From contig OW569345.1 in NCBI GenBank assembly GCA_937625935.1, forward strand, positions 310,001 to 374,000: a stretch of 64,000 bases of DNA, given 5' to 3'. The notes below the pieces were generated by a model that was given only the letters and a program-made list of their open reading frames with translations, did no database searches and was not told the DNA's origin. The translations under genes and the position numbers were made by a program. The stretch is from Tetramitus jugosus (lineage: Eukaryota; Protista; Heterolobosea). Shown piece by piece: positions 1-64,000 of the stretch. How positions within the stretch are numbered: position 1 is the stretch's first letter; each line of letters opens with the position of its first letter.

Positions 1-1246
1 ATTCTTCATCATTCTCAATGGACAATTTTTGGCCAATGCATTTTGAACAATCAAAGTGAATAATGCATCCATCTTCGGCCAATGCAAAGGCACGTGAGTG
101 TCTCTTGGAGTACACAAACTTTCTGAACATGCCTGCAGATCGATAGATTTGGAAGATGGAACCGCCAGAGAGTTCTGGTTGTCCGACTCCACTCACGACC
201 CAACACACAATGGTGCCATCTTGAGATCCAACACTCATCATGGTGGTCAATGCTGGAGCAGTGTCCACCTTTCTTGGCAACACAATTTCCTTAATGTCCA
301 GAATAGCACCCTTGTGTTTCTTGAAAAATGTCTTTGTGGCCGTCATTTTTTCAAAGATTCTCAATGGACCTGGTGGTGTGGTCCATATGATGACATCAGA
401 TGTGGTCACAATCGGCGTACCAATGTGAGAGTAGTACGGAGTGCTCATCTTTGTAATTTTCTTGTGCAGTGGATAGGGCAATCGACTCTCGTTTTGTTTA
501 ATAAACTCGCTGCTGATTTTAGTGGTGCCATTCTCGTTCAATGGTATCAAAATTTTCTGATCGGCAGGTGAGGAGGATGTTGTTCCGTCTTGAGTGACCT
601 CGGTGATGGGAGTTGGTGGTGTGGATGATGATGAAGATGGTTGTTGCACCTGTGGTGATGGTGATGATGATGATGCAGCGGTTGTTGTTGCTGATGGTTG
701 AGCTCTTGTGGTAGCAGTTGGTGATGGTGATTTTGTAGTTGCAGTTGGTGTTGTTGCTGATGATGGCGTAGTTGTAGTTGTTTGTTGAGGGCTGCTGCTC
801 ACTGCTGTTGATACAATAGGTGATGATGATGATGACGAGGATGAAACAACTGGTGAAAGAGTGTGACTAAATGGAGGCAATTGTTGTGGTGGTGTTGTCT
901 GTTGAGGGACAGCAGTACCATCAGCCAATGTCGATACGACAGGGGATTGAGAAGGTGGTGAACGCATAGAGACAATTGCTGGATCCAAATGCAGAGGATA
1001 ATTTGGCATCATTTGAGGTGCACCCATCGCAGAAAGATGATGATGGTGGTGATGAACAGGACTCATTGGCTGTGGTTGTGGTAGTTGTGAAGGTTGATAG
1101 TTGGCCATATGATGAGGATAGGCAGGTGGTAGTTGATGAGGATGCAGCATGTGTGGTGGCATAGGCACTGGTGAGCCTTGTTGCTGTTGCTGCTGTTGTT
1201 GTTGTTGAAGTTGTTGATGTTGTGTGAGGTGAGCCATCCAGTCCAT
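1..1246 (-). CDS. Probable enhancer of mRNA decapping 4 (EDC4/Ge-1/VARICOSE)-like WD40 protein; partial, runs off the left edge
   Basis: Absent from the ORF track because there is no stop in the window. Manual translation from ATG 1246 is open to base 2: a Q/P/H/S/T-rich N-terminus (MDWMAHLTQHQQLQQQ...), then ITKMSTPYYSHIGTPIVTTSDVIIW..GPLRIFEKMTATKTFFKKHKGAILDI...MMSVGSQDGTIVCWVVS, which resembles the first WD40 blades of VARICOSE/EDC4 (recalled). Confidence 0.55.
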   Translation of the reverse strand, partial: MDWMAHLTQHQQLQQQQQQQQQQGSPVPMPPHMLHPHQLPPAYPHHMANYQPSQLPQPQPMSPVHHHHHHLSAMGAPQMMPNYPLHLDPAIVSMRSPPSQSPVVSTLADGTAVPQQTTPPQQLPPFSHTLSPVVSSSSSSSSPIVSTAVSSSPQQTTTTTPSSATTPTATTKSPSPTATTRAQPSATTTAASSSSPSPQVQQPSSSSSTPPTPITEVTQDGTTSSSPADQKILIPLNENGTTKISSEFIKQNESRLPYPLHKKITKMSTPYYSHIGTPIVTTSDVIIWTTPPGPLRIFEKMTATKTFFKKHKGAILDIKEIVLPRKVDTAPALTTMMSVGSQDGTIVCWVVSGVGQPELSGGSIFQIYRSAGMFRKFVYSKRHSRAFALAEDGCIIHFDCSKCIGQKLSIENDEE

Positions 1247-1539
1247 GGTTGTGTGCTGTTGTTAGAGATTTCGATTTGATTGAAAAATGATTTTTTGATT
1301 TGTGTGTTCTTCTGTTGTGCGAACGTTTTTCTTTCTCTTGTTTGTTTTTGATCTCTTGGGTTCGGGATAATCACGGTCTTTTTATAGTTTGTAACTTTTT
1401 GTAATGTTCAAAGTTTTGTTTCGACTGTTGCTGTTCCCTTCACCTTTGACAGTGGTAGGAAGTACCTGTCGTGAATAGTAATAGATAACTAGAGCCTGTG
1501 AATCATCTTTGAACAGAGATACAACTCATTCCAGAAAAA

Positions 1540-1549
1540 CGCGCCAAAA
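1540..1549 (-). promoter_or_regulatory. E2F-type site TTTTGGCGCG upstream of the cohesin gene
   Basis: Matches the TTTSSCGC consensus, about 155 nt upstream of the STAG ATG. Confidence 0.35.
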
Positions 1550-1703
1550 TTTTCTGGTCGTTAAGAATTCATGCAATAACAGGAATAAAAAATTCGACAA
1601 CAAAACGTTTCGTTGCCTCATCAACGGTGATACAAAAAATTTCTTCCAGCCAAACAAAACAAATTCGACACGACTTGTAAACAACAAACATCAACGACAA
1701 CAA

Positions 1704-4700
1704 ATGGCAACAGCAGCACCCAGAACGGTACAACGTCGAAAACGTGCCAACAAGCAAGCAGAAACCAAAAGAAAGCGTTCTGATGACGACGACAATGAAG
1801 CAAGTGATCCAGAAGAGCAGGAAGAGCAGGAAGAACAAGTTCGATACAGTGACGATGAGATGAGTGACCAAGAAGAAGGTCAAGCATCTGACTCTGATGA
1901 AGAAGGTCATGATGATGACCAGAATGATGATGAATAGTATGTAGTGGTGGTAGTAGTAGTGTGTAGCCCGTTTTTCCTCATACCGAATCATTGAACAACA
2001 ATATCACTCACCTATAATTAAAATACAATTATGCATAATAATCATAATAGTGAACAGGGCAGTAGTGATGAAGAAGATGAACAACAAGATGATGAGAGAG
2101 ATGAGGACTATGATGTCTCCAGTGTTTCTTCCAGAAAGAGAAGAAGAAGAACAACTGCAGCTTCTTCATCCTCTGCTGCAAAGAAGGCGTCAACCTCCAG
2201 AAAAAAGAAGGGTGATTCCTCTGCTGCTACTACTTTGACCAGTGCTACGACATCGAGCAAGCGTTCTACTACGATAAAAACTGGCAAAGTTTCCATTAGT
2301 GGCGCTGCTGCCAAGAGAAAAAAGACTGCAGCAGCAACAAAAAAGAAGAGTGCAACAACAACAGGTGCACCAGCAAAGAAAAAGGCAAGAAAATCTGCAG
2401 ATGACAGCGTATTTATCACAAACGAAATTCCAAATTCGTTGTTTGCCATGATTCGAAGAGGTGAAGCATCAGTGAGTGACATTGTCAACGAGTGGATGGA
2501 TCGATTCAATCATGAGAACAAGATGGACGCGGTGGGAGAGTTGATTTCGTTTGCAATTCAATCATGTGGATGCGCGGCTGAATTCAATGTTTCAACGATT
2601 CATGACGAAGCAAGAGTAGAACAGGTGATTGATTCATTTGTTGGTGGATTCCCTGTTGATATGCCTGATTATCCCATCATTAGTTCTCATCCCTCTCTCA
2701 AGAACTTTAACAAATATTTTGTTGAGTTTTGGGACACGTTGATTCGCAGTTGCCAGGAGGAGATTTTGTTTGATGATGACTTTATGGAGCATTTGTTGAC
2801 ATGGTTGACTGCCATGTCAAGTTCCAAGGTCCGTGCCTTCCGTCACACCAGTTGTCTCGCTCTGTACAGCATTTTCGACACATTGATTGATGTGAATCAA
2901 AACTCGATCAAGAAGGATTTGAGCAAGGTTGAAAAACAGTTGCAAGCTGCACAGAAGAAGAAGGGTGAGGCTGCAAAGATTCAACAATTGTCGGATCAGT
3001 GCTCTGAGATGCAGCAGCGCATTATTGCACTTGATGGTCACATGACCAACATTTTTGATGGTGTGTTTGCGAATCGATTCAAGGACACTGTTCCAAACAT
3101 TCGTGCTTTGACATTGGAATCGTTGGGTGGATGGATTCTAGAGTACCCAAGCAGATATCTGACAAACAAGTGCCTAAAGTACATTGGATGGGGATTGAAC
3201 GATGAGATTCCTTCTATTCGATCCAAGAATCTGTTAATCATCTCCAAGTTGTTCAACACTGAAGCGTTCCATGCAAAGCTCTCTCCATTTGCAAGAAAGT
3301 TCCTTCCTCGTATTGTCGAGATGGCTGTGGCTGATCCTGATATTTCAACAAGCACAGAAGCAATTCAACTTTTAACTGTCTTGTTGCGTCACAAGATTCT
3401 TGGAAGCAAACCTGAGGTCCATGATGATATGATCAAAAAGATTTCCAAATTATTGTATGATGAGAATCAGAGTGTGAGACATTATGCTTCTATTTTCATT
3501 TTCCACAACATGGCCAAGCTGATGGTCGACAAGAGCAAGGCAACCAGAACGGCATCGAAGCAAAAAGCCAAGAAAAAGTTGGATGTCGATCTCGAGGATC
3601 TGATGTTTTTGATGCGTGAGCACTCTAGTGAATGCCCATTGATTCCTTACTATGTGGCAGAAAACTTTTGGAAATTGACTGGTTGTGTCAAGGACTATAA
3701 GGAGATTATTGATTACTTGACTGATAGAGAAGACGAGCTCCAATCTGAAGAAGACACTTTGAATCTCATTAGACTCTTAACTGCCTCTGTACAAAAGGTG
3801 AATGAGCAATTGACTATGAAGACCTCTACTGCCGACAATGCCAAGATTCCAAAGCGAGCAAAGAAGCAACAAGAGAACGAGAGAGTTGCTCAACAAGAAG
3901 AAATGACAGGAATAGTGGCAGCTGCTTTGCCACAGCTTTTTACAAAGTATCAAGCTGAGCCTGAGAAAATTCAAGAATTGGTTCAAATTCCAAAACAATT
4001 GAATCTGGAGGCTTTTACGGAACATCATTTGGAGTCGGATTTTGATGAAATCTTGAAGTTGTTGCGTGACATCTTTTGGAAGTATTCTGAGCCAGTTGTG
4101 TTAAGACACATTGCACAGGCATTTGATTACCTGATTAAGCAAGATTACACCCTCAGAAGTCAAGCAAAGATTGCTTTTGATGAAATTATTAGAGAAATGA
4201 TCAACAAGCTTCAAGAGGCTGTTTCCTCGTTGGAGAATGAAGACATGGGTGCCAAGGAAAAGAACTTTGCAGTTCTCGTTTCTTTGCAGAGAATCAAGGA
4301 GTTCACATTAGTTATGGATGTGGATTTGGAAGGCTTGCACGATGAATTGTCTAACATTCTGGATTCTAAGGTCAACGGAGGTGACATTGACGATCACAGT
4401 GCCCAAATCATTTTGACTATTTTGTGGCAAAAGTTGATCTGGAGAAGAATTTCTTTGGAATCTCAAACTGAAATCACTAGTGATGACATTACTGATCTGA
4501 AGGAAAGAAGAGACAAGCTAGTTTCACAAATTATTCAAATCTTGGCAGGTGCTGATGAATCGGAGACAACGTCTGACTTGGAATTGGCATCATATTACTA
4601 CTTGTGTGATTTATTCCTTTTCTTTGCTCCTTATCCTCCAAAGGATGCTTCCGATAGCTTGAAGGAAGCTTATGAGCAGCTAGTGATCAATTTGAGTGCT

Positions 4701-5738
4701 GATCAGGTCGAAAAGATTACCAAATTCTTTGATCGTGCCTTGAGCAAGGAATTAGAAGTTGAGTCAACCCAACAAGAAGAAGATGAAGTGTTGAATAAGA
4801 AGCACGAAATTCAAAAGCAACGTATAGTTGTTGCTCTATCAAATGCTATCTGCAAGAGTACTGCCAGTGACAAATTATCTCGTGTTGTGCTCTCTCACTT
4901 TGCTTCTCATGGACCAGCTGTGGAAGAAGCAGTCAAGAGCTTTGCACATGCACTGAAGAAGGCAGATGAGTCAACTCTCTGGGATCACGAATTTGAAGCC
5001 ATGAAACGCAAGTTTGCCGAATATGTGTCAGCTCCTGCTAACTCTAACACGGCAACCGAAAAGTATGAACAGTTTGTCAATCTAGTCAACAGATTAGCAC
5101 TGCAACACTTCTGGGGCAAAGATACAAAGCATATTGCATTGGTTATCAGAATGTGTCTTCAATACACTTTCGACAAGATTGTTGAGAGACACAGGTTTTT
5201 GGATGGTCTCACAAAGTATGCTGTGAAGTTGAGCAAGGAAGATGCCAAGGATATTATTGAGATTGTCAATGAACACTCCGAAGCTTGTAGAAGTGAGGAT
5301 TTGGATGAAGATGTAATTAGTTCTGTGGTCTCATTCAAGAAACTCCTGGTCAATGTTTCTCAAGGAAGCAAATCACTGTCGAAGCAGAAGGACGATAAGC
5401 AACAATCAGAGGATCAGGTTCAAGCTTCGGATGATGAGGAGGAAGAACACATCTCTGCAACACCTGTCGTTAGTCGTGCAGGACAAACGAAAAAACGAAG
5501 AACAACAATTACTGTCAATGAATCAGTCACATCCGAAGAACAAGAACAGTCTGAGGGTGACGATGAAACACAGATGGAAGATGAACCTGTTGCCAGTTCT
5601 ACTGAAGAATCTCGAGGTGAGAAGAGGGCTCGAACGGAAGAGGTACAAGATGAGGATGATGAAACCCAAATCTCTCAAGAAGTTGAAGAAGATGAGGATA
5701 TTATTGTCCAAACCCCTGCAAAGAAGCAAAAATTGTAA
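1704..5738 (+). CDS. STAG: Cohesin subunit STAG/SA/Scc3 (2 exons; intron 1937-2050)
   Basis: STAG domain (WLTAMSSSKVRAFRHTS) and SCD (FDGVFANRFKDTVPNIRA...LGGWILEYPSRYL..CLKYIGWGLND). GTATGT donor at 1937 and TAG acceptor at 2050 join TA|T in frame to the 2031 ORF. Confidence 0.93.
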
Positions 5739-5765
5739 AACATAAAGCTATTATTAAGGATAAAA

Positions 5766-7770
5766 TCATTTATACAAAGTGCTTGACTTTTGGCTGTTCC
5801 TCTCGTTGAATCGTTGAATGTGATAGTTGATGAGAGTTGCCAACTTTGCTTCTGCTTTCTCTTTCAACTTGTTTTGGTGAGCGAATACACGGGCCAGATG
5901 AGTTGGATCAGAACATTTTCGGACGGCCAGACTCTTCTTCACTCCTTCTTTGATCTCGATTTCCATGTTAAATAAAAGTTCCCCTTCGTCTGCAGTACTC
6001 GAAGTACTTCTGGGCTCATTCTGTGTTGCCTCAGATATTCGGGGCGTTGAGGGTAATGATTTAAGGTTCAGGAGCTCAGCGTGTTTTCCTGTTTGATTTG
6101 GCGTTGCATTGATGTTCGAGGCCTTATTTCTAGGAGTGGGAGATGGTTGTTGAGAAGAGGTTATTGAATCAGACATTGATTCTGAAACTAGTAATTGCCT
6201 CTTTAACTCTTCAGCTATTTCATTTTCCTTCCATTTCTTTAAGCCGAATGTACTAGCAAAATTTTTAGCAAGTTTGTTCATGTCGTCTCCTCGTCGAACA
6301 ACAATTGTTCCACTTTTGCCATATCCCAACTCTACAATCAATTTCAAGATGGGTTGATTATCGCTTGGAGATGATCTTGTCTGAAGCTTGTCATTCGATG
6401 AGTTTGGTTCATGTTTGTGAACATATCGATTGATTTGAGTTCGAATTAGGAATGCCAAGTGTTGAATCTCGGAAGAATGCAAGTTAAATGTCTCTACAAA
6501 CTTTTTTGCCAACTCGAATACATTATCTCCTGATCTAACTCCTATTTGACCCACTCTCCCATCACCCAAATTAATATCAATATAAATATCAGGTTCTTTC
6601 GTGAGATATGCGTTCTTGGATCTGGGTCTTCTGTTTGCGTAAGTACGAAGTTCAGTGCTTACAACGGGAATAACATGGCCACTTTTGTAGTACTCAAACT
6701 TGCGTATACTATCTGGACTCGCGCTTTTTTGACATTGGATTGTGTGTTGTGAATTGGTTTGGATGGAGTGATTGCTTGTACTAGAGGGATGAGTATCTCT
6801 ATCTATTCCGATATTTGGTGAGCTCGATCGATGAGAGATGATATCAGATAGTACTCGAGTAGGTCTCGGAATCTATGTCAGTAGGAAGTTAGTAAACAAG
6901 ATCCAACTGAGAAGAAACAAATAGAGCATACTTTTCGCCGAGGATCCGGACTCATGAACGATGTTTGTTCAGTTGTTGAAACTTGTGACAGCACAATCGC
7001 TCCCTCCATTAGATCCGACTTTGGGATGAATGATAAATGATCGGACTTGATCCTTAATGCTGCTAGATCTATACTATCATCGTTAGCTTCAATCTCTATC
7101 GACTTATCACTAACTCTGCTCGTAGAGATATCGGAACCGACAACGGGAGAGATTGAAGGCAGAGGTGTAACAGGCAATGTTGCGGGTAGACCGGTGATAT
7201 CAAAAAAGAATTGAATCTTGATAAGCAGTATACGCCAGAGTAGACCCATGTTTAACGAGTCTTGACTCGATATCTCTATAAAGGACATGTCATATTCTGC
7301 CGCTAAATCCTCCGCTTCTTTGATTACCACTTGTCTCTTCTGAATCAAGTCAGCCTTCGTTCCCAATAAGAAACATTGAACTTCATGGAGAGGCATTTTC
7401 CGTATAAATTGGTCAATCTCCCGAAAGGTTTTGATCTCTGTTGTGTCATACATAAAGAAGATAAAGTCACTGGTACGAACCAGATTTTGTTTATCTCTGT
7501 CCAGATGGAGTGAGCCACGATAGATTCAGAATGTAAATACTAAAGCTCGATTGTTGTTTAAACTTACCTATCATCCATGAAGTTGGATGAAAATTGTTCA
7601 TATACCTTCAACAACAGTTGACAGTCGGAATTGATAAGTTTGATGTAAGCTAGAAACGATCGTTGGCTATTCTCTTCACTATGGGGCAACACTTGGAATT
7701 GCCAATTATCGGCCCAACTCTTTCTTCCCACCTCTTTGCATCCTAGAACGCTAATTTCTATCGTTTTCAT
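5766..7770 (-). CDS. Degenerate Rab/Ras-like GTPase domain fused to three PFU-like repeats (3 exons; introns 7497-7567 and 6873-6931)
   Basis: ISVLGCKEVGRKS (G1-like), FIFFMYDTT, LLGTKADL (G4), FIEISS (G5). Splice sites GTAAGT..CAG and GTATGC..ACTAAC..TAG join ORFs 7564, 6878 and 5766 in frame (checked by hand). Three C-terminal repeats of the form h.hdh..G..G.h.VR.GD....LA+.F...h.L. Confidence 0.7.
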
Positions 7771-7917
7771 TGTTGGCAGTCTCTCTAATTCCAATTGCCG
7801 TTTCAAGAATTGTGGCGCCTAGAACACAGTAGATCGCGTGTGTTGAATGAAACGCTCTCGAAGGGGGATCAGATACAGAGAGATTTATTGTGTTGTGTTC
7901 TCGGATGTGTGCACAGT

Positions 7918-9381
7918 CTACTCCTTGTTGGCATCCTTGATCATATCTCTGAATTGAGCAACGAGCTTGTTCTCTCTCTTTACTTTCTCTTCGTGGTGAA
8001 GCAATGCGAGAGCTCTTCTCTCTTCAGCGGTAATCACTTGGTTCTCTTTTCTCATTCTCACTGCATTCATGACTCGATGACGACTTCCACTCATGACATA
8101 TCCCAACTTTTCATAGTCATCAATTTGGTCACTGCTCAAGCCAATCTCACCTCTTCTAGGAATACGCTTGTTATCTTGGACATACTTGGCCATGGCAGTT
8201 CCTTCTCCAGCAAGCAAATCGTGACCATATGTTACATCTACATTGATTTGAGAGGCAGCTCTTGGTCCAAAGTAATCTGCCTCATCACCAGAGGGAGAGT
8301 CTTGACCTCGTTTCTTGCTCTTATGGCTGCTGACCTCATTGTCATGTTTACTCTTTTTACTGCTTCTCTTGCTTCGTTTCCTTCGATAATCACTGCTGCT
8401 ACTGCTGCTATAGCTATCATTATCACTATAGCTGTCACTGTCACTGCTGCTTTCATATCTTCTTCTCTTTTTCTTTCGAGAGTCCTTGTCCCTTCTCTTG
8501 TCCTTCTTTTTCTTTTCTTTCCTACTCTTCTTCTTCTTGCCCTTCTCATCGGTTGTAGCACTCGCTTGCATATTCAATTGATTCATTCTTTGTTTTTCAA
8601 TTCTAGGATCAAACATCATCTCTTCTAATGTGATTGGTTGCAATGGCTCCTTGTTCCACACTTTATCATACACGCTAGGCGATATTGGTGTCGTAAACCG
8701 TTTAATATACCGCTCCTGAAGTATTTCTTCTCTTGATTTCTTTCTCATGGGCTCATCATTCATTTGCGAGTGTCCAAGACGACGACGATGACTCTCATCA
8801 TAATAACGATCACCATTCCTACGACGTTCATCATCATTATCATAACGACGGGAACGAGAGCGATAATGATCTTCACCACCACCATTTTCCTCATTGCCAT
8901 GATTCCTATCATCACGATAACGATCATGACGATAATTGTCACGATTACTTTGATGACGTCGTTCATTGTGATCGTCCTGATCATTGTAGTAGCGCGTCGA
9001 ACGACGATTGTGCTCCTCACGATATCCATCTTCCTCGCGATCTCTCTGTCGTCTTTCGTTTCTTCTCATGTTTTTATCATCATCATTGTCATTGTCATTC
9101 TCATTGTCATGATCATCATTACGTCGTCGTCGCCTATCATAACTACTATGATGATGATGATAGTCTCGTCGATGATCATCATTATGTCGATATCGATCAT
9201 GTGGTTTGTCATCATCATCACGATCACGATCATGGTGTCCGTCTTGTGAACGACCTCTTACATCACCCTCATCTGCTCGATTGTCGACTGATGTGTTTTT
9301 TCGTGTTGCCACCAACATGGATTCTCGAATTTTTTGGCGCAGGTCGTTGCTGTCATTATTGTTGTCTTTGTTGTGAGACAT
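7918..9381 (-). CDS. NKAP: NKAP family splicing/transcription factor (RD-rich N-terminus, NKAP C-terminal domain)
   Basis: [31 protein letters not shown]...[23 protein letters not shown]; first ATG at 9381. Confidence 0.93.
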
Positions 9382-9618
9382 TGGTGTGGAGATGGAGTTT
9401 TGAGTTTTGGTTGTGTTTTCTTGAGCAAGGTTCAATTTGTATTGTTGAAGTTGGAGGGCGGAAAAATGAGTTTTAGGCCGAACCTGATTGTATCGGGTGC
9501 CAACTTTCAGTAAAAAATTTCTGTTTGGGTAGCATTGGGACTCTCTCTTGGGAATCTATAGAAAAGAGTGATCCTCTACAATCCAAGGATCTTTGCAGTT
9601 GTATAGTATCGTACAGTA

Positions 9619-10671
9619 TCATGTAACAGCAGTTGTGGCCTTCGTCTTCTCTACAGTCAAGATGGAAGTTTGTGGATTATAGTGAGTCTCAAACTCTGCA
9701 AAACAGAACCATCGAAAGGAAGCATTCATAAACACAGGACACCATCCTCTTTCATCCGATGCCCAAGAGCAATGCTCCCTATGAGTGAAAACTGGCTCCA
9801 TATAGTTATAGTATACAAAAGGAACAAAACCATCTTCGAGATTAGGTGAGATTGCTATTTCATCTTGGAGCATGTCCCTTTTCATGAGATTATCAATCTC
9901 GTCGTCTTCCATACACCTTAAGCTTTGATTGTTGTTTGTTAAGTATGATGGAGTTATCTCTCCTTGCTCATAGAGTTCACTCTCTCGACCTGTAAGAACA
10001 GCATAGCAAAATTGAGACAATGGTATCAACATGTGATCTGATTCTCGCCCAATCTTGACCATATCAAGCAGAATAGAGGGAACATAACCATTTTCATTCA
10101 ACAGACTAAGTATGAGTGCAAGTTTGTGAACTTGGGTCGATGCATTGAAAATCACCAACTTATATTCACTTCTCTCTTGGAGTGTGATTCCAATAGCATC
10201 CTCATAAATTGGATCATCTTCGAGATTTTGGCGCTTAAGTGAAACCAGCGCTGGTATCATACCGTACAATGAAATGTATTCTCTCATACTGACAGAAGTC
10301 ATAAATGCAAGTTTCTGATCCGATGAAATAGTGCTGGATGAATTATCCCCTCCCTTTCTGGAGTTTTCTTCTTCCTTGTACTTTCGATCCATGTTTTCCA
10401 CGATCTTTCCTTTGCCCAATGATCCGTAGAAGTCTCTCCTCAAGAATTGATCCCAGAGATAATTCGAAGACATAATTGTTCGATCCCAGTTTCTATTCAC
10501 CATTCGAAGCTGGAGTGTCTTGTAACAGGAAATAAAACCGAATATTGTCGCCAATGAATCATCATTCAACTCTCCAAGATTCATCAAAGGTGGTGTCATT
10601 CTCTGTTTCTTGTTCTTTGGCTCGTGTTCAGCATCATCATCGACATCAGACAAGTTTTCCTTGTTCGCCAT
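9619..10671 (-). CDS. F-box protein (start uncertain; frame open about 250 nt further upstream)
   Basis: LGELNDDSLATIFGFISCYKTLQLRMVNRNWDRTIMSSNYLW fits the F-box consensus; first in-frame ATG at 10671. Confidence 0.75.
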   Translation of the reverse strand: MANKENLSDVDDDAEHEPKNKKQRMTPPLMNLGELNDDSLATIFGFISCYKTLQLRMVNRNWDRTIMSSNYLWDQFLRRDFYGSLGKGKIVENMDRKYKEEENSRKGGDNSSSTISSDQKLAFMTSVSMREYISLYGMIPALVSLKRQNLEDDPIYEDAIGITLQERSEYKLVIFNASTQVHKLALILSLLNENGYVPSILLDMVKIGRESDHMLIPLSQFCYAVLTGRESELYEQGEITPSYLTNNNQSLRCMEDDEIDNLMKRDMLQDEIAISPNLEDGFVPFVYYNYMEPVFTHREHCSWASDERGWCPVFMNASFRWFCFAEFETHYNPQTSILTVEKTKATTAVT

Positions 10672-10987
10672 GATTTCGAGATATTCTTCAAACTCTTTCT
10701 TGCAGGCAAGCTTTTCTTTCTGTGACAACCTATGCCAGCTTCGACTTCGAGGACTAGTTCCTTGTTTCTCTTTCTCACATCGAATCTCTTCTTGCTGATC
10801 AAAGTACTCTTCAACATCTCGAGGCTGCTTCAGGAAATGAATCTTGAGAAGCTTTGCCCCTCTTCGTCTCTGTGGCACAGTTTCAAAGGGAATCGCAGCC
10901 TTCTTCCATATGTCTCGTTTTCCAAGCTATTTTCTTCCGTCAATTTTTTCCAAGTTCAAAAAAAAAGTCGAACAAAACGGACACACA

Positions 10988-12571
10988 ATGACCACAATCT
11001 CGGTACCAAACAATCGCAACATCACCAACAACAACAACTCACAATCAACAACAACAACAATAACAAAAAAAAGATCAAATATCAACAACTCAAAGAAAAA
11101 TGCACCCAAAAGCGCCACACTCATGTACTACACTCTTGTTGATCGTGCCATCTTCAAAGTTCAACAAACGCTAATCACTCAAAAATCCGTCTCACAAAAA
11201 TACCTTGATTTTGTTACGCAGGCCACACTTCAACCTCCTCACTGTCAAGACGTCATGGACGAGAGAGTGTTGGCCGGTTTCTGCGCATTTCCCGCATGCA
11301 ACGGAGAAATTATGCCGCGGAGAAATACATTTTGTTCCGAGTATTGTGAAGCGCGGGGTGGGGAGTGGATGCAAAAGTGTGATCAATCAATGCCCTATGC
11401 CCGATCAAAGTCTCTCATGAGTCCACTACTCAGAATGACTCTACCCAGCATTGATCCATTGAAAATTGATCAGTTGAGAGAACAAATGGTTCAGGAGAAT
11501 CATCAAGAGGCATCCAAAGTAGTGAGCTTACGAGTCAAGGAGAGAGTGGATCCTGAACCAGCGAGCCTGGATTTTAAAGATGCAGAGACGATTGAGACAA
11601 TTACGGAGGAGACGAATAAACTCAAGAGTACGAGCTCTGAACTGAAGAAGAAGTTGAATAGCATGTATGGAAGTGAGTTGGAGAAGAGAATGGAAGCAAT
11701 GAAGGTGTTTGACGATGATTCGGACGATTCAGAAGATGATGATGAGAGTGAAGACGACAATGAGGGGGACGACAATGATGAGTATGGTGATGAGAATATC
11801 AAGAGTGGGAATAAGAAGGAGAAGAAGAAGAAGAAGATTAGACTCAATAGCAGTATCAATGACGAGGAGAAAGAGAAACAAAAATTGGAGGAGGATATAC
11901 GAAGGGCGATACAAAGACCCGAGAGATACACTGCAGTGTGGACAGATTTGAGTCGATGGGTCACTCGTCATACAATTTTGTTCCTGAGACCTGAGTTGGC
12001 ACCGAAAAAGGACGATGCCTCATTGACTGATTCTTCAAAATCGACTTCGGAACAAAAGATGGAAGAGTTGAAAGAAATGCAAACCATTTGTGAAACGTAT
12101 AGTAAGCTTGGAATGCATGAGGAGAGACAATTGATGGAGGAGGCCATCATAGAATTGAAAACGAGTCTAAAGCATGAAACCTATAGCTCAGATCCATTAC
12201 CAGAAAGAGACGATAATCAAGAGCAACGATTTTTATTAGTGGAGCGCAATATACATGAATACTTAGGAACTATCGGTGTTGAGCTGGCGCTCAATGCTCC
12301 ATTGCTGTCTTCATTTGTCTTTGATCTATTGAATACGTTCACCTATGTACAGAGTGTGACTTCGTCCGATAGTGAATCATGGCACATTTTAGCCCTGCTG
12401 ATTGTGAAGGCTCTGTTGGCATTCAAAGCAAATGAAATTATTGTCGAGGCTGTCACAAATGATCATAGAACACAGTGGAACGCCAAACTCGAAGAGAAAA
12501 TGGCTCAACTCGGATTGTCACCACACCAAATCCGAACGCTCTACCGTATTTTGACACAAGGCGTTTACTAG
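10988..12571 (+). CDS. RPAP2: RNA Pol II CTD phosphatase RPAP2/Rtr1
   Basis: DVMDERVLAGFCAFPAC...FCSEYC is the Rtr1/RPAP2 zinc motif; conserved-looking WTDLSRWVT and LLNTF..W..LALL C-terminal segments. Confidence 0.82.
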   Translation: MTTISVPNNRNITNNNNSQSTTTTITKKRSNINNSKKNAPKSATLMYYTLVDRAIFKVQQTLITQKSVSQKYLDFVTQATLQPPHCQDVMDERVLAGFCAFPACNGEIMPRRNTFCSEYCEARGGEWMQKCDQSMPYARSKSLMSPLLRMTLPSIDPLKIDQLREQMVQENHQEASKVVSLRVKERVDPEPASLDFKDAETIETITEETNKLKSTSSELKKKLNSMYGSELEKRMEAMKVFDDDSDDSEDDDESEDDNEGDDNDEYGDENIKSGNKKEKKKKKIRLNSSINDEEKEKQKLEEDIRRAIQRPERYTAVWTDLSRWVTRHTILFLRPELAPKKDDASLTDSSKSTSEQKMEELKEMQTICETYSKLGMHEERQLMEEAIIELKTSLKHETYSSDPLPERDDNQEQRFLLVERNIHEYLGTIGVELALNAPLLSSFVFDLLNTFTYVQSVTSSDSESWHILALLIVKALLAFKANEIIVEAVTNDHRTQWNAKLEEKMAQLGLSPHQIRTLYRILTQGVY

Positions 12572-12763
12572 ATATTGAGAACTTGCAGAATAAAATCTGG
12601 TAGGATTTCAATGACAACTGAGCTATCGTTCCAACCCACACACCAATGTCCAACACTACTCAATGTCAAATTTTCACTTTTTATACCTTTTCACTTTTAA
12701 ATATCACACAGAAAACTCGCAGGACAACAATAACACACAACACTTTGCACCACACATGAGCAC

Positions 12764-15718
12764 ATGAGAAATCGCTTCTTCAAACAGCTGGCCACCAACA
12801 GAATCACAACCAACAGCAACAGCAACAGCAACAGCAGCTACAGAAGAACAAGGAATTCTCCGTCATTGCCATTATTTCACACGACGACAACCACCACTGT
12901 TTTCATGACCATGTCGTCGTCAACTCAATCACAACCAACACCACTATCGATTCAGAAAAATCTCCGTGGTTCATCTCCGACCAAGTCGCCAGCCGCACAA
13001 CCACCCTCTATTCTCATCACGGTCTACCTCCAAAAAAAGTTCATTTTTACAAACGATGAGGAAGATGAAATTTTTCATCAAATACAAGGCGCGGAAACTC
13101 TTCACGAACAGTACTACAGGAAGCTTTTGGAGGCAAGATCCGCTTGTGTCAATGCACACCAAACCAAGAGTGATGATGATTTGGAGGAAGGTGAAGATGA
13201 TGCTCGAAGTTTCCAAATGAGCAAGTTTGAAGATATTGGCAGAGAAGAGTCTCACAGATTGCTCAATTCTTTGACTCGTTTTCTCAGTTGGGTTCGTCTT
13301 CAAAGTGCAAAGCATTTCCATGTTATTCACCTCCTGGATCAAAACTCCGTCAGTGATGACCCCGCCAAGAATGAGCGCGCCAATTCTCTGATTTACGGTT
13401 TGAATGACGGTGTTTTGTTGAATGATGATGGTTCTCCCAGCACAGAGAAGAGAGAGCACTTTTTACATTTGAGTGGTGTCAATGCCTTCCAGGATACAGA
13501 CCTCGACAAGATTATCACCAATATCATTGGCAACTACACTAAAAACAAGAGTAGAGATAAGGATGACGAAGATGAAGAAGAAGATGATGATAACAAGCCA
13601 AAAATCTCAGTCATTGGACTTCATACCGAGTCTAGCATCATGTTTCTGATGTATGAGTTGACTACACGATATCCCATGACCTCCATTTCCACATGCTCTG
13701 CACTGACAGCGAGCAGATCTCGATTGCAGCATTTTAACTCGTTGAATCAATTGAAAACTTTGTTCAATGTGAAAACGTTTGATTCAGTGTATGACTTTGA
13801 GCACTATATTCTGACTCAGAATCGCGTAACTCCGACACTCGATGAAGAAGAAATGGCCTTGAAGGATGAGGAATCTGATGAATTCCTTCAGTGTGGTATA
13901 CAATGGAGTACGATTGGTGAGAATAAGGCCAGAATTACAACCATTGAGAAGGAGATTATTTGTTCTCTGTACCGTGACAGCAGTCAGGTTCGATTAAAGA
14001 TGCTCTCTGGTGGAAACACTGGAAGCTGGGTGTTCAAAGTGAGTTCCAAGGACTTTCAAGGCAATGTTCAGTCAGCTACAGTACTAAAAATTGGTAATCG
14101 TCGTTCGATTGTAAGAGAGCGAGTCAACTTCGAACGTGTGGAAGACATTTTGGGCAATAATGCACCAAGAGTACAAGGTTTCACCGAGTATGGAGACAAG
14201 GCAGGTATTAAGTTCGCGTATGCATCCATGATGGAGAGCAATGGTGATGGTGACGAAAACGCAGAGCAGGCTAGTTTCCGATCATTGTACATGTCGCGCA
14301 TATCCGAGGACAAGGTCAAGCAAATCTTGAACACAACCTTCCTGAGTGTCTTGGGAAGATTTTATGCCGGTGCAACATTGGAGAGAGTCAACTTGTTTCA
14401 ACTGTATGACTTTGATGGTAGGGGATGGAATTACCGCATCGGTGGTACAGACAATCCTTCTGTTGTTCGAATGTTTATCAAGGATTACTTTTGTTCCGTT
14501 GAGGGATGTCAGGCATATGTCGAGAAAGATAGCAATCCTATTCCACGACAGGAGATGATTGGCACGGAGCCGTACCTTCAATTCCCGACAGGAATGATCC
14601 TAAATAATCCTGTTGCATTCTTCGCGCAACATCTGGACTGGATCAAGCATAATAGCTATTTGACTCGATCGCATCACTACATTGCCTATCAGCACGGAGA
14701 CTTGAATGGAAGAAATATTATTTTGGATCATTCGTACAATGTTTGGTTGATTGACTTTGAGTACACGGAGAGAACACACGTTCTGAAAGATATCACAAAG
14801 TTGGAAAATGACATTCTGTACGAGTACACACCAATTGAGAACATGGATGTTCTGAAACAAGCTCTTTTGCTGACAGAGGAGTTGCTCAAAGTGAAAGATT
14901 TATCACTACCACTTCCCGAAACGGTCCAAGGAGTGACTGATCCAGGTCTCACACGAGCTTGGAGAATGGTTATCCATTTGAGAAGTATCACAAAGTCAAT
15001 TGTTCGAGATGATAAGAGCTCCTTCCAGATTGAGGTTGTTCTGCTGCGCTATGCGCTCTTTTCGGTCAGTCTGCATCATTTGTCACCACTTCAAAAGACG
15101 TGGGCGCTCGCTGCTGCCAGTGGTTACGCTCAATTGATTCAAAATCGTGCATTCAGAAACAAGAATTACCACTTGAACTTTGTGTCGTTACATCCGGATC
15201 CAGAGACCACGAGATCCAGTGGCCGATTGGCTATCTCTATCTTGCCTGGAAGAAAGGACAGAATGATATCAATCGAAAAGGATGTTGGAGAACTGAAAGC
15301 ACAAAAGATATCAAAGGTATTGTGCTTGTGCTCCCAGTTTGAAGTTGAAAAGCCTTCCCTTGAGAGTCTGATTGATTCATTGTCCCAAAATGGAATCGAA
15401 CTCAAGTTGTTCTCCATTGCAAAGAATGTCGTGCCAACTGTGCACTTGGCCGAAAAGCTATGTGAATGGTTGTATGAAGCAATTGAAACGAAACATGAGA
15501 ATGTGGCTGTTGTTAGTTTGTCTGGTCTCGGAAGATCGGGAACGCTTGCAGCTTGTTTCATTTGTTATCGAGACCCCTCGATCTCACCTGAGACTGCTAT
15601 CAAACTCGTGCGAGATGCCAGAGGAGAAAGAGCCATCGATAGTGAACAAGAGCAGGAGTTTGTGCGTACGTTCCACGATCATCTCAAGCAAGAACGCGGG
15701 GCAGAGTCATCTCCCTGA
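12764..15718 (+). CDS. Three-domain protein: degenerate isochorismatase/nicotinamidase-like domain + APH/TCAD9-type kinase + CDKN3-type PTP-like domain (Cys replaced by Ser)
   Basis: N-domain: SILITVYLQ..IGREESHRL..KISVIGLHTESSIMFLMYEL..STCSALTAS. Kinase: LSGGNTGSWV, TVLKIG, HGDLNGRNII, WLIDF. PTP-like: LAISILPGRKD, VVSLSGLGRSGTLAAC, AIKLVRDARGERAI..EQ..F. No introns. Confidence 0.75.
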   Translation: MRNRFFKQLATNRITTNSNSNSNSSYRRTRNSPSLPLFHTTTTTTVFMTMSSSTQSQPTPLSIQKNLRGSSPTKSPAAQPPSILITVYLQKKFIFTNDEEDEIFHQIQGAETLHEQYYRKLLEARSACVNAHQTKSDDDLEEGEDDARSFQMSKFEDIGREESHRLLNSLTRFLSWVRLQSAKHFHVIHLLDQNSVSDDPAKNERANSLIYGLNDGVLLNDDGSPSTEKREHFLHLSGVNAFQDTDLDKIITNIIGNYTKNKSRDKDDEDEEEDDDNKPKISVIGLHTESSIMFLMYELTTRYPMTSISTCSALTASRSRLQHFNSLNQLKTLFNVKTFDSVYDFEHYILTQNRVTPTLDEEEMALKDEESDEFLQCGIQWSTIGENKARITTIEKEIICSLYRDSSQVRLKMLSGGNTGSWVFKVSSKDFQGNVQSATVLKIGNRRSIVRERVNFERVEDILGNNAPRVQGFTEYGDKAGIKFAYASMMESNGDGDENAEQASFRSLYMSRISEDKVKQILNTTFLSVLGRFYAGATLERVNLFQLYDFDGRGWNYRIGGTDNPSVVRMFIKDYFCSVEGCQAYVEKDSNPIPRQEMIGTEPYLQFPTGMILNNPVAFFAQHLDWIKHNSYLTRSHHYIAYQHGDLNGRNIILDHSYNVWLIDFEYTERTHVLKDITKLENDILYEYTPIENMDVLKQALLLTEELLKVKDLSLPLPETVQGVTDPGLTRAWRMVIHLRSITKSIVRDDKSSFQIEVVLLRYALFSVSLHHLSPLQKTWALAAASGYAQLIQNRAFRNKNYHLNFVSLHPDPETTRSSGRLAISILPGRKDRMISIEKDVGELKAQKISKVLCLCSQFEVEKPSLESLIDSLSQNGIELKLFSIAKNVVPTVHLAEKLCEWLYEAIETKHENVAVVSLSGLGRSGTLAACFICYRDPSISPETAIKLVRDARGERAIDSEQEQEFVRTFHDHLKQERGAESSP

Positions 15719-15759
15719 ATGTCCATCTGTATAAATTATTTTTATTATTCTAGAACAAG

Positions 15760-18590
15760 TTAGTATTCGTAGTAGAAGTGACCTGGAATCTTCGCAGATA
15801 GGTACTTCAAGAAGGCATATCCAGTACCCATTAAACCTATGATCGTGAGAACTGTTTTCACCTGGATCTCGGCATCGAGAGGGAACTTGTACGAAAATTG
15901 TCTTCCTCGAATGTACAAGTGGAAGTGCGTCAGTTCTCTTATCATTCTGTCTCTATTGCTCAATATCTTTTTGTTAGTATTTGAGTTGGTGTGATCTTTG
16001 TCTTTGACAATGGTGTTCGATTCTGAATTAAGAGCATCAATCACAAATTGATCGTAATTGCCTGTTACAAAGTTGTTAGAATGATAGGACACATTTGTCA
16101 CAATCATCAAAGCAATTAACATTGTTATAGAAAAGAATGCGAAGTACCAATTCTCCTGCATTCCCCACAGTGTAATCATCGTTTCAATCGCTAGCATAAT
16201 CGTACTAAAAAGAAATAGGTTAAGTCAGCTCCAATGTAAAACCAAACAAACATTACTTACAATAGCACGAGATATGACAGGGACACCGCCCATGATTGCT
16301 TAACAAGCACACTCAACTCTTGTGTCAATTTCACGTAACCTTCGATGCCCCAGTGTAGCGTGAAAGTTCCATGGCCTAACTTAAAATGGAACTCATCGAA
16401 AAACATTTGCATCAACGCAATCATTCTATTGCAGATGAGGTACAGCACACACAGCATGAGAGATATTAATACGAAGCTCATATACCAGTGCAGCAACTTG
16501 TATATAGATGATATCCATCCATAGTATCCCAAGGAAGTCGCATGTGTCGCTTTCATGAGCGCCAACTCCGCCTTGATATCACTCGTAACATCCATTACAA
16601 TGAAGCAATATGCTACATTCGCATAAATAAATGAGAAGAGCACAGCCATCATAGCCTTTCGATTGTACAGCTTTCTACTATTCGTATGGAACAAGGTGTC
16701 ATCCTCTTCGCCCACATTAATATTGACATCCAACTGCGATAAGAGAAGTTCCTTTTCCGACTCCTTGTCAAACTTATTCTCAAAGTCTTTCGAGTAGTTG
16801 GATGAGAAAAGCTTCAACGCAGCCCATTTCACACAGAAAATCATGGATATGAAAGCACTCAATGGAATAAGATAGTAGAACATATGTTGGAGAACATGCA
16901 GAACGTATTCAATTCGATCAAACTGATCATCATACAATGGAAAAGATGAAGTGTACATAATAGCTGCATAGCTCAGACTAATAGCAAACATCAGAAGCAT
17001 GAGGGATCGGTGAATAGCAATCCAGATATTACTCGTTCCATCTTGATAATAAATTGCGAATGATTCAAGAACCCATAGTACAACTCTGTCAGAACGAATT
17101 AAACGATCAGCTTTTTGTGCGATATCCTTCTGCTTATTCTTACGTCGGTATTGAATATAGCTTATCGTATAACGCAACAAATTGAACAATGGAATAACAA
17201 TTAGCAGCAGGGCACAAAGAACTGCTCCAATTGTGCACAAGATCGGCAAAACATATATGCGATATATACTCTCGTTTGATATCATCTCCTTCTTGGAAGA
17301 ATAGAGCAATCGACACTGCTCATGAATACAGTAGTTATTCACAAAATAGACATCATCAATATAAATCTCGCTTAAAATATCAGAGTACACAGCGGATGAT
17401 TGTTGAAAGGCTACATTGCCCAGCAACTTTGATCTTGATATTTTAACCATCGACTCCACAGAATAAAGAACTCCTCCTTGATAAATTGCAGTGTTGTTGG
17501 CGAACACACTCTCATTGACGTAAACATTAGAGGAAAAAAGAACTGCTATACCGGCACCCTTTCCATAGGGTTCTGAATCATCTGCTGCCTTATACGAAGG
17601 GACATTACCAAAGAAATCGGATCGTCTCACTTGAAAGTTGCTCACAGCATTCACCACGAGCTTGTTGTACTCATCGTGAACGACACTGTCTCTCAATACA
17701 GCTCTATTCTTTCGAACATCACACCGAGTCACCGACACATTATGAGAATAATAGACACACATGGCACCACCCGTTGCAGCCATGTTCTCAATCATTTGTA
17801 CATGATCAACGTTAATGTTACTTGATCGACTGATCATGATTGCGCCTCCACAGGGTATCTCCAATTCAGGTCTCGTTTCTTGCAAATTCCAGACAGTTGC
17901 CCCAGACAGCACCAAGTACTTGAGAGTAATATTGGTCGAATTATGAATCATAAACACTTGTCCAATCACACTGAAAGCCACTACTCGAGCCAACTCATCA
18001 TCCGGCACGAATGGTGCATTCTTCTGAGTCACCACTTGAGAAGTGATCGTTAAGCGCTTGGCCTGATTCACAAACACTTCCCTCTCCAGGTAATGAATAC
18101 CAGGAGACAAATAGATGACAGTCTCTCTCTCCACTGCCATGTTCATCTCTTCTCTCACCTTTCCATCCACATCATGATCATTCGCTACAGATGATACCTC
18201 ATCAACCGTAGCTCTCTCAAGCCAAACATTTTCATCATTATCACTACTCATACCATGCTCGGAGCTACTACTACTTGTGCCAAACACGGAGACAATCCGA
18301 GGTGGTGGAGAATGATCCTTTCCTTGATGAACAAGAGACAAGTCAACAGCTCGTTGAATGGTTCTCACAGGTGCATGAATCGTTCCATTCCATGCATCAT
18401 TACCATTCATAGAGTTTACATAGATCTCCAACAACCCAACAGTGTCACCCGTAGTCGTAGCAGAAGCACAACAATATGATGCTTTCAACACCAAAAACAC
18501 CAACAAGAGCAACCATGAGGATGATATCAAACGATGAAGAGCCATGGGAGGTGGTAATGATGATGATGATGATGGAGATATCCTCATCAT
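15760..18590 (-). CDS. Signal peptide + right-handed beta-helix ectodomain + TM helix + gustatory-receptor-like (7TMIC) domain (2 exons; intron 16205-16260)
   Basis: IYVNSMNGNDAWNGTIHAPVRTIQRAV (DUF1565/pectin-lyase-type start); GGA/GAG..F..N beta-helix turns; eight hydrophobic segments after the ectodomain; C-terminal RELTHFHLYIRGRQFSYKFPLDAEIQVKTVLTIIGLMGTGYAFLKYL. GTAAGT..TTTTAG intron joins TT|T in frame. Confidence 0.7.
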
Positions 18591-18848
18591 TTCTGTCGCT
18601 TTTTACGAGAAATGTTCCGTTTGGGTTTGTTTGTTGTGACTTGGAAACTGTCGGCCAATTTGGAATTCCCTTTCCCGACTTTCGATTACTTCACACGTGT
18701 GAATGGTATTATCATTCATCTTATCCTTTGCCAGGATCTTGTGAAAAAGTATTGAACAATTGGTGCAGGTTTCTCCTAGATGAATAATTTATTTGCTTTT
18801 CCGTATTGTTGGTTTGTACACAAAATTTGAGCGGTTAATCTCGCTAGA

Positions 18849-20006
18849 TTATTGCAGAGCAATGGCGATATAATCGTTAATGTTGGCAATGGATGTGGCA
18901 TCTCTACGCCTCAGTGCATCACTTCTACTCTTCACCTTTTGTGCAGAGCCACTGATATGAGGGATGAAACGCAGTGAAAAACGTTCCATGGAAGTGTTCA
19001 TGAACCCTGGTTGACCTAGAATATCCATTCTCGTTGTGCGATTGCTGTGGCATCGATGAGCAGATCTGCCTTTGATGGGAGCATGAAGCTCATGCAGAAC
19101 CTTTGCTAGTGTAAACTTTTGTTCAATGACATGTTCAAGGAAGTAAAAGAGACCGCCTGGCTTTAACACTCTGACAATCTCCTTCAAAACAGCACCTACA
19201 TTCGACACACAACAGAGAGCGTGTGTGCAAACCACTGTATCAAACATTTCTTCCTCCCAAGGCAGAGCTTCTGGATCGCCGCAGCAGACAGTTTGGCGTA
19301 GCTTTGAAAACTCCGATGCCGCTGTAGAAATTGGCGGGTTGATGATGGGAGAAACTTCATTGCCGAGCAAGGAAGCAGACCACTCTGCAATATAATATTC
19401 GTCTACGGTGATCACATTGCTCTTATCGAGCTCGTTCAACAGAATCATGTTGCTCACTGAATTGTCAAAACTGCCACCCAAGAGCAACACACGACCATAA
19501 AAGTGTGGCTCCTGATCTATACTCGTTTTGTTAGTCGTTAACGTCGTTGATGTTGGATGCATCTCTTGCTGTTGTTGGTTCATTGCTTGACGGCACGAAG
19601 AAAACAGCTTTTTCTTTTGAACGTCCAACGGATCGTTGCGTTCACTAGTCACCATCAATCGATGCATCAATTTCTCTTGTAACAGCTCTTGTTGTTGATG
19701 ATGATTTGGAGGCAATTGTGGACAAGAGGCAGAGTGTTGATGGTGAGTGTGCTGTGCTAGATCACCTGCTCTGGAATTTCTATTTGTTGTTGTCGTCTGT
19801 TGTTTGTCACTTGTGTGAGCATGTGTTGCGTCATTGCTCGTGTGCAAGCTGCTCGTATTGTTACGGAACCAGCTCTTGTTCCAGATGCACTCGTGGCAAA
19901 TCTGGTTGTTGGTGGATGAGGGATGTCGCTCAGAGGAAGAATGGTAACTGAGCGATTTGGTGCTTCTTCTTCTCTTACTGCTGCTTCTTTTGTGTGGAGT
20001 GGTCAT
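18849..20006 (-). CDS. Class I SAM-dependent methyltransferase, METTL7/TMT1-like
   Basis: GDPEALPWEEEMFDTVVCTHALCCV...LKEIVRVLKPGGLFYFLEHV; motif I is degenerate (RVLLLGGSF). Confidence 0.8.
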   Translation of the reverse strand: MTTPHKRSSSKRRRSTKSLSYHSSSERHPSSTNNQICHECIWNKSWFRNNTSSLHTSNDATHAHTSDKQQTTTTNRNSRAGDLAQHTHHQHSASCPQLPPNHHQQQELLQEKLMHRLMVTSERNDPLDVQKKKLFSSCRQAMNQQQQEMHPTSTTLTTNKTSIDQEPHFYGRVLLLGGSFDNSVSNMILLNELDKSNVITVDEYYIAEWSASLLGNEVSPIINPPISTAASEFSKLRQTVCCGDPEALPWEEEMFDTVVCTHALCCVSNVGAVLKEIVRVLKPGGLFYFLEHVIEQKFTLAKVLHELHAPIKGRSAHRCHSNRTTRMDILGQPGFMNTSMERFSLRFIPHISGSAQKVKSRSDALRRRDATSIANINDYIAIALQ

Positions 20007-20295
20007 GACTTTGATCACTTATTGGTGGTGATGGTGTTGTAGTGTGTGGTTCAGATTGTTTCTTGTTTCTCCCTTTTATTGTCCTCGTGGCTTGAAAACC
20101 TGGTAATCGAAGGATTCTCGGACTCCTTTGGAAGCGGCGTTTCGTGCCGTATCATTGCGCCAAAACATCAAAATTGTCCTCAGAGGTGAAACATTGAATC
20201 CGCACGGACAATACGCGGTAGGGGATACTTCAGATTCCGTTCGAAGGACAATTTCGTTCTTCGGTGTGTGTTCCTGTGTACCTGACTCTGTTGTC

Positions 20296-21789
20296 TCATG
20301 AATAGGTTACAAGAGCGTCTTCTTTGAGATTCGAGCTTCGAGGCACCATCAAGTTACTCGAAAGCAAAAATGAGATCAAAATCATATTGATACTAGATCC
20401 CGAGGCAAAGCTAGTCACTTGGTAGTGAGGGTTATCGAGCATTTGACAGCAATTCGGGTCTGCTTGCTGTTCGACAACCTTTCCACGTAACTCAACATTG
20501 AATAAGCGCCCAGAGAGAGTATCAATGATATGAAATTTTCTGGCACTTGCAGTGACCAAAGGATTGGCCAATGCTGAAGCGTTCCAACAGAATGGAGTTT
20601 CTCTCCTCGGGAGTTCTGAAAACGTAAAGAGGCGCTTCATTGAATCCAAAAAAACTGTTGCAGAGTAAGAGCATGAAAAGTCCTTGATCCGTGCACTTCC
20701 GATATGGACACTCAAATCTAACTTACTGAAAACATCTGAAGTGGAGGTTGATCTGGTACTTCCAGCTGCATACACATCAAATTGTGATGTCAGTACAATC
20801 GTAAATGCAAGTCCACCGTCAATCTTGGTCAAACGACAGAAATTAAAAGGTTTTTGGGTATCATCTGATGTGCCAGCGACCTGTGCTTCCACTGCATGAT
20901 TCACATCCGGACCTCTTCGAACTCCCAATTGCCCAAACGCGTTCGATCCCAGAGAATACACTTGATCTCTGCTACATTGGAACACAAGGTGTTGTTCCCC
21001 TACTCCCCAAACGGAAATAACTCCATTTGTCTGCCAGAGTTTTACAGGCCCTGGCATACTGCTGGAGTTTGATCCGAAACGCCCCACAGTGTATAGCTCG
21101 TCATCTGTCGTAATAAAAGCAGAAAACCTACCAGCACAGGCAATATCCTTGATACGAATATTGCGTTCCACAAACCACAGTAAAAGAGTTGGCAAAGAGA
21201 CATCATCTCTATGCAATTTATGATGCTTATCATAAGTCAGAAGTTGACCATCTTTGTTACTGCCCATACCATAAACAAAACCATCCTCTGTCAAAAACAA
21301 GCAATGAACACCACCGGCTGCAACTTTTTTGATACGAATATTGAACAACTTATGATTCAGTATCAAGTGATCCAACACGTATGGGATTTGAAGAGCGGAG
21401 AACCACGGACAATGTTCTTCAATCTCATTTGGATCCATGCTCGATTGTGCCCATTGCCGAGCTCTGGGTCCATCTGATCTCACTCCCAGGATCTGTAGCG
21501 TGGGTTCTCGAGCCGCATGGAAATTACTATTTGTTGTTCCATTTTCAGTTTGTTCGCCATACTCCACCCAAAGCTCATCATCTGCCAAATAGTTACCACA
21601 CCCCAGAATCACACTATCTTGACCTGAAACCGTGCATTCTGTTGTAATGTAGTTTTTGTTGTTGCGTGGTGGGTTTCGCTGCTGAGTAGAATTATGGAGT
21701 TGATATCTGCCTGGATTATGATAAATAATGTGTTCAGCAGTGGAAGTTCCATTGTCACCATTTGTGGCTTGCTGTTGTTGTTGGCTCAT
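20296..21789 (-). CDS. RCC1-repeat beta-propeller protein
   Basis: IKKVAAGGVHCLFLTEDGFVYGMGSNKDGQL, IKDIACAGRFSAFIT, VYSLGSNAFGQLG; likely ATG at 21789. Confidence 0.85.
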   Translation of the reverse strand: MSQQQQQATNGDNGTSTAEHIIYHNPGRYQLHNSTQQRNPPRNNKNYITTECTVSGQDSVILGCGNYLADDELWVEYGEQTENGTTNSNFHAAREPTLQILGVRSDGPRARQWAQSSMDPNEIEEHCPWFSALQIPYVLDHLILNHKLFNIRIKKVAAGGVHCLFLTEDGFVYGMGSNKDGQLLTYDKHHKLHRDDVSLPTLLLWFVERNIRIKDIACAGRFSAFITTDDELYTVGRFGSNSSSMPGPVKLWQTNGVISVWGVGEQHLVFQCSRDQVYSLGSNAFGQLGVRRGPDVNHAVEAQVAGTSDDTQKPFNFCRLTKIDGGLAFTIVLTSQFDVYAAGSTRSTSTSDVFSKLDLSVHIGSARIKDFSCSYSATVFLDSMKRLFTFSELPRRETPFCWNASALANPLVTASARKFHIIDTLSGRLFNVELRGKVVEQQADPNCCQMLDNPHYQVTSFASGSSINMILISFLLSSNLMVPRSSNLKEDALVTYS

Positions 21790-21876
21790 TGGAGTTTTTG
21801 TTTTGCTTAGAGTGATCAATTCGAACCTTCCGAATAAAGAGCTTTGATTTCGCTCGTAAAAAAGCTTTGAAGCAGG

Positions 21877-23763
21877 ATGCAACAAGGAATAACAGCTGTT
21901 GAAGCACAATGCACCATACGAGATGATCCATATCAAGATGATCAGAAACTTGTGGAGGCCATAGAAGAGAGTCAACTGTTGCAACATAGCCAAGATGATG
22001 ATCAGTCGACAATGTCAAGAGGAGTCAATGTGGTGGTGGAGCTAGATGAGTATTCCTCGCAAGCAGAGGAAGAACAACAACAACCAGAAGAACAACAAGA
22101 AACAACAGAGATGGGAACTCCAAAGAACCAAGCTACATTGTTTCCTGTGCGTTTATTCTATGCAGCTCACTCAATGTCCAGTTGGAGTGATAGAATGTGG
22201 TATTTGGCCATGCCCATGGTGTTTTCTTCCATGTTTCCCAATACTCTCCTACCCGTAGCTCTCTTTCAACTGATTACTCAACTGTTGTGCGCCTTTTTTG
22301 GCACATACATTGGGTTTTTGGTCGATCGGAAGCCGCGCCGTTTTGTGATGATCTTTAGCATTACGGTTCAGAATTTGTCCGTTTGTTTGTGTTCTGTGTG
22401 CTTGGTTGTTTTATTGTATCTCGTAGGAGAACACAAGAGAGATATTACAAAGGAGGTGATGTTTGATTGGCCATTTAAATCACCAATTCAAGTGGCTCTA
22501 TTCTTTGGATCGGTTCTGTTTGGTACTATATCGGAATTGGCTTCCATGATATCATCTGTTTCGTTTCAAAAGGATTGGGCAATAGTGATTGCACAGAGCT
22601 ACAATTATCCTTTGGGAGGTGTGTATCCATTCTGTTTGAATTCGAATTGTTGAAGTGGCCACATCGATTGTGTTGACTGTTTAACTCATTTAATTTTATC
22701 TAAAGACATGAATGCCATGCTCAGACGTATTGATCTATTTTGTAACATTCTGGGTCCAATTGCTTTCAGTCTAATCATTACTGTTACAAAGGTATGTTTC
22801 TCAATGTGTGATTGTGGTATATCAAAATAGTTGTTTAACATTGTGGTGATTTAGATTCTTCCAGCTATTATCATCGTGTGTTCTTGGAACTTTTTCAGTA
22901 TGTTTCCAGAGTTACTGTGCATGATAATTGTTTACAGACGGACACCGGATTTACATGCTCCAAAGGCTGTCGAGAACAGTGCCACTCGTCCCAAGAATGT
23001 ATTCCAAATGTTTTTCCACGGTTGGAGAAGCTATGTTCAGCAAGGTGTATTCTTGTGTAGTTTGGCTTTTGTTTTCCTGTTCATGACGGTTCTGCACTCC
23101 GGGCCATTGTTGCTCTCATTCCTCGCGAGTCTCGGACTGAATAGAACGATTATTGCAGTGTTTTATGCGTCGTGCGCTGTGGGTGGAGTAGTCGCCACGT
23201 TTGTCACACCATATGTCATTACTAGGTTTAAGGTGATTCGTGGTGGATTGTACAGTGTGTGGTTTCAACTGATATGTTTATTGATCGGTACAGGATTATT
23301 AGGAGTCTATTACTTCCTTGGCAATTCAAAGGATGGAAGGTGCGAGTTATTCTGCATGATCTGTGTTATCGTCTTTATGATTTCGATTGTAGTCTCCAGA
23401 TTTGGTCTGTATGCTTTTGATCTGGCTGAGATTCAGTTAATGCAAACTTGTGTCTCCAGTCAAGAGAGAGGTACTGTGAACGCTACGGAGAAATCATTGA
23501 CAAAGATTGCAGAGCTTGCAATTTACGTCCTGGCCATCCTATTCTCGAGACCATCTCAATTCTTCATTCTAGCTGTCATTAGTACGGCATGCATAGGAAC
23601 TGCAGCAATTTTCTATTCCTATTGGTGTACAACTCCCTACTCATCACAAGCACTATTGTTATGTGAACAAGAAAACAAACAACCAGAGGAGCTAGGACAA
23701 ACAAGCGAGGAACCACTAGAAGTCAATCAAAAGATTGATGAGATCAATAATGAAACTCCTTGA
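21877..23763 (+). CDS. SLC40A1: Ferroportin (SLC40/FPN1) family iron exporter (3 exons; introns 22619-22705 and 22792-22854)
   Basis: YAAHSMSSWSDRMW, QKDW, spliced DMNAMLRRIDLFCNILGP, SRFGLYAFDLAEIQLMQ; both introns restore the frame. Confidence 0.9.
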
Positions 23764-23764
23764 T

Positions 23765-26700
23765 TTATTTAGATGTTATCCGATATCCGGCTATCTGTTT
23801 GTATGCTTGTTCTTGCGCACTGCCGCTAGTCACTACTGGTGATAAACTTTGAGATAACTTCAACTGCTTCCATTCATCACTTTCCTGCAAATATTTTTGC
23901 AGCATTGTTTCGAGTGCTTGTCTTTTAATCGGTTTTGTTAATACCTCGTCCATTCCAGATTCCAAACATCGCTGTTGGAAAGATTCCTCTGATGAAGCTG
24001 TGAGACCTATGATCGGTATTCGATATGGCTGTGTGTTCCCAATCCGTGCAAACATTTGAGCTTCAACTTCTCGTATGTGACGACTCGTTTCTAGTCCATC
24101 TAATTCTGGCATGTTTCCATCCATCAATATGATATCATATTCGAACAAGCGAGTGTCTTGAATAGACTCTCTTCGAGCTTCGTGAATAGGAATGTTGAGC
24201 AACGATAGAGCCTCGATACCATTTCCTGCTATCTCAACCTCCACACCTAGAGCTTCAATAATGCGCTTCGTAACTTTTTGGTTAATGGGTTGATCTTCCA
24301 CCATTAACAGCCTAGGTGTCGAATGGAGTCTTTGAAACTTATCGATCACTGTATAAATATATTGGGCTGGTGTGCCACTTCTTTCCTTCAACATTAGTTT
24401 CGTGAACAAAGACAATCGCGTGTTTCTAGGGGAGTTGAAACGATTAATTTCCTTGGATTTCAACATCTCAGGCATCATACTCCTTCGACGATTTTTATGT
24501 TCCTGCACATGTTGAGTTTGAGGTGTGTTGGTCACTGGGAAAGATAATCTTCTGGAAAATGAACTAAATCTTCTCATTGGTCGGATTTCAAATGATACAT
24601 AAATCCTATTCTTATACGAGGTTTCGATATGAGGTTGAGATGAAGCACGACATCGTACTCTGACTTCCTCTGAATGATCGAAATCATGAATCATGCCGCT
24701 CCGAGATGATTCTCCAGATGTTGGTGTTTCGCTCTCATACTGCTCCGCTTCATCATCCTCCTCAAACGAATCCTCATACACTGGATACTTTCGGTGAACG
24801 ACCAAGTCATTGTAAAACAGTTTCTCAATGAGCGACAGATAGATTGGCTTTCGGATGCACAACTTGAATTGGAGCAAAACATCTTCAAACACACCTCCTT
24901 TGAGAAATAGAGTCAAAACCATTAATGGTGTCGAAGGAGAGCATGACAATCTCTTGTTCGAAGCTGTTATCGTTTTCCGCACCCTTCTGATGAGAGGTAC
25001 AATGTCTTCGTCACCATCAAACACCAAGCATCCCTCATCAATAATAATTGCCTCAATCGGATCGACAATATAGGTAGATTGATTGTCAAGCACCTCTGAA
25101 ATGGAAGAGGCCAATAAATATTTCTCATTAAAATCGCTCATGTACTTGCACATGACAGTTGCCACTTCAAAATTATCGATGATGAGAAGAGTTTGTCCTC
25201 GATTCTGTGTCGATCCCGCATGCGAGTCATCTCCATCGAACACCCCATCAGAAACCTGAGAGAAAAAGGGAGTGGTGGTCGATGAAGCTGAATTGACATC
25301 ACTCCTCACATTTACCGTGTATACTTGATTTTCTCCAGAATCATTCAGAATCACGATGTTCTGCTTGTCATCGCCATTCACATCGACAAACACGGCATTT
25401 CGGCTCCTTCTTCGCTCATGGATTGCTTGATATTGAGTATCGTTCTCATATGAGCTGCTAAACTCACCATAATTGAATGTGTTTGAAAAGTCCTTGTTGT
25501 GTTGTCCGTCCACTGCTTCTGTTTCTGGCTCCTCTTCCTTTGGTCCATAGATGTTGCAGCTCGAAGTCACTTCATCATCAACCTTTAGAGGCTCGACTTG
25601 TGGAGAAGTATCGATCGATGGCTTCTTCAATGTCACTGTGAACCAAAACTTTGATCCCTCACCAACTCTACTCTTCACACCAATGTCACCATCCATGATG
25701 GACACCAATTGTTTGCAAATCGCTAAGCCAACACCTGTGCCTTCGTACCTTCTCTTTGCCGAGTTGTCAACCTGAGAAAACATTTTAAATAATTTCTTTT
25801 GGTCATCCTTGGATATACCGATGCCACTATCAATAACTTTGACAGACACCACAATTTCATCCTCATTCTCACTCTCTAGATCAACGTTCACTATAATTTG
25901 TCCATGGTCCGTAAACTTGACAGCATTCGACACCAAATTAGACACAATCTGCTGGAATCTGTTTGAATCACCAATAAGTCGGCGAGGAAGTGTCTTGGGT
26001 ATGTACACTGCAATGTCCAACGATTTTTCATAGGCTTTCTGAGCCACGACATCAATGACGTCCTCTATACTCTGGGGAAGATCGAAGACTTCAGGATTCA
26101 GAGTTAGAGTCCCCATCTCCAATTTCGAGTAATCTAAAATATCTGAAATGACAATCAATAAATGTCGAGCAGATTTTTGGATAATCTTGGCATTGTCACG
26201 CATATCATCAATCTCATCACAATCATCATGTATCATCTCACTCAACAATTGAATGGCATTGATTGGTGTTTTTAGCTCATGAGATACAATGGACAGGAAA
26301 CGACTCTTTGCCTTCATTTCAGCCACGTCTTCCAACACTGTTTCCTTCTCTTGTCTGCTCTCAATGCTTCGAATACCTAGAACGTAGACATCTTCGCCCA
26401 TACAGCTCTGAATCTTGGAAATAATCTCTAAAGCCAAGTGCTTGCCTTGCTTTGTCCGACCAATGCATTCAAAAATAACCTTTCTGGGAATGTTGTTGTT
26501 CATATCAGAAGAGGTTTCATTGGTCAACTTGGCAATGTCTTGGTGCCCCATGAGACAATCAAAGGGTGCTTCGACAAACAAATCGCGCAAGTCAATGTGC
26601 TTACAATCGGTTATTGAGTATCCGAACAACCGTTGAAATGCAGGGTTCACATCTAAAATCTTACCGTCCTTGTGAATGACAATAGCCTCAGTAGTCACCA

Positions 26701-27982
26701 TCATCATATCGAAACAGTGCTTCATTTGACTCTGAAGTCTCTTTTGTTGATTCACCATAAAGTAGTAAAAGAAGAGAATGCACATCTTGACTGGTAGAAC
26801 ACAACCGAGAATCATGGACACATGATTCAATTGCACAAATGATGGGGAAAACGAAGGCAACATGAGTATAAATCCCATGTGAATCAAGTAAATGGCAATG
26901 ATTGCAATCAGTCTTGTGATCAAAATGCCAGAAAATACGAGTGGGACGAGCAGCCATTTGACCAATTGGAGCACACTCATTGAATCAATTGTCTTGACTC
27001 CTCCAAACACGAGTGCAATATATGGCATCAAGTAGGAGAAAAAGAGCAACGAGTTCACTGACCATACAACCATTGATCTTCTTGTGCTTAATCTCTTGGT
27101 TGTGGTTGCCTCGAGGTTGTCATCTGATGATGTGACACGACTACTATTGTCGCCCACATTCTCAACTATCGGTTGGTTGACTGCACCTCTTCCATACCGC
27201 TCCCGAACACCCAACCATTCCAAAATGAGCATCACCGTAAACAGAACGAGCATCACCAAATACAGCGGACTATTATCGGGCACCAACAGCGCACGAGAGA
27301 CAAAGCTATCATACACTGTGAACGCCAAATAAAAGCACATTGCAACCATGACGCTCTGATGGATTAAAACTTGTGATGAAGTATACAAAAAACAAGTGGG
27401 TGCTTGAAACAACAATGAAAACAATGAATTTTCATTGTATCGCCAAAAACTCTCTGATTTGACAAAAGCTTGTATCTGAGCAATTTCATTGAACTCTCCA
27501 GAAGAATGATTGTGATCATTGCTTGTATCATTGTTGTTGCTATCGTCTTCGCGAGCACTGTTGTTGTTATCATTGTTATTATTCGTATTAGTATTGTAAT
27601 TGTTATTGTAAGTATTGTTGGTTGTTGTAGCTCTTGGTGCGTGATCCACGGGTGACGCAGTTGTTGAGCATGACTGCCGCCTCAGCACACGATTCACTGT
27701 TGTCGGGGACAGTGATCGTGTAATGTGAATATTGTGACTGCTGCTACTTCTCCGTTCATTGTTCTGACCGGATCTCGTTGTTGGCGTGTGACTGTTACTG
27801 TTGTTGTTACTGGCACTGGTACTGTTACCACTATTGTTGCGACTGCTGCTGCTCTCTTCTTCTTCTGCTTCTGTCGCTAAAAAACTCATTTCTCCTGTTG
27901 CTCTGCCGTTGCTCTTGTTCATGCGAACGACTTCGACTTGTTCTGTTACTGTTACTGTTGCTGTTGCTGTTGCTTGATCCAT
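23765..27982 (-). CDS. Membrane-bound hybrid histidine kinase (TMs, PAS, HisKA, HATPase_c, degenerate REC, REC)
   Basis: KSRFLSIVSHELKTPINAI, NLVSNAVKFT, DSGIGI, GTGVGLAI, PAS-like ILDVNPAFQRLFGYS, receiver LMVEDQPIN..ILMDGNMPELDG..KP. Confidence 0.95.
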   Translation of the reverse strand: MDQATATATVTVTEQVEVVRMNKSNGRATGEMSFLATEAEEEESSSSRNNSGNSTSASNNNSNSHTPTTRSGQNNERRSSSSHNIHITRSLSPTTVNRVLRRQSCSTTASPVDHAPRATTTNNTYNNNYNTNTNNNNDNNNSAREDDSNNNDTSNDHNHSSGEFNEIAQIQAFVKSESFWRYNENSLFSLLFQAPTCFLYTSSQVLIHQSVMVAMCFYLAFTVYDSFVSRALLVPDNSPLYLVMLVLFTVMLILEWLGVRERYGRGAVNQPIVENVGDNSSRVTSSDDNLEATTTKRLSTRRSMVVWSVNSLLFFSYLMPYIALVFGGVKTIDSMSVLQLVKWLLVPLVFSGILITRLIAIIAIYLIHMGFILMLPSFSPSFVQLNHVSMILGCVLPVKMCILFFYYFMVNQQKRLQSQMKHCFDMMMVTTEAIVIHKDGKILDVNPAFQRLFGYSITDCKHIDLRDLFVEAPFDCLMGHQDIAKLTNETSSDMNNNIPRKVIFECIGRTKQGKHLALEIISKIQSCMGEDVYVLGIRSIESRQEKETVLEDVAEMKAKSRFLSIVSHELKTPINAIQLLSEMIHDDCDEIDDMRDNAKIIQKSARHLLIVISDILDYSKLEMGTLTLNPEVFDLPQSIEDVIDVVAQKAYEKSLDIAVYIPKTLPRRLIGDSNRFQQIVSNLVSNAVKFTDHGQIIVNVDLESENEDEIVVSVKVIDSGIGISKDDQKKLFKMFSQVDNSAKRRYEGTGVGLAICKQLVSIMDGDIGVKSRVGEGSKFWFTVTLKKPSIDTSPQVEPLKVDDEVTSSCNIYGPKEEEPETEAVDGQHNKDFSNTFNYGEFSSSYENDTQYQAIHERRRSRNAVFVDVNGDDKQNIVILNDSGENQVYTVNVRSDVNSASSTTTPFFSQVSDGVFDGDDSHAGSTQNRGQTLLIIDNFEVATVMCKYMSDFNEKYLLASSISEVLDNQSTYIVDPIEAIIIDEGCLVFDGDEDIVPLIRRVRKTITASNKRLSCSPSTPLMVLTLFLKGGVFEDVLLQFKLCIRKPIYLSLIEKLFYNDLVVHRKYPVYEDSFEEDDEAEQYESETPTSGESSRSGMIHDFDHSEEVRVRCRASSQPHIETSYKNRIYVSFEIRPMRRFSSFSRRLSFPVTNTPQTQHVQEHKNRRRSMMPEMLKSKEINRFNSPRNTRLSLFTKLMLKERSGTPAQYIYTVIDKFQRLHSTPRLLMVEDQPINQKVTKRIIEALGVEVEIAGNGIEALSLLNIPIHEARRESIQDTRLFEYDIILMDGNMPELDGLETSRHIREVEAQMFARIGNTQPYRIPIIGLTASSEESFQQRCLESGMDEVLTKPIKRQALETMLQKYLQESDEWKQLKLSQSLSPVVTSGSAQEQAYKQIAGYRITSK

Positions 27983-28358
27983 TCCACCACAACGTTTATA
28001 ATAATCATGAAATGTTTTATATTTGCAGTTATTTGAAACAAGTTTTTTTGGTTTTTGGGTGACTGTTCCCCTTTCTCTCACTTCCTTTTCGCGTCTTTTG
28101 TGGAAGGGTTGGGATTCGATTTTTGTCTCTTTAGTTGAAATCACACACAAAAAGAACACTCTTGAACAAAAAATAAATTAGAGGAGGTTTGGTTTGTTTG
28201 TGAATGAAGCGTTGGATCTTATGACTTGTTGGCGATGTTGGAGCTCCTCATCGGAAAGAAATAAAGCCCTACCAGAGTCCAAAAGTTGGTGTGAGAACTT
28301 CTCAAACGGGATGATTTCCCCCCAAGAGAACAAATCGAGTGAAAAAAATCAAAAGCAC

Positions 28359-29182
28359 ATGGATAAATCGGATAAAAGAAGGATCCTTTGTCATTGGATC
28401 AATCTCGTGTGTTTTCAACTGAATCTACAAGTTGAGTATTGCTTGAGCCTGGGTATTACGGATTTGGGTCACAAGGCGATCATCAGCAGAAACCGGAGCA
28501 GTGCGTATGATTTTTTCGAGGAGCTGGAACGATGGAAGAGGTATCTGGATTCCAACATGATTGTGAATAAGGTGAGTGGTGTGTGTTCTAAGGTATCAAT
28601 GATCCACAATTGGGTGATTGCTCATTGACCCACATGTTTGTGTTATTTCTATATCCATCATTGAAAGTGCCGCAGTACATGTTTCAGTTGATCAATGTGA
28701 TGGACTTATTGTTTGCCACGCCAAGTGAAATGAAAATAGATCACGCTTCTCCAGGATCCTATCTTCGCATCGCACAACACAGGATAAAACAAGTGCTATC
28801 TCGAGCAAAGTGCGTGGAGAAACGGAACAGGGCTGCGCAATCTGAAGGTGACGATGCGAAGGAGAAAACAACACACTTTAATGAATACAAGGACGTGGAG
28901 TTGTACAATCCACACGTATTGATTCAGTCACCAAATGAGAATACTGTTGAGGACATGAACGAGGTTGATAATATCAAGTATTTTACACCGTTTGTAACTG
29001 TTTGGAACCGTCGAGTAGTTCACGAGGCCATTCAATCACCGGATAGAAAGTGTCTAAAGCGGCTGTTGGATCTAGCAGAGTTTGACTCTCGGACAGTGAG
29101 TCCACAGGAATTATATTTATTGAATACGGCGTTTCAACTATTGTGTCGATGGATGAGAGCTATTGTTGATTTCATAGAATAA
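28359..29182 (+). CDS. Hypothetical helical protein (2 exons; intron about 28572-28675)
   Basis: Two adjacent ORFs joined in frame by AAG|GTGAGT...CAG|TAC; no family recognised. Confidence 0.5.
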
Positions 29183-29264
29183 TAGAAGCAAGTGTCTCAA
29201 TGATTACCAATTTGAAGTTTATTCCTCATTACAAGTCCTGCTTGTAGTAGGAGTTTTTGTTTGG

Positions 29265-29287
29265 CCGCCAAAAAACGAGCGCCAAAA
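29265..29287 (-). promoter_or_regulatory. Tandem E2F-like sites (TTTTGGCGG, TTTTGGCGC)
   Basis: ccgccaaaa at 29265-29273 and gcgccaaaa at 29279-29287, 40-60 nt upstream of ATG 29329. Confidence 0.35.
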
Positions 29288-29328
29288 CTACAGCGATCCA
29301 CAGCCCAGTCGACACAACACATACAATA

Positions 29329-29933
29329 ATGGTTCCTACTCATCAAGATCATGAGCAATACTGCTATGAAGCTACTACAAGCGTAGAGTACTACGATGAA
29401 ACAGACGATGGAGACACAATGACACATGTGCACCATGATTCACAGGAGGACAATAATGATTCTCACTCTCATCACAATGACTCCTCATTGATGCCTCAGC
29501 TAGACGACAATATTACACCAATGAGTGATCTACTGTCAGGTAAACTTTTCTTTTGAACAATTGTTTTTTCAATTGTGTGGTAGAAGCAGGTTTTTCATAC
29601 AACATTTTCACATTTTGAAAGAGTTCCAAGAAGAAACGCAACAAGTAATTGCTATAGCTCTCAAAAGTGTACAGTAAGTTGAAATGACTCTAAGCAAGAA
29701 TATGCATTGTTGTTAGTTTTTTCTCACATTTTTCGTAATACAATATTTTGACCCACAGAAATATCGAGGAAGAGTTCAGGTCTGTGCTTCAAATGCTGCA
29801 CCAAGAAATTTTTCAGTGCAACAATGAATCAAAGGAATTGGAGGATATGACCAATGCTATTCAAGGTGAAATCTCAAGTTTCCTCAAAAAACTGCCCACT
29901 GCTTTCGCTTCTTTGTATCATCCCTTAGCCTAA
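29329..29933 (+). CDS. Small acidic coiled-coil protein, about 145 aa (3 exons; introns 29540-29621 and 29674-29758)
   Basis: GTAAAC..AAG and GTAAGT..CAG introns give ...SDLLSEFQEETQQVIAIALKSVQNIEEEFRSVLQMLHQEI... in frame. Confidence 0.55.
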
Positions 29934-30031
29934 TAAAGCGTGTGAAAACAAACTCAAAAAAACCCACATTGATCAGCGCCCTTTCCCCTTATTTTTTTTA
30001 TCACTCGGCACTGTTCGTCAAACACAACTGT

Positions 30032-30104
30032 TGCACATGATATCATTTAACCATCTCTTTCGGGACTGATCAAGACTGATGACACTCTATACTCTACTGA
30101 TGCA
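30032..30104 (+). ncRNA. Box C/D snoRNA, snR39B/SNORD2-like (LSU Gm805-equivalent guide)
   Basis: TGCA/TGCA terminal stem; C-like ATGATAT (30037), D' CTGA (30066), C' CTGATGA (30076), D CTGA (30097). D' guide TCTTTCGGG is complementary to the conserved LSU sequence CCCGAAAGA. Confidence 0.8.
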
Positions 30105-30322
30105 TTCCAATCAAAACACCTTTTACGTCCATGTTCTCAATACTCCTCTTCACCTTCTCCATTTTTGGGGTGAGCAGTCAAACGTCACATCTATTTTCAT
30201 CGAATGTTTTGTCACATGTCTGGTGAAAGACAATATGAAATGAATCACGCAACAGTGTGCGCTCCACTATATTCTCGAAGAGAAAAAACGAAAAGAAGAA
30301 GAAGAAGAATAGTAAAGCAATC

Positions 30323-30628
30323 ATGCAACAAGTTTTTGTCTTCCATTTTTCCAAGCCTCACCAATGCCCAGAAATCCAGTCAGCCACCCGTAGAAGCCCT
30401 GCCGGTTCACAAGATCCACAACGAAAGTCCTATCAATTCACCATGAATCGCCTGACCCCTACAACACCAATGACAACATGCTCATATCCACCACCACCAC
30501 GGGACATCCTCAGTGAAGCCAACATGGAAATGAAACTAAAAATGTCTTGCTGTACCTCACTGAACAGTGCTCTCATGATGCCATTGTCGTCAAGTCCAAC
30601 AACAAACCCCCAAATATCAAGAATGTGA
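30323..30628 (+). CDS. Possible short hypothetical protein
   Basis: ATG-initiated 101-codon ORF in an otherwise empty gap; no motif recognised. Confidence 0.25.
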   Translation: MQQVFVFHFSKPHQCPEIQSATRRSPAGSQDPQRKSYQFTMNRLTPTTPMTTCSYPPPPRDILSEANMEMKLKMSCCTSLNSALMMPLSSSPTTNPQISRM

Positions 30629-30823
30629 TCTAGCAGCTGCAGTAAGGAGTGGCTCTAAATTCAATGTACATACACTCTTTCTAACGATTGAGAACATCAG
30701 ACTTGGTGGAACATTGGAAGCAAACGTTCCGATAAAAGTCAACAAAACATTTAATAAAAATTTTTGTCCATTAACGTAATTGTTGTTTATTCTCGATTGT
30801 TGCCATAGGACGCGTGTGTCTGT

Positions 30824-33800
30824 CTATATGATTCTCTTCAGCAGAACAACAATTGGCAATCGCAACATGGCAATGGTTGGGAAAATGGCTGAGATAATAG
30901 CAAATACAAATGACAGACCAATCACTAAAATCATTATTTGCCATGGCACCACTGGTTGCAGTGGAAGTTGAGTAAAGAGGAACGATTGTGCAGACATGGT
31001 GTATCCAGTGATAAATCCAATACAAATACCCATGAGAGACGCTGATAGCACAAGCACAAACGCCTCATAAATGAACAATCGAACAATCAAAAATCTTCGA
31101 CACCCAATGGCTCTCAATACTGCAATCTCCTTTGTTTGCTCTTGAATGTTCGTGTACTGGCCACTGATCAGCGAGAAGAAGCAAATGAACATGGCAACAG
31201 CTGCAGTCAACAAGAAAAAGTAGTTGATAGCCTCGATGGCAATGGAGATCGGACTCAGATCATCCTCCATATCCTTCAATGAGATATAATCTTTGGAGGA
31301 TATGAGGTCCTTAATCTTTTTCTTGGCAGCTGAAATCAATGATGGCTTTGCATTGTCATCAATCTCCAGAAACATTACACGTAGAGGAATATCGTTCGCA
31401 GTCACATAATCGGTTCGGTTCATCATTCGCAAGTACGTTGGGAAACTGACGAGAGCATCTTGATTGTTCTGACCAGGGAACTTGGAAACACTGAGTGTTG
31501 GGGCACTGTCCATGAATGCCAATGGTCTCATCATTCGATAAGTATACTTTGCAAAAGAGTTGGGAATGCTGGTTTTGGATTCGAGAGCAAACTGATCATT
31601 CACACCCTTCTTAAGATCGAACAATGTTTTGTAATAGGATCCAATAAGCATAGAATATGTACCAATCCGAGAGTACAACTGCTTCACAACATTGTAGCTT
31701 CGAATGTTGCCTTCGTGCTGCTCGCTCAATCGAAGAAATCTTCTTCGAACGACATTGAGGAAATTAGGAGGTACAGCATACAGAGTGCACACACCTGATT
31801 GATAACGACCCAAGGATTGAATCCGAAAACCATCGTAAAATGAATTCAATGGTTGTGACATGTACGTGTAACGTCCTTTGATCACTGGATCGGCCTCAGC
31901 CACCTTTTCTATTCTCCTGAGCAAGCTTTTATCACTTGATCGATTTTCCGAGAAGATCAAATTCAACCTTGTTCCGAAGCTTTGTTGCACACCGAATGTG
32001 AAAGTCTGAACTTGCAAGTTGAAGGCAATGGATATGAAGATGATGAAACCGAGAGATAGCGACAGCATGATTGTAGTCTTTCTGTTACGTTCCCTGTGAG
32101 CTGTCAGATTCTTTGTAATCATGCTCTGAACTGCTCCATTCTCCCAGAAGAAACAAACGAACGTGATGAATTTTTCAATAATTGTCTCAACGTTCAATGT
32201 GAGCATTGTCAAACCAAGCAACATGGCAATCAGCACTGCAAAGAACATGTACAGCAGCAGAGTCAGATTCAATGAGAGAAGAGCCAGTGGGAAGAAGTAG
32301 TAGGTAAAGAAACCCAATATAGCTCCCACGGCGCCCAGAGCTACAATTGGCAGTGATATCTTACCCTCTGAGTTTCTTTCTATACTGTATTTAACAGACT
32401 TTGTTTTTGACTGATTGGTATCGAGGGAGTCATGTAGGTTCTTTGTCAAGGCGTTTCGAATGGGCAATATAGAAGCAATGATAGGCAAGAACAATCCGAG
32501 CAAGGCTGCTTCGAGAACTGCATATCCGTTCAGAGTTCGTGCTAGCTTGACACTGAAGACACCTGATAAACCATAGGCGACACCTAACCACACCAATTGT
32601 GCAATTGCAAGTCCAATGATCACACCAGGAATTGCAAAGAATAGAGATTGCATGAAAATCAACTGCAATAGACCCAATCTCTTCATACCAATCATTCTCA
32701 TCACTCCCATTTCAAATGCTCGATTCTCCACATTAATCATCAACAAGCTATAAATTAACATGATGGATAAGAGTGCCATGATTACGATGATAATGTTGAC
32801 AATGAGGCCGAGAAATAGTGAAAAGAACTGTGTCTGGTTCATGTACTCGAGCATGGGATAACTTCTTCCGACTTGATCAAATCCCACATAGTACAGTACC
32901 TGAGATGCAAACTGAATAACCATTGTCTTAATGTCGTCGTACTTTTGCTTGTTATAATGATCGATACGACTCGGTCTCATGCTGTAGTATATGAGTTGTG
33001 CATAAGGATACATTGAATTGTTGCTCAATAGCTCTCTTTGCTCATCCGGTAAATCAGGGTGAACATAGGGAGCAATCGATCGCAGGAATTGATCATATTC
33101 CATAAAGATCGAATCCTTGGTATAGATGGAAATCTTTCGTTGACTGTCAGAGATTTTAACAGTGACTGGAAAGTAGATGAGATAGGGTATGGATGGTAAT
33201 CTCGATTTGATGATACCGGCATCTCTGTACGGACCTACCATTGAGCTCGATCCATCAATCTGTATCACAATTGAATCACCCTCTGTCACATTCAAAGAAT
33301 TGGCTAAATTGGGTGACAAATATGCCTCTGAGGCACCCATTGGTGGATGGCGCCAATTACGTCCCAACTGCATCTTCTTCTCTCTCAGTGTATCGATCAC
33401 AAACAGCGGTGCTTGGTAACCTCGATCACAATAATGGGAGGCACAGAACGTAGAGTTCCACTGTGAACAATCTGTCGTGTTCGGATACCCCAAGTAGGCC
33501 CACTGACGAAACGTGCTCGCAGGTTCCAGAGGCAACACATTCTTCGTTCCATTCTCAAAGCACTTGCTCGCGGCAAACACTGTGGTCAACTTGGACCCAT
33601 AGTTTAATCTTGGAGAAAAATATTGAAATTTTGAGTAGAATTCTGGTGTTCCGGCACCTCGTTGTACACTCTCCTCAATCGCTGTCATGTTCAATGTGGT
33701 TGATGATGAGAAATCCTTGGGCACCAACCGAATATCGTACTCTCCATTGTTGTTCTCTGCCAATCTCAGGAAAATGATGGGCAGTTGAGAGAGGGCACTC

Positions 33801-34531
33801 GATGCAATAGCAACAGCCAGCACAACAACGAGACATGCGAGCAATCCCAACAGATAACCCAATTTCCGCTTCCGAATCTCTCTCATATTGAACAAAAAGT
33901 AGTGATAGTAGGCAAATATGGTGTTTAACACAAAGAGCCACACCATTCTCATGACATGCTTTCCCAGGCGCCCCAAGTACTTGACATTCCAATTTTGTGG
34001 ATCAGTCAGTGACTTTAGTGAATAGAGCTTTTTCTTTTGTTTCTGTTTCTGTGCTTCTTGTTCAGGTGTCATGCTATTGTTCTCTACATAGTCTACATTT
34101 CTATCAATATTGGTTGTACTCTTGTATGCACTCTGATTCCCATCATCGTCATCGTCATCGTCATCATCATCTAATGGTTGCTCCATCATGTTGTCTTTGG
34201 AGAGAACAATAGTGCGATCAGCAGGTGAATGATTGGGTGATTGCATAATGGGCGGTGGTGACTCGACATGCGGCGAAGAGAGGTGCTCTTCATCTTCTTG
34301 TTCATCGTCATTCTTCTGTGCTATCGGCATGTTATCAACAAGCTTTGATTGTTTCGTCATGTTGTCGTCACTCATGTCTTGTAACTCTACACTCATGATA
34401 CTATTGTTGTTGTTGTTGTCATTGTAGTTGAAATCATCTTCATCATCACTACTGTCGTTTTCTACTCTGTTGCTATTGTCGTTATTGTTTCGATTTGAGG
34501 GGTAATTGGATGATGGATGTTGGTCTGCCAT
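30824..34531 (-). CDS. Duplicated FtsX/MacB-like ABC permease family membrane protein
   Basis: Two FtsX modules: NVENRAFEMGVMRMIG and NIQEQTKEIAVLRAIG...EAFVLV; large extracytoplasmic loops; ATG at 34531. Confidence 0.88.
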   Translation of the reverse strand: MADQHPSSNYPSNRNNNDNSNRVENDSSDDEDDFNYNDNNNNNSIMSVELQDMSDDNMTKQSKLVDNMPIAQKNDDEQEDEEHLSSPHVESPPPIMQSPNHSPADRTIVLSKDNMMEQPLDDDDDDDDDDGNQSAYKSTTNIDRNVDYVENNSMTPEQEAQKQKQKKKLYSLKSLTDPQNWNVKYLGRLGKHVMRMVWLFVLNTIFAYYHYFLFNMREIRKRKLGYLLGLLACLVVVLAVAIASSALSQLPIIFLRLAENNNGEYDIRLVPKDFSSSTTLNMTAIEESVQRGAGTPEFYSKFQYFSPRLNYGSKLTTVFAASKCFENGTKNVLPLEPASTFRQWAYLGYPNTTDCSQWNSTFCASHYCDRGYQAPLFVIDTLREKKMQLGRNWRHPPMGASEAYLSPNLANSLNVTEGDSIVIQIDGSSSMVGPYRDAGIIKSRLPSIPYLIYFPVTVKISDSQRKISIYTKDSIFMEYDQFLRSIAPYVHPDLPDEQRELLSNNSMYPYAQLIYYSMRPSRIDHYNKQKYDDIKTMVIQFASQVLYYVGFDQVGRSYPMLEYMNQTQFFSLFLGLIVNIIIVIMALLSIMLIYSLLMINVENRAFEMGVMRMIGMKRLGLLQLIFMQSLFFAIPGVIIGLAIAQLVWLGVAYGLSGVFSVKLARTLNGYAVLEAALLGLFLPIIASILPIRNALTKNLHDSLDTNQSKTKSVKYSIERNSEGKISLPIVALGAVGAILGFFTYYFFPLALLSLNLTLLLYMFFAVLIAMLLGLTMLTLNVETIIEKFITFVCFFWENGAVQSMITKNLTAHRERNRKTTIMLSLSLGFIIFISIAFNLQVQTFTFGVQQSFGTRLNLIFSENRSSDKSLLRRIEKVAEADPVIKGRYTYMSQPLNSFYDGFRIQSLGRYQSGVCTLYAVPPNFLNVVRRRFLRLSEQHEGNIRSYNVVKQLYSRIGTYSMLIGSYYKTLFDLKKGVNDQFALESKTSIPNSFAKYTYRMMRPLAFMDSAPTLSVSKFPGQNNQDALVSFPTYLRMMNRTDYVTANDIPLRVMFLEIDDNAKPSLISAAKKKIKDLISSKDYISLKDMEDDLSPISIAIEAINYFFLLTAAVAMFICFFSLISGQYTNIQEQTKEIAVLRAIGCRRFLIVRLFIYEAFVLVLSASLMGICIGFITGYTMSAQSFLFTQLPLQPVVPWQIMILVIGLSFVFAIISAIFPTIAMLRLPIVVLLKRII

Positions 34532-34768
34532 CTTTACTGAACGACGATGGCAAAGACGAATGGGATGGGTGTTGTGGTTGGTTTCTCTTGGGACGATCTG
34601 ATGTTGGTCGAAATCACACCTTGGTAGATAATACGCACCTCGAACCAAAGTCGAAAAATAGACCAGGAAGATCCGATCCGTTTTAGGCCGAACCAGTTTC
34701 CACATTTACAAATTGTGCGATGGATCTCTCCCGCGCAAAAAAACACCCTCCACAAGCGTGATTCTTGA

Positions 34769-37285
34769 ATGAGAAAAATGATGGATGCACAGATGGAACC
34801 CAATCACAAGAACAATGGACTCGTAGCTCCAAGATCGATAAGAGGTTACAAGGTTGTGGATGAGCTAGAGGACAATTCCTTTGTTGTCCTAAAGAAATCT
34901 GAGGTGTCTTTTTACAAGAAGCAAGCGGTTCGATTACCACAAGATAAACCTCGTCTTTATTTATTGAAAAAGTACGAGTTAGAGGAGAACAGAGAGGAAC
35001 AGTGGAGACCGCGCATCAATTCATTGCACCTTTTGAGTCGAAAACAAATGGTTCACTTGCATGAATCGTTCTTCATCGTGGATCGTCAGTCGAACCAGCA
35101 ATATTTTTGCACCGTGGAGCAGTTATCTGGATACCAAACAATAAGATCGTACATGTGGCATAGAATCAAGAGAAGAGTTGATTCAAACCGAGAATTTAGT
35201 TGCATTGATCATCAATCGATTCGATGTATCATGAAAGCAGTGCTAGAAACACTGGAAACATTGCATGAGATTCGTATTGCGTACGGAAGTCTATCTCCTC
35301 TCAGTATCTTAATTGAAAAGAAAACACGAGCCATCGTACTGAGACCACTAGACATCATTCAGAACAATAACGTGTGGACAAGTTGCGAGTGTGTTGACCC
35401 ATACACTTTTCGGTTACATAGAAAGAAATCCACAGTTATTCAATTCGAGCAAAGTCAAATGTGGTACTTTCCCCCAGAGGTTATTTCAAATCCGAAAGAT
35501 GGTGGAAATTATTTTAGCATTCACTGTGATTTATGGGCCGTAGCATGTATCCTTGCCGAATGTCTTCTTCCCTATCCCCTATTTTCTTCTGAAGATATTC
35601 CAAATCAGTTGATTAATATTTACTCAACCTTAGGGATGCCTAGTAGAAAGTATTGTCCCAAACCAATTACCGAAACTGGTTTCTTTGATTCCCTGAAAGG
35701 AGTAATACCAACATTTAGCTCAGATATGGACCGACTTAGAAGCATCAAACGATTCATTAGTTTAAGCAATGTTCATGTTACAACGAAAGTAGTACACTTG
35801 CTTGGTGTATTGCTACAATACAAGCCTGAGAAGCGATTGGACATCAATCGCGTGAGACGATCAACCCTTTTCACAGATGATACGACAGTGTTCTATGAAC
35901 TCCTAAAATACCGATTAAACTCTCAAGAAGCAACCCCTAAACAAGAAAGTGATTCGAGTTTCGTTTCGAGTATTGAAAACTCATTCGAAGATCATTCCTC
36001 ATGTTCGTTAAGTCCGTCATTTTTGAGTGATGTTGCTGCATTGAATGGATTGGACGAGCGTCAACTTGTAAAACCGAGAGTGTCTGACGAGGTGACTCTG
36101 ACTTCATTACTCAATGGATATGATGAAAAGGGAGCAAATTCAACTAGTCTAGAAACTCATTCGCGGAAACTATTGTCCACAAAGACCGTTACAATTCCAA
36201 AGAGGAAAGAACTATTTGATTATGATTACTTCATGTTTTCAGAGAACGTCGATGGTGAAACAATAGAGCCTGTTGGATATGAGCCGAATGAGAGTGCAGC
36301 CGACCAACACTCCCGGTTGGATGAAACAGCAGATGTCGAATCCGAAGCAAAACAAATCTCTGATATTCCCTCCATCAGTACTGTAGACGATTCGCTTTCT
36401 TTACCGTTGCTGAGCCAGAGAATGAAGAATGAATGTCGGAATATTCAAGTCGTGGTATTGGGAATTAAGAGTATAACGCACACGAACGAGTGTAGAATAC
36501 AATTCTTGTGGGATGATTCTCAGATAACCACACTCATAGTGGACAGCAATGTGAGGACAACACTCAGATCGACCAACCATATGAGTACTAGATGGATAAA
36601 ACCTTTGATCTTAAACTTCCAGTCTCAAACGGGGGAAACTCGTGCTCATGTTACGATTGATGTGTCTCTTTTAGGGATAGGAGAGACAGGATTTGAGATA
36701 GATGGTTGGTACCATGTGATATGTGATAAAACTAAGATTCTTCTTGGTCAAATTCAAGTCCAGGTATCTGCCCTTCATGAATCCATTGAAAATAGCGAGA
36801 TAGTAAGTAGTTCACCCTCATTGGACACTCCTCAATCTCCTGAGTCAAACGAAGAAGAAATAGATGAATTGGAGATCGATATATTGAGAGGTAGATCATC
36901 ATCAATCGTCAGTTCTAAAGATCCTTTTGATGTTTTTCAAATCCACCAAGAGGAAGAGAGCAGCTCTGATTACTCTAGTTCATTCTCTCACAAAGAACAG
37001 AGAAGAAACTCGGATGATTCGAATATTAGCCATTGCAGCTCTTTGGGTGATATCGTTAGCCGAAGTGTCGGTAGTCTCTCCATTGATGTTGAAGCAAGAC
37101 CATCAAACAAACCCATTCTCTGTTCGATACCTAAACGGTCAATTGGTGAACATACCTCCTCGATCCAAGAAGATGAGCTAGACTCATCCAGTATGCAAGA
37201 TTCTCCATTCTACCAGTTTTTAGAAAGAGAAGTGTATAGTGACGACGAAGATGATATCATGCAACCATTCGATAGTAATTTATAA
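34769..37285 (+). CDS. CMGC-like pseudokinase with a C-terminal C2-like domain
   Basis: Kinase C-lobe motifs present (WYFPPEV, DLWAVACILAE, PLFS, YKPEKR) but HRD is YGS and DFG is absent; C-terminal VTIDVSLL..GFEIDGWYHV..LGQIQVQVS. Confidence 0.72.
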   Translation: MRKMMDAQMEPNHKNNGLVAPRSIRGYKVVDELEDNSFVVLKKSEVSFYKKQAVRLPQDKPRLYLLKKYELEENREEQWRPRINSLHLLSRKQMVHLHESFFIVDRQSNQQYFCTVEQLSGYQTIRSYMWHRIKRRVDSNREFSCIDHQSIRCIMKAVLETLETLHEIRIAYGSLSPLSILIEKKTRAIVLRPLDIIQNNNVWTSCECVDPYTFRLHRKKSTVIQFEQSQMWYFPPEVISNPKDGGNYFSIHCDLWAVACILAECLLPYPLFSSEDIPNQLINIYSTLGMPSRKYCPKPITETGFFDSLKGVIPTFSSDMDRLRSIKRFISLSNVHVTTKVVHLLGVLLQYKPEKRLDINRVRRSTLFTDDTTVFYELLKYRLNSQEATPKQESDSSFVSSIENSFEDHSSCSLSPSFLSDVAALNGLDERQLVKPRVSDEVTLTSLLNGYDEKGANSTSLETHSRKLLSTKTVTIPKRKELFDYDYFMFSENVDGETIEPVGYEPNESAADQHSRLDETADVESEAKQISDIPSISTVDDSLSLPLLSQRMKNECRNIQVVVLGIKSITHTNECRIQFLWDDSQITTLIVDSNVRTTLRSTNHMSTRWIKPLILNFQSQTGETRAHVTIDVSLLGIGETGFEIDGWYHVICDKTKILLGQIQVQVSALHESIENSEIVSSSPSLDTPQSPESNEEEIDELEIDILRGRSSSIVSSKDPFDVFQIHQEEESSSDYSSSFSHKEQRRNSDDSNISHCSSLGDIVSRSVGSLSIDVEARPSNKPILCSIPKRSIGEHTSSIQEDELDSSSMQDSPFYQFLEREVYSDDEDDIMQPFDSNL

Positions 37286-37289
37286 TAAA

Positions 37290-38732
37290 CTAATGTAAAA
37301 TACACTGAGCATAGCTCTGCATTTGCATGTAAACGGTTGAGCAATATTGTGCTAATCTACACTTGTTTTGACAGTTATCTCTGGCGAACTTGGCATGAAA
37401 ATAGTTAGTAAATGTTTTCCAGACTGTATCATTGGAGATCAACTGGTTGGCAACACCATACCAGCTCTGAGGACTCATGTCGACCATATTGTATGCTTGC
37501 TTGGCTGAATATTCGACCTCGAATTTCATTTCTCCCTCCATATTGGCTTGAGTTACATTTGAAATAAATGTTACAACATCCACCAGGTTATACGGATACT
37601 TTTTCTCCAGTTTGAACAGTCTCACAGATGGATTCTGGTCGGTCCATGTGGTCACAGATGGAGTAACAAATGCTACAGATTTTGGAACGGTATTTGTTTC
37701 GTAATCCATCAGCACTCTAAAGGAATCTGTGTGAGTGTGTCCATACGTTTGCAAAATCACCATATCTGAAAACTGATCAATAATTTGTTGGAATTGGGTA
37801 TTGAATGATGGAATACTCATAGGTGTTGGGCTTCGGTCATCGATACCAGGTGGAATATGGCCAAGAATGAGTACACGCTCTTGATTCTTCTGGGCATTTG
37901 ACAATACTTGCTTAACAAAAGCCAATTGTCCAGCTGGATCTTGATTCCTGTCCTTGTACAAGAAGAAGTTGAGTGGATCTTGCCATTGTGTATTCATAAT
38001 CAACGCACGCAAACCATCCCGTACTTTCACAGTATAATATCCTGCATACTTCATCGTATCAAATGCACCTGCATCAACAATACCAGATTGCTTCATAATA
38101 TCGGTAAACGGATCTAAAAACCAACTGTTTCCAGGAGAATAGTCAAACTGATCAATTGGGAAACCGTCATGATTTCCAATCGCGGACAACAAGAGAGATG
38201 AGTGAGAGACGTTGCCATGGGAGATTGAGCCACTACTAGGTCTCAAAATCTTCAACAAACTCTTGTGAACAGTCAGCATAGCTTCTTTGTTCTTCTCTTT
38301 GCTATAGTTCCAATCATCATGAGCCAGATTGTCTCCACCATAGAACACAAACAACTCATTCTCACTCTTGAAGTCATCATCAAAATACTGTTTCACAAAC
38401 TGAACCGTGTGTTCAAATGTGGACAATGGAATGTCACAGTTGCCATGTTGATTGTGACCAAATAGTCCGGCACGATCCAATGGCTCATTCGGATTAGAGT
38501 TCTTACTGTCTGCTCGACAACAGATGGGAATGTCATTACAGTTGGCCACTGAACCTTGCACGTAATCTGAGTCAATGTGTGGATCTGTTACCTGCCAAAA
38601 ATACAGAAAGTCTTCACTGCCGATGCGGCCGTGTTGTTTCTTTGGGGGCTGCCTGGCAGAGTTGGGTTTGCAGGAGACCGCACCCACAATCAGAACAATC
38701 AAGAGCACGAATGGTAAGTAACTCCTTGTCAT
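37290..38732 (-). CDS. Acid sphingomyelinase-like metallophosphoesterase (SMPD1/SMPDL3 family), secreted
   Basis: Signal peptide; FWQVTDPHID, CCR, GCDIP-like, GGDNLAHD, IGNHD, LILGHIPPG, YGHTHTDSF, PSVT, NPSVR. Confidence 0.92.
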   Translation of the reverse strand: MTRSYLPFVLLIVLIVGAVSCKPNSARQPPKKQHGRIGSEDFLYFWQVTDPHIDSDYVQGSVANCNDIPICCRADSKNSNPNEPLDRAGLFGHNQHGNCDIPLSTFEHTVQFVKQYFDDDFKSENELFVFYGGDNLAHDDWNYSKEKNKEAMLTVHKSLLKILRPSSGSISHGNVSHSSLLLSAIGNHDGFPIDQFDYSPGNSWFLDPFTDIMKQSGIVDAGAFDTMKYAGYYTVKVRDGLRALIMNTQWQDPLNFFLYKDRNQDPAGQLAFVKQVLSNAQKNQERVLILGHIPPGIDDRSPTPMSIPSFNTQFQQIIDQFSDMVILQTYGHTHTDSFRVLMDYETNTVPKSVAFVTPSVTTWTDQNPSVRLFKLEKKYPYNLVDVVTFISNVTQANMEGEMKFEVEYSAKQAYNMVDMSPQSWYGVANQLISNDTVWKTFTNYFHAKFARDNCQNKCRLAQYCSTVYMQMQSYAQCILH

Positions 38733-39398
38733 TGGTGCGCTTTCTGAGAATTTTTGCTTCTCGAGTTGAGTTACAAGTCTGTTGTCACGTTTCAGATTCT
38801 GAGTTCAGCAAAACTGCCAGAGTCCGAAGAATTCAGGGATATTCCGACGATAGATATTCCATGTTGAAGCCTTCATTTTTCTCCCTCCAAAAACCGTTGA
38901 ACATCAACGTAAACAACTCTGACGCGTCAGCGACGATGGTGGTGCGTGTGCCTTCGCGTCACAGTATCGCTCCGCACTCACTTTACAAAAAAATGCAGTT
39001 CAAGGATTATAGCAGCTAAAAAAACTCCAAACGACACACTGCAAAACAACACTTCAGTCGAAACAAGGTCCAGACGCACGCACCCGCACACGGACACCAT
39101 TTAGATTGACATTCCTCCAGAGTATAATTGATATACCCGCCGCAGGTACGCACAAACGACAGCTCTTTTTTGTGTTATTCTCCTGAGATACTGTGCGATC
39201 AACAGCAACAGCACAGTCTCGATCGTTGGGTGAGAGCTTTAAGCTGTTTCAAAGCTCTCACCAAAATTTTTGACCTCCAACACAAAACAACTAACAACAC
39301 ACAAAAACACGGCTTATAAAAAGCTTTCCTTGTATATATACAACAACAACAACTAACCAACTAACTAAAATCAACTTACTAGTCGTACGATAAAAACA

Positions 39399-40970
39399 AT
39401 GAGCAGTCAATTAGCAAAACGTATCAGAAACACCAAACTCTTGTCAAAGGTCGTTCCATCAGCCAACGACCTCGTTCCCCTGTTCAAGAATGGTCAATGG
39501 TTAGGATGGTCTGGCTTCACTGGTGTAGGCTATCCAAAGATGGTTCCATTGGCTTTGGCAGAGCACGTGGAACGCAACAACCTTCAAGGTCAAATGAAAT
39601 TCAACTTGTGTGTCGGTGCCAGTGCCGGTGCAGAGTGTGAGGACAGATGGGCCAAACTAGACATGATTGATCGTCGGTTCCCTCATCAAGTCGGAAAAAA
39701 TATTCAAGATGGGATCAACAGTGGTCGAATCCGATTTGCTGATAAGCATTTGAGCATGTTTCCACAGGATTTGGTGTATGGGTACTACACAAAGGACAAA
39801 CCAAATGGAAACAAGCTTGATATTGTGATTATTGAGGCAACTGCAATCACTGAGGATGGTGCCATTATTCCTGGTGCTGCTGTCGGTGCCAGCCCAGAAT
39901 TGATTCAGATGGCGGATCGCATCATTATCGAACTGAACACAAAGTTGCCTTCGTTTGAGGGTCTTCATGATATCACCATGTGTGATTTGCCTCCACATCG
40001 ATTGCCCATCAATATCAATCGAGTTGAAGACAGAATCGGTATGAAGTCCATCCCTGTCGATCCAGAGAAGATTATTGCCATTGTAGAGTCGAATCGACCA
40101 GACAATACTGGTGGTAATGATCCACAGGATGAAAAGTCTGAGGCCATTGCACAACACATTATCGAATTTTTGCAAGCCGAGGTCAAGCACGGACGATTGC
40201 CAAAGAATTTGTTGCCATTGCAATCTGGTATTGGCAACGTATCGAATGCCATTATTGGAGGATTGGCCAATGGTCCATTCGAAGACTTGAGCGTGTACAC
40301 TGAAGTGCTCCAAGACACCTTCTTGGACTTTTTTGACCAGAATAAGCTCAGAGTGGCATCTGCTACATCGATTCGTTTCTCACCAGAGGGCTTTGATCGC
40401 TTCTATGCCAACTGGGACAAGTACACACCAAAGATTATCTTGAGATCACAGCTCGTATCCAATGCCCCTGAAGTCATTCGGAGACTTGGATGCATTGCCA
40501 TGAATACACCCGTTGAGTTTGATATCTATGGTCACGCAAACTCCACATGTGTCAACGGTTCTCGCATGCTCAACGGTCTTGGTGGATCTGGAGACTTTTT
40601 GAGAAATGCAAAGATTTCAATCATGCATGCCCCTTCCACTCGTCCAACCAAGATTGATCCTCATGGTATTAGCAGTATTGTGCCATTCTGCTCTCACGTT
40701 GATCAAACGGAGCACGACTTGGACGTGTTTGTCACAGAACAAGGATTGGCTGATGTCAGAGGTTTGTCACCAAAGGACAGAGCAAAGGTCATCATTGAAA
40801 AGTGTGCCCATCCAGAGTATAAGCCACTCTTGAAGGAATACTTGGACATGTCAACCAAGATTTGCCTTGAGAAGAAGATGGGTCACGAGCCACACATGTT
40901 GAAGCATGCCTTTAAGATGCACTGCAACTTGATGGATAAGGGAACAATGAAGGTTGATGGATGGAATTAA
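39399..40970 (+). CDS. ACH1: Acetyl-CoA hydrolase / acetate:succinate CoA-transferase (ACH1 type)
   Basis: [72 protein letters not shown]; collinear with fungal Ach1 (recalled). Confidence 0.96.
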
Positions 40971-41200
40971 ACTTTATCAGAATAACCAATTGTAAAATGC
41001 TAGATAGTATTAATATGAAACTCTTAAATCGTTGGATGTGGACAAATTGCAACTTCGTTTGTCACTGACCCACGACAGCAAAACAACTTTAGAAAAGGAA
41101 GAAAAGCAAATGAACAAAAGCTACTTTATTGAATCGAAGCTCCCAAAAGACAAGGAAAGCAACCGACAAGACACATAGAGCTTTGGTGGTTTTTGACGAT

Positions 41201-41290
41201 AGGATCAGATTCATTGTTTTCACACTGTCGCGCGCGCACGCAACTCGATCGTAAATTACCCATTAATGAAAAAGTTGTCTCATCACACCC
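41201..41290 (-). ncRNA. Box C/D snoRNA, U16/snR87-like (SSU Am436-equivalent guide)
   Basis: C box GTGATGA (41286-41280), D box CTGA (41208-41205). The 13-nt guide TGGGTAATTTACG before a D'-like TCGA is complementary to conserved SSU CG(T/C)AAATTACCCA. Enclosed by a stem (41314-41287 with 41204-41177). Confidence 0.82.
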
Positions 41291-41442
41291 ATCATCATCA
41301 ACCAACAAGGCTCCACCAATCTATCATCGATTAACCTTCTTGCCATCCGTAACACTAAATACAAAAGACTCCAACAATTGAAAAACTAAAAACGAGGGTG
41401 TCAATTCTTAAGTCTCGAGCATCACTCACAATATGAAATGCC

Positions 41443-41589
41443 ACATGTCTTGTTATTGTTTGAGGTTTACCCCATCAGTAAAAATAGACTTGGTAGCGAG
41501 ATGTTTACCACATGCATGGTTCAGACAAATGCCTCGTGAAAAATCATCATCAGGTGCATTGACTCTCATACAACAACAACAAGACATGT
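41443..41589. repeat. Inverted repeat enclosing the snR13-like snoRNA
   Basis: Minus-strand ACATGTCTTGTTGTTG (41589-41574) pairs with CAATAACAAGACATGT (41458-41443): 16 bp with one G-U pair. Confidence 0.85.
41470..41555 (-). ncRNA. Box C/D snoRNA guiding the LSU Am2281-equivalent site (snR13/U15 target)
   Basis: C box ATGATGA (41550-41544), D' CTGA (41524-41521), D CTGA (41478-41475). The 12-nt guide ACGAGGCATTTG is perfectly complementary to conserved LSU CAAATGCCTCGT. Confidence 0.88.
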
Positions 41590-41679
41590 TCATTCAGACG
41601 AATTATGGATTCATACCTATAAAAAAACTAAAATCATACTATGTCAGTATACAACGTCACTACACGACCAAATAAAAGT

Positions 41680-41915
41680 ATCACCAGCACCAACAAAGAC
41701 AAAAGTATGTCATGTTTTTGTGAATAGAGCATCAGGTAAAATTTTGCCAAATTACGGTGTTATCACCAAATTGGTTCGACAACCAAAGGTACTCCCTTAT
41801 CCTGAAAAACTCAGAATAAGAGACATCCCCCAGCCATCTAAGTCTGACTCGTCATTTTTGTCATCATTGCAAATCACAATACATGCCATCCTTTTGTCAT
41901 TGTTGATGTGGTGAT
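41680..41915. repeat. Imperfect ~42 bp inverted repeat enclosing the U15/snR75-like snoRNA
   Basis: Minus-strand ATCACCACATCAACAATGACAAAAGGATGGCATGTATTGTGA (41915-41874) pairs with TCACAAAAACATGACATACTTTTGTCTTTGTTGGTGCTGGTGAT (41723-41680). Confidence 0.85.
41729..41870 (-). ncRNA. Long box C/D snoRNA, U15/snR75-like (LSU Gm2288-equivalent guide)
   Basis: GCA/TGC terminal stem; C box ATGATGA (41867-41861); guide ATGACGAG + T + D'-like CAGA, complementary to LSU CTCGTCAT; GGGGATGTCTCTT resembles vertebrate U15 (recalled); internal hairpin TCTCTTATTCTGA/TCAGGATAAGGGA; D box CTGA (41735-41732). Confidence 0.8.
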
Positions 41916-42136
41916 TGTTCTGCATCACACATACCTATTATTATACAGAAATTTATTGAATTGTTATGATTGGAAGTTGTTTTTGTTTCAAAAAGCTTTG
42001 TGAAAAGTGATTTTTCTTTTTATTGTGTGGAAAACAGAATCAACGATTTTGTTGCATGATCACGGTTGTAAACCTTGGTCAATTTTTTTCTTTGTTGAAG
42101 TTTTGGTAGGGCGGGGAATAACGATACAACGACTTT

Positions 42137-43258
42137 TTACAATTGGTATTGCTCCGATTCTCTTTGTTCAATGAAGGCAAATGCTTCGGCGATGCTGTCA
42201 CAAACAAATTTTGCAGGATGCTCCTCACTGTTCTCACCCTTGAATATACCTGACCGCACCAATATCGAAAAGAATTCCTCACCAGATGCATTCGCACCAC
42301 AAATATCAGAATGAGGATTGTCACCAATGGCATAAATCGTTTTGCAATGCAGTTGTTTAACAATTGTCTCACTTCCATCCGATGTGGTAGTCGTAGTAGC
42401 AGTGGTGTTGGTGTGACATCTCTCGTGATAGGTGCTCAAATAGTGTCTCGCATAATCATAGGTTGACTTGAATGGCTTTCCATATTCTGTCAATTGCAAT
42501 TGCCGTCCACCATTCATCTTTGAATACAGTAGATTCAAGCAATCCCGGAATGCACCTTGCGTAAACCTTGGTAACTTATAATTGCCAGCATAGACAAAAT
42601 CCGGATTCGCAAAATAGAGTTGTACCACTTGTGTGTCAACAGGGCACGGATGACCCACTCTTCCATCACTCAACAACAAGTCAACCAAGACTTGCAATGC
42701 ATCGTCCCAACACTTTGGATAATCAAGCACAAAAATAGCATGGATCGGTTCTTCGTCCTCCGTGTTTTGACTCGCCAAAAAATTTTCATGCTTTGCGTGA
42801 GTGTACGGCAGCAAATAGGCATGATCGGCAGCAAAGCGAGAGAATGGAACTACATTACGAAATCCGTACTCGTGTGTTAACAAGTACTCCATCGCATCTT
42901 CATCTCTCGCCACAAACAACACTCTTTTCTCTCGTAGTGAAATCTCCGACGATTCCTCCGCCAACGACCGCATCGGAGTTTGAGCCACAATCATTTGATG
43001 GGAACGAATCTCATAGCCACAATCGAGTTCCAGTCCCAATTGTTGGTTTGTCTTGATTGCCTTGTCATGTTCTCTGATTCCACTCGCATTGGTCACAAAA
43101 AGCAAACGAGCTCTCTCTTGTTTTTGCCATGATTCAATGGCTTGTCGGGCAAATGGAATGGGTTGACCATCTTTGATGAGAACACCGTCAATATCGCACA
43201 ATATGCCGTATGGGTGCTGTTGCTTCTGTTGTTGTTGTTGTTGATTGTCATGTGTCAT
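42137..43258 (-). CDS. HDHD5: HAD superfamily IIA hydrolase, HDHD5/CECR5 type
   Basis: CDIDGVL, FVTNASG, FANPDF, PRFTQGAF, YGKP, YAIGDNPHSDICGAN, SILVRSG. Confidence 0.88.
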   Translation of the reverse strand: MTHDNQQQQQQKQQHPYGILCDIDGVLIKDGQPIPFARQAIESWQKQERARLLFVTNASGIREHDKAIKTNQQLGLELDCGYEIRSHQMIVAQTPMRSLAEESSEISLREKRVLFVARDEDAMEYLLTHEYGFRNVVPFSRFAADHAYLLPYTHAKHENFLASQNTEDEEPIHAIFVLDYPKCWDDALQVLVDLLLSDGRVGHPCPVDTQVVQLYFANPDFVYAGNYKLPRFTQGAFRDCLNLLYSKMNGGRQLQLTEYGKPFKSTYDYARHYLSTYHERCHTNTTATTTTTSDGSETIVKQLHCKTIYAIGDNPHSDICGANASGEEFFSILVRSGIFKGENSEEHPAKFVCDSIAEAFAFIEQRESEQYQL

Positions 43259-43882
43259 TTTCTGAGCTCTCTTTTTTGTGTGATTTATCTCAATTATTTT
43301 CCGGAGCGTAGAATTTTTCATTTTCCCCGAGGAAAGGTTGCCCGCAGTTGGTGTTCGGAAACGAGACCATATCGGGGGGAAAAGTATTTTTTGGAGGAGA
43401 TTTAACCGGGTGATACGTTTGGCAGGCATTGTTTTGAGCAACTGTCAAAGTTGGTCGTAGGATATCACGAGGATTACTCCAGGGAGAGACTTGTCAGAAA
43501 TAACATTTTAACTTGTATGAAGAAAAGAAACATTTATACCGTCCGATACGCGATATCTGATGTCAGAGGAGATAACCCTTGCCCCGTTTGAAAATGATTC
43601 GAAAGCGTCAGGGCGTTTTAGTACAAAATTGATAAAGTCTTCTGAACCAACCTTGGTCTTTCACAAAAACACTGACAGCAGGGACACTTCGCCATATGCG
43701 GGCCCAGACGCAGTTTTTGCCCAGGAATGAGCATGTGGATGTCAGGGTGGTATTAAAATGCAAGCTGTCCCAAACGATAAATACTGAGATCTGTTACTTC
43801 TCTATCACCTCATCCACAACAACAACAATAACAACTAACTTGATCCACAACAGGACCACTTTTATCGATAATACCTTCAAGG

Positions 43883-44683
43883 ATGACCATTGAGAACACT
43901 ACCACTGCCCCCAAAATGAGCAACTCTGAGAAGATTAAGAGAAAGAGAAATGTTCTATTGGACAAGGAGTCTGAAAACTTACTAGTGCAACAAGAGAGGG
44001 AAGAATTTGGCAAGGTACTCACTGAACAATTCTCTCAAGTCGATATGACTCAATTAAGTACTCTACCTGAGTGCCAAAATGATCCAGGCCTCCACCTGGA
44101 CAATGACAATTCATGGCAATATTGGATGTCACTCATGCTCCAATACCAAATGTGTAGATCATACACACACTATTCTCAAGAAGAAGAGAAGCAACAGAAA
44201 CAATTGGAATGGCAAAAGGAGATGCGATTCCAATTGATGCAAAAGAAGAGAGCTATCAAGAGAGAGAAGCGAAAGAACTTGAAACAACAACTCAAGAAGG
44301 AAGGCAAGATTGTCACTGGAAAGAGAAGAAGAGCTGCAGACAAGAGAAACTTAGGCAATGAAGAAGAATCAAACTCAACTAAGATTAGGAAATTAGAAGA
44401 CACTGAATTCACTTCTTCATCTTCTCTGCAATCTGACTCTCAAGAAGCAGAATATCTGAGATCTGATAGTGAATCAGATGATGAAAGTGATGGAGAAGAT
44501 TCCCTGGATAGGTACAGTGAAATGATAGATTCTGTCATGACTCCAACTTTTACATCTGCTCTCGCTTCTTTGCGAACCCCAGGTACTGCCAATCTCAACT
44601 TTGATTCATTCCCCATGGATTTTGGCAACATAATGCTTCCTTCTCCATTCCCTCTTGCAGGTCCTTCCATCTTTGCCATATAG
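43883..44683 (+). CDS. Hypothetical low-complexity protein (K/R/Q-rich, acidic, possibly nuclear)
   Basis: 266-codon ATG ORF with a basic coiled segment and an S/D/E-rich tail; no family recognised. Confidence 0.65.
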   Translation: MTIENTTTAPKMSNSEKIKRKRNVLLDKESENLLVQQEREEFGKVLTEQFSQVDMTQLSTLPECQNDPGLHLDNDNSWQYWMSLMLQYQMCRSYTHYSQEEEKQQKQLEWQKEMRFQLMQKKRAIKREKRKNLKQQLKKEGKIVTGKRRRAADKRNLGNEEESNSTKIRKLEDTEFTSSSSLQSDSQEAEYLRSDSESDDESDGEDSLDRYSEMIDSVMTPTFTSALASLRTPGTANLNFDSFPMDFGNIMLPSPFPLAGPSIFAI

Positions 44684-44745
44684 ACTGTATTTGTTATAAA
44701 AATTTTGATATCCGAAAACTTGAACCACTACGATCCATTTCATAT

Positions 44746-46020
44746 TTATTGAATGACCTTGAATTGCTTACCAACTTCAGCAAAGGCAGAGATGACTCTT
44801 TCCATTTGTTCATCAGTGTGATCAGCACTGATCTGTACTCTAATTCTAGCTTGTCCCTTTGGAACAACTGGATAACTGAAAGCAATGACATAGATACCCT
44901 TCTTTAGCATTTCGTCAGCGAATTGAGCAGCCATCTTTGCATCAAACAGCATCACTGGCACAATTGGACAATCCTTGTGACCAGCAACAGTGAATCCATA
45001 CTTGCTCAATGAGCTTCTAAACTTTTGAGTGTTAGACATGAGGCGATCACGCAACTCTGTGCTCTCAATCAACATATCAATCGTCTTGATGGCAGCACCG
45101 ACAATAGGAGGGGCAATTGAGTTACTGAACAAGTAAGGTCTCGATCTCTGTCTCAAAATATCAACAATTTCTCTTCTGCCAGTTGTGTAACCACCGGATG
45201 CACCACCCAGTGCCTTACCCAGAGTCGAATTAATAATATCAATCTCGCTCTCCACTCCAAAGTACTCTGGTGTGCCTCTACCGTGCTTACCAAAGAATCC
45301 AGTAGCATGACACTCGTCCACAAAAATAATGGCATTGTACTTTTCAGCCAATTGAACAATCTTGTCCAATGGTGCAATATCACCGTCCATTGAAAAGACA
45401 CCATCTGTGGCAATCAACTTGACACGTGCGCCCTTCTCCTCTGCCAACTGCAAATTCTTCTCCAAATCGTTCATGTCCAAATGATTGTAACGATATCTCT
45501 GAGCCTTGCACAATCGAATTCCATCAATGATACTTGCATGATTCAACGCATCACTAATCACAGCATCCTCACTGGACAAGATGCCTTCAAAGAGACCACC
45601 ATTGGCATCAAAACACGAAGGATAGAGAATCGTTTCTTCTGTGCCATGGAACTGTGTCAACTTTTCTTCCAATTGCTTGTGAATATCCTGAGTTCCACAA
45701 ATAAATCGAACACTGCTCATGCCCAATCCATGATCATCCAGTGTTTGTTTGGCAGCCTTGATGAGAGAAGGGTGGTTGCTCAATCCGAGATAATTGTTGG
45801 CACAAAAGTTGAGAACCTTGTCCTTGGATGTGGTGACACCAATGGATGCTTCTTGAGGGGATGTGATGACACGTTCTTGCTTGAATGTGCCAGCCTCTTT
45901 CATGTCATTCAATTGTTGACTCAATAGAGGTTGGAGGGATTTGGTGTAGCGTTGTTTGCCTGCTGAAGCTAATGAAGCAACAGTCGTGCTGTAGCTTCTT
46001 CTCATTATTTGGTGCATCAT
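44746..46020 (-). CDS. GCAT: 2-amino-3-ketobutyrate CoA ligase (glycine C-acetyltransferase), mitochondrial
   Basis: [66 protein letters not shown]; Arg/Ser-rich presequence. Confidence 0.97.
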
Positions 46021-46429
46021 GGTTGATAAGTTTGTTGGTGTGAAAAAGCTTTTTTCTGATTTCTCACACGATGGCGCAGTAATTCAGGAGGCGGGCGCGA
46101 TATCCTCGGGTTCAGGTTATTTGGGCGGGAAAACGAGAGAGGAGAATCCGGTGTGGCGAAGCTGATGGGCTTGTTCGTCCTCGTTGGTTGACAAAGATAA
46201 CATCAATCCCAATGACCCAAATTATCTAGCTGAATGAGCACCTCTTCGGATCACATCAAATGGTAGTTTCTGTCTATCATCGGGCATGTTTTTTAGCTTG
46301 GTAAGCCATCGTCGACCGAACTTTAAGCAATAGACTTGTTTCCACAGTGTTCCATCTATCTCCCAAAAACAAAAGCCAAACAAACATCAACCATTATCTC
46401 AATCCTCAATCTAAGTTTGAAAACATCAG

Positions 46430-47638
46430 ATGAAGAGTAGTGCTTTAATATTCGTGGTGGCTCTATTGTCCTTTAGTTGGATTATAGGGTACGTTCTCGC
46501 AATTGAACAGCTGGACACATCGATTCCTGTGCCAGGTGGAGATGGTGTCAACCAATTCTTATTCGATCTAGGAAACAGTCAGATGGTTGAGCTCGATGTC
46601 ATTAATCCAGCAATCGATTTCTCTTTCCGTTTGATTTTTAATGGTGTATCTGGAAACCATTCTGAGGCCGAAGCGCTCAAGGACACTCCCATTGCCCTCT
46701 TTACGTTCATCGTAGAGAACGAAGCTACTGTACCCGGAATTGATTTCGGAGCTGCCATTAGACTCATCTACAATGACGCTCTATTCAGTGTAGATCCAAG
46801 TACCTTGTCATGGTACGAGTTTAGAAGCGATCGATGGAGAGAATTCCCTGATCCATCCACTTTGAGTGCTTTGACCAAGACTGTCACCCAAGGATTCCAA
46901 AGAGATGCTCTGAGACCAGGAGAAACCTACCTTGGAGTCTATGGAGGAAACAGTGTTAAGTTCCCAGATGATGATTATGACTTTGATCTCTATGATAGAT
47001 ATGATGTAGTCCATCCTATTTCAAAGACTGTTTCCAACAAGTTCTCTTTTGCTCTACCAGGCAAGAACGAGGCTTTCGAGCTGGAGGTTCTAGGAGCTGA
47101 TAGAGATTATTCTATCATCTTGTCAAGACCAACTGAGAACCCATTCCCAAGTGCTAGTCTCCCATCCGGAACTGACACACCAGTGTACTTCTTCACACTT
47201 GCCATTCAGAACAACGCCAGACCAACGTACAATATTGTGTTTAGATACAAGTATAAGACTTTGCCAGTCTCGGTTGATCCAACAACTCTCCAATTTGCTT
47301 ACTACAAGGGATCTTCGTTTTCCAAATTTGCATTGGAAGGGTCAAAGAATGAACTATCTGGAATTGTGACACAGGGTGCTAGCTCTATTGACGATAGCAT
47401 GCCAGTGACCACAAACTTGGTAATCGTGGGTCAAAAGTCCTCAGCTGTGCCATCTCCATCACCATCGACAACTTCCCCAACTCCATCCTCTAAGCCACCA
47501 ACAGCTGGCTCTAGTCCAAAACAGTCAACCGATCCAAGAGAGTCGTCCAAGAAGAATCACAGTGACAACATACACTTCAATTTGGTATTGATGGTCTTGG
47601 CTATGTCGTTGTTTGCATTGGCGCACCACATCTTCTAA
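46430..47638 (+). CDS. Cell-surface protein: signal peptide, two repeated beta-rich domains, S/T/P stalk, GPI-signal-like tail
   Basis: Internal duplication: DTPIALFTF..SVDPSTLSWY..TVTQG versus DTPVYFFTL..SVDPTTLQFA..IVTQG; hydrophobic N- and C-termini. Confidence 0.8.
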   Translation: MKSSALIFVVALLSFSWIIGYVLAIEQLDTSIPVPGGDGVNQFLFDLGNSQMVELDVINPAIDFSFRLIFNGVSGNHSEAEALKDTPIALFTFIVENEATVPGIDFGAAIRLIYNDALFSVDPSTLSWYEFRSDRWREFPDPSTLSALTKTVTQGFQRDALRPGETYLGVYGGNSVKFPDDDYDFDLYDRYDVVHPISKTVSNKFSFALPGKNEAFELEVLGADRDYSIILSRPTENPFPSASLPSGTDTPVYFFTLAIQNNARPTYNIVFRYKYKTLPVSVDPTTLQFAYYKGSSFSKFALEGSKNELSGIVTQGASSIDDSMPVTTNLVIVGQKSSAVPSPSPSTTSPTPSSKPPTAGSSPKQSTDPRESSKKNHSDNIHFNLVLMVLAMSLFALAHHIF

Positions 47639-47727
47639 ACTGCATGTATATAAAAGTAATAAATAAATAGTTTATCGATAATCGGTGGGTGATTTTTGTG
47701 CCCTTACATCGTGATCGAACTGGCTTT

Positions 47728-48669
47728 TCAGAGAGTGACAACAAAGACACCATCATTGCCCCTGACATACTTTAGCTTCTTGGAATCCAAAAGCTTTCCA
47801 ATCTCAGGCTTAATCTTAGCAGATACTTCGCTGTGATTTCCTGCTCCAGTGATGATGTGGAAAGTCTTAAACTTCTTGGATTGCATGAGCTTTGCGAGTC
47901 TCTCATTGACAAAGTCAATGGCCTCTTGAACCAGCAAGCCATGGAGATCAATCTCATCTTCGCTCTTTCCTTTGTTCATCTCATCAAAGATTTGTTTTGC
48001 TGCCTCCTTTTGATACTTGTCTCTGTTCTCTTGATGCTTCTTTCCTCGTTCACTGAGCTTTTTGGCTTCATCCTTTCTGTTGTCCTTGAATGCCTTTTGA
48101 GCATCTTCATAACACTTTGACATGAGATCGTGCTCCTGAACCACCTTTTTTCTATACTTTTCAAACAAGATATCAGTCATGTTCTTCTCCACAAACGATT
48201 TGCTAGACTCTTCAAAGTGCCATCCAAAGTTCTTGAGTGCATTGAGCATGAGCTGATGAGCCTTTTGAGCATTTGCCTTGGAAGATGCTTGAATATTGGC
48301 CGTGTTCTTTGGAGAATCAAATGCAATTTGTGTCATTGTGCTTGCTTGAATGTTCTTAATGGTGGCACCTGCATCTCCAATGACATACTTTTGCAAATTG
48401 GCAGGCAAAGGCACCGTAAGCTTCTCCGTCAGTGAGTTCGTATCAATCTTGGACTTGTGCTGATCATGGATCTGCTCCACTTGCTTTCTTGCGCTGGCAA
48501 GAGCTGTGGCCACCGTGCTCTCAATCGTGACGGTATTGTCCGGTGTAGAGCAGGTGATTCGGAGTTTTGAGTCTCCGCTTTGGGCAACGATTTGGGAGAT
48601 GGTGGAGCCCTTGGTGCCGATAATGTACTTGTGCAAGTGGGATGGAATGGAAAGCTTTACAGTGTTCAT
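47728..48669 (-). CDS. KH-KH-DUF1771-Smr domain protein (putative RNA endonuclease)
   Basis: HKYIIGTKGSTI and QKYVIGDAGATI (KH GxxG loops); A.KAF...+..AK.LS..G (DUF1771); IDLHGLLVQEA and HIITGAGNHS (Smr). Confidence 0.88.
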   Translation of the reverse strand: MNTVKLSIPSHLHKYIIGTKGSTISQIVAQSGDSKLRITCSTPDNTVTIESTVATALASARKQVEQIHDQHKSKIDTNSLTEKLTVPLPANLQKYVIGDAGATIKNIQASTMTQIAFDSPKNTANIQASSKANAQKAHQLMLNALKNFGWHFEESSKSFVEKNMTDILFEKYRKKVVQEHDLMSKCYEDAQKAFKDNRKDEAKKLSERGKKHQENRDKYQKEAAKQIFDEMNKGKSEDEIDLHGLLVQEAIDFVNERLAKLMQSKKFKTFHIITGAGNHSEVSAKIKPEIGKLLDSKKLKYVRGNDGVFVVTL

Positions 48670-49050
48670 TTTTCAATGGATATATGGATTGGGTTTGGTT
48701 GGCTTGTTTGTTTTTTGTTTGTGATCTTTGGATTCAGGGTTGATTGGTTTCTCGTGCGTTTTCCCCAGCTAGCAGCAGAATTTTCTTTCTCACATGTCAC
48801 ATGTCCTACTGTGCGAACTTGGGTACAATGGACTTGTTCGGATAGTTGTCGAATCTGCGGACTCTTTCAGTGGTTCATACTCGCCTCAGGTTTCCATAAC
48901 TGGGGGTATAACATACAAGCGTGCTACCTTTGGTCATGTGAATGAAATGTGCGTGTTCGATGAGAACTTTACCTAGTCGTGCCCTGTCTCATGTTTATTG
49001 AATGGCGTTATCTATTTACATTGTTGAAGCAGCTCGCTTCGTTTGATGAT

Positions 49051-49713
49051 TCATTGTGGTGATTCGCATGAAGAGTAGCAGGGCCGGCATGATGAACTCC
49101 TTTCAGCTGCTGACCGTGATGGTGAAGAACTAGAGAGAACCACTCGTCTCTCACTTTGAGAAGGGTCAATAACGGAGACGATGTATTCGTCGTACAGGCT
49201 CTCAGCATCACTGTCTTGCACTGTTTCCTTCAACACTGTCGATGTCTCTGTTATTGTTTTATCTTCAATATCAGCCGACAATTTCCTATCCCACGACTCT
49301 TCAACGATTCGTCCCTTGGAACAGAGTGTCTTCACTAGATTTTCCTCACTTCCAGCGAGTCCTGCGGCTGCTGAGTCTTCTTCAGACGTAGGTGATTGTA
49401 TATAGTAGCATGTTGTGTCATCAAACTGGGAGACTTTGGTGACTTTGGTTGTGGTAATCACCGTAACAATCTTTTGCACGGTTGTAGTCACAAGAGTCAC
49501 TGTTTTCATGTTGCTCATCTTGCGTTTCTTGAGTTTTCTTGAACCCTCTTCATTGTCCATCACTTTTTTCAGTGCGGACTCATCCTTGTACATATCTACA
49601 ATCATGTGGCCACTGCTCTTGTTGTGACCCTTCTTGTCATGTGACTCGTGGTGGCGATTGTCTCGGTCAATCGTCTTATCTGTGAATTCTGTTCGAGATC
49701 TCTTTATGCCCAT
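49051..49713 (-). CDS. Hypothetical protein
   Basis: 220-codon ATG ORF, K/S/T-rich; no family recognised. Confidence 0.6.
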   Translation of the reverse strand: MGIKRSRTEFTDKTIDRDNRHHESHDKKGHNKSSGHMIVDMYKDESALKKVMDNEEGSRKLKKRKMSNMKTVTLVTTTVQKIVTVITTTKVTKVSQFDDTTCYYIQSPTSEEDSAAAGLAGSEENLVKTLCSKGRIVEESWDRKLSADIEDKTITETSTVLKETVQDSDAESLYDEYIVSVIDPSQSERRVVLSSSSPSRSAAERSSSCRPCYSSCESPQ

Positions 49714-50339
49714 GATGATAATGAAGAGAGTGTGATCTTTGGTGTGTATGTATATTGTTGTGTGTTCTTCAAAGGATTCAATCTCGTGCCACAGGTTTCA
49801 GCTGGAACGAGAATTACTATTAAGTATTGTTGTTGTTGGTGTTGTTGCTTTTGAGTTTGTTTTCAAGGTCTCAGATTTGGTTTTTGGCTCAAACACAACA
49901 AAACTGCTTCCCTTTATACTGCACAGAAGGGATGTGACCCTTGTGAAGACAAAGTTTCCATTTCTTCCCGAAAAGCAACGTTTCGTTTTTTCCCTCGCTT
50001 TTGGAAAATTGGGGAAATTGAATGCACTTACCCGAATCAGACAACTCGCGTTTCGTGTTCCACGACTTCCATCAGTCGCTGTGCTTTGATCTGCGCATTC
50101 CTTCCGGACTTTTTTCTTCGGGGTTATACCCAATTGATGCGAAAAGTTTAACGTTGGCGTTTCACAGAGTATTTATGAAGCATTTTAACCGGACCATCAA
50201 AGGACCAATAAACATTGATTGGTATTAGCCCACGAGCTAGCACTTTGCGTAATTCCCAATTAACCGAGATTCAATTGTGATACGATGGGTTGAGACTCTC
50301 CAAAACAGTAAACCTAAACTACAGGTTTCCCTTTCTCAT

Positions 50340-50902
50340 GTTCGAGGAGAGTCTTTTCCCTTTTTGAATCGATTTGGAGCTCCCACCATCACAAGTGGAG
50401 AACAGTGGGTCAAAACAAACATCACCACAGGTATTATCATCTTCTTAAAGATATCGACTCATGATATCTTCAAGTTCCCTTTCCTGAACAAACAGATGTT
50501 CATGTGTTTGATACACCAAAACATTCAGTATTGTTCGATGGACATGATACAAAGAAGTCACTGGCAATAGCTAGTACTTCAATAGAGTTCAAGAGAGTAT
50601 CGAATGCGTCTAGGAATGGATAGCAATCAGAGTCTACATTACTCAATTCATGAACTCGAATCTCAATTAAGAATTCAAAGTCAGTGGCATTGAATGAATC
50701 AGTGATAACAGCAGAACTCGTTGAACCTCCATCTCTATAGAATGCATACTCTAAATGTTCCAAAGTTGAGGCATAGTTCGAAATAAGTAAGTCTTGTTTC
50801 ACTGCCCTGGTGAGGCTTGGGGGACAAGTGATGTTGTGTGCAAATACTAGAGAATAAGCAGAGAGATAGCGTAATTAATACGATTAGGAGTATTGACTTC
50901 AT
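50340..50902 (-). pseudogene. Secreted ferritin-like (Ferritin_2/Rds1-type) pseudogene with Cys-rich tail remnants
   Basis: Signal peptide from ATG 50902 is out of frame with DLLISNYASTLEHLEYAFY..IRVHE; the second half of the helical bundle is missing; PFLDAFDTLL..IASDFFVSCP; in-frame stops in CFGVSNT*TSVCSGKGT*. Confidence 0.7.
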
Positions 50903-51057
50903 TGTTGTTTGAGTTGTTACTAGGTGAGCTATGACGAAAAGGAATTATTCTTGTAAACCTCTAGTTGATTGATCTAAGGCATTTTGGTCCACGGGAAATA
51001 GATGTCGCGAAAAAAGGAAACGACCACCAACTGGTATAAGATCACTCTATTGTATTA

Positions 51058-52856
51058 TTATTCAACTACAATACCCTTCGATTGAGATTCTCCAAGCAGT
51101 AAAGGACCAACGACAGCTTTCTCATAATTGAGCCACATGTTGGCCATCCGTGATCGTGCCTCTCTCTCGTTGCCAAACAAAATACAGAAGATTGCATCGA
51201 ATCCACCAGCACCAGGCACACCAGCGATCAAGCAACCTTGCATGCTGACTGTGGCATTCAACAAATCAGTTTGCTCATCAGGTTCAATCGGTACTCCTGA
51301 CTGCTCTCCCATGTACTTCAACTTTTGTCTAATGTATCCGAATGTGTATCTGATTCGCGACATGCAATCTGCGATACGGTGACCCAGAGAATTCTTATTA
51401 GTGTAAATACTCTGCCACTGTTCACTCGAAACAGTACTCAGTGTAGATAGAGCATCCATGTACAAGTCCATATCTTCTTTTGAATACTCTGTCAATTCGT
51501 TAAACAATTGCTCAATGCTATTGTTCAGTGAATCAATTTGATTCCACACCTCATCTGCTTTTTCCTTCTTATCGCTTCTCCATTGGAGCACTTGCCTCAC
51601 CATACTTGGTGTGTTAGATCCCTGATCCACATCAGCAACAAACAAAAAGAAGCCAGGTGGTAGTTGGAAAGGTGTTCTCCTATTGTTCCACTTTGACAAT
51701 GGACCATAGTTGACCAAAGCATCTAATTCTAAATCTTCAGCAATCAAGCGAATCAATTCATAGTCGCACAACACACATTGGTTCAAGTGGTGATTCTTGG
51801 TTTCGGCAGCTTCTAAACATCTCTGAAGCGCTCTTGCATTGAATCGAGTATACTTCTGAGATCCATACGTAGCAGATGACACATCAAATCCACTACCAAC
51901 CTTTCCCTGAGCCAAGCAGTGAACAAACTGAGCCACTCGATGAATAATCTCTCTGTCTTTCATCTCTGTTGCCTTTGGACCAACAACACCCAAATGAACC
52001 AACAGTGAAGCAACCAATGAAGTAACCATGGCAGCAGAACTGCCCAATCCAGTCTTGTGAATCTCCTTCTTTTCCTTTGGACTATAAAACTTTGGCAACT
52101 CGGCCAGAGTCTCCAAATTGACTGGTTTGTGCAAATCTCGCAACTATCACATCGTCACAAAAAAGTTTGTGTGAGCGATGTCAAGAATTTCAATAATGAT
52201 CTCACAGCAACAGCAACAGCAACAACAACAACAAACGGAATCATCATACATACGTTTTGTCTCTGCGAATAAAAATCATTGTCAGCCAAAAGCTTCACAG
52301 TCATCGACTCTGTTAAACTCAATTTTCCACTTGCAAAATATTGAGCCACAGCAATTGCAAACAACAAGCTGTATTCAATATACTTGTTCTCTGAGGCATT
52401 GGGAGCTCTCTCCAATCTCACTTCAAAGCTATGTTGATCAGTAACACTCATGGGCACCAGTTTCTTCACATGGAACCTTGTCTGATAGTGAAACTGTGGA
52501 GATTGGAGATCAATGGTAAAGGACCGTGTGCTCTGCTTTCCTGCACGCAATGATTCGACTTGAGTGTAGAAACGAGAGGAAGAGCCCAACACAAGACCAC
52601 TGTATTGATTCTCAAGAACGAGGTAACCACCAGTGATCAACACTTTTCCAGGAGCAGAGACTGTTGTTTTGGATTTTCTTGCGTTGCGCAACCATCGATA
52701 AGTGAAATAGAGACTTCCACCAGTGACTGCCCACAACAAGTATTTGATGATTTGTTGTTTCTTTTTGGGATCCACTGCTTGTTGATCAAAAGTCTTCTCC
52801 CAAAGTTCACCAATGCTCGTGAACGGTGACAGCAAAAAAGACGGAAGCACAGTCAT
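51058..52856 (-). CDS. ERG8: Phosphomevalonate kinase, ERG8 (GHMP) type (2 exons; intron 52144-52253)
   Basis: SAPGKVLITGGYLVL, ADNDFYSQ, KTGLGSSAAM, HCLAQGKVGSGFDVS, GSNTPSMV, AGVPGAGGFDA; GTATGT..TAG phase-0 intron. Confidence 0.95.
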
Positions 52857-53038
52857 TTTTTTTTTACACAAGAGTGACGACAATTCGTTTTTCCGATTTT
52901 TTTGGCGGAATCGGTCTTTTTGTATTTTTGGTCTTTAGAACAGCCAAAGCGAGGTTAAATTATGTGTGGGTTCCAAGGGGGAAACACGTGCAAGCACACA
53001 AAGAAGAACACACAACACACTTACACTTCAAGAACCTG

Positions 53039-53887
53039 ATGTCTGCTGAAATATCGGTGATTGACCAACTGTCTTTCAATGACACAACAACAACAACAGC
53101 ATCGATAAAGGCACCAGTGGTGTCAATCACAACAATGCCATCATCCTCAGCAAGAACATCGCTATCATCACCATCAACATCTCTTTCATCTTCCTCTTCC
53201 GTTCATCACGTCGCTATTGCACCCAAACCATCTCTATTCGAAAGAGTCATGGGCGACACTGTCTCACACAAAAAAGAATCCCTCCAAATTACAAACCCCG
53301 ACGAGTTCCAGAGAAGAAAGGAAGAATATCAAGAGGAGCTCTCCAAAGAATTGAGCCATTTACCCGCTCAATCTCCATCGACCCCCTTTGGACGGAGAGC
53401 GTCATTGGATTTACAGCCTCGCGTGCACACGAGCCTAGAGCTGCAGGAGAATCTTAGTGCGGATGATATGACGAAACGTGGGAGCTTGGATCACTCAACT
53501 GTGCTCAACGTTCATGACCCAACAGCAAAAAGCTCTCGTAGCTTCCGTCAGCTCAAGCCAGAAGAAAAGAAGCAAGTGTGCATACAGGCAGCAAAGCTTT
53601 CACTTGAAAAATACATGGGTGAGGGATGGCTTGACACTGATAAGCAAAACAATACGAGTTCAAAGGTTCATGTCGAATGGTCTGCCTCTCAAGGATGGTT
53701 CACTAACTTTATTACTGTCCATTGTCATGTCACTGCATTTGAGTCTCACTATGACGAGAGCAAGACATTTGTTGACATTGTTTATAACATGCACATGGAT
53801 AACAACACTGGAGAGATGAAGACTTATGAAATGGTGTACAAGGAAATGGAATGTGAAACGTACTTTGAAGGCAACGGCAACAAATAA
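53039..53887 (+). CDS. Hypothetical protein (S/T-rich N-terminus, small alpha+beta C-terminal domain)
   Basis: Long ORF; first plausible ATG at 53039; no family recognised. Confidence 0.65.
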   Translation: MSAEISVIDQLSFNDTTTTTASIKAPVVSITTMPSSSARTSLSSPSTSLSSSSSVHHVAIAPKPSLFERVMGDTVSHKKESLQITNPDEFQRRKEEYQEELSKELSHLPAQSPSTPFGRRASLDLQPRVHTSLELQENLSADDMTKRGSLDHSTVLNVHDPTAKSSRSFRQLKPEEKKQVCIQAAKLSLEKYMGEGWLDTDKQNNTSSKVHVEWSASQGWFTNFITVHCHVTAFESHYDESKTFVDIVYNMHMDNNTGEMKTYEMVYKEMECETYFEGNGNK

Positions 53888-54053
53888 AGTCTAATTCTTC
53901 TCCAGTTTCCACACAAAGCCACACTTTCACAAATATATCATTCGGGATAATAATTCAGTTGTTCGGCAAATAGGAACATACCGACGACGGAACATAAGTT
54001 CTGATCGCGAAAAAGAAAATCGAAGCGCTTTATCTTCTTAGCTGGAAAGCAAC

Positions 54054-54917
54054 ATGTCTGGGCATCGAGCAGAACAATCATCATGGAAGAAGGCACCATT
54101 TCATTTTCAACAAATGTCTGAGCACGTGCATCGATTGAACATGCCATGGAATATGTCACGATTGTTGCCTGTCATCCCAGTGGCCGTATTCCTTGTTTCA
54201 GATGCCACTGGAGCATATCATTTGATTGATACGGGAACAGTTGAAATGGAGGAGATGATCATGAGTGCACTAGGTCATTTTTTCGACAGAGATTACAATC
54301 ATACGGACTTTGAAGGAGAACACAACTCAAGTAAGATATTGAGTAACCTGTCCAGTGTATGCTTGACGCACTTTCACCATGATCATGCCGGTTCGTTGAG
54401 GCAGCTGTGGGAACGTTCTGAACGGCAATTGCCAGTGTATTGCCACGAAGAGGAGATTCCATTTGTTCAGGACGGGAGAAAATTCAAACAGCAAGAGTCA
54501 CACAACTGGTTATTCTCGATAGGTCGTATGATTCTCCCCAGTCCCACGATTGAAGTGCCATGTAAGCCACTTCGTTCACTTTTGTTGGATTATCACTCCC
54601 AGGATGTCACTAATCATGTGAGCTCTGCTGATCGAATCGACAAGCATTTACAATTCTTTCACTGCCCTGGTCATACTCCCGGTCATTGTGCGTTCTGCGT
54701 AGCGAATGATGAAGTGTTGTTGGCTGGTGATGCTTTCATGAACGTGAAAGGAAAACTAGAGGGTTCTCCACTTGCAGCTACGCCCAATCCTGCTCAAGCC
54801 AAGGACAGTTCGAAGAAACTGTGCATGGAATGCTCCTTCACCACTTTATTACCAAGTCATGACTCAAACGAAGGAGTGAACAAGGAAGATGTTCTATCTC
54901 TGGTCAATACATTTTAA
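54054..54917 (+). CDS. Metallo-beta-lactamase fold hydrolase
   Basis: LIDTG, LTHFHHDHAG, PGHTPGH, LLAGD, LPSH; alternative start at 54114. Confidence 0.92.
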   Translation: MSGHRAEQSSWKKAPFHFQQMSEHVHRLNMPWNMSRLLPVIPVAVFLVSDATGAYHLIDTGTVEMEEMIMSALGHFFDRDYNHTDFEGEHNSSKILSNLSSVCLTHFHHDHAGSLRQLWERSERQLPVYCHEEEIPFVQDGRKFKQQESHNWLFSIGRMILPSPTIEVPCKPLRSLLLDYHSQDVTNHVSSADRIDKHLQFFHCPGHTPGHCAFCVANDEVLLAGDAFMNVKGKLEGSPLAATPNPAQAKDSSKKLCMECSFTTLLPSHDSNEGVNKEDVLSLVNTF

Positions 54918-54937
54918 TTTTTATTGCATTAATCAGC

Positions 54938-57900
54938 TTACAAACTTCTGCCAACGTTTTCGAACAATCTCTCAATATCTGCGGCACAGTGAACGAATGG
55001 CTTATTCCAAAATTGATACCTTGGGTTCTTCACCAATTCAATAAATGTGATCAAAAGACCCCATGGGTGAGGTCGATTCACGATCAATCTTTCAAGCAAT
55101 ACTCTAGTGATTTGTTCTTGAATCTCTTCTCTGAAATCAATTGTTTGGTCCGTCTTACCAATTTCAGAGAACAGGTAGAGTAGGACACAGCTGAAGTAGT
55201 GAGTGTGATTGTTTGGATATCTCAATTGATTAGCCAAGGCGTTCAAGAAGAGATATCTTCCTTCTTCATCTAGATTCACGATCAAATGTTCAAACAGAGA
55301 CATAGCAGTAGTATTCACTAGAGATGCCTCCTCCTGTTGTGGTTGAGTGATAGCTTGTACACCAACATAAAGAACGAGTGAGTTGAGCAGAGGAACATTA
55401 TATCTTGGTTGAGAGGCATCTGAGCTTGGAGGGAGCATCAGATTGGTACGCAAGTTAGACAAGAAGTCTCTCGATGGTCGTGTCTTGGTTAAGAAACCGT
55501 CAACTTGGTCCTTGGTGATAGTTGTGCTTTCCTCCAAGGCCTTGTAGTAGTGACTCAAGATTTTTGGAGGTTGCTTGATCTCAGCAAGCAGATCCACCTT
55601 CAAGTTTGGTGTGAAAGGATCTGGTAGACGCATATTTCTTGGGAAGGCAGACAGGATCAAGTTTCTCATTTGAATGCATGTTGGTGGAATGACATCGCAC
55701 AACGAGAAGTGATAGTTGCACAAAATCTCAGGGAAGTCGTGGAGTAAGATCAACAGTATCTTCAAGGTTCCTCTGTACAAGAGACGAATTGGTCCACTCA
55801 ATTCAGTATGACTCGTATATGGCTTGAGGAATGAGAGAAGGGTAATGAGCAAATCGTGGAATTTCAACCATCCGTCTTTGTTCTTCGAAAAGAATAGCTT
55901 TGGTATGAACATGCGATGAGAAATCAATTCTAACCAAGCAAAGCTAAAGCCTTGGAGCTTAGATGGCTCTAATTGCAAGAAGCTATCAGCAAATAGGAGC
56001 AAAATCTCCAAATATTCAGTGGATGTTTCTGCCTGTTCAACTGGATGATCATGAGAAGCAATTGGTTCAGTACTTGAGATTGCGCCCAATATGTCAGACA
56101 TCTCAATCAGCATATTCGAGAAGAAGCGCAGATACACTCTCTGATTAAACTTTTCACCTTGGACCTCATGATCCCTGACGAGAATTCTTGATGCGACCAA
56201 CAAGAGGTTCTTCATCAAACTAACACGCTTTGATTTTTCAGCCTTCTTGAATATCAAGTTGCTGCACAAATCTGTGAAAGTATCCACATATTTGAATAGT
56301 ACTGCAGGCTTGACTGAGAACGACTTATTCTGGTTAAAATCAATGATTGAGGCTTGCATCAACATTTGACAGAAGATTTGGAAGTCTCCATCGGTCTTGA
56401 GAACACCAAGCTTGACAAACTCGTTGAGAACTGTTTGTTTTTGCTCCTCTATGGATTTCTTCTTTTTGTCTTGCTTCTCTCCAATGGCACCAAACACAGC
56501 TCTTGGGGCATTAATTAATCTCATCCAATTTTCGAGTTTAGTGTTGAGCTTGTCTCGAAGTGTCTCTCTTTCTTGGTTTTCAAAGTCAGTAGAGGATTGA
56601 ATCAGCAGAGTCAATCTACTCTCTGAAACTACCTTGTTTAGTGGAAGAATTGTACTTGCTAGCTCAAGCAGATCTGACACGTTAGTGTGTGTATCTGAAA
56701 GTTTCTTCGCATGTTTGCTCAAGTATTCAACTACTCGAGGAATTTCTGAGCAAATGATGCACTTTTCAGCTAATACGAGCTTCTTGACAAGATAGATGGC
56801 TAGCTTGTTCAAATTTTTGGCGTTCTTTGAGTCACTGGCAAGTTTAGAGGCCAACGCTATATCAAGGTCATTCACATACACGAGTCCACTTCGAATGAGA
56901 CATGGCACCAGTTCCTTTGTAAATTTCTTATCATCATTGTGAGAGATCCAAAATTCATTAGTATGCTTAGTGATTCCGCTCCAACAACTTTGCAAACCTT
57001 CGAGCACAATAAAGAACACTTCTCGCAACAATTGATTCTCGGCTTCAAAATACTTGAGGAAAACACTCTTCATGACCGTAATACTTGTTTCTTCCAGCGA
57101 TTGAGACTTCATAATGATGGACGTAATCGATACTGCCAGGGCTGTTAACTCATTCTCGAGAGACAATGAGAATATAGTTGTTGGCTTCTTAACTTTCTTT
57201 GCAGTTTTAACAATATCTGCAAGTACTTCATTAATGCGTTCGATTGCTTGTGCAGGAGGCAACAATTGTGAAATCTCATCACTTGATGGAGAGTGAGATC
57301 TAAAATCTTCATACACTTGGAGATGTTGCCTGGTTAATCCATTTCTAGGAACAAGTCGAGTAGGGAGATTGCGTGAATAATTGTTCATGTTGTACATGGT
57401 CCATATTTGGCTCTTTCCTTGTTGATAATTCATTCTCATCTCAAACTCGGAGGACAAAGCTTCCTTGATACCAATTGATGCACGTTCAGTAGCAGCATTT
57501 TCAACATATAAACATCCAAGATCTACATTGTCGTTGCTAATAATTTCGGCAATTTGCTCTATCTCTGACATCAAATTAACATCATTCTGATCAACAGCCA
57601 TTGTTTTGAGTGCATTTGATAGGTAGGTCTTAATACTATTTTTGAGCAAATCCTTAGATGTTACCATTGCGAGTTTCGCAGCGAGGTTCTGAGCCATTAA
57701 TTGAGCAGCTCTATTCATCTTGCTGGCATCGGGTTCTGAAGCAAAATCTTTTGTGACGAGATGAGCAGTTGTTCGAGAGGCAATAGTGACGGATCTTTTC
57801 ACAACAGGTGCAACGATATCTCGAATTGCAGTATCAACAGCCATAATAACAAATCGTCTCAAACTTGGCTGATCATTAAACAATTGCAAACTTGGATCAA

Positions 57901-60900
57901 TCTTCACGTGCTCAGGTAACTCTGGAATACCGAGTGGTATTTCACTGATAAGGGACTCATTAAAGAGAGGCATCGTTTGTTGCGGTCTGGATATTTCAGG
58001 AGCAACACTAATGCTGCCTCTCTTTATGTCAGGAGACATTGGATTGTTCGATAAAAGAACATCTGAATGAGGTATTCTATTCTCCAACATGTTCTTGGTC
58101 TCAATCTGAGAAAGCACAAGATTCAAATTTTTGCACAACATTTCGACTTCGAATTTCAGATTCAACTTGAGCTCAGGTAACGCATGAATTTCAGCCAGCA
58201 AAGAAATCAAGCCCATAACCCACGGATTTGGTGGTTTGATTACCTTCGAATTTTGACAATGATTCAGGACCTTACAAACAAAAGGTATAACGGCGATCAA
58301 CTTTCCGTTTTCATATGCATCAAACAATAGGTTTTTCAGGTCCAAGTCCTTCTGAAGAATAGGCTTATTCTTCTCAATTGTCAAATGACCTAACCAGCTT
58401 CCTAGGTTCTTCAACAAACTTCGCTCGGAGATACTTGTTTTAATCTTCTCAGAATCCAACAGCGCTCGGATATTAGTGTATGTAAACTGTTGTATCTCCG
58501 CTTCCAATGGTTTGATATTCACTGTAGATAAAAACTTGGCATAGAGCTTATGGAAATTTGGTTCCAAGCTGGCTCTATTGGTTACCAAGTAGGAAGCAAA
58601 GTACGGGTACAACTCAGGCTTCAAGTATCTCTCAAGCTCAACTCCTTTGTCCGGCAAGTTTGTCATGGAGAGATTGTTGAGGATGAAAATAATTTTGTCC
58701 GCAACTTCATCGTCTGGACGAATCATCTTATTCTCGCTCGCATTTTGAGTCAAAGTGCTAATGTCAAGTTGGAAGCCCAAACTGCCACCAGAAGTTCCTT
58801 CTTTCTCGTCACTACCAGAGAGCTTTTTGATGTCCCTTGTAGGAGTGCTTGGCATACTTGGTGTGCTTACAGGTTGGGTGACAGTGGGCTGATTTTGCTG
58901 CATATTACCAACATTTGCGGAACTCATCATTCCAGTGGACATATTCTGCAAGCTCGACTGAATATGTTGAAGATTCTGCATATTTTGTTGGATGGCTTGT
59001 ACATTCTGTTGAATGCCAGGTAAGTTTGAAAAGCCTTGTAGATTGCTTGGAATAACCGGTTGAGTTGCAGTAGCAGTGGCGGCTGGTTGAACCTGATTCA
59101 AAAAGAAAATAATATCAGGTGCAGATGTTTGCAAGAGTTGAGCACTCGCACGCAGGTGAGTACAAACCTGTGGCCACTCCGGTAGTCGAGTTTTAAATTG
59201 ATTTAACGCAATTAGGGCAAACTGGACCATCTTTACATTTTGGGACTCCAACGCTTGCAAAACATAAATCAATGCATATCTCAAAGTCCTTGCCACAATA
59301 ATATTATTGTGAATAATGGCTCCAAACAACTTGGCAACTTTCTTGAGCTGCTCAGGTGGATATTGATCGAAGAAACGGTACTCGTCAAACAAATTATGAA
59401 TAACGCAGGCAAATAGACTTTGATCCTTCTCAGATTTTGATGCCTTCATATTTTTCAAAAGTTCGATTGCTTGCTCGATGCTCATATTTGAATTGAAAAT
59501 ATCTGTAAAGAAATTGTTCGCCTGTTGTTCAACTTCCTCTGAAATTGGAAACTCGTTGTCCATCATTCCTTCGTTGTGTGGCATTTGGCTTGATGAGAAG
59601 ATTTGCTCGTATAATTCACTAGGAATTAAATGCTTCTTATCTTTCAAAACCTTATAGAACACATTGATACAATCAGGTGTGACACTCTTTTCGGATCGTG
59701 TATCTTTCATTGCTGCAGATTTCTCGTTCAAAAAATTGATGCACTCTATTATGAAGGGATTTCTGTGTTGCTCAATATTCTTACTAAGCCAATGTTCTAA
59801 ATTAAGGTGATCTCTCTTTGCAGCAAAGGTAGCAAGCTCAATAACGAAACGATATGGCTTCGCAGATAAAATGATATCTAAAGCCTTTAACTCTTGAGCA
59901 ATGTCTAGAATTCTTCTCAAAGTGGATGGATCTCTACAATAGGTTTCAGAGAGTGTGTTGATCAATAGTAGCGGATTAACAGACATTAATTGATGCAATA
60001 CTGGGAAGGAGTGCTTGTGTGGCCGAATAAATGTCGTGACAAGAGTATTCAACAGTTCAGTTTGAAGTCCGATATGCCTTGGCTTTGCCTCTGCCAAACC
60101 AATAACAAGTTGCTCTGGGCAATGCTTAATTGGATAGTCAAATAGTTTTCTGCACTTCTTGTAGTTCTCTCCCTCTGCTAAATTGAGTAGCGTTTCTATT
60201 AGATCGAGACAGGACCAAACTGGAGATGTACTTCTTACAAGGGAAGTCACATTTCCTAAATTGACTTGTCTAAGGTTGGGTGATGAGAAGTTCAATGTGT
60301 CAGGAGGAGCATCAATTCCCAAGCTAATGAAAGACAATTGACCGTCAGTATTGTTCCACTGCTCCTTGACAATCGCTTCAACAGGTAGTGCTTCATCAGT
60401 CAACTTCTTGTAAATTTGAGCGATATTAGCAAGACCTCTCTGATCATGCAACTTGAATCCAGGAAAATCAAAGAGTCGAATAATCATTCTCCAATTCAAC
60501 TTTGGATACCTCTTCTTTACCGCAGAGACAAACGCATCAATATTCCACGAATTCGCATTTGATGAGAAGTTGTTCTCGTTGATAGACGAATAAAATGACA
60601 TTTGGAAGCTCGTATTGGGCTGTAATCCAGTATGAGTCATTGCGATTAACCCTATTGCCTTTGCGATATCTTGATCTGTGATATTATTGAACTGTGATAG
60701 AACCTTCGAAAAAATATCAGAATTTGCACAGCAAGAGTAACCAAGTTGAGCCATTACTCCACTTAGCATTGATGTGTCGTCATAATAGATATGCGATGAA
60801 TCATGTGAAACCCCCCTATAGATCAAAAGTAAATATGTGAAATAATTGAGCAAAGTGGCGTGAGCGCTGTGTTGTAACAAAAAAACAAAAATAATATGCA

Positions 60901-61703
60901 AGGAACATACCTTCTCGAATTGACAACAGAATCCGCACTGCTAAAGTGTGGAGACATGATCAAGTTGTTGGCATAACCACTAAAAGTCTTCATTATCCTT
61001 TCACGCTCTTTTGTAAAATCAGGGGAAGTATTCACAAATTGGAGCAAGTGATTTATGATAGTTTCAGGTAAAACACTTGGACCTTGTTCTAATATCTCTG
61101 GTATCTTCATCTTTAAGAAATTTTTGCCTGGGTACGAAAAGAAGAAACAGTCAGTCACCAAACAACATGTGAGAGCACAAAAAACAATAAAAAGCAACTA
61201 TTACTATACCTTCTTGTTGTGTATTGGAATCCTTGGATTGTGCAAAACCTAGGCCCATGAGTACTTGTTGAGAGAGTGGTAAATTTAAATTTTGACCCAA
61301 CAGCGATAAAAATTGGACTTGCGTATTATTTTCATTGTCTTCAAAAACCTCAATGATCAGCGATACAAAATTTGTTTGCGTTGTCAGCTTGGCAAACTCC
61401 TGCTTTAATAACTTGAATTTGAATTGATCTTTCTGTACAAGATTGTGAAAGTTGATGCTCTTGAGCAAATATCTCAATAAGAATCGGTAGGCTTCATGAC
61501 CATATGTTTGTGTTAACTGAGTGAGAAAAAAGCAGTGTTAATATTATCATGACAATATTGGGCGAACAACAATCAAAGTGATCACACGGTACCTTTTCTA
61601 TTTCATTCACATTATTTCTGTAATTCTTTTGATCGAGTGAGTTGACTAAATTGGTGATTTGAATACCAACACCACTGCTAAAATCTATTGGCATTGTGTT
61701 CAT
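54938..61703 (-). CDS. CNOT1: CCR4-NOT complex scaffold CNOT1 (4 exons; introns 61517-61592, 61128-61209, 60816-60910)
   Basis: NLFDEYRFF, ERSLLKNLGSWLG, PPNPW, LKLNLKFEVE, FAWLELISHR, QMRNLILSAFP, QLRYPNNHTHYFS, RPHPWGLLITFIEL; three GT-AG introns join the upstream ORFs in frame. Confidence 0.97.
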
Positions 61704-62011
61704 TGTTGTATGCTACTTTTTATGAAAGCGGTTGATGTAAATTGTTGATGTGTACAAGTGGTTGTTTGTTGCAATAGTGATTGAAAAAAATGTTCGTTTC
61801 TTGCTGAACACACGGAAATGATCGTCAAGAAGATTGTAGTTTTTTTGCTTGATTGTTGCTGATTTGCTCAGGAGAAAGAGACAATTTTGTTTGATGGGGA
61901 GATGCAGCTCGATCGGGCGGGAAAAAGTTGGTTGACTTCAACGAATTTCATGCGGAGAAACTTGCTACAATACAATCACTGGAACAAATCAATTAGTGTA
62001 CCTAACAATCT

Positions 62012-62573
62012 TTATTTTTCGTATCCTGGGGTGTCTCCCTGTCTATATCTCTCTACCCATGTTAATATCCATCTTCTTTGTTTGGTTGGTATTTCCTTCA
62101 ATTTCAGAGTTCTGGATTTGAATGTGAACAATTCTTCCCATGAGGTAAATTTGTCTTTATGTTCAGAACATCCCTTACCAATCTTTTCCAAGAATGTGTC
62201 GACCGTGAGTCCTCCTGTAAGTTGCATCAATCGTGATCAAAAAATGTTGTTAGCTTCATGTAAACGAAATTGCAAAAAAAATCAAATGACGATGATTCGC
62301 TTAGTGGGGAGATGAAAAAAAAGATGCTCCACACAAAAAATACGCACTTCTTCTTCTTGGAACCATTCCTGGCAATGGGGCAGGTTTGTATAGCTTTGCA
62401 AGTTTTTCGCGCTTTGCCTTCTCTTCTTCGTCCTCCTCTTCTTCTTCTCTGTGAATTTGAGTTTGAGAGAATGTTCGTCGTTGTGCAACAATCAATTGTG
62501 ATGGCGCAGTCATGAGCGATTGGTTTGTCCGGCCTGCGAGGGCCAATCTGCAAAGGGATGTGCTTCTCAACAT
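62012..62573 (-). CDS. FYV4: Mitochondrial ribosomal protein mS41 (Fyv4/IGR domain) (2 exons; intron 62215-62347)
   Basis: TVDTFLEKIGKGCSEHKDKF.SWEELF...LKLKEIPTKQRRWILTWVERYRQG; presequence MLRSTSLCRLALAGR; A|GA phase-1 splice. Confidence 0.85.
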
Positions 62574-62892
62574 TTTTCTGCGTTTTCTTTTTTTTCTGCG
62601 TGATTGTAAAAATGTGAAAATAGTGATAATATTCCGCTCAAGATGGCAAAACAAAAGACCTCTGACATTAAAGAAGATGTCACTCCCTGAACCACAGAGA
62701 ATCCTCCTGGAGACCTTGGGTTCAAAGTGTTCTTCAATGTTATGAATCATAGCTGGTTGCACGTATGTCTCAATCTCCGATACAAACGGAGGAATTCTCC
62801 AAACCGAGTTTACAGTTTACGGGAGGCCATTTCTGTCGGTTTTGACAATTTCGCAAAGATCTCGTTTGAAAACGAATAAGGAGATTAGAGAC

Positions 62893-64000
<1,108 letters not shown>

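Follow-up and report, generated by a model that had tools for sequence, protein, structure and literature searches.

A Pmp-type beta-helix joined by an added transmembrane helix to a predicted 7TMIC-fold domain in Tetramitus jugosus and other Heterolobosea

The genome of Tetramitus jugosus CCAP 1588/3C, a bacterivorous soil heterolobosean (PMC11106597), encodes a membrane protein in which a Pmp-type beta-helix is connected via one added transmembrane (TM) helix to a domain with the predicted 7TMIC fold of the insect odorant and gustatory receptors (OR/GR). We regard fold and architecture, which are those proposed in a preliminary description made from the DNA sequence, as very probable. That this protein is a heterolobosean receptor acting as a surface sensory channel is our working model, to which we give a fair degree of probability. 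Coordinates are positions in the window, i.e. the whole stretch of 64,000 nucleotides that was analysed, and amino acid numbers refer to the spliced protein of 924 aa (Table 1).

Table 1. Features of the T. jugosus gene and its product
Feature	Amino acids	Window positions	Strand	Evidence
Exon 1, coding (signal peptide, ectodomain, extra TM, short putative re-entrant helix, TM1-TM4, most of TM5)	1-776 + 2 nt of codon 777	16261..18590	minus	ORF, RNA contigs, Willaertia P0002 E=4e-69
Predicted signal peptide	16-43	18462..18545	minus	hydropathy; hydrophobic stretch at each of the four complete N-termini
DUF1565/Pel9A-type beta-helix N-cap	~55-87	18330..18428	minus	Pfam DUF1565 weak, E=0.044; PF22842 weak on P0001
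Right-handed beta-helix, Pmp type	~156-433	17292..18125	minus	PF13229 E=2.1e-5
Extra (eighth) TM helix, outside the 7TMIC fold	445-470	17181..17258	minus	strongest hydropathy peak
Basic patch, positive-inside signal	482-488	17127..17147	minus	charge count
Predicted 7TMIC-fold domain	~495-924	15760..17108	minus	orthologue model, fold searches, segment mapping, ESM features aa 495-777
Short helix at 7TMIC re-entrant-loop position	~501-514	17049..17090	minus	model helix H53-65
TM1	~522-548
TM2	~556-594
TM3	~644-668
TM4 (long)	~696-739
TM5 (long)	~745-790
Spliceosomal intron, 56 nt, phase 2, within TM5		16205..16260	minus	spliced in X1, X5, X15
Exon 2, coding (end of TM5, TM6, long IL3, TM7a, TM7b, short C-tail)	777-924; stop 15762-15760	15760..16204	minus	P0002 C-terminus match E=3e-21
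TM6	~797-835
Split TM7 (TM7a anchor helix, linker, TM7b putative pore helix)	TM7a ~861-877; TM7b ~889-912	15799..15954	minus	alignment, model

Gene structure, expression and homologues

Two open reading frames on the minus strand, 18590-16257 and 16197-15760, are linked by an intron (GT-AG, 16260-16205). None of the other GT-AG candidates below 130 nt that preserve the frame, seven in all, is as short, and this one alone has a GTAAGT donor. The joint 16204/16261, with 56 nucleotides skipped, is present in contigs from RNA runs of three studies, namely X1 (soil RNA), X5 (oligo-dT RNA) and X15 (type not recorded), as expected from the preliminary description, which had treated both frames as one spliced gene. 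The X15 contig (2596 nt) spans 18145 to 15494, includes the stop codon and lacks this intron alone; no further introns are seen in it between 18145 and 15760. A contig from run X16 retains the intron. Such contigs show the presence of RNA and not single transcripts; the spliced contig holds one open frame. Two separate genes are ruled out by the RNA joints together with the colinear gene of Willaertia, and the spliced frame is real and expressed. Two contigs from X15 cross 18116-18258, one of which has a 12-base gap at 18143, where the ectodomain carries its variable insertion, and probably represents a second allele. Counting the best-supported differences in the RNA runs only, 23 of the 30 listed are synonymous (22% expected), and this excess points to purifying selection.

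The exons were searched separately, and orthologues served as proxies for the joined spliced protein. The homologue on a JGI metagenome contig (P0001, contig L004) shares 52% identity in the membrane part. Two introns are predicted towards the 3' end of its gene; the second (L004 6740-6791) agrees in position and phase with the T. jugosus intron and is followed by the matching last exon. In Willaertia magna the homologue (P0002, ABK040_004770, 1033 aa) is encoded by a single colinear frame, and its match to exon 2 includes 51% identity over TM7. The Naegleria lovaniensis protein (P0004, C9374_000983, 980 aa), the annotated name of which reflects the beta-helix only, is 26-35% identical to that of T. 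jugosus. The remaining matches are fragments near Naegleria or P0001. All full-length homologues have the signal peptide, the beta-helix, the extra TM helix and the seven TMs in this order, and the fusion is conserved from Tetramitus to Naegleria and Willaertia. We infer that the beta-helix was joined to the 7TMIC domain before these lineages split.

With the limited sensitivity of these searches neither homologues clearly outside the Heterolobosea nor an ectodomain-free relative were found, and two scans of metagenome DNA gave no matches. The search for paralogues with the same fusion, which had been suggested beforehand, revealed none in the T. jugosus genome (26,350,207 bases in 56 contigs), where single-exon and profile searches give lower bounds; the 21 loci that were fetched likewise contained none. 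The gene appears to be single-copy in this genome. Its neighbourhood is not conserved, as the neighbouring genes differ among the homologue loci.

Within the window, the convergent neighbour (12764-15718, plus strand, 984 aa) encodes a TCAD9 kinase-like domain (E=4e-39) fused to a CDKN3/dual-specificity phosphatase domain. TCAD9 is mainly a prokaryotic conflict-system domain. By reading of the active-site loop a Ser is found at the expected catalytic Cys, and the phosphatase domain may be a pseudophosphatase. A frame of 1464 aa at 23765-28159 (plus strand) resembles, by inspection, a membrane-bound hybrid histidine kinase with TM, PAS-like, kinase and receiver parts.

Membrane domain and topology

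The fold was modelled for the membrane domain of the N. lovaniensis orthologue using 11 sequences. The model is of low confidence (pLDDT 54, pTM 0.49) and contains seven TM helices in OR-like packing, and the whole domain aligns to OR/GR chains. The best eight rows of the fold search all belong to the OR/GR family, lie 6-8 Z units above unrelated folds and cover nearly the whole target. The superpositions have an rmsd of 4.6-5.4 Å at a sequence identity of 8-10%, and the best Foldseek E-value is 6.6e-3. In the comparison with Orco, MhOr5 and BmGr9 that had been proposed as a check, the orthologue model superposes on the insect chains; as modelled, the membrane domain of the orthologue has the OR/GR fold, starting after the extra helix. 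A single-sequence fold of the exon-1 membrane part was uninformative (pTM 0.31, no meaningful match).

ESM features, those of aa 495-777 included, have their neighbours in the 7TMIC clan (DUF3537 0.88-0.93); a TMEM39 cluster scored 0.94. Identity with TMEM39 was rejected, since a TMEM39 (Tmp39) homologue is encoded by a separate gene (G000:C20:49961-50401, minus strand, E=9e-17); there is a hint that TMEM39 may be related to the 7TMIC fold. Neither the exons nor the orthologues gave any sequence match for the membrane domain in Pfam or the PDB, and HMM matches to 7tm_6, 7tm_7, PF12056 (DUF3537) and PF12129/PHTF1-2_N were absent. A single weak 7tm_7 match in the genome, at E=0.02, falls on L038, a receptor of the GPS-7TM-RGS type. 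Similarity to the adhesion-GPCR-like 7TM domain of L052 has an hhalign probability of 0.3%, and Pfam finds neither GPS nor RGS in the fusion protein.

Of the seven hydrophobic segments described earlier behind the first TM helix, TM1-TM6 appear as peaks, while TM7b falls below the hydropathy cut-off and was assigned by the orthologue model and the alignment. Of the proposed layout, the long TM4-TM5 region and the divided TM7 are recovered in the model, with a short helix at the place of the putative re-entrant loop, and the sequence motifs listed for it are all in place along the spliced protein. The short helix H53-65 (pLDDT about 60) lies inside the OR/GR-aligned range and is aligned to OR/GR N-termini. 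The model helices TM4, TM5 and TM6 measure 51, 45 and 38 residues, which is long, as in the 7TMIC anchor domain. The extracellular loops (EL1 12, EL2 29, EL3 7 aa) are shorter than the intracellular ones (IL1 53, IL2 47, IL3 69 aa), and the C-tail of 14 aa is predicted to be extracellular. TM7 is split in the model (H480-496, a break of 11 residues, H508-544), which is conserved in four sequences with 20 of 64 columns invariant. It is the best-conserved part of the membrane domain; identity to N. lovaniensis amounts to 8/17, 6/11 and 16/37 across it versus 2/28 for TM1. The animal GR/GRL motif (T/S)Yhhhhh(Q/K/E)(F/L/M), described as diagnostic but not definitive (PMC7746228), is mostly missing from TM7: with K as the anchor, a single one of its four positions fits exactly, and Y stands in place of F/L/M.

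The extra helix peaks at aa 450-468 (KD 2.9) and is present in all orthologues, and OR/GR alignments begin past it, at model residue 45-56. Both this helix and the basic RRKNKQK patch are found where the preliminary description had placed them. Its proposal that the helix keeps the ectodomain outside and the channel N-terminus inside agrees with hydropathy and charge, on which the topology rests: ten K+R are counted in aa 471-503 after the helix versus four in aa 415-444 before it, and the N-glycosylation sequons fall mostly in the ectodomain (7 of 9). These features fit an ectodomain outside and a 7TMIC start inside. As all orthologues have the eighth helix and the signal peptide ahead of the domain, the protein as a whole does not have seven TMs, and in contrast to the intracellular N-terminus of 7TMICs its mature N-terminus is predicted outside, with only the start of the 7TM domain cytoplasmic. 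It is therefore not filed as a canonical 7TMIC, but probably carries a 7TMIC-fold domain and works like one.

Ectodomain and other beta-helix proteins

Met1, Met2 or Met16 are candidate start codons, and a hydrophobic segment at aa 15-46 is in line with the signal peptide predicted earlier. The expected pectin-lyase-like beta-helix of about 400 aa is partly borne out: beta-helix coils occupy aa ~156-433, but the remainder comprises the N-cap and an insertion (aa ~88-155) which is poorly conserved and mostly missing in P0001, and the coils are of the Pmp and not of the enzyme type. PF13229 (Beta_helix) is matched in the genome search with 27.2 bits over cut-off, and Chlam_PMP weakly in all four orthologues (best E=1.5e-9). 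GGA(I/M/V)-like and FxxN-like repeats occur at about 248, 274, 345 and 372; such coil repeats, GGA(I/L/V) and FxxN, are shared with the beta-helices of Chlamydia Pmp-type proteins and Rhombotarget A. The cysteines C247, C278, C421 and C426 are invariant. In the alignment, conservation over the 42 residues directly preceding the extra helix is about double that of the remaining beta-helix, a hint of a fixed connection to the membrane domain.

Among solved structures, the ectodomain is closest in sequence to Rhombotarget A (9cdu, E=0.0095), followed by pectate lyase B (7bbv, E=0.096). PL1 and PL9 lyases have a conserved calcium-binding acidic cluster and a catalytic Arg/Lys, and PL1 enzymes a WxDH motif. 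The acidic cluster is absent from the ectodomain, the WxDH of 7bbv is unmatched in the alignment, and H166, D404 and K433 are the only invariant charged residues. Since the catalytic features of lyases are not conserved, the ectodomain is more likely to bind than to catalyse.

The beta-helix profile has 40 matches in about 25 loci of the genome, and four fetched ones are long frames ending in a 7TM-RGS-type module, with GPS and RGS confirmed by Pfam in two. A beta-helix ectodomain would thus be a common surface module in T. jugosus. Adhesion-GPCR-like receptors of 2000-2400 aa with GPS, 7TM and C-terminal RGS are encoded at L038, L046, L052, L055 and L057 (G000 C32, C40, C14, C16); L052 and L057 also have fibrinogen-C and REJ domains, and four of the five have beta-helix matches. 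A Pmp-repeat beta-helix protein of 1452 aa (L056:1623-5978, G000 C46) ends in a different multi-pass domain, which shows no relation to the 7TMIC profile.

Comparison with known 7TMICs and possible function

The insect receptors BmGr9, DmGr43a, DmGr64a, MhOr5 and Orco share the predicted fold with a protein that is only 8-10% identical to them. In comparison to insect GR/OR, the T. jugosus protein has in addition a signal peptide, the ectodomain of about 400 aa, an eighth helix and long IL1 and IL3; it appears to be single-copy and lacks most of the TM7 motif. The 7TMIC fold is likewise combined with a separate N-terminal repeat domain in GRL1 (MORN repeats) of kinetoplastids, which like T. 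jugosus belong to the Discoba, and in GrlHz-WD40 fusions; the MORN domain is described as distinct and cytoplasmic, the WD40 domain as an N-terminal extension of the 7-TM core (PMC9998090). In contrast to the T. jugosus protein, their descriptions include no signal peptide and no extra TM, and no sequence search from the T. jugosus protein recovered them. Plant DUF3537 proteins, protist GRLs and PHTF (Class-A/Class-B) resemble it in ESM neighbourhood, long intracellular loops and a divergent TM7 motif, but no ectodomain is described for them, and the T. jugosus protein has no PF12056 or PF12129 match. The GPS-7TM-RGS receptors of the same genome also place a beta-helix extracellular module ahead of a multi-pass membrane domain. 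The fusion differs from them in the inverted 7TMIC topology, due to which the extra helix is needed, and in having no GPS, REJ or RGS domain.

In the 2023 screen eukaryotic structural matches were judged by seven TMs and an intracellular N-terminus, a filter which can drop real members of the fold; since proteins with more than six TMs all passed its sequence-based step, an orthologue could still stand in its data tables (bioRxiv 10.1101/2023.08.30.555482). Among Discoba its main text discusses kinetoplastids only, and Naegleria is not mentioned in the main text of the three screens. The layout of signal peptide, ectodomain and extra TM is not described for other 7TMICs in the main text of these screens, nor is it indicated by title or abstract in the 7TMIC papers listed (11 of 16). 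The fusions described there are MORN and WD40 only, consistent with the earlier statement that the architecture is not known from described GRLs. It is a real and conserved new variant within a known superfamily, and as a second discoban lineage beside the kinetoplastids it is relevant to rooting the eukaryotic 7TMIC tree.

Knowledge of 7TMIC function comes almost entirely from proteins of insects (bioRxiv 10.1101/2023.08.30.555482), and for protist 7TMICs no function is reported in the literature covered. In our working model the signal peptide would export a glycosylated, disulfide-capped beta-helix, and the extra helix would bring the chain back to the cytoplasm, so that the 7TMIC domain keeps its normal orientation. 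By analogy to the family, TM7a and the TM4-6 anchor would hold together a tetramer whose cation pore is lined by TM7b, and the protein is, somewhat probably, an ion channel. More speculatively, the non-catalytic beta-helix would bind a surface or macromolecular cue, such as another amoeba or a glycan or protein of a prey cell, and binding would trigger or tune opening via the conserved membrane-proximal base. We consider it doubtful that the ectodomain takes part in gating, and only tentatively suggest a contact-gated channel in which binding of the beta-helix to prey, substrate or another cell opens the pore. If true, the superfamily would have been adapted from small-molecule sensing to the sensing of macromolecules or touch.

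Ligands of OR/GR bind inside the TM bundle. Beta-helix modules are found on many unrelated surface proteins and receptors of this genome (the roughly 25 loci with 40 matches), so that gating would not have to involve the ectodomain. The protein may instead be an ordinary channel gated by small molecules, with the beta-helix for anchoring or localisation only (adhesion, food cup, cyst wall). This is conceivable, although the fusion has been kept across lineages at less than 30% identity, no ectodomain-free version was found in our searches and the membrane-proximal end is the best-conserved part of the ectodomain. A protein of the ER or secretory pathway or a non-conducting receptor similar to PHTF, with the beta-helix in the lumen, is rather unlikely. 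The long IL1 is a mark of PHTF-like Class-B proteins, PHTF1 is found mainly in the ER, the gene is single-copy unlike expanded chemoreceptor families, and the TMEM39 cluster ranks high in ESM features. However, Pmp-type beta-helices are surface adhesin modules (PMC11166332), a PHTF1-2_N match is missing, TMEM39 has its own gene, and TM7a/7b are the best-conserved segments.

An active polysaccharide lyase or hydrolase which releases a small ligand for the channel would suit the weak similarity that the ectodomain has with pectate lyase B and the Pel9A-like family. The few invariant charged residues, the missing calcium cluster and WxDH motif, the Pmp-type repeats and Rhombotarget A as the best structural-sequence neighbour make this very unlikely. 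Even slightly less probable is a membrane domain whose likeness to OR/GR is merely that of a helical bundle or is due to convergence, and which falls into a different or new family: the eight top fold rows come from one family, well above unrelated folds and with near-full target coverage, the ESM features as a sequence-based method give the same clan, and similarity to the adhesion-GPCR-like 7TM domain of the genome is lacking. The putative surface sensory channel can be approached experimentally, as non-pathogenic Naegleria and Tetramitus are culturable and location and function are testable. A non-animal 7TMIC with a soluble ectodomain that is expressible alone and can be screened for partners offers an unusually direct route to a ligand.

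In the preprint of the 2023 screen (bioRxiv 10.1101/2023.08.30.555482), the word virus is absent from the main text. Uncharacterised proteins of about 440 aa from the giant viruses Edafosvirus, Mimivirus LCMiAC02 and Catovirus (BFVD A0A3G4ZRZ0, A0A4D5XEV6, A0A1V0SCD1) match the 7TMIC-fold model with Foldseek probabilities of 0.87-0.98, and the ESM cluster at rank 2 is 56% viral. These model-based matches suggest that 7TMIC-fold proteins possibly occur in giant viruses of protists.
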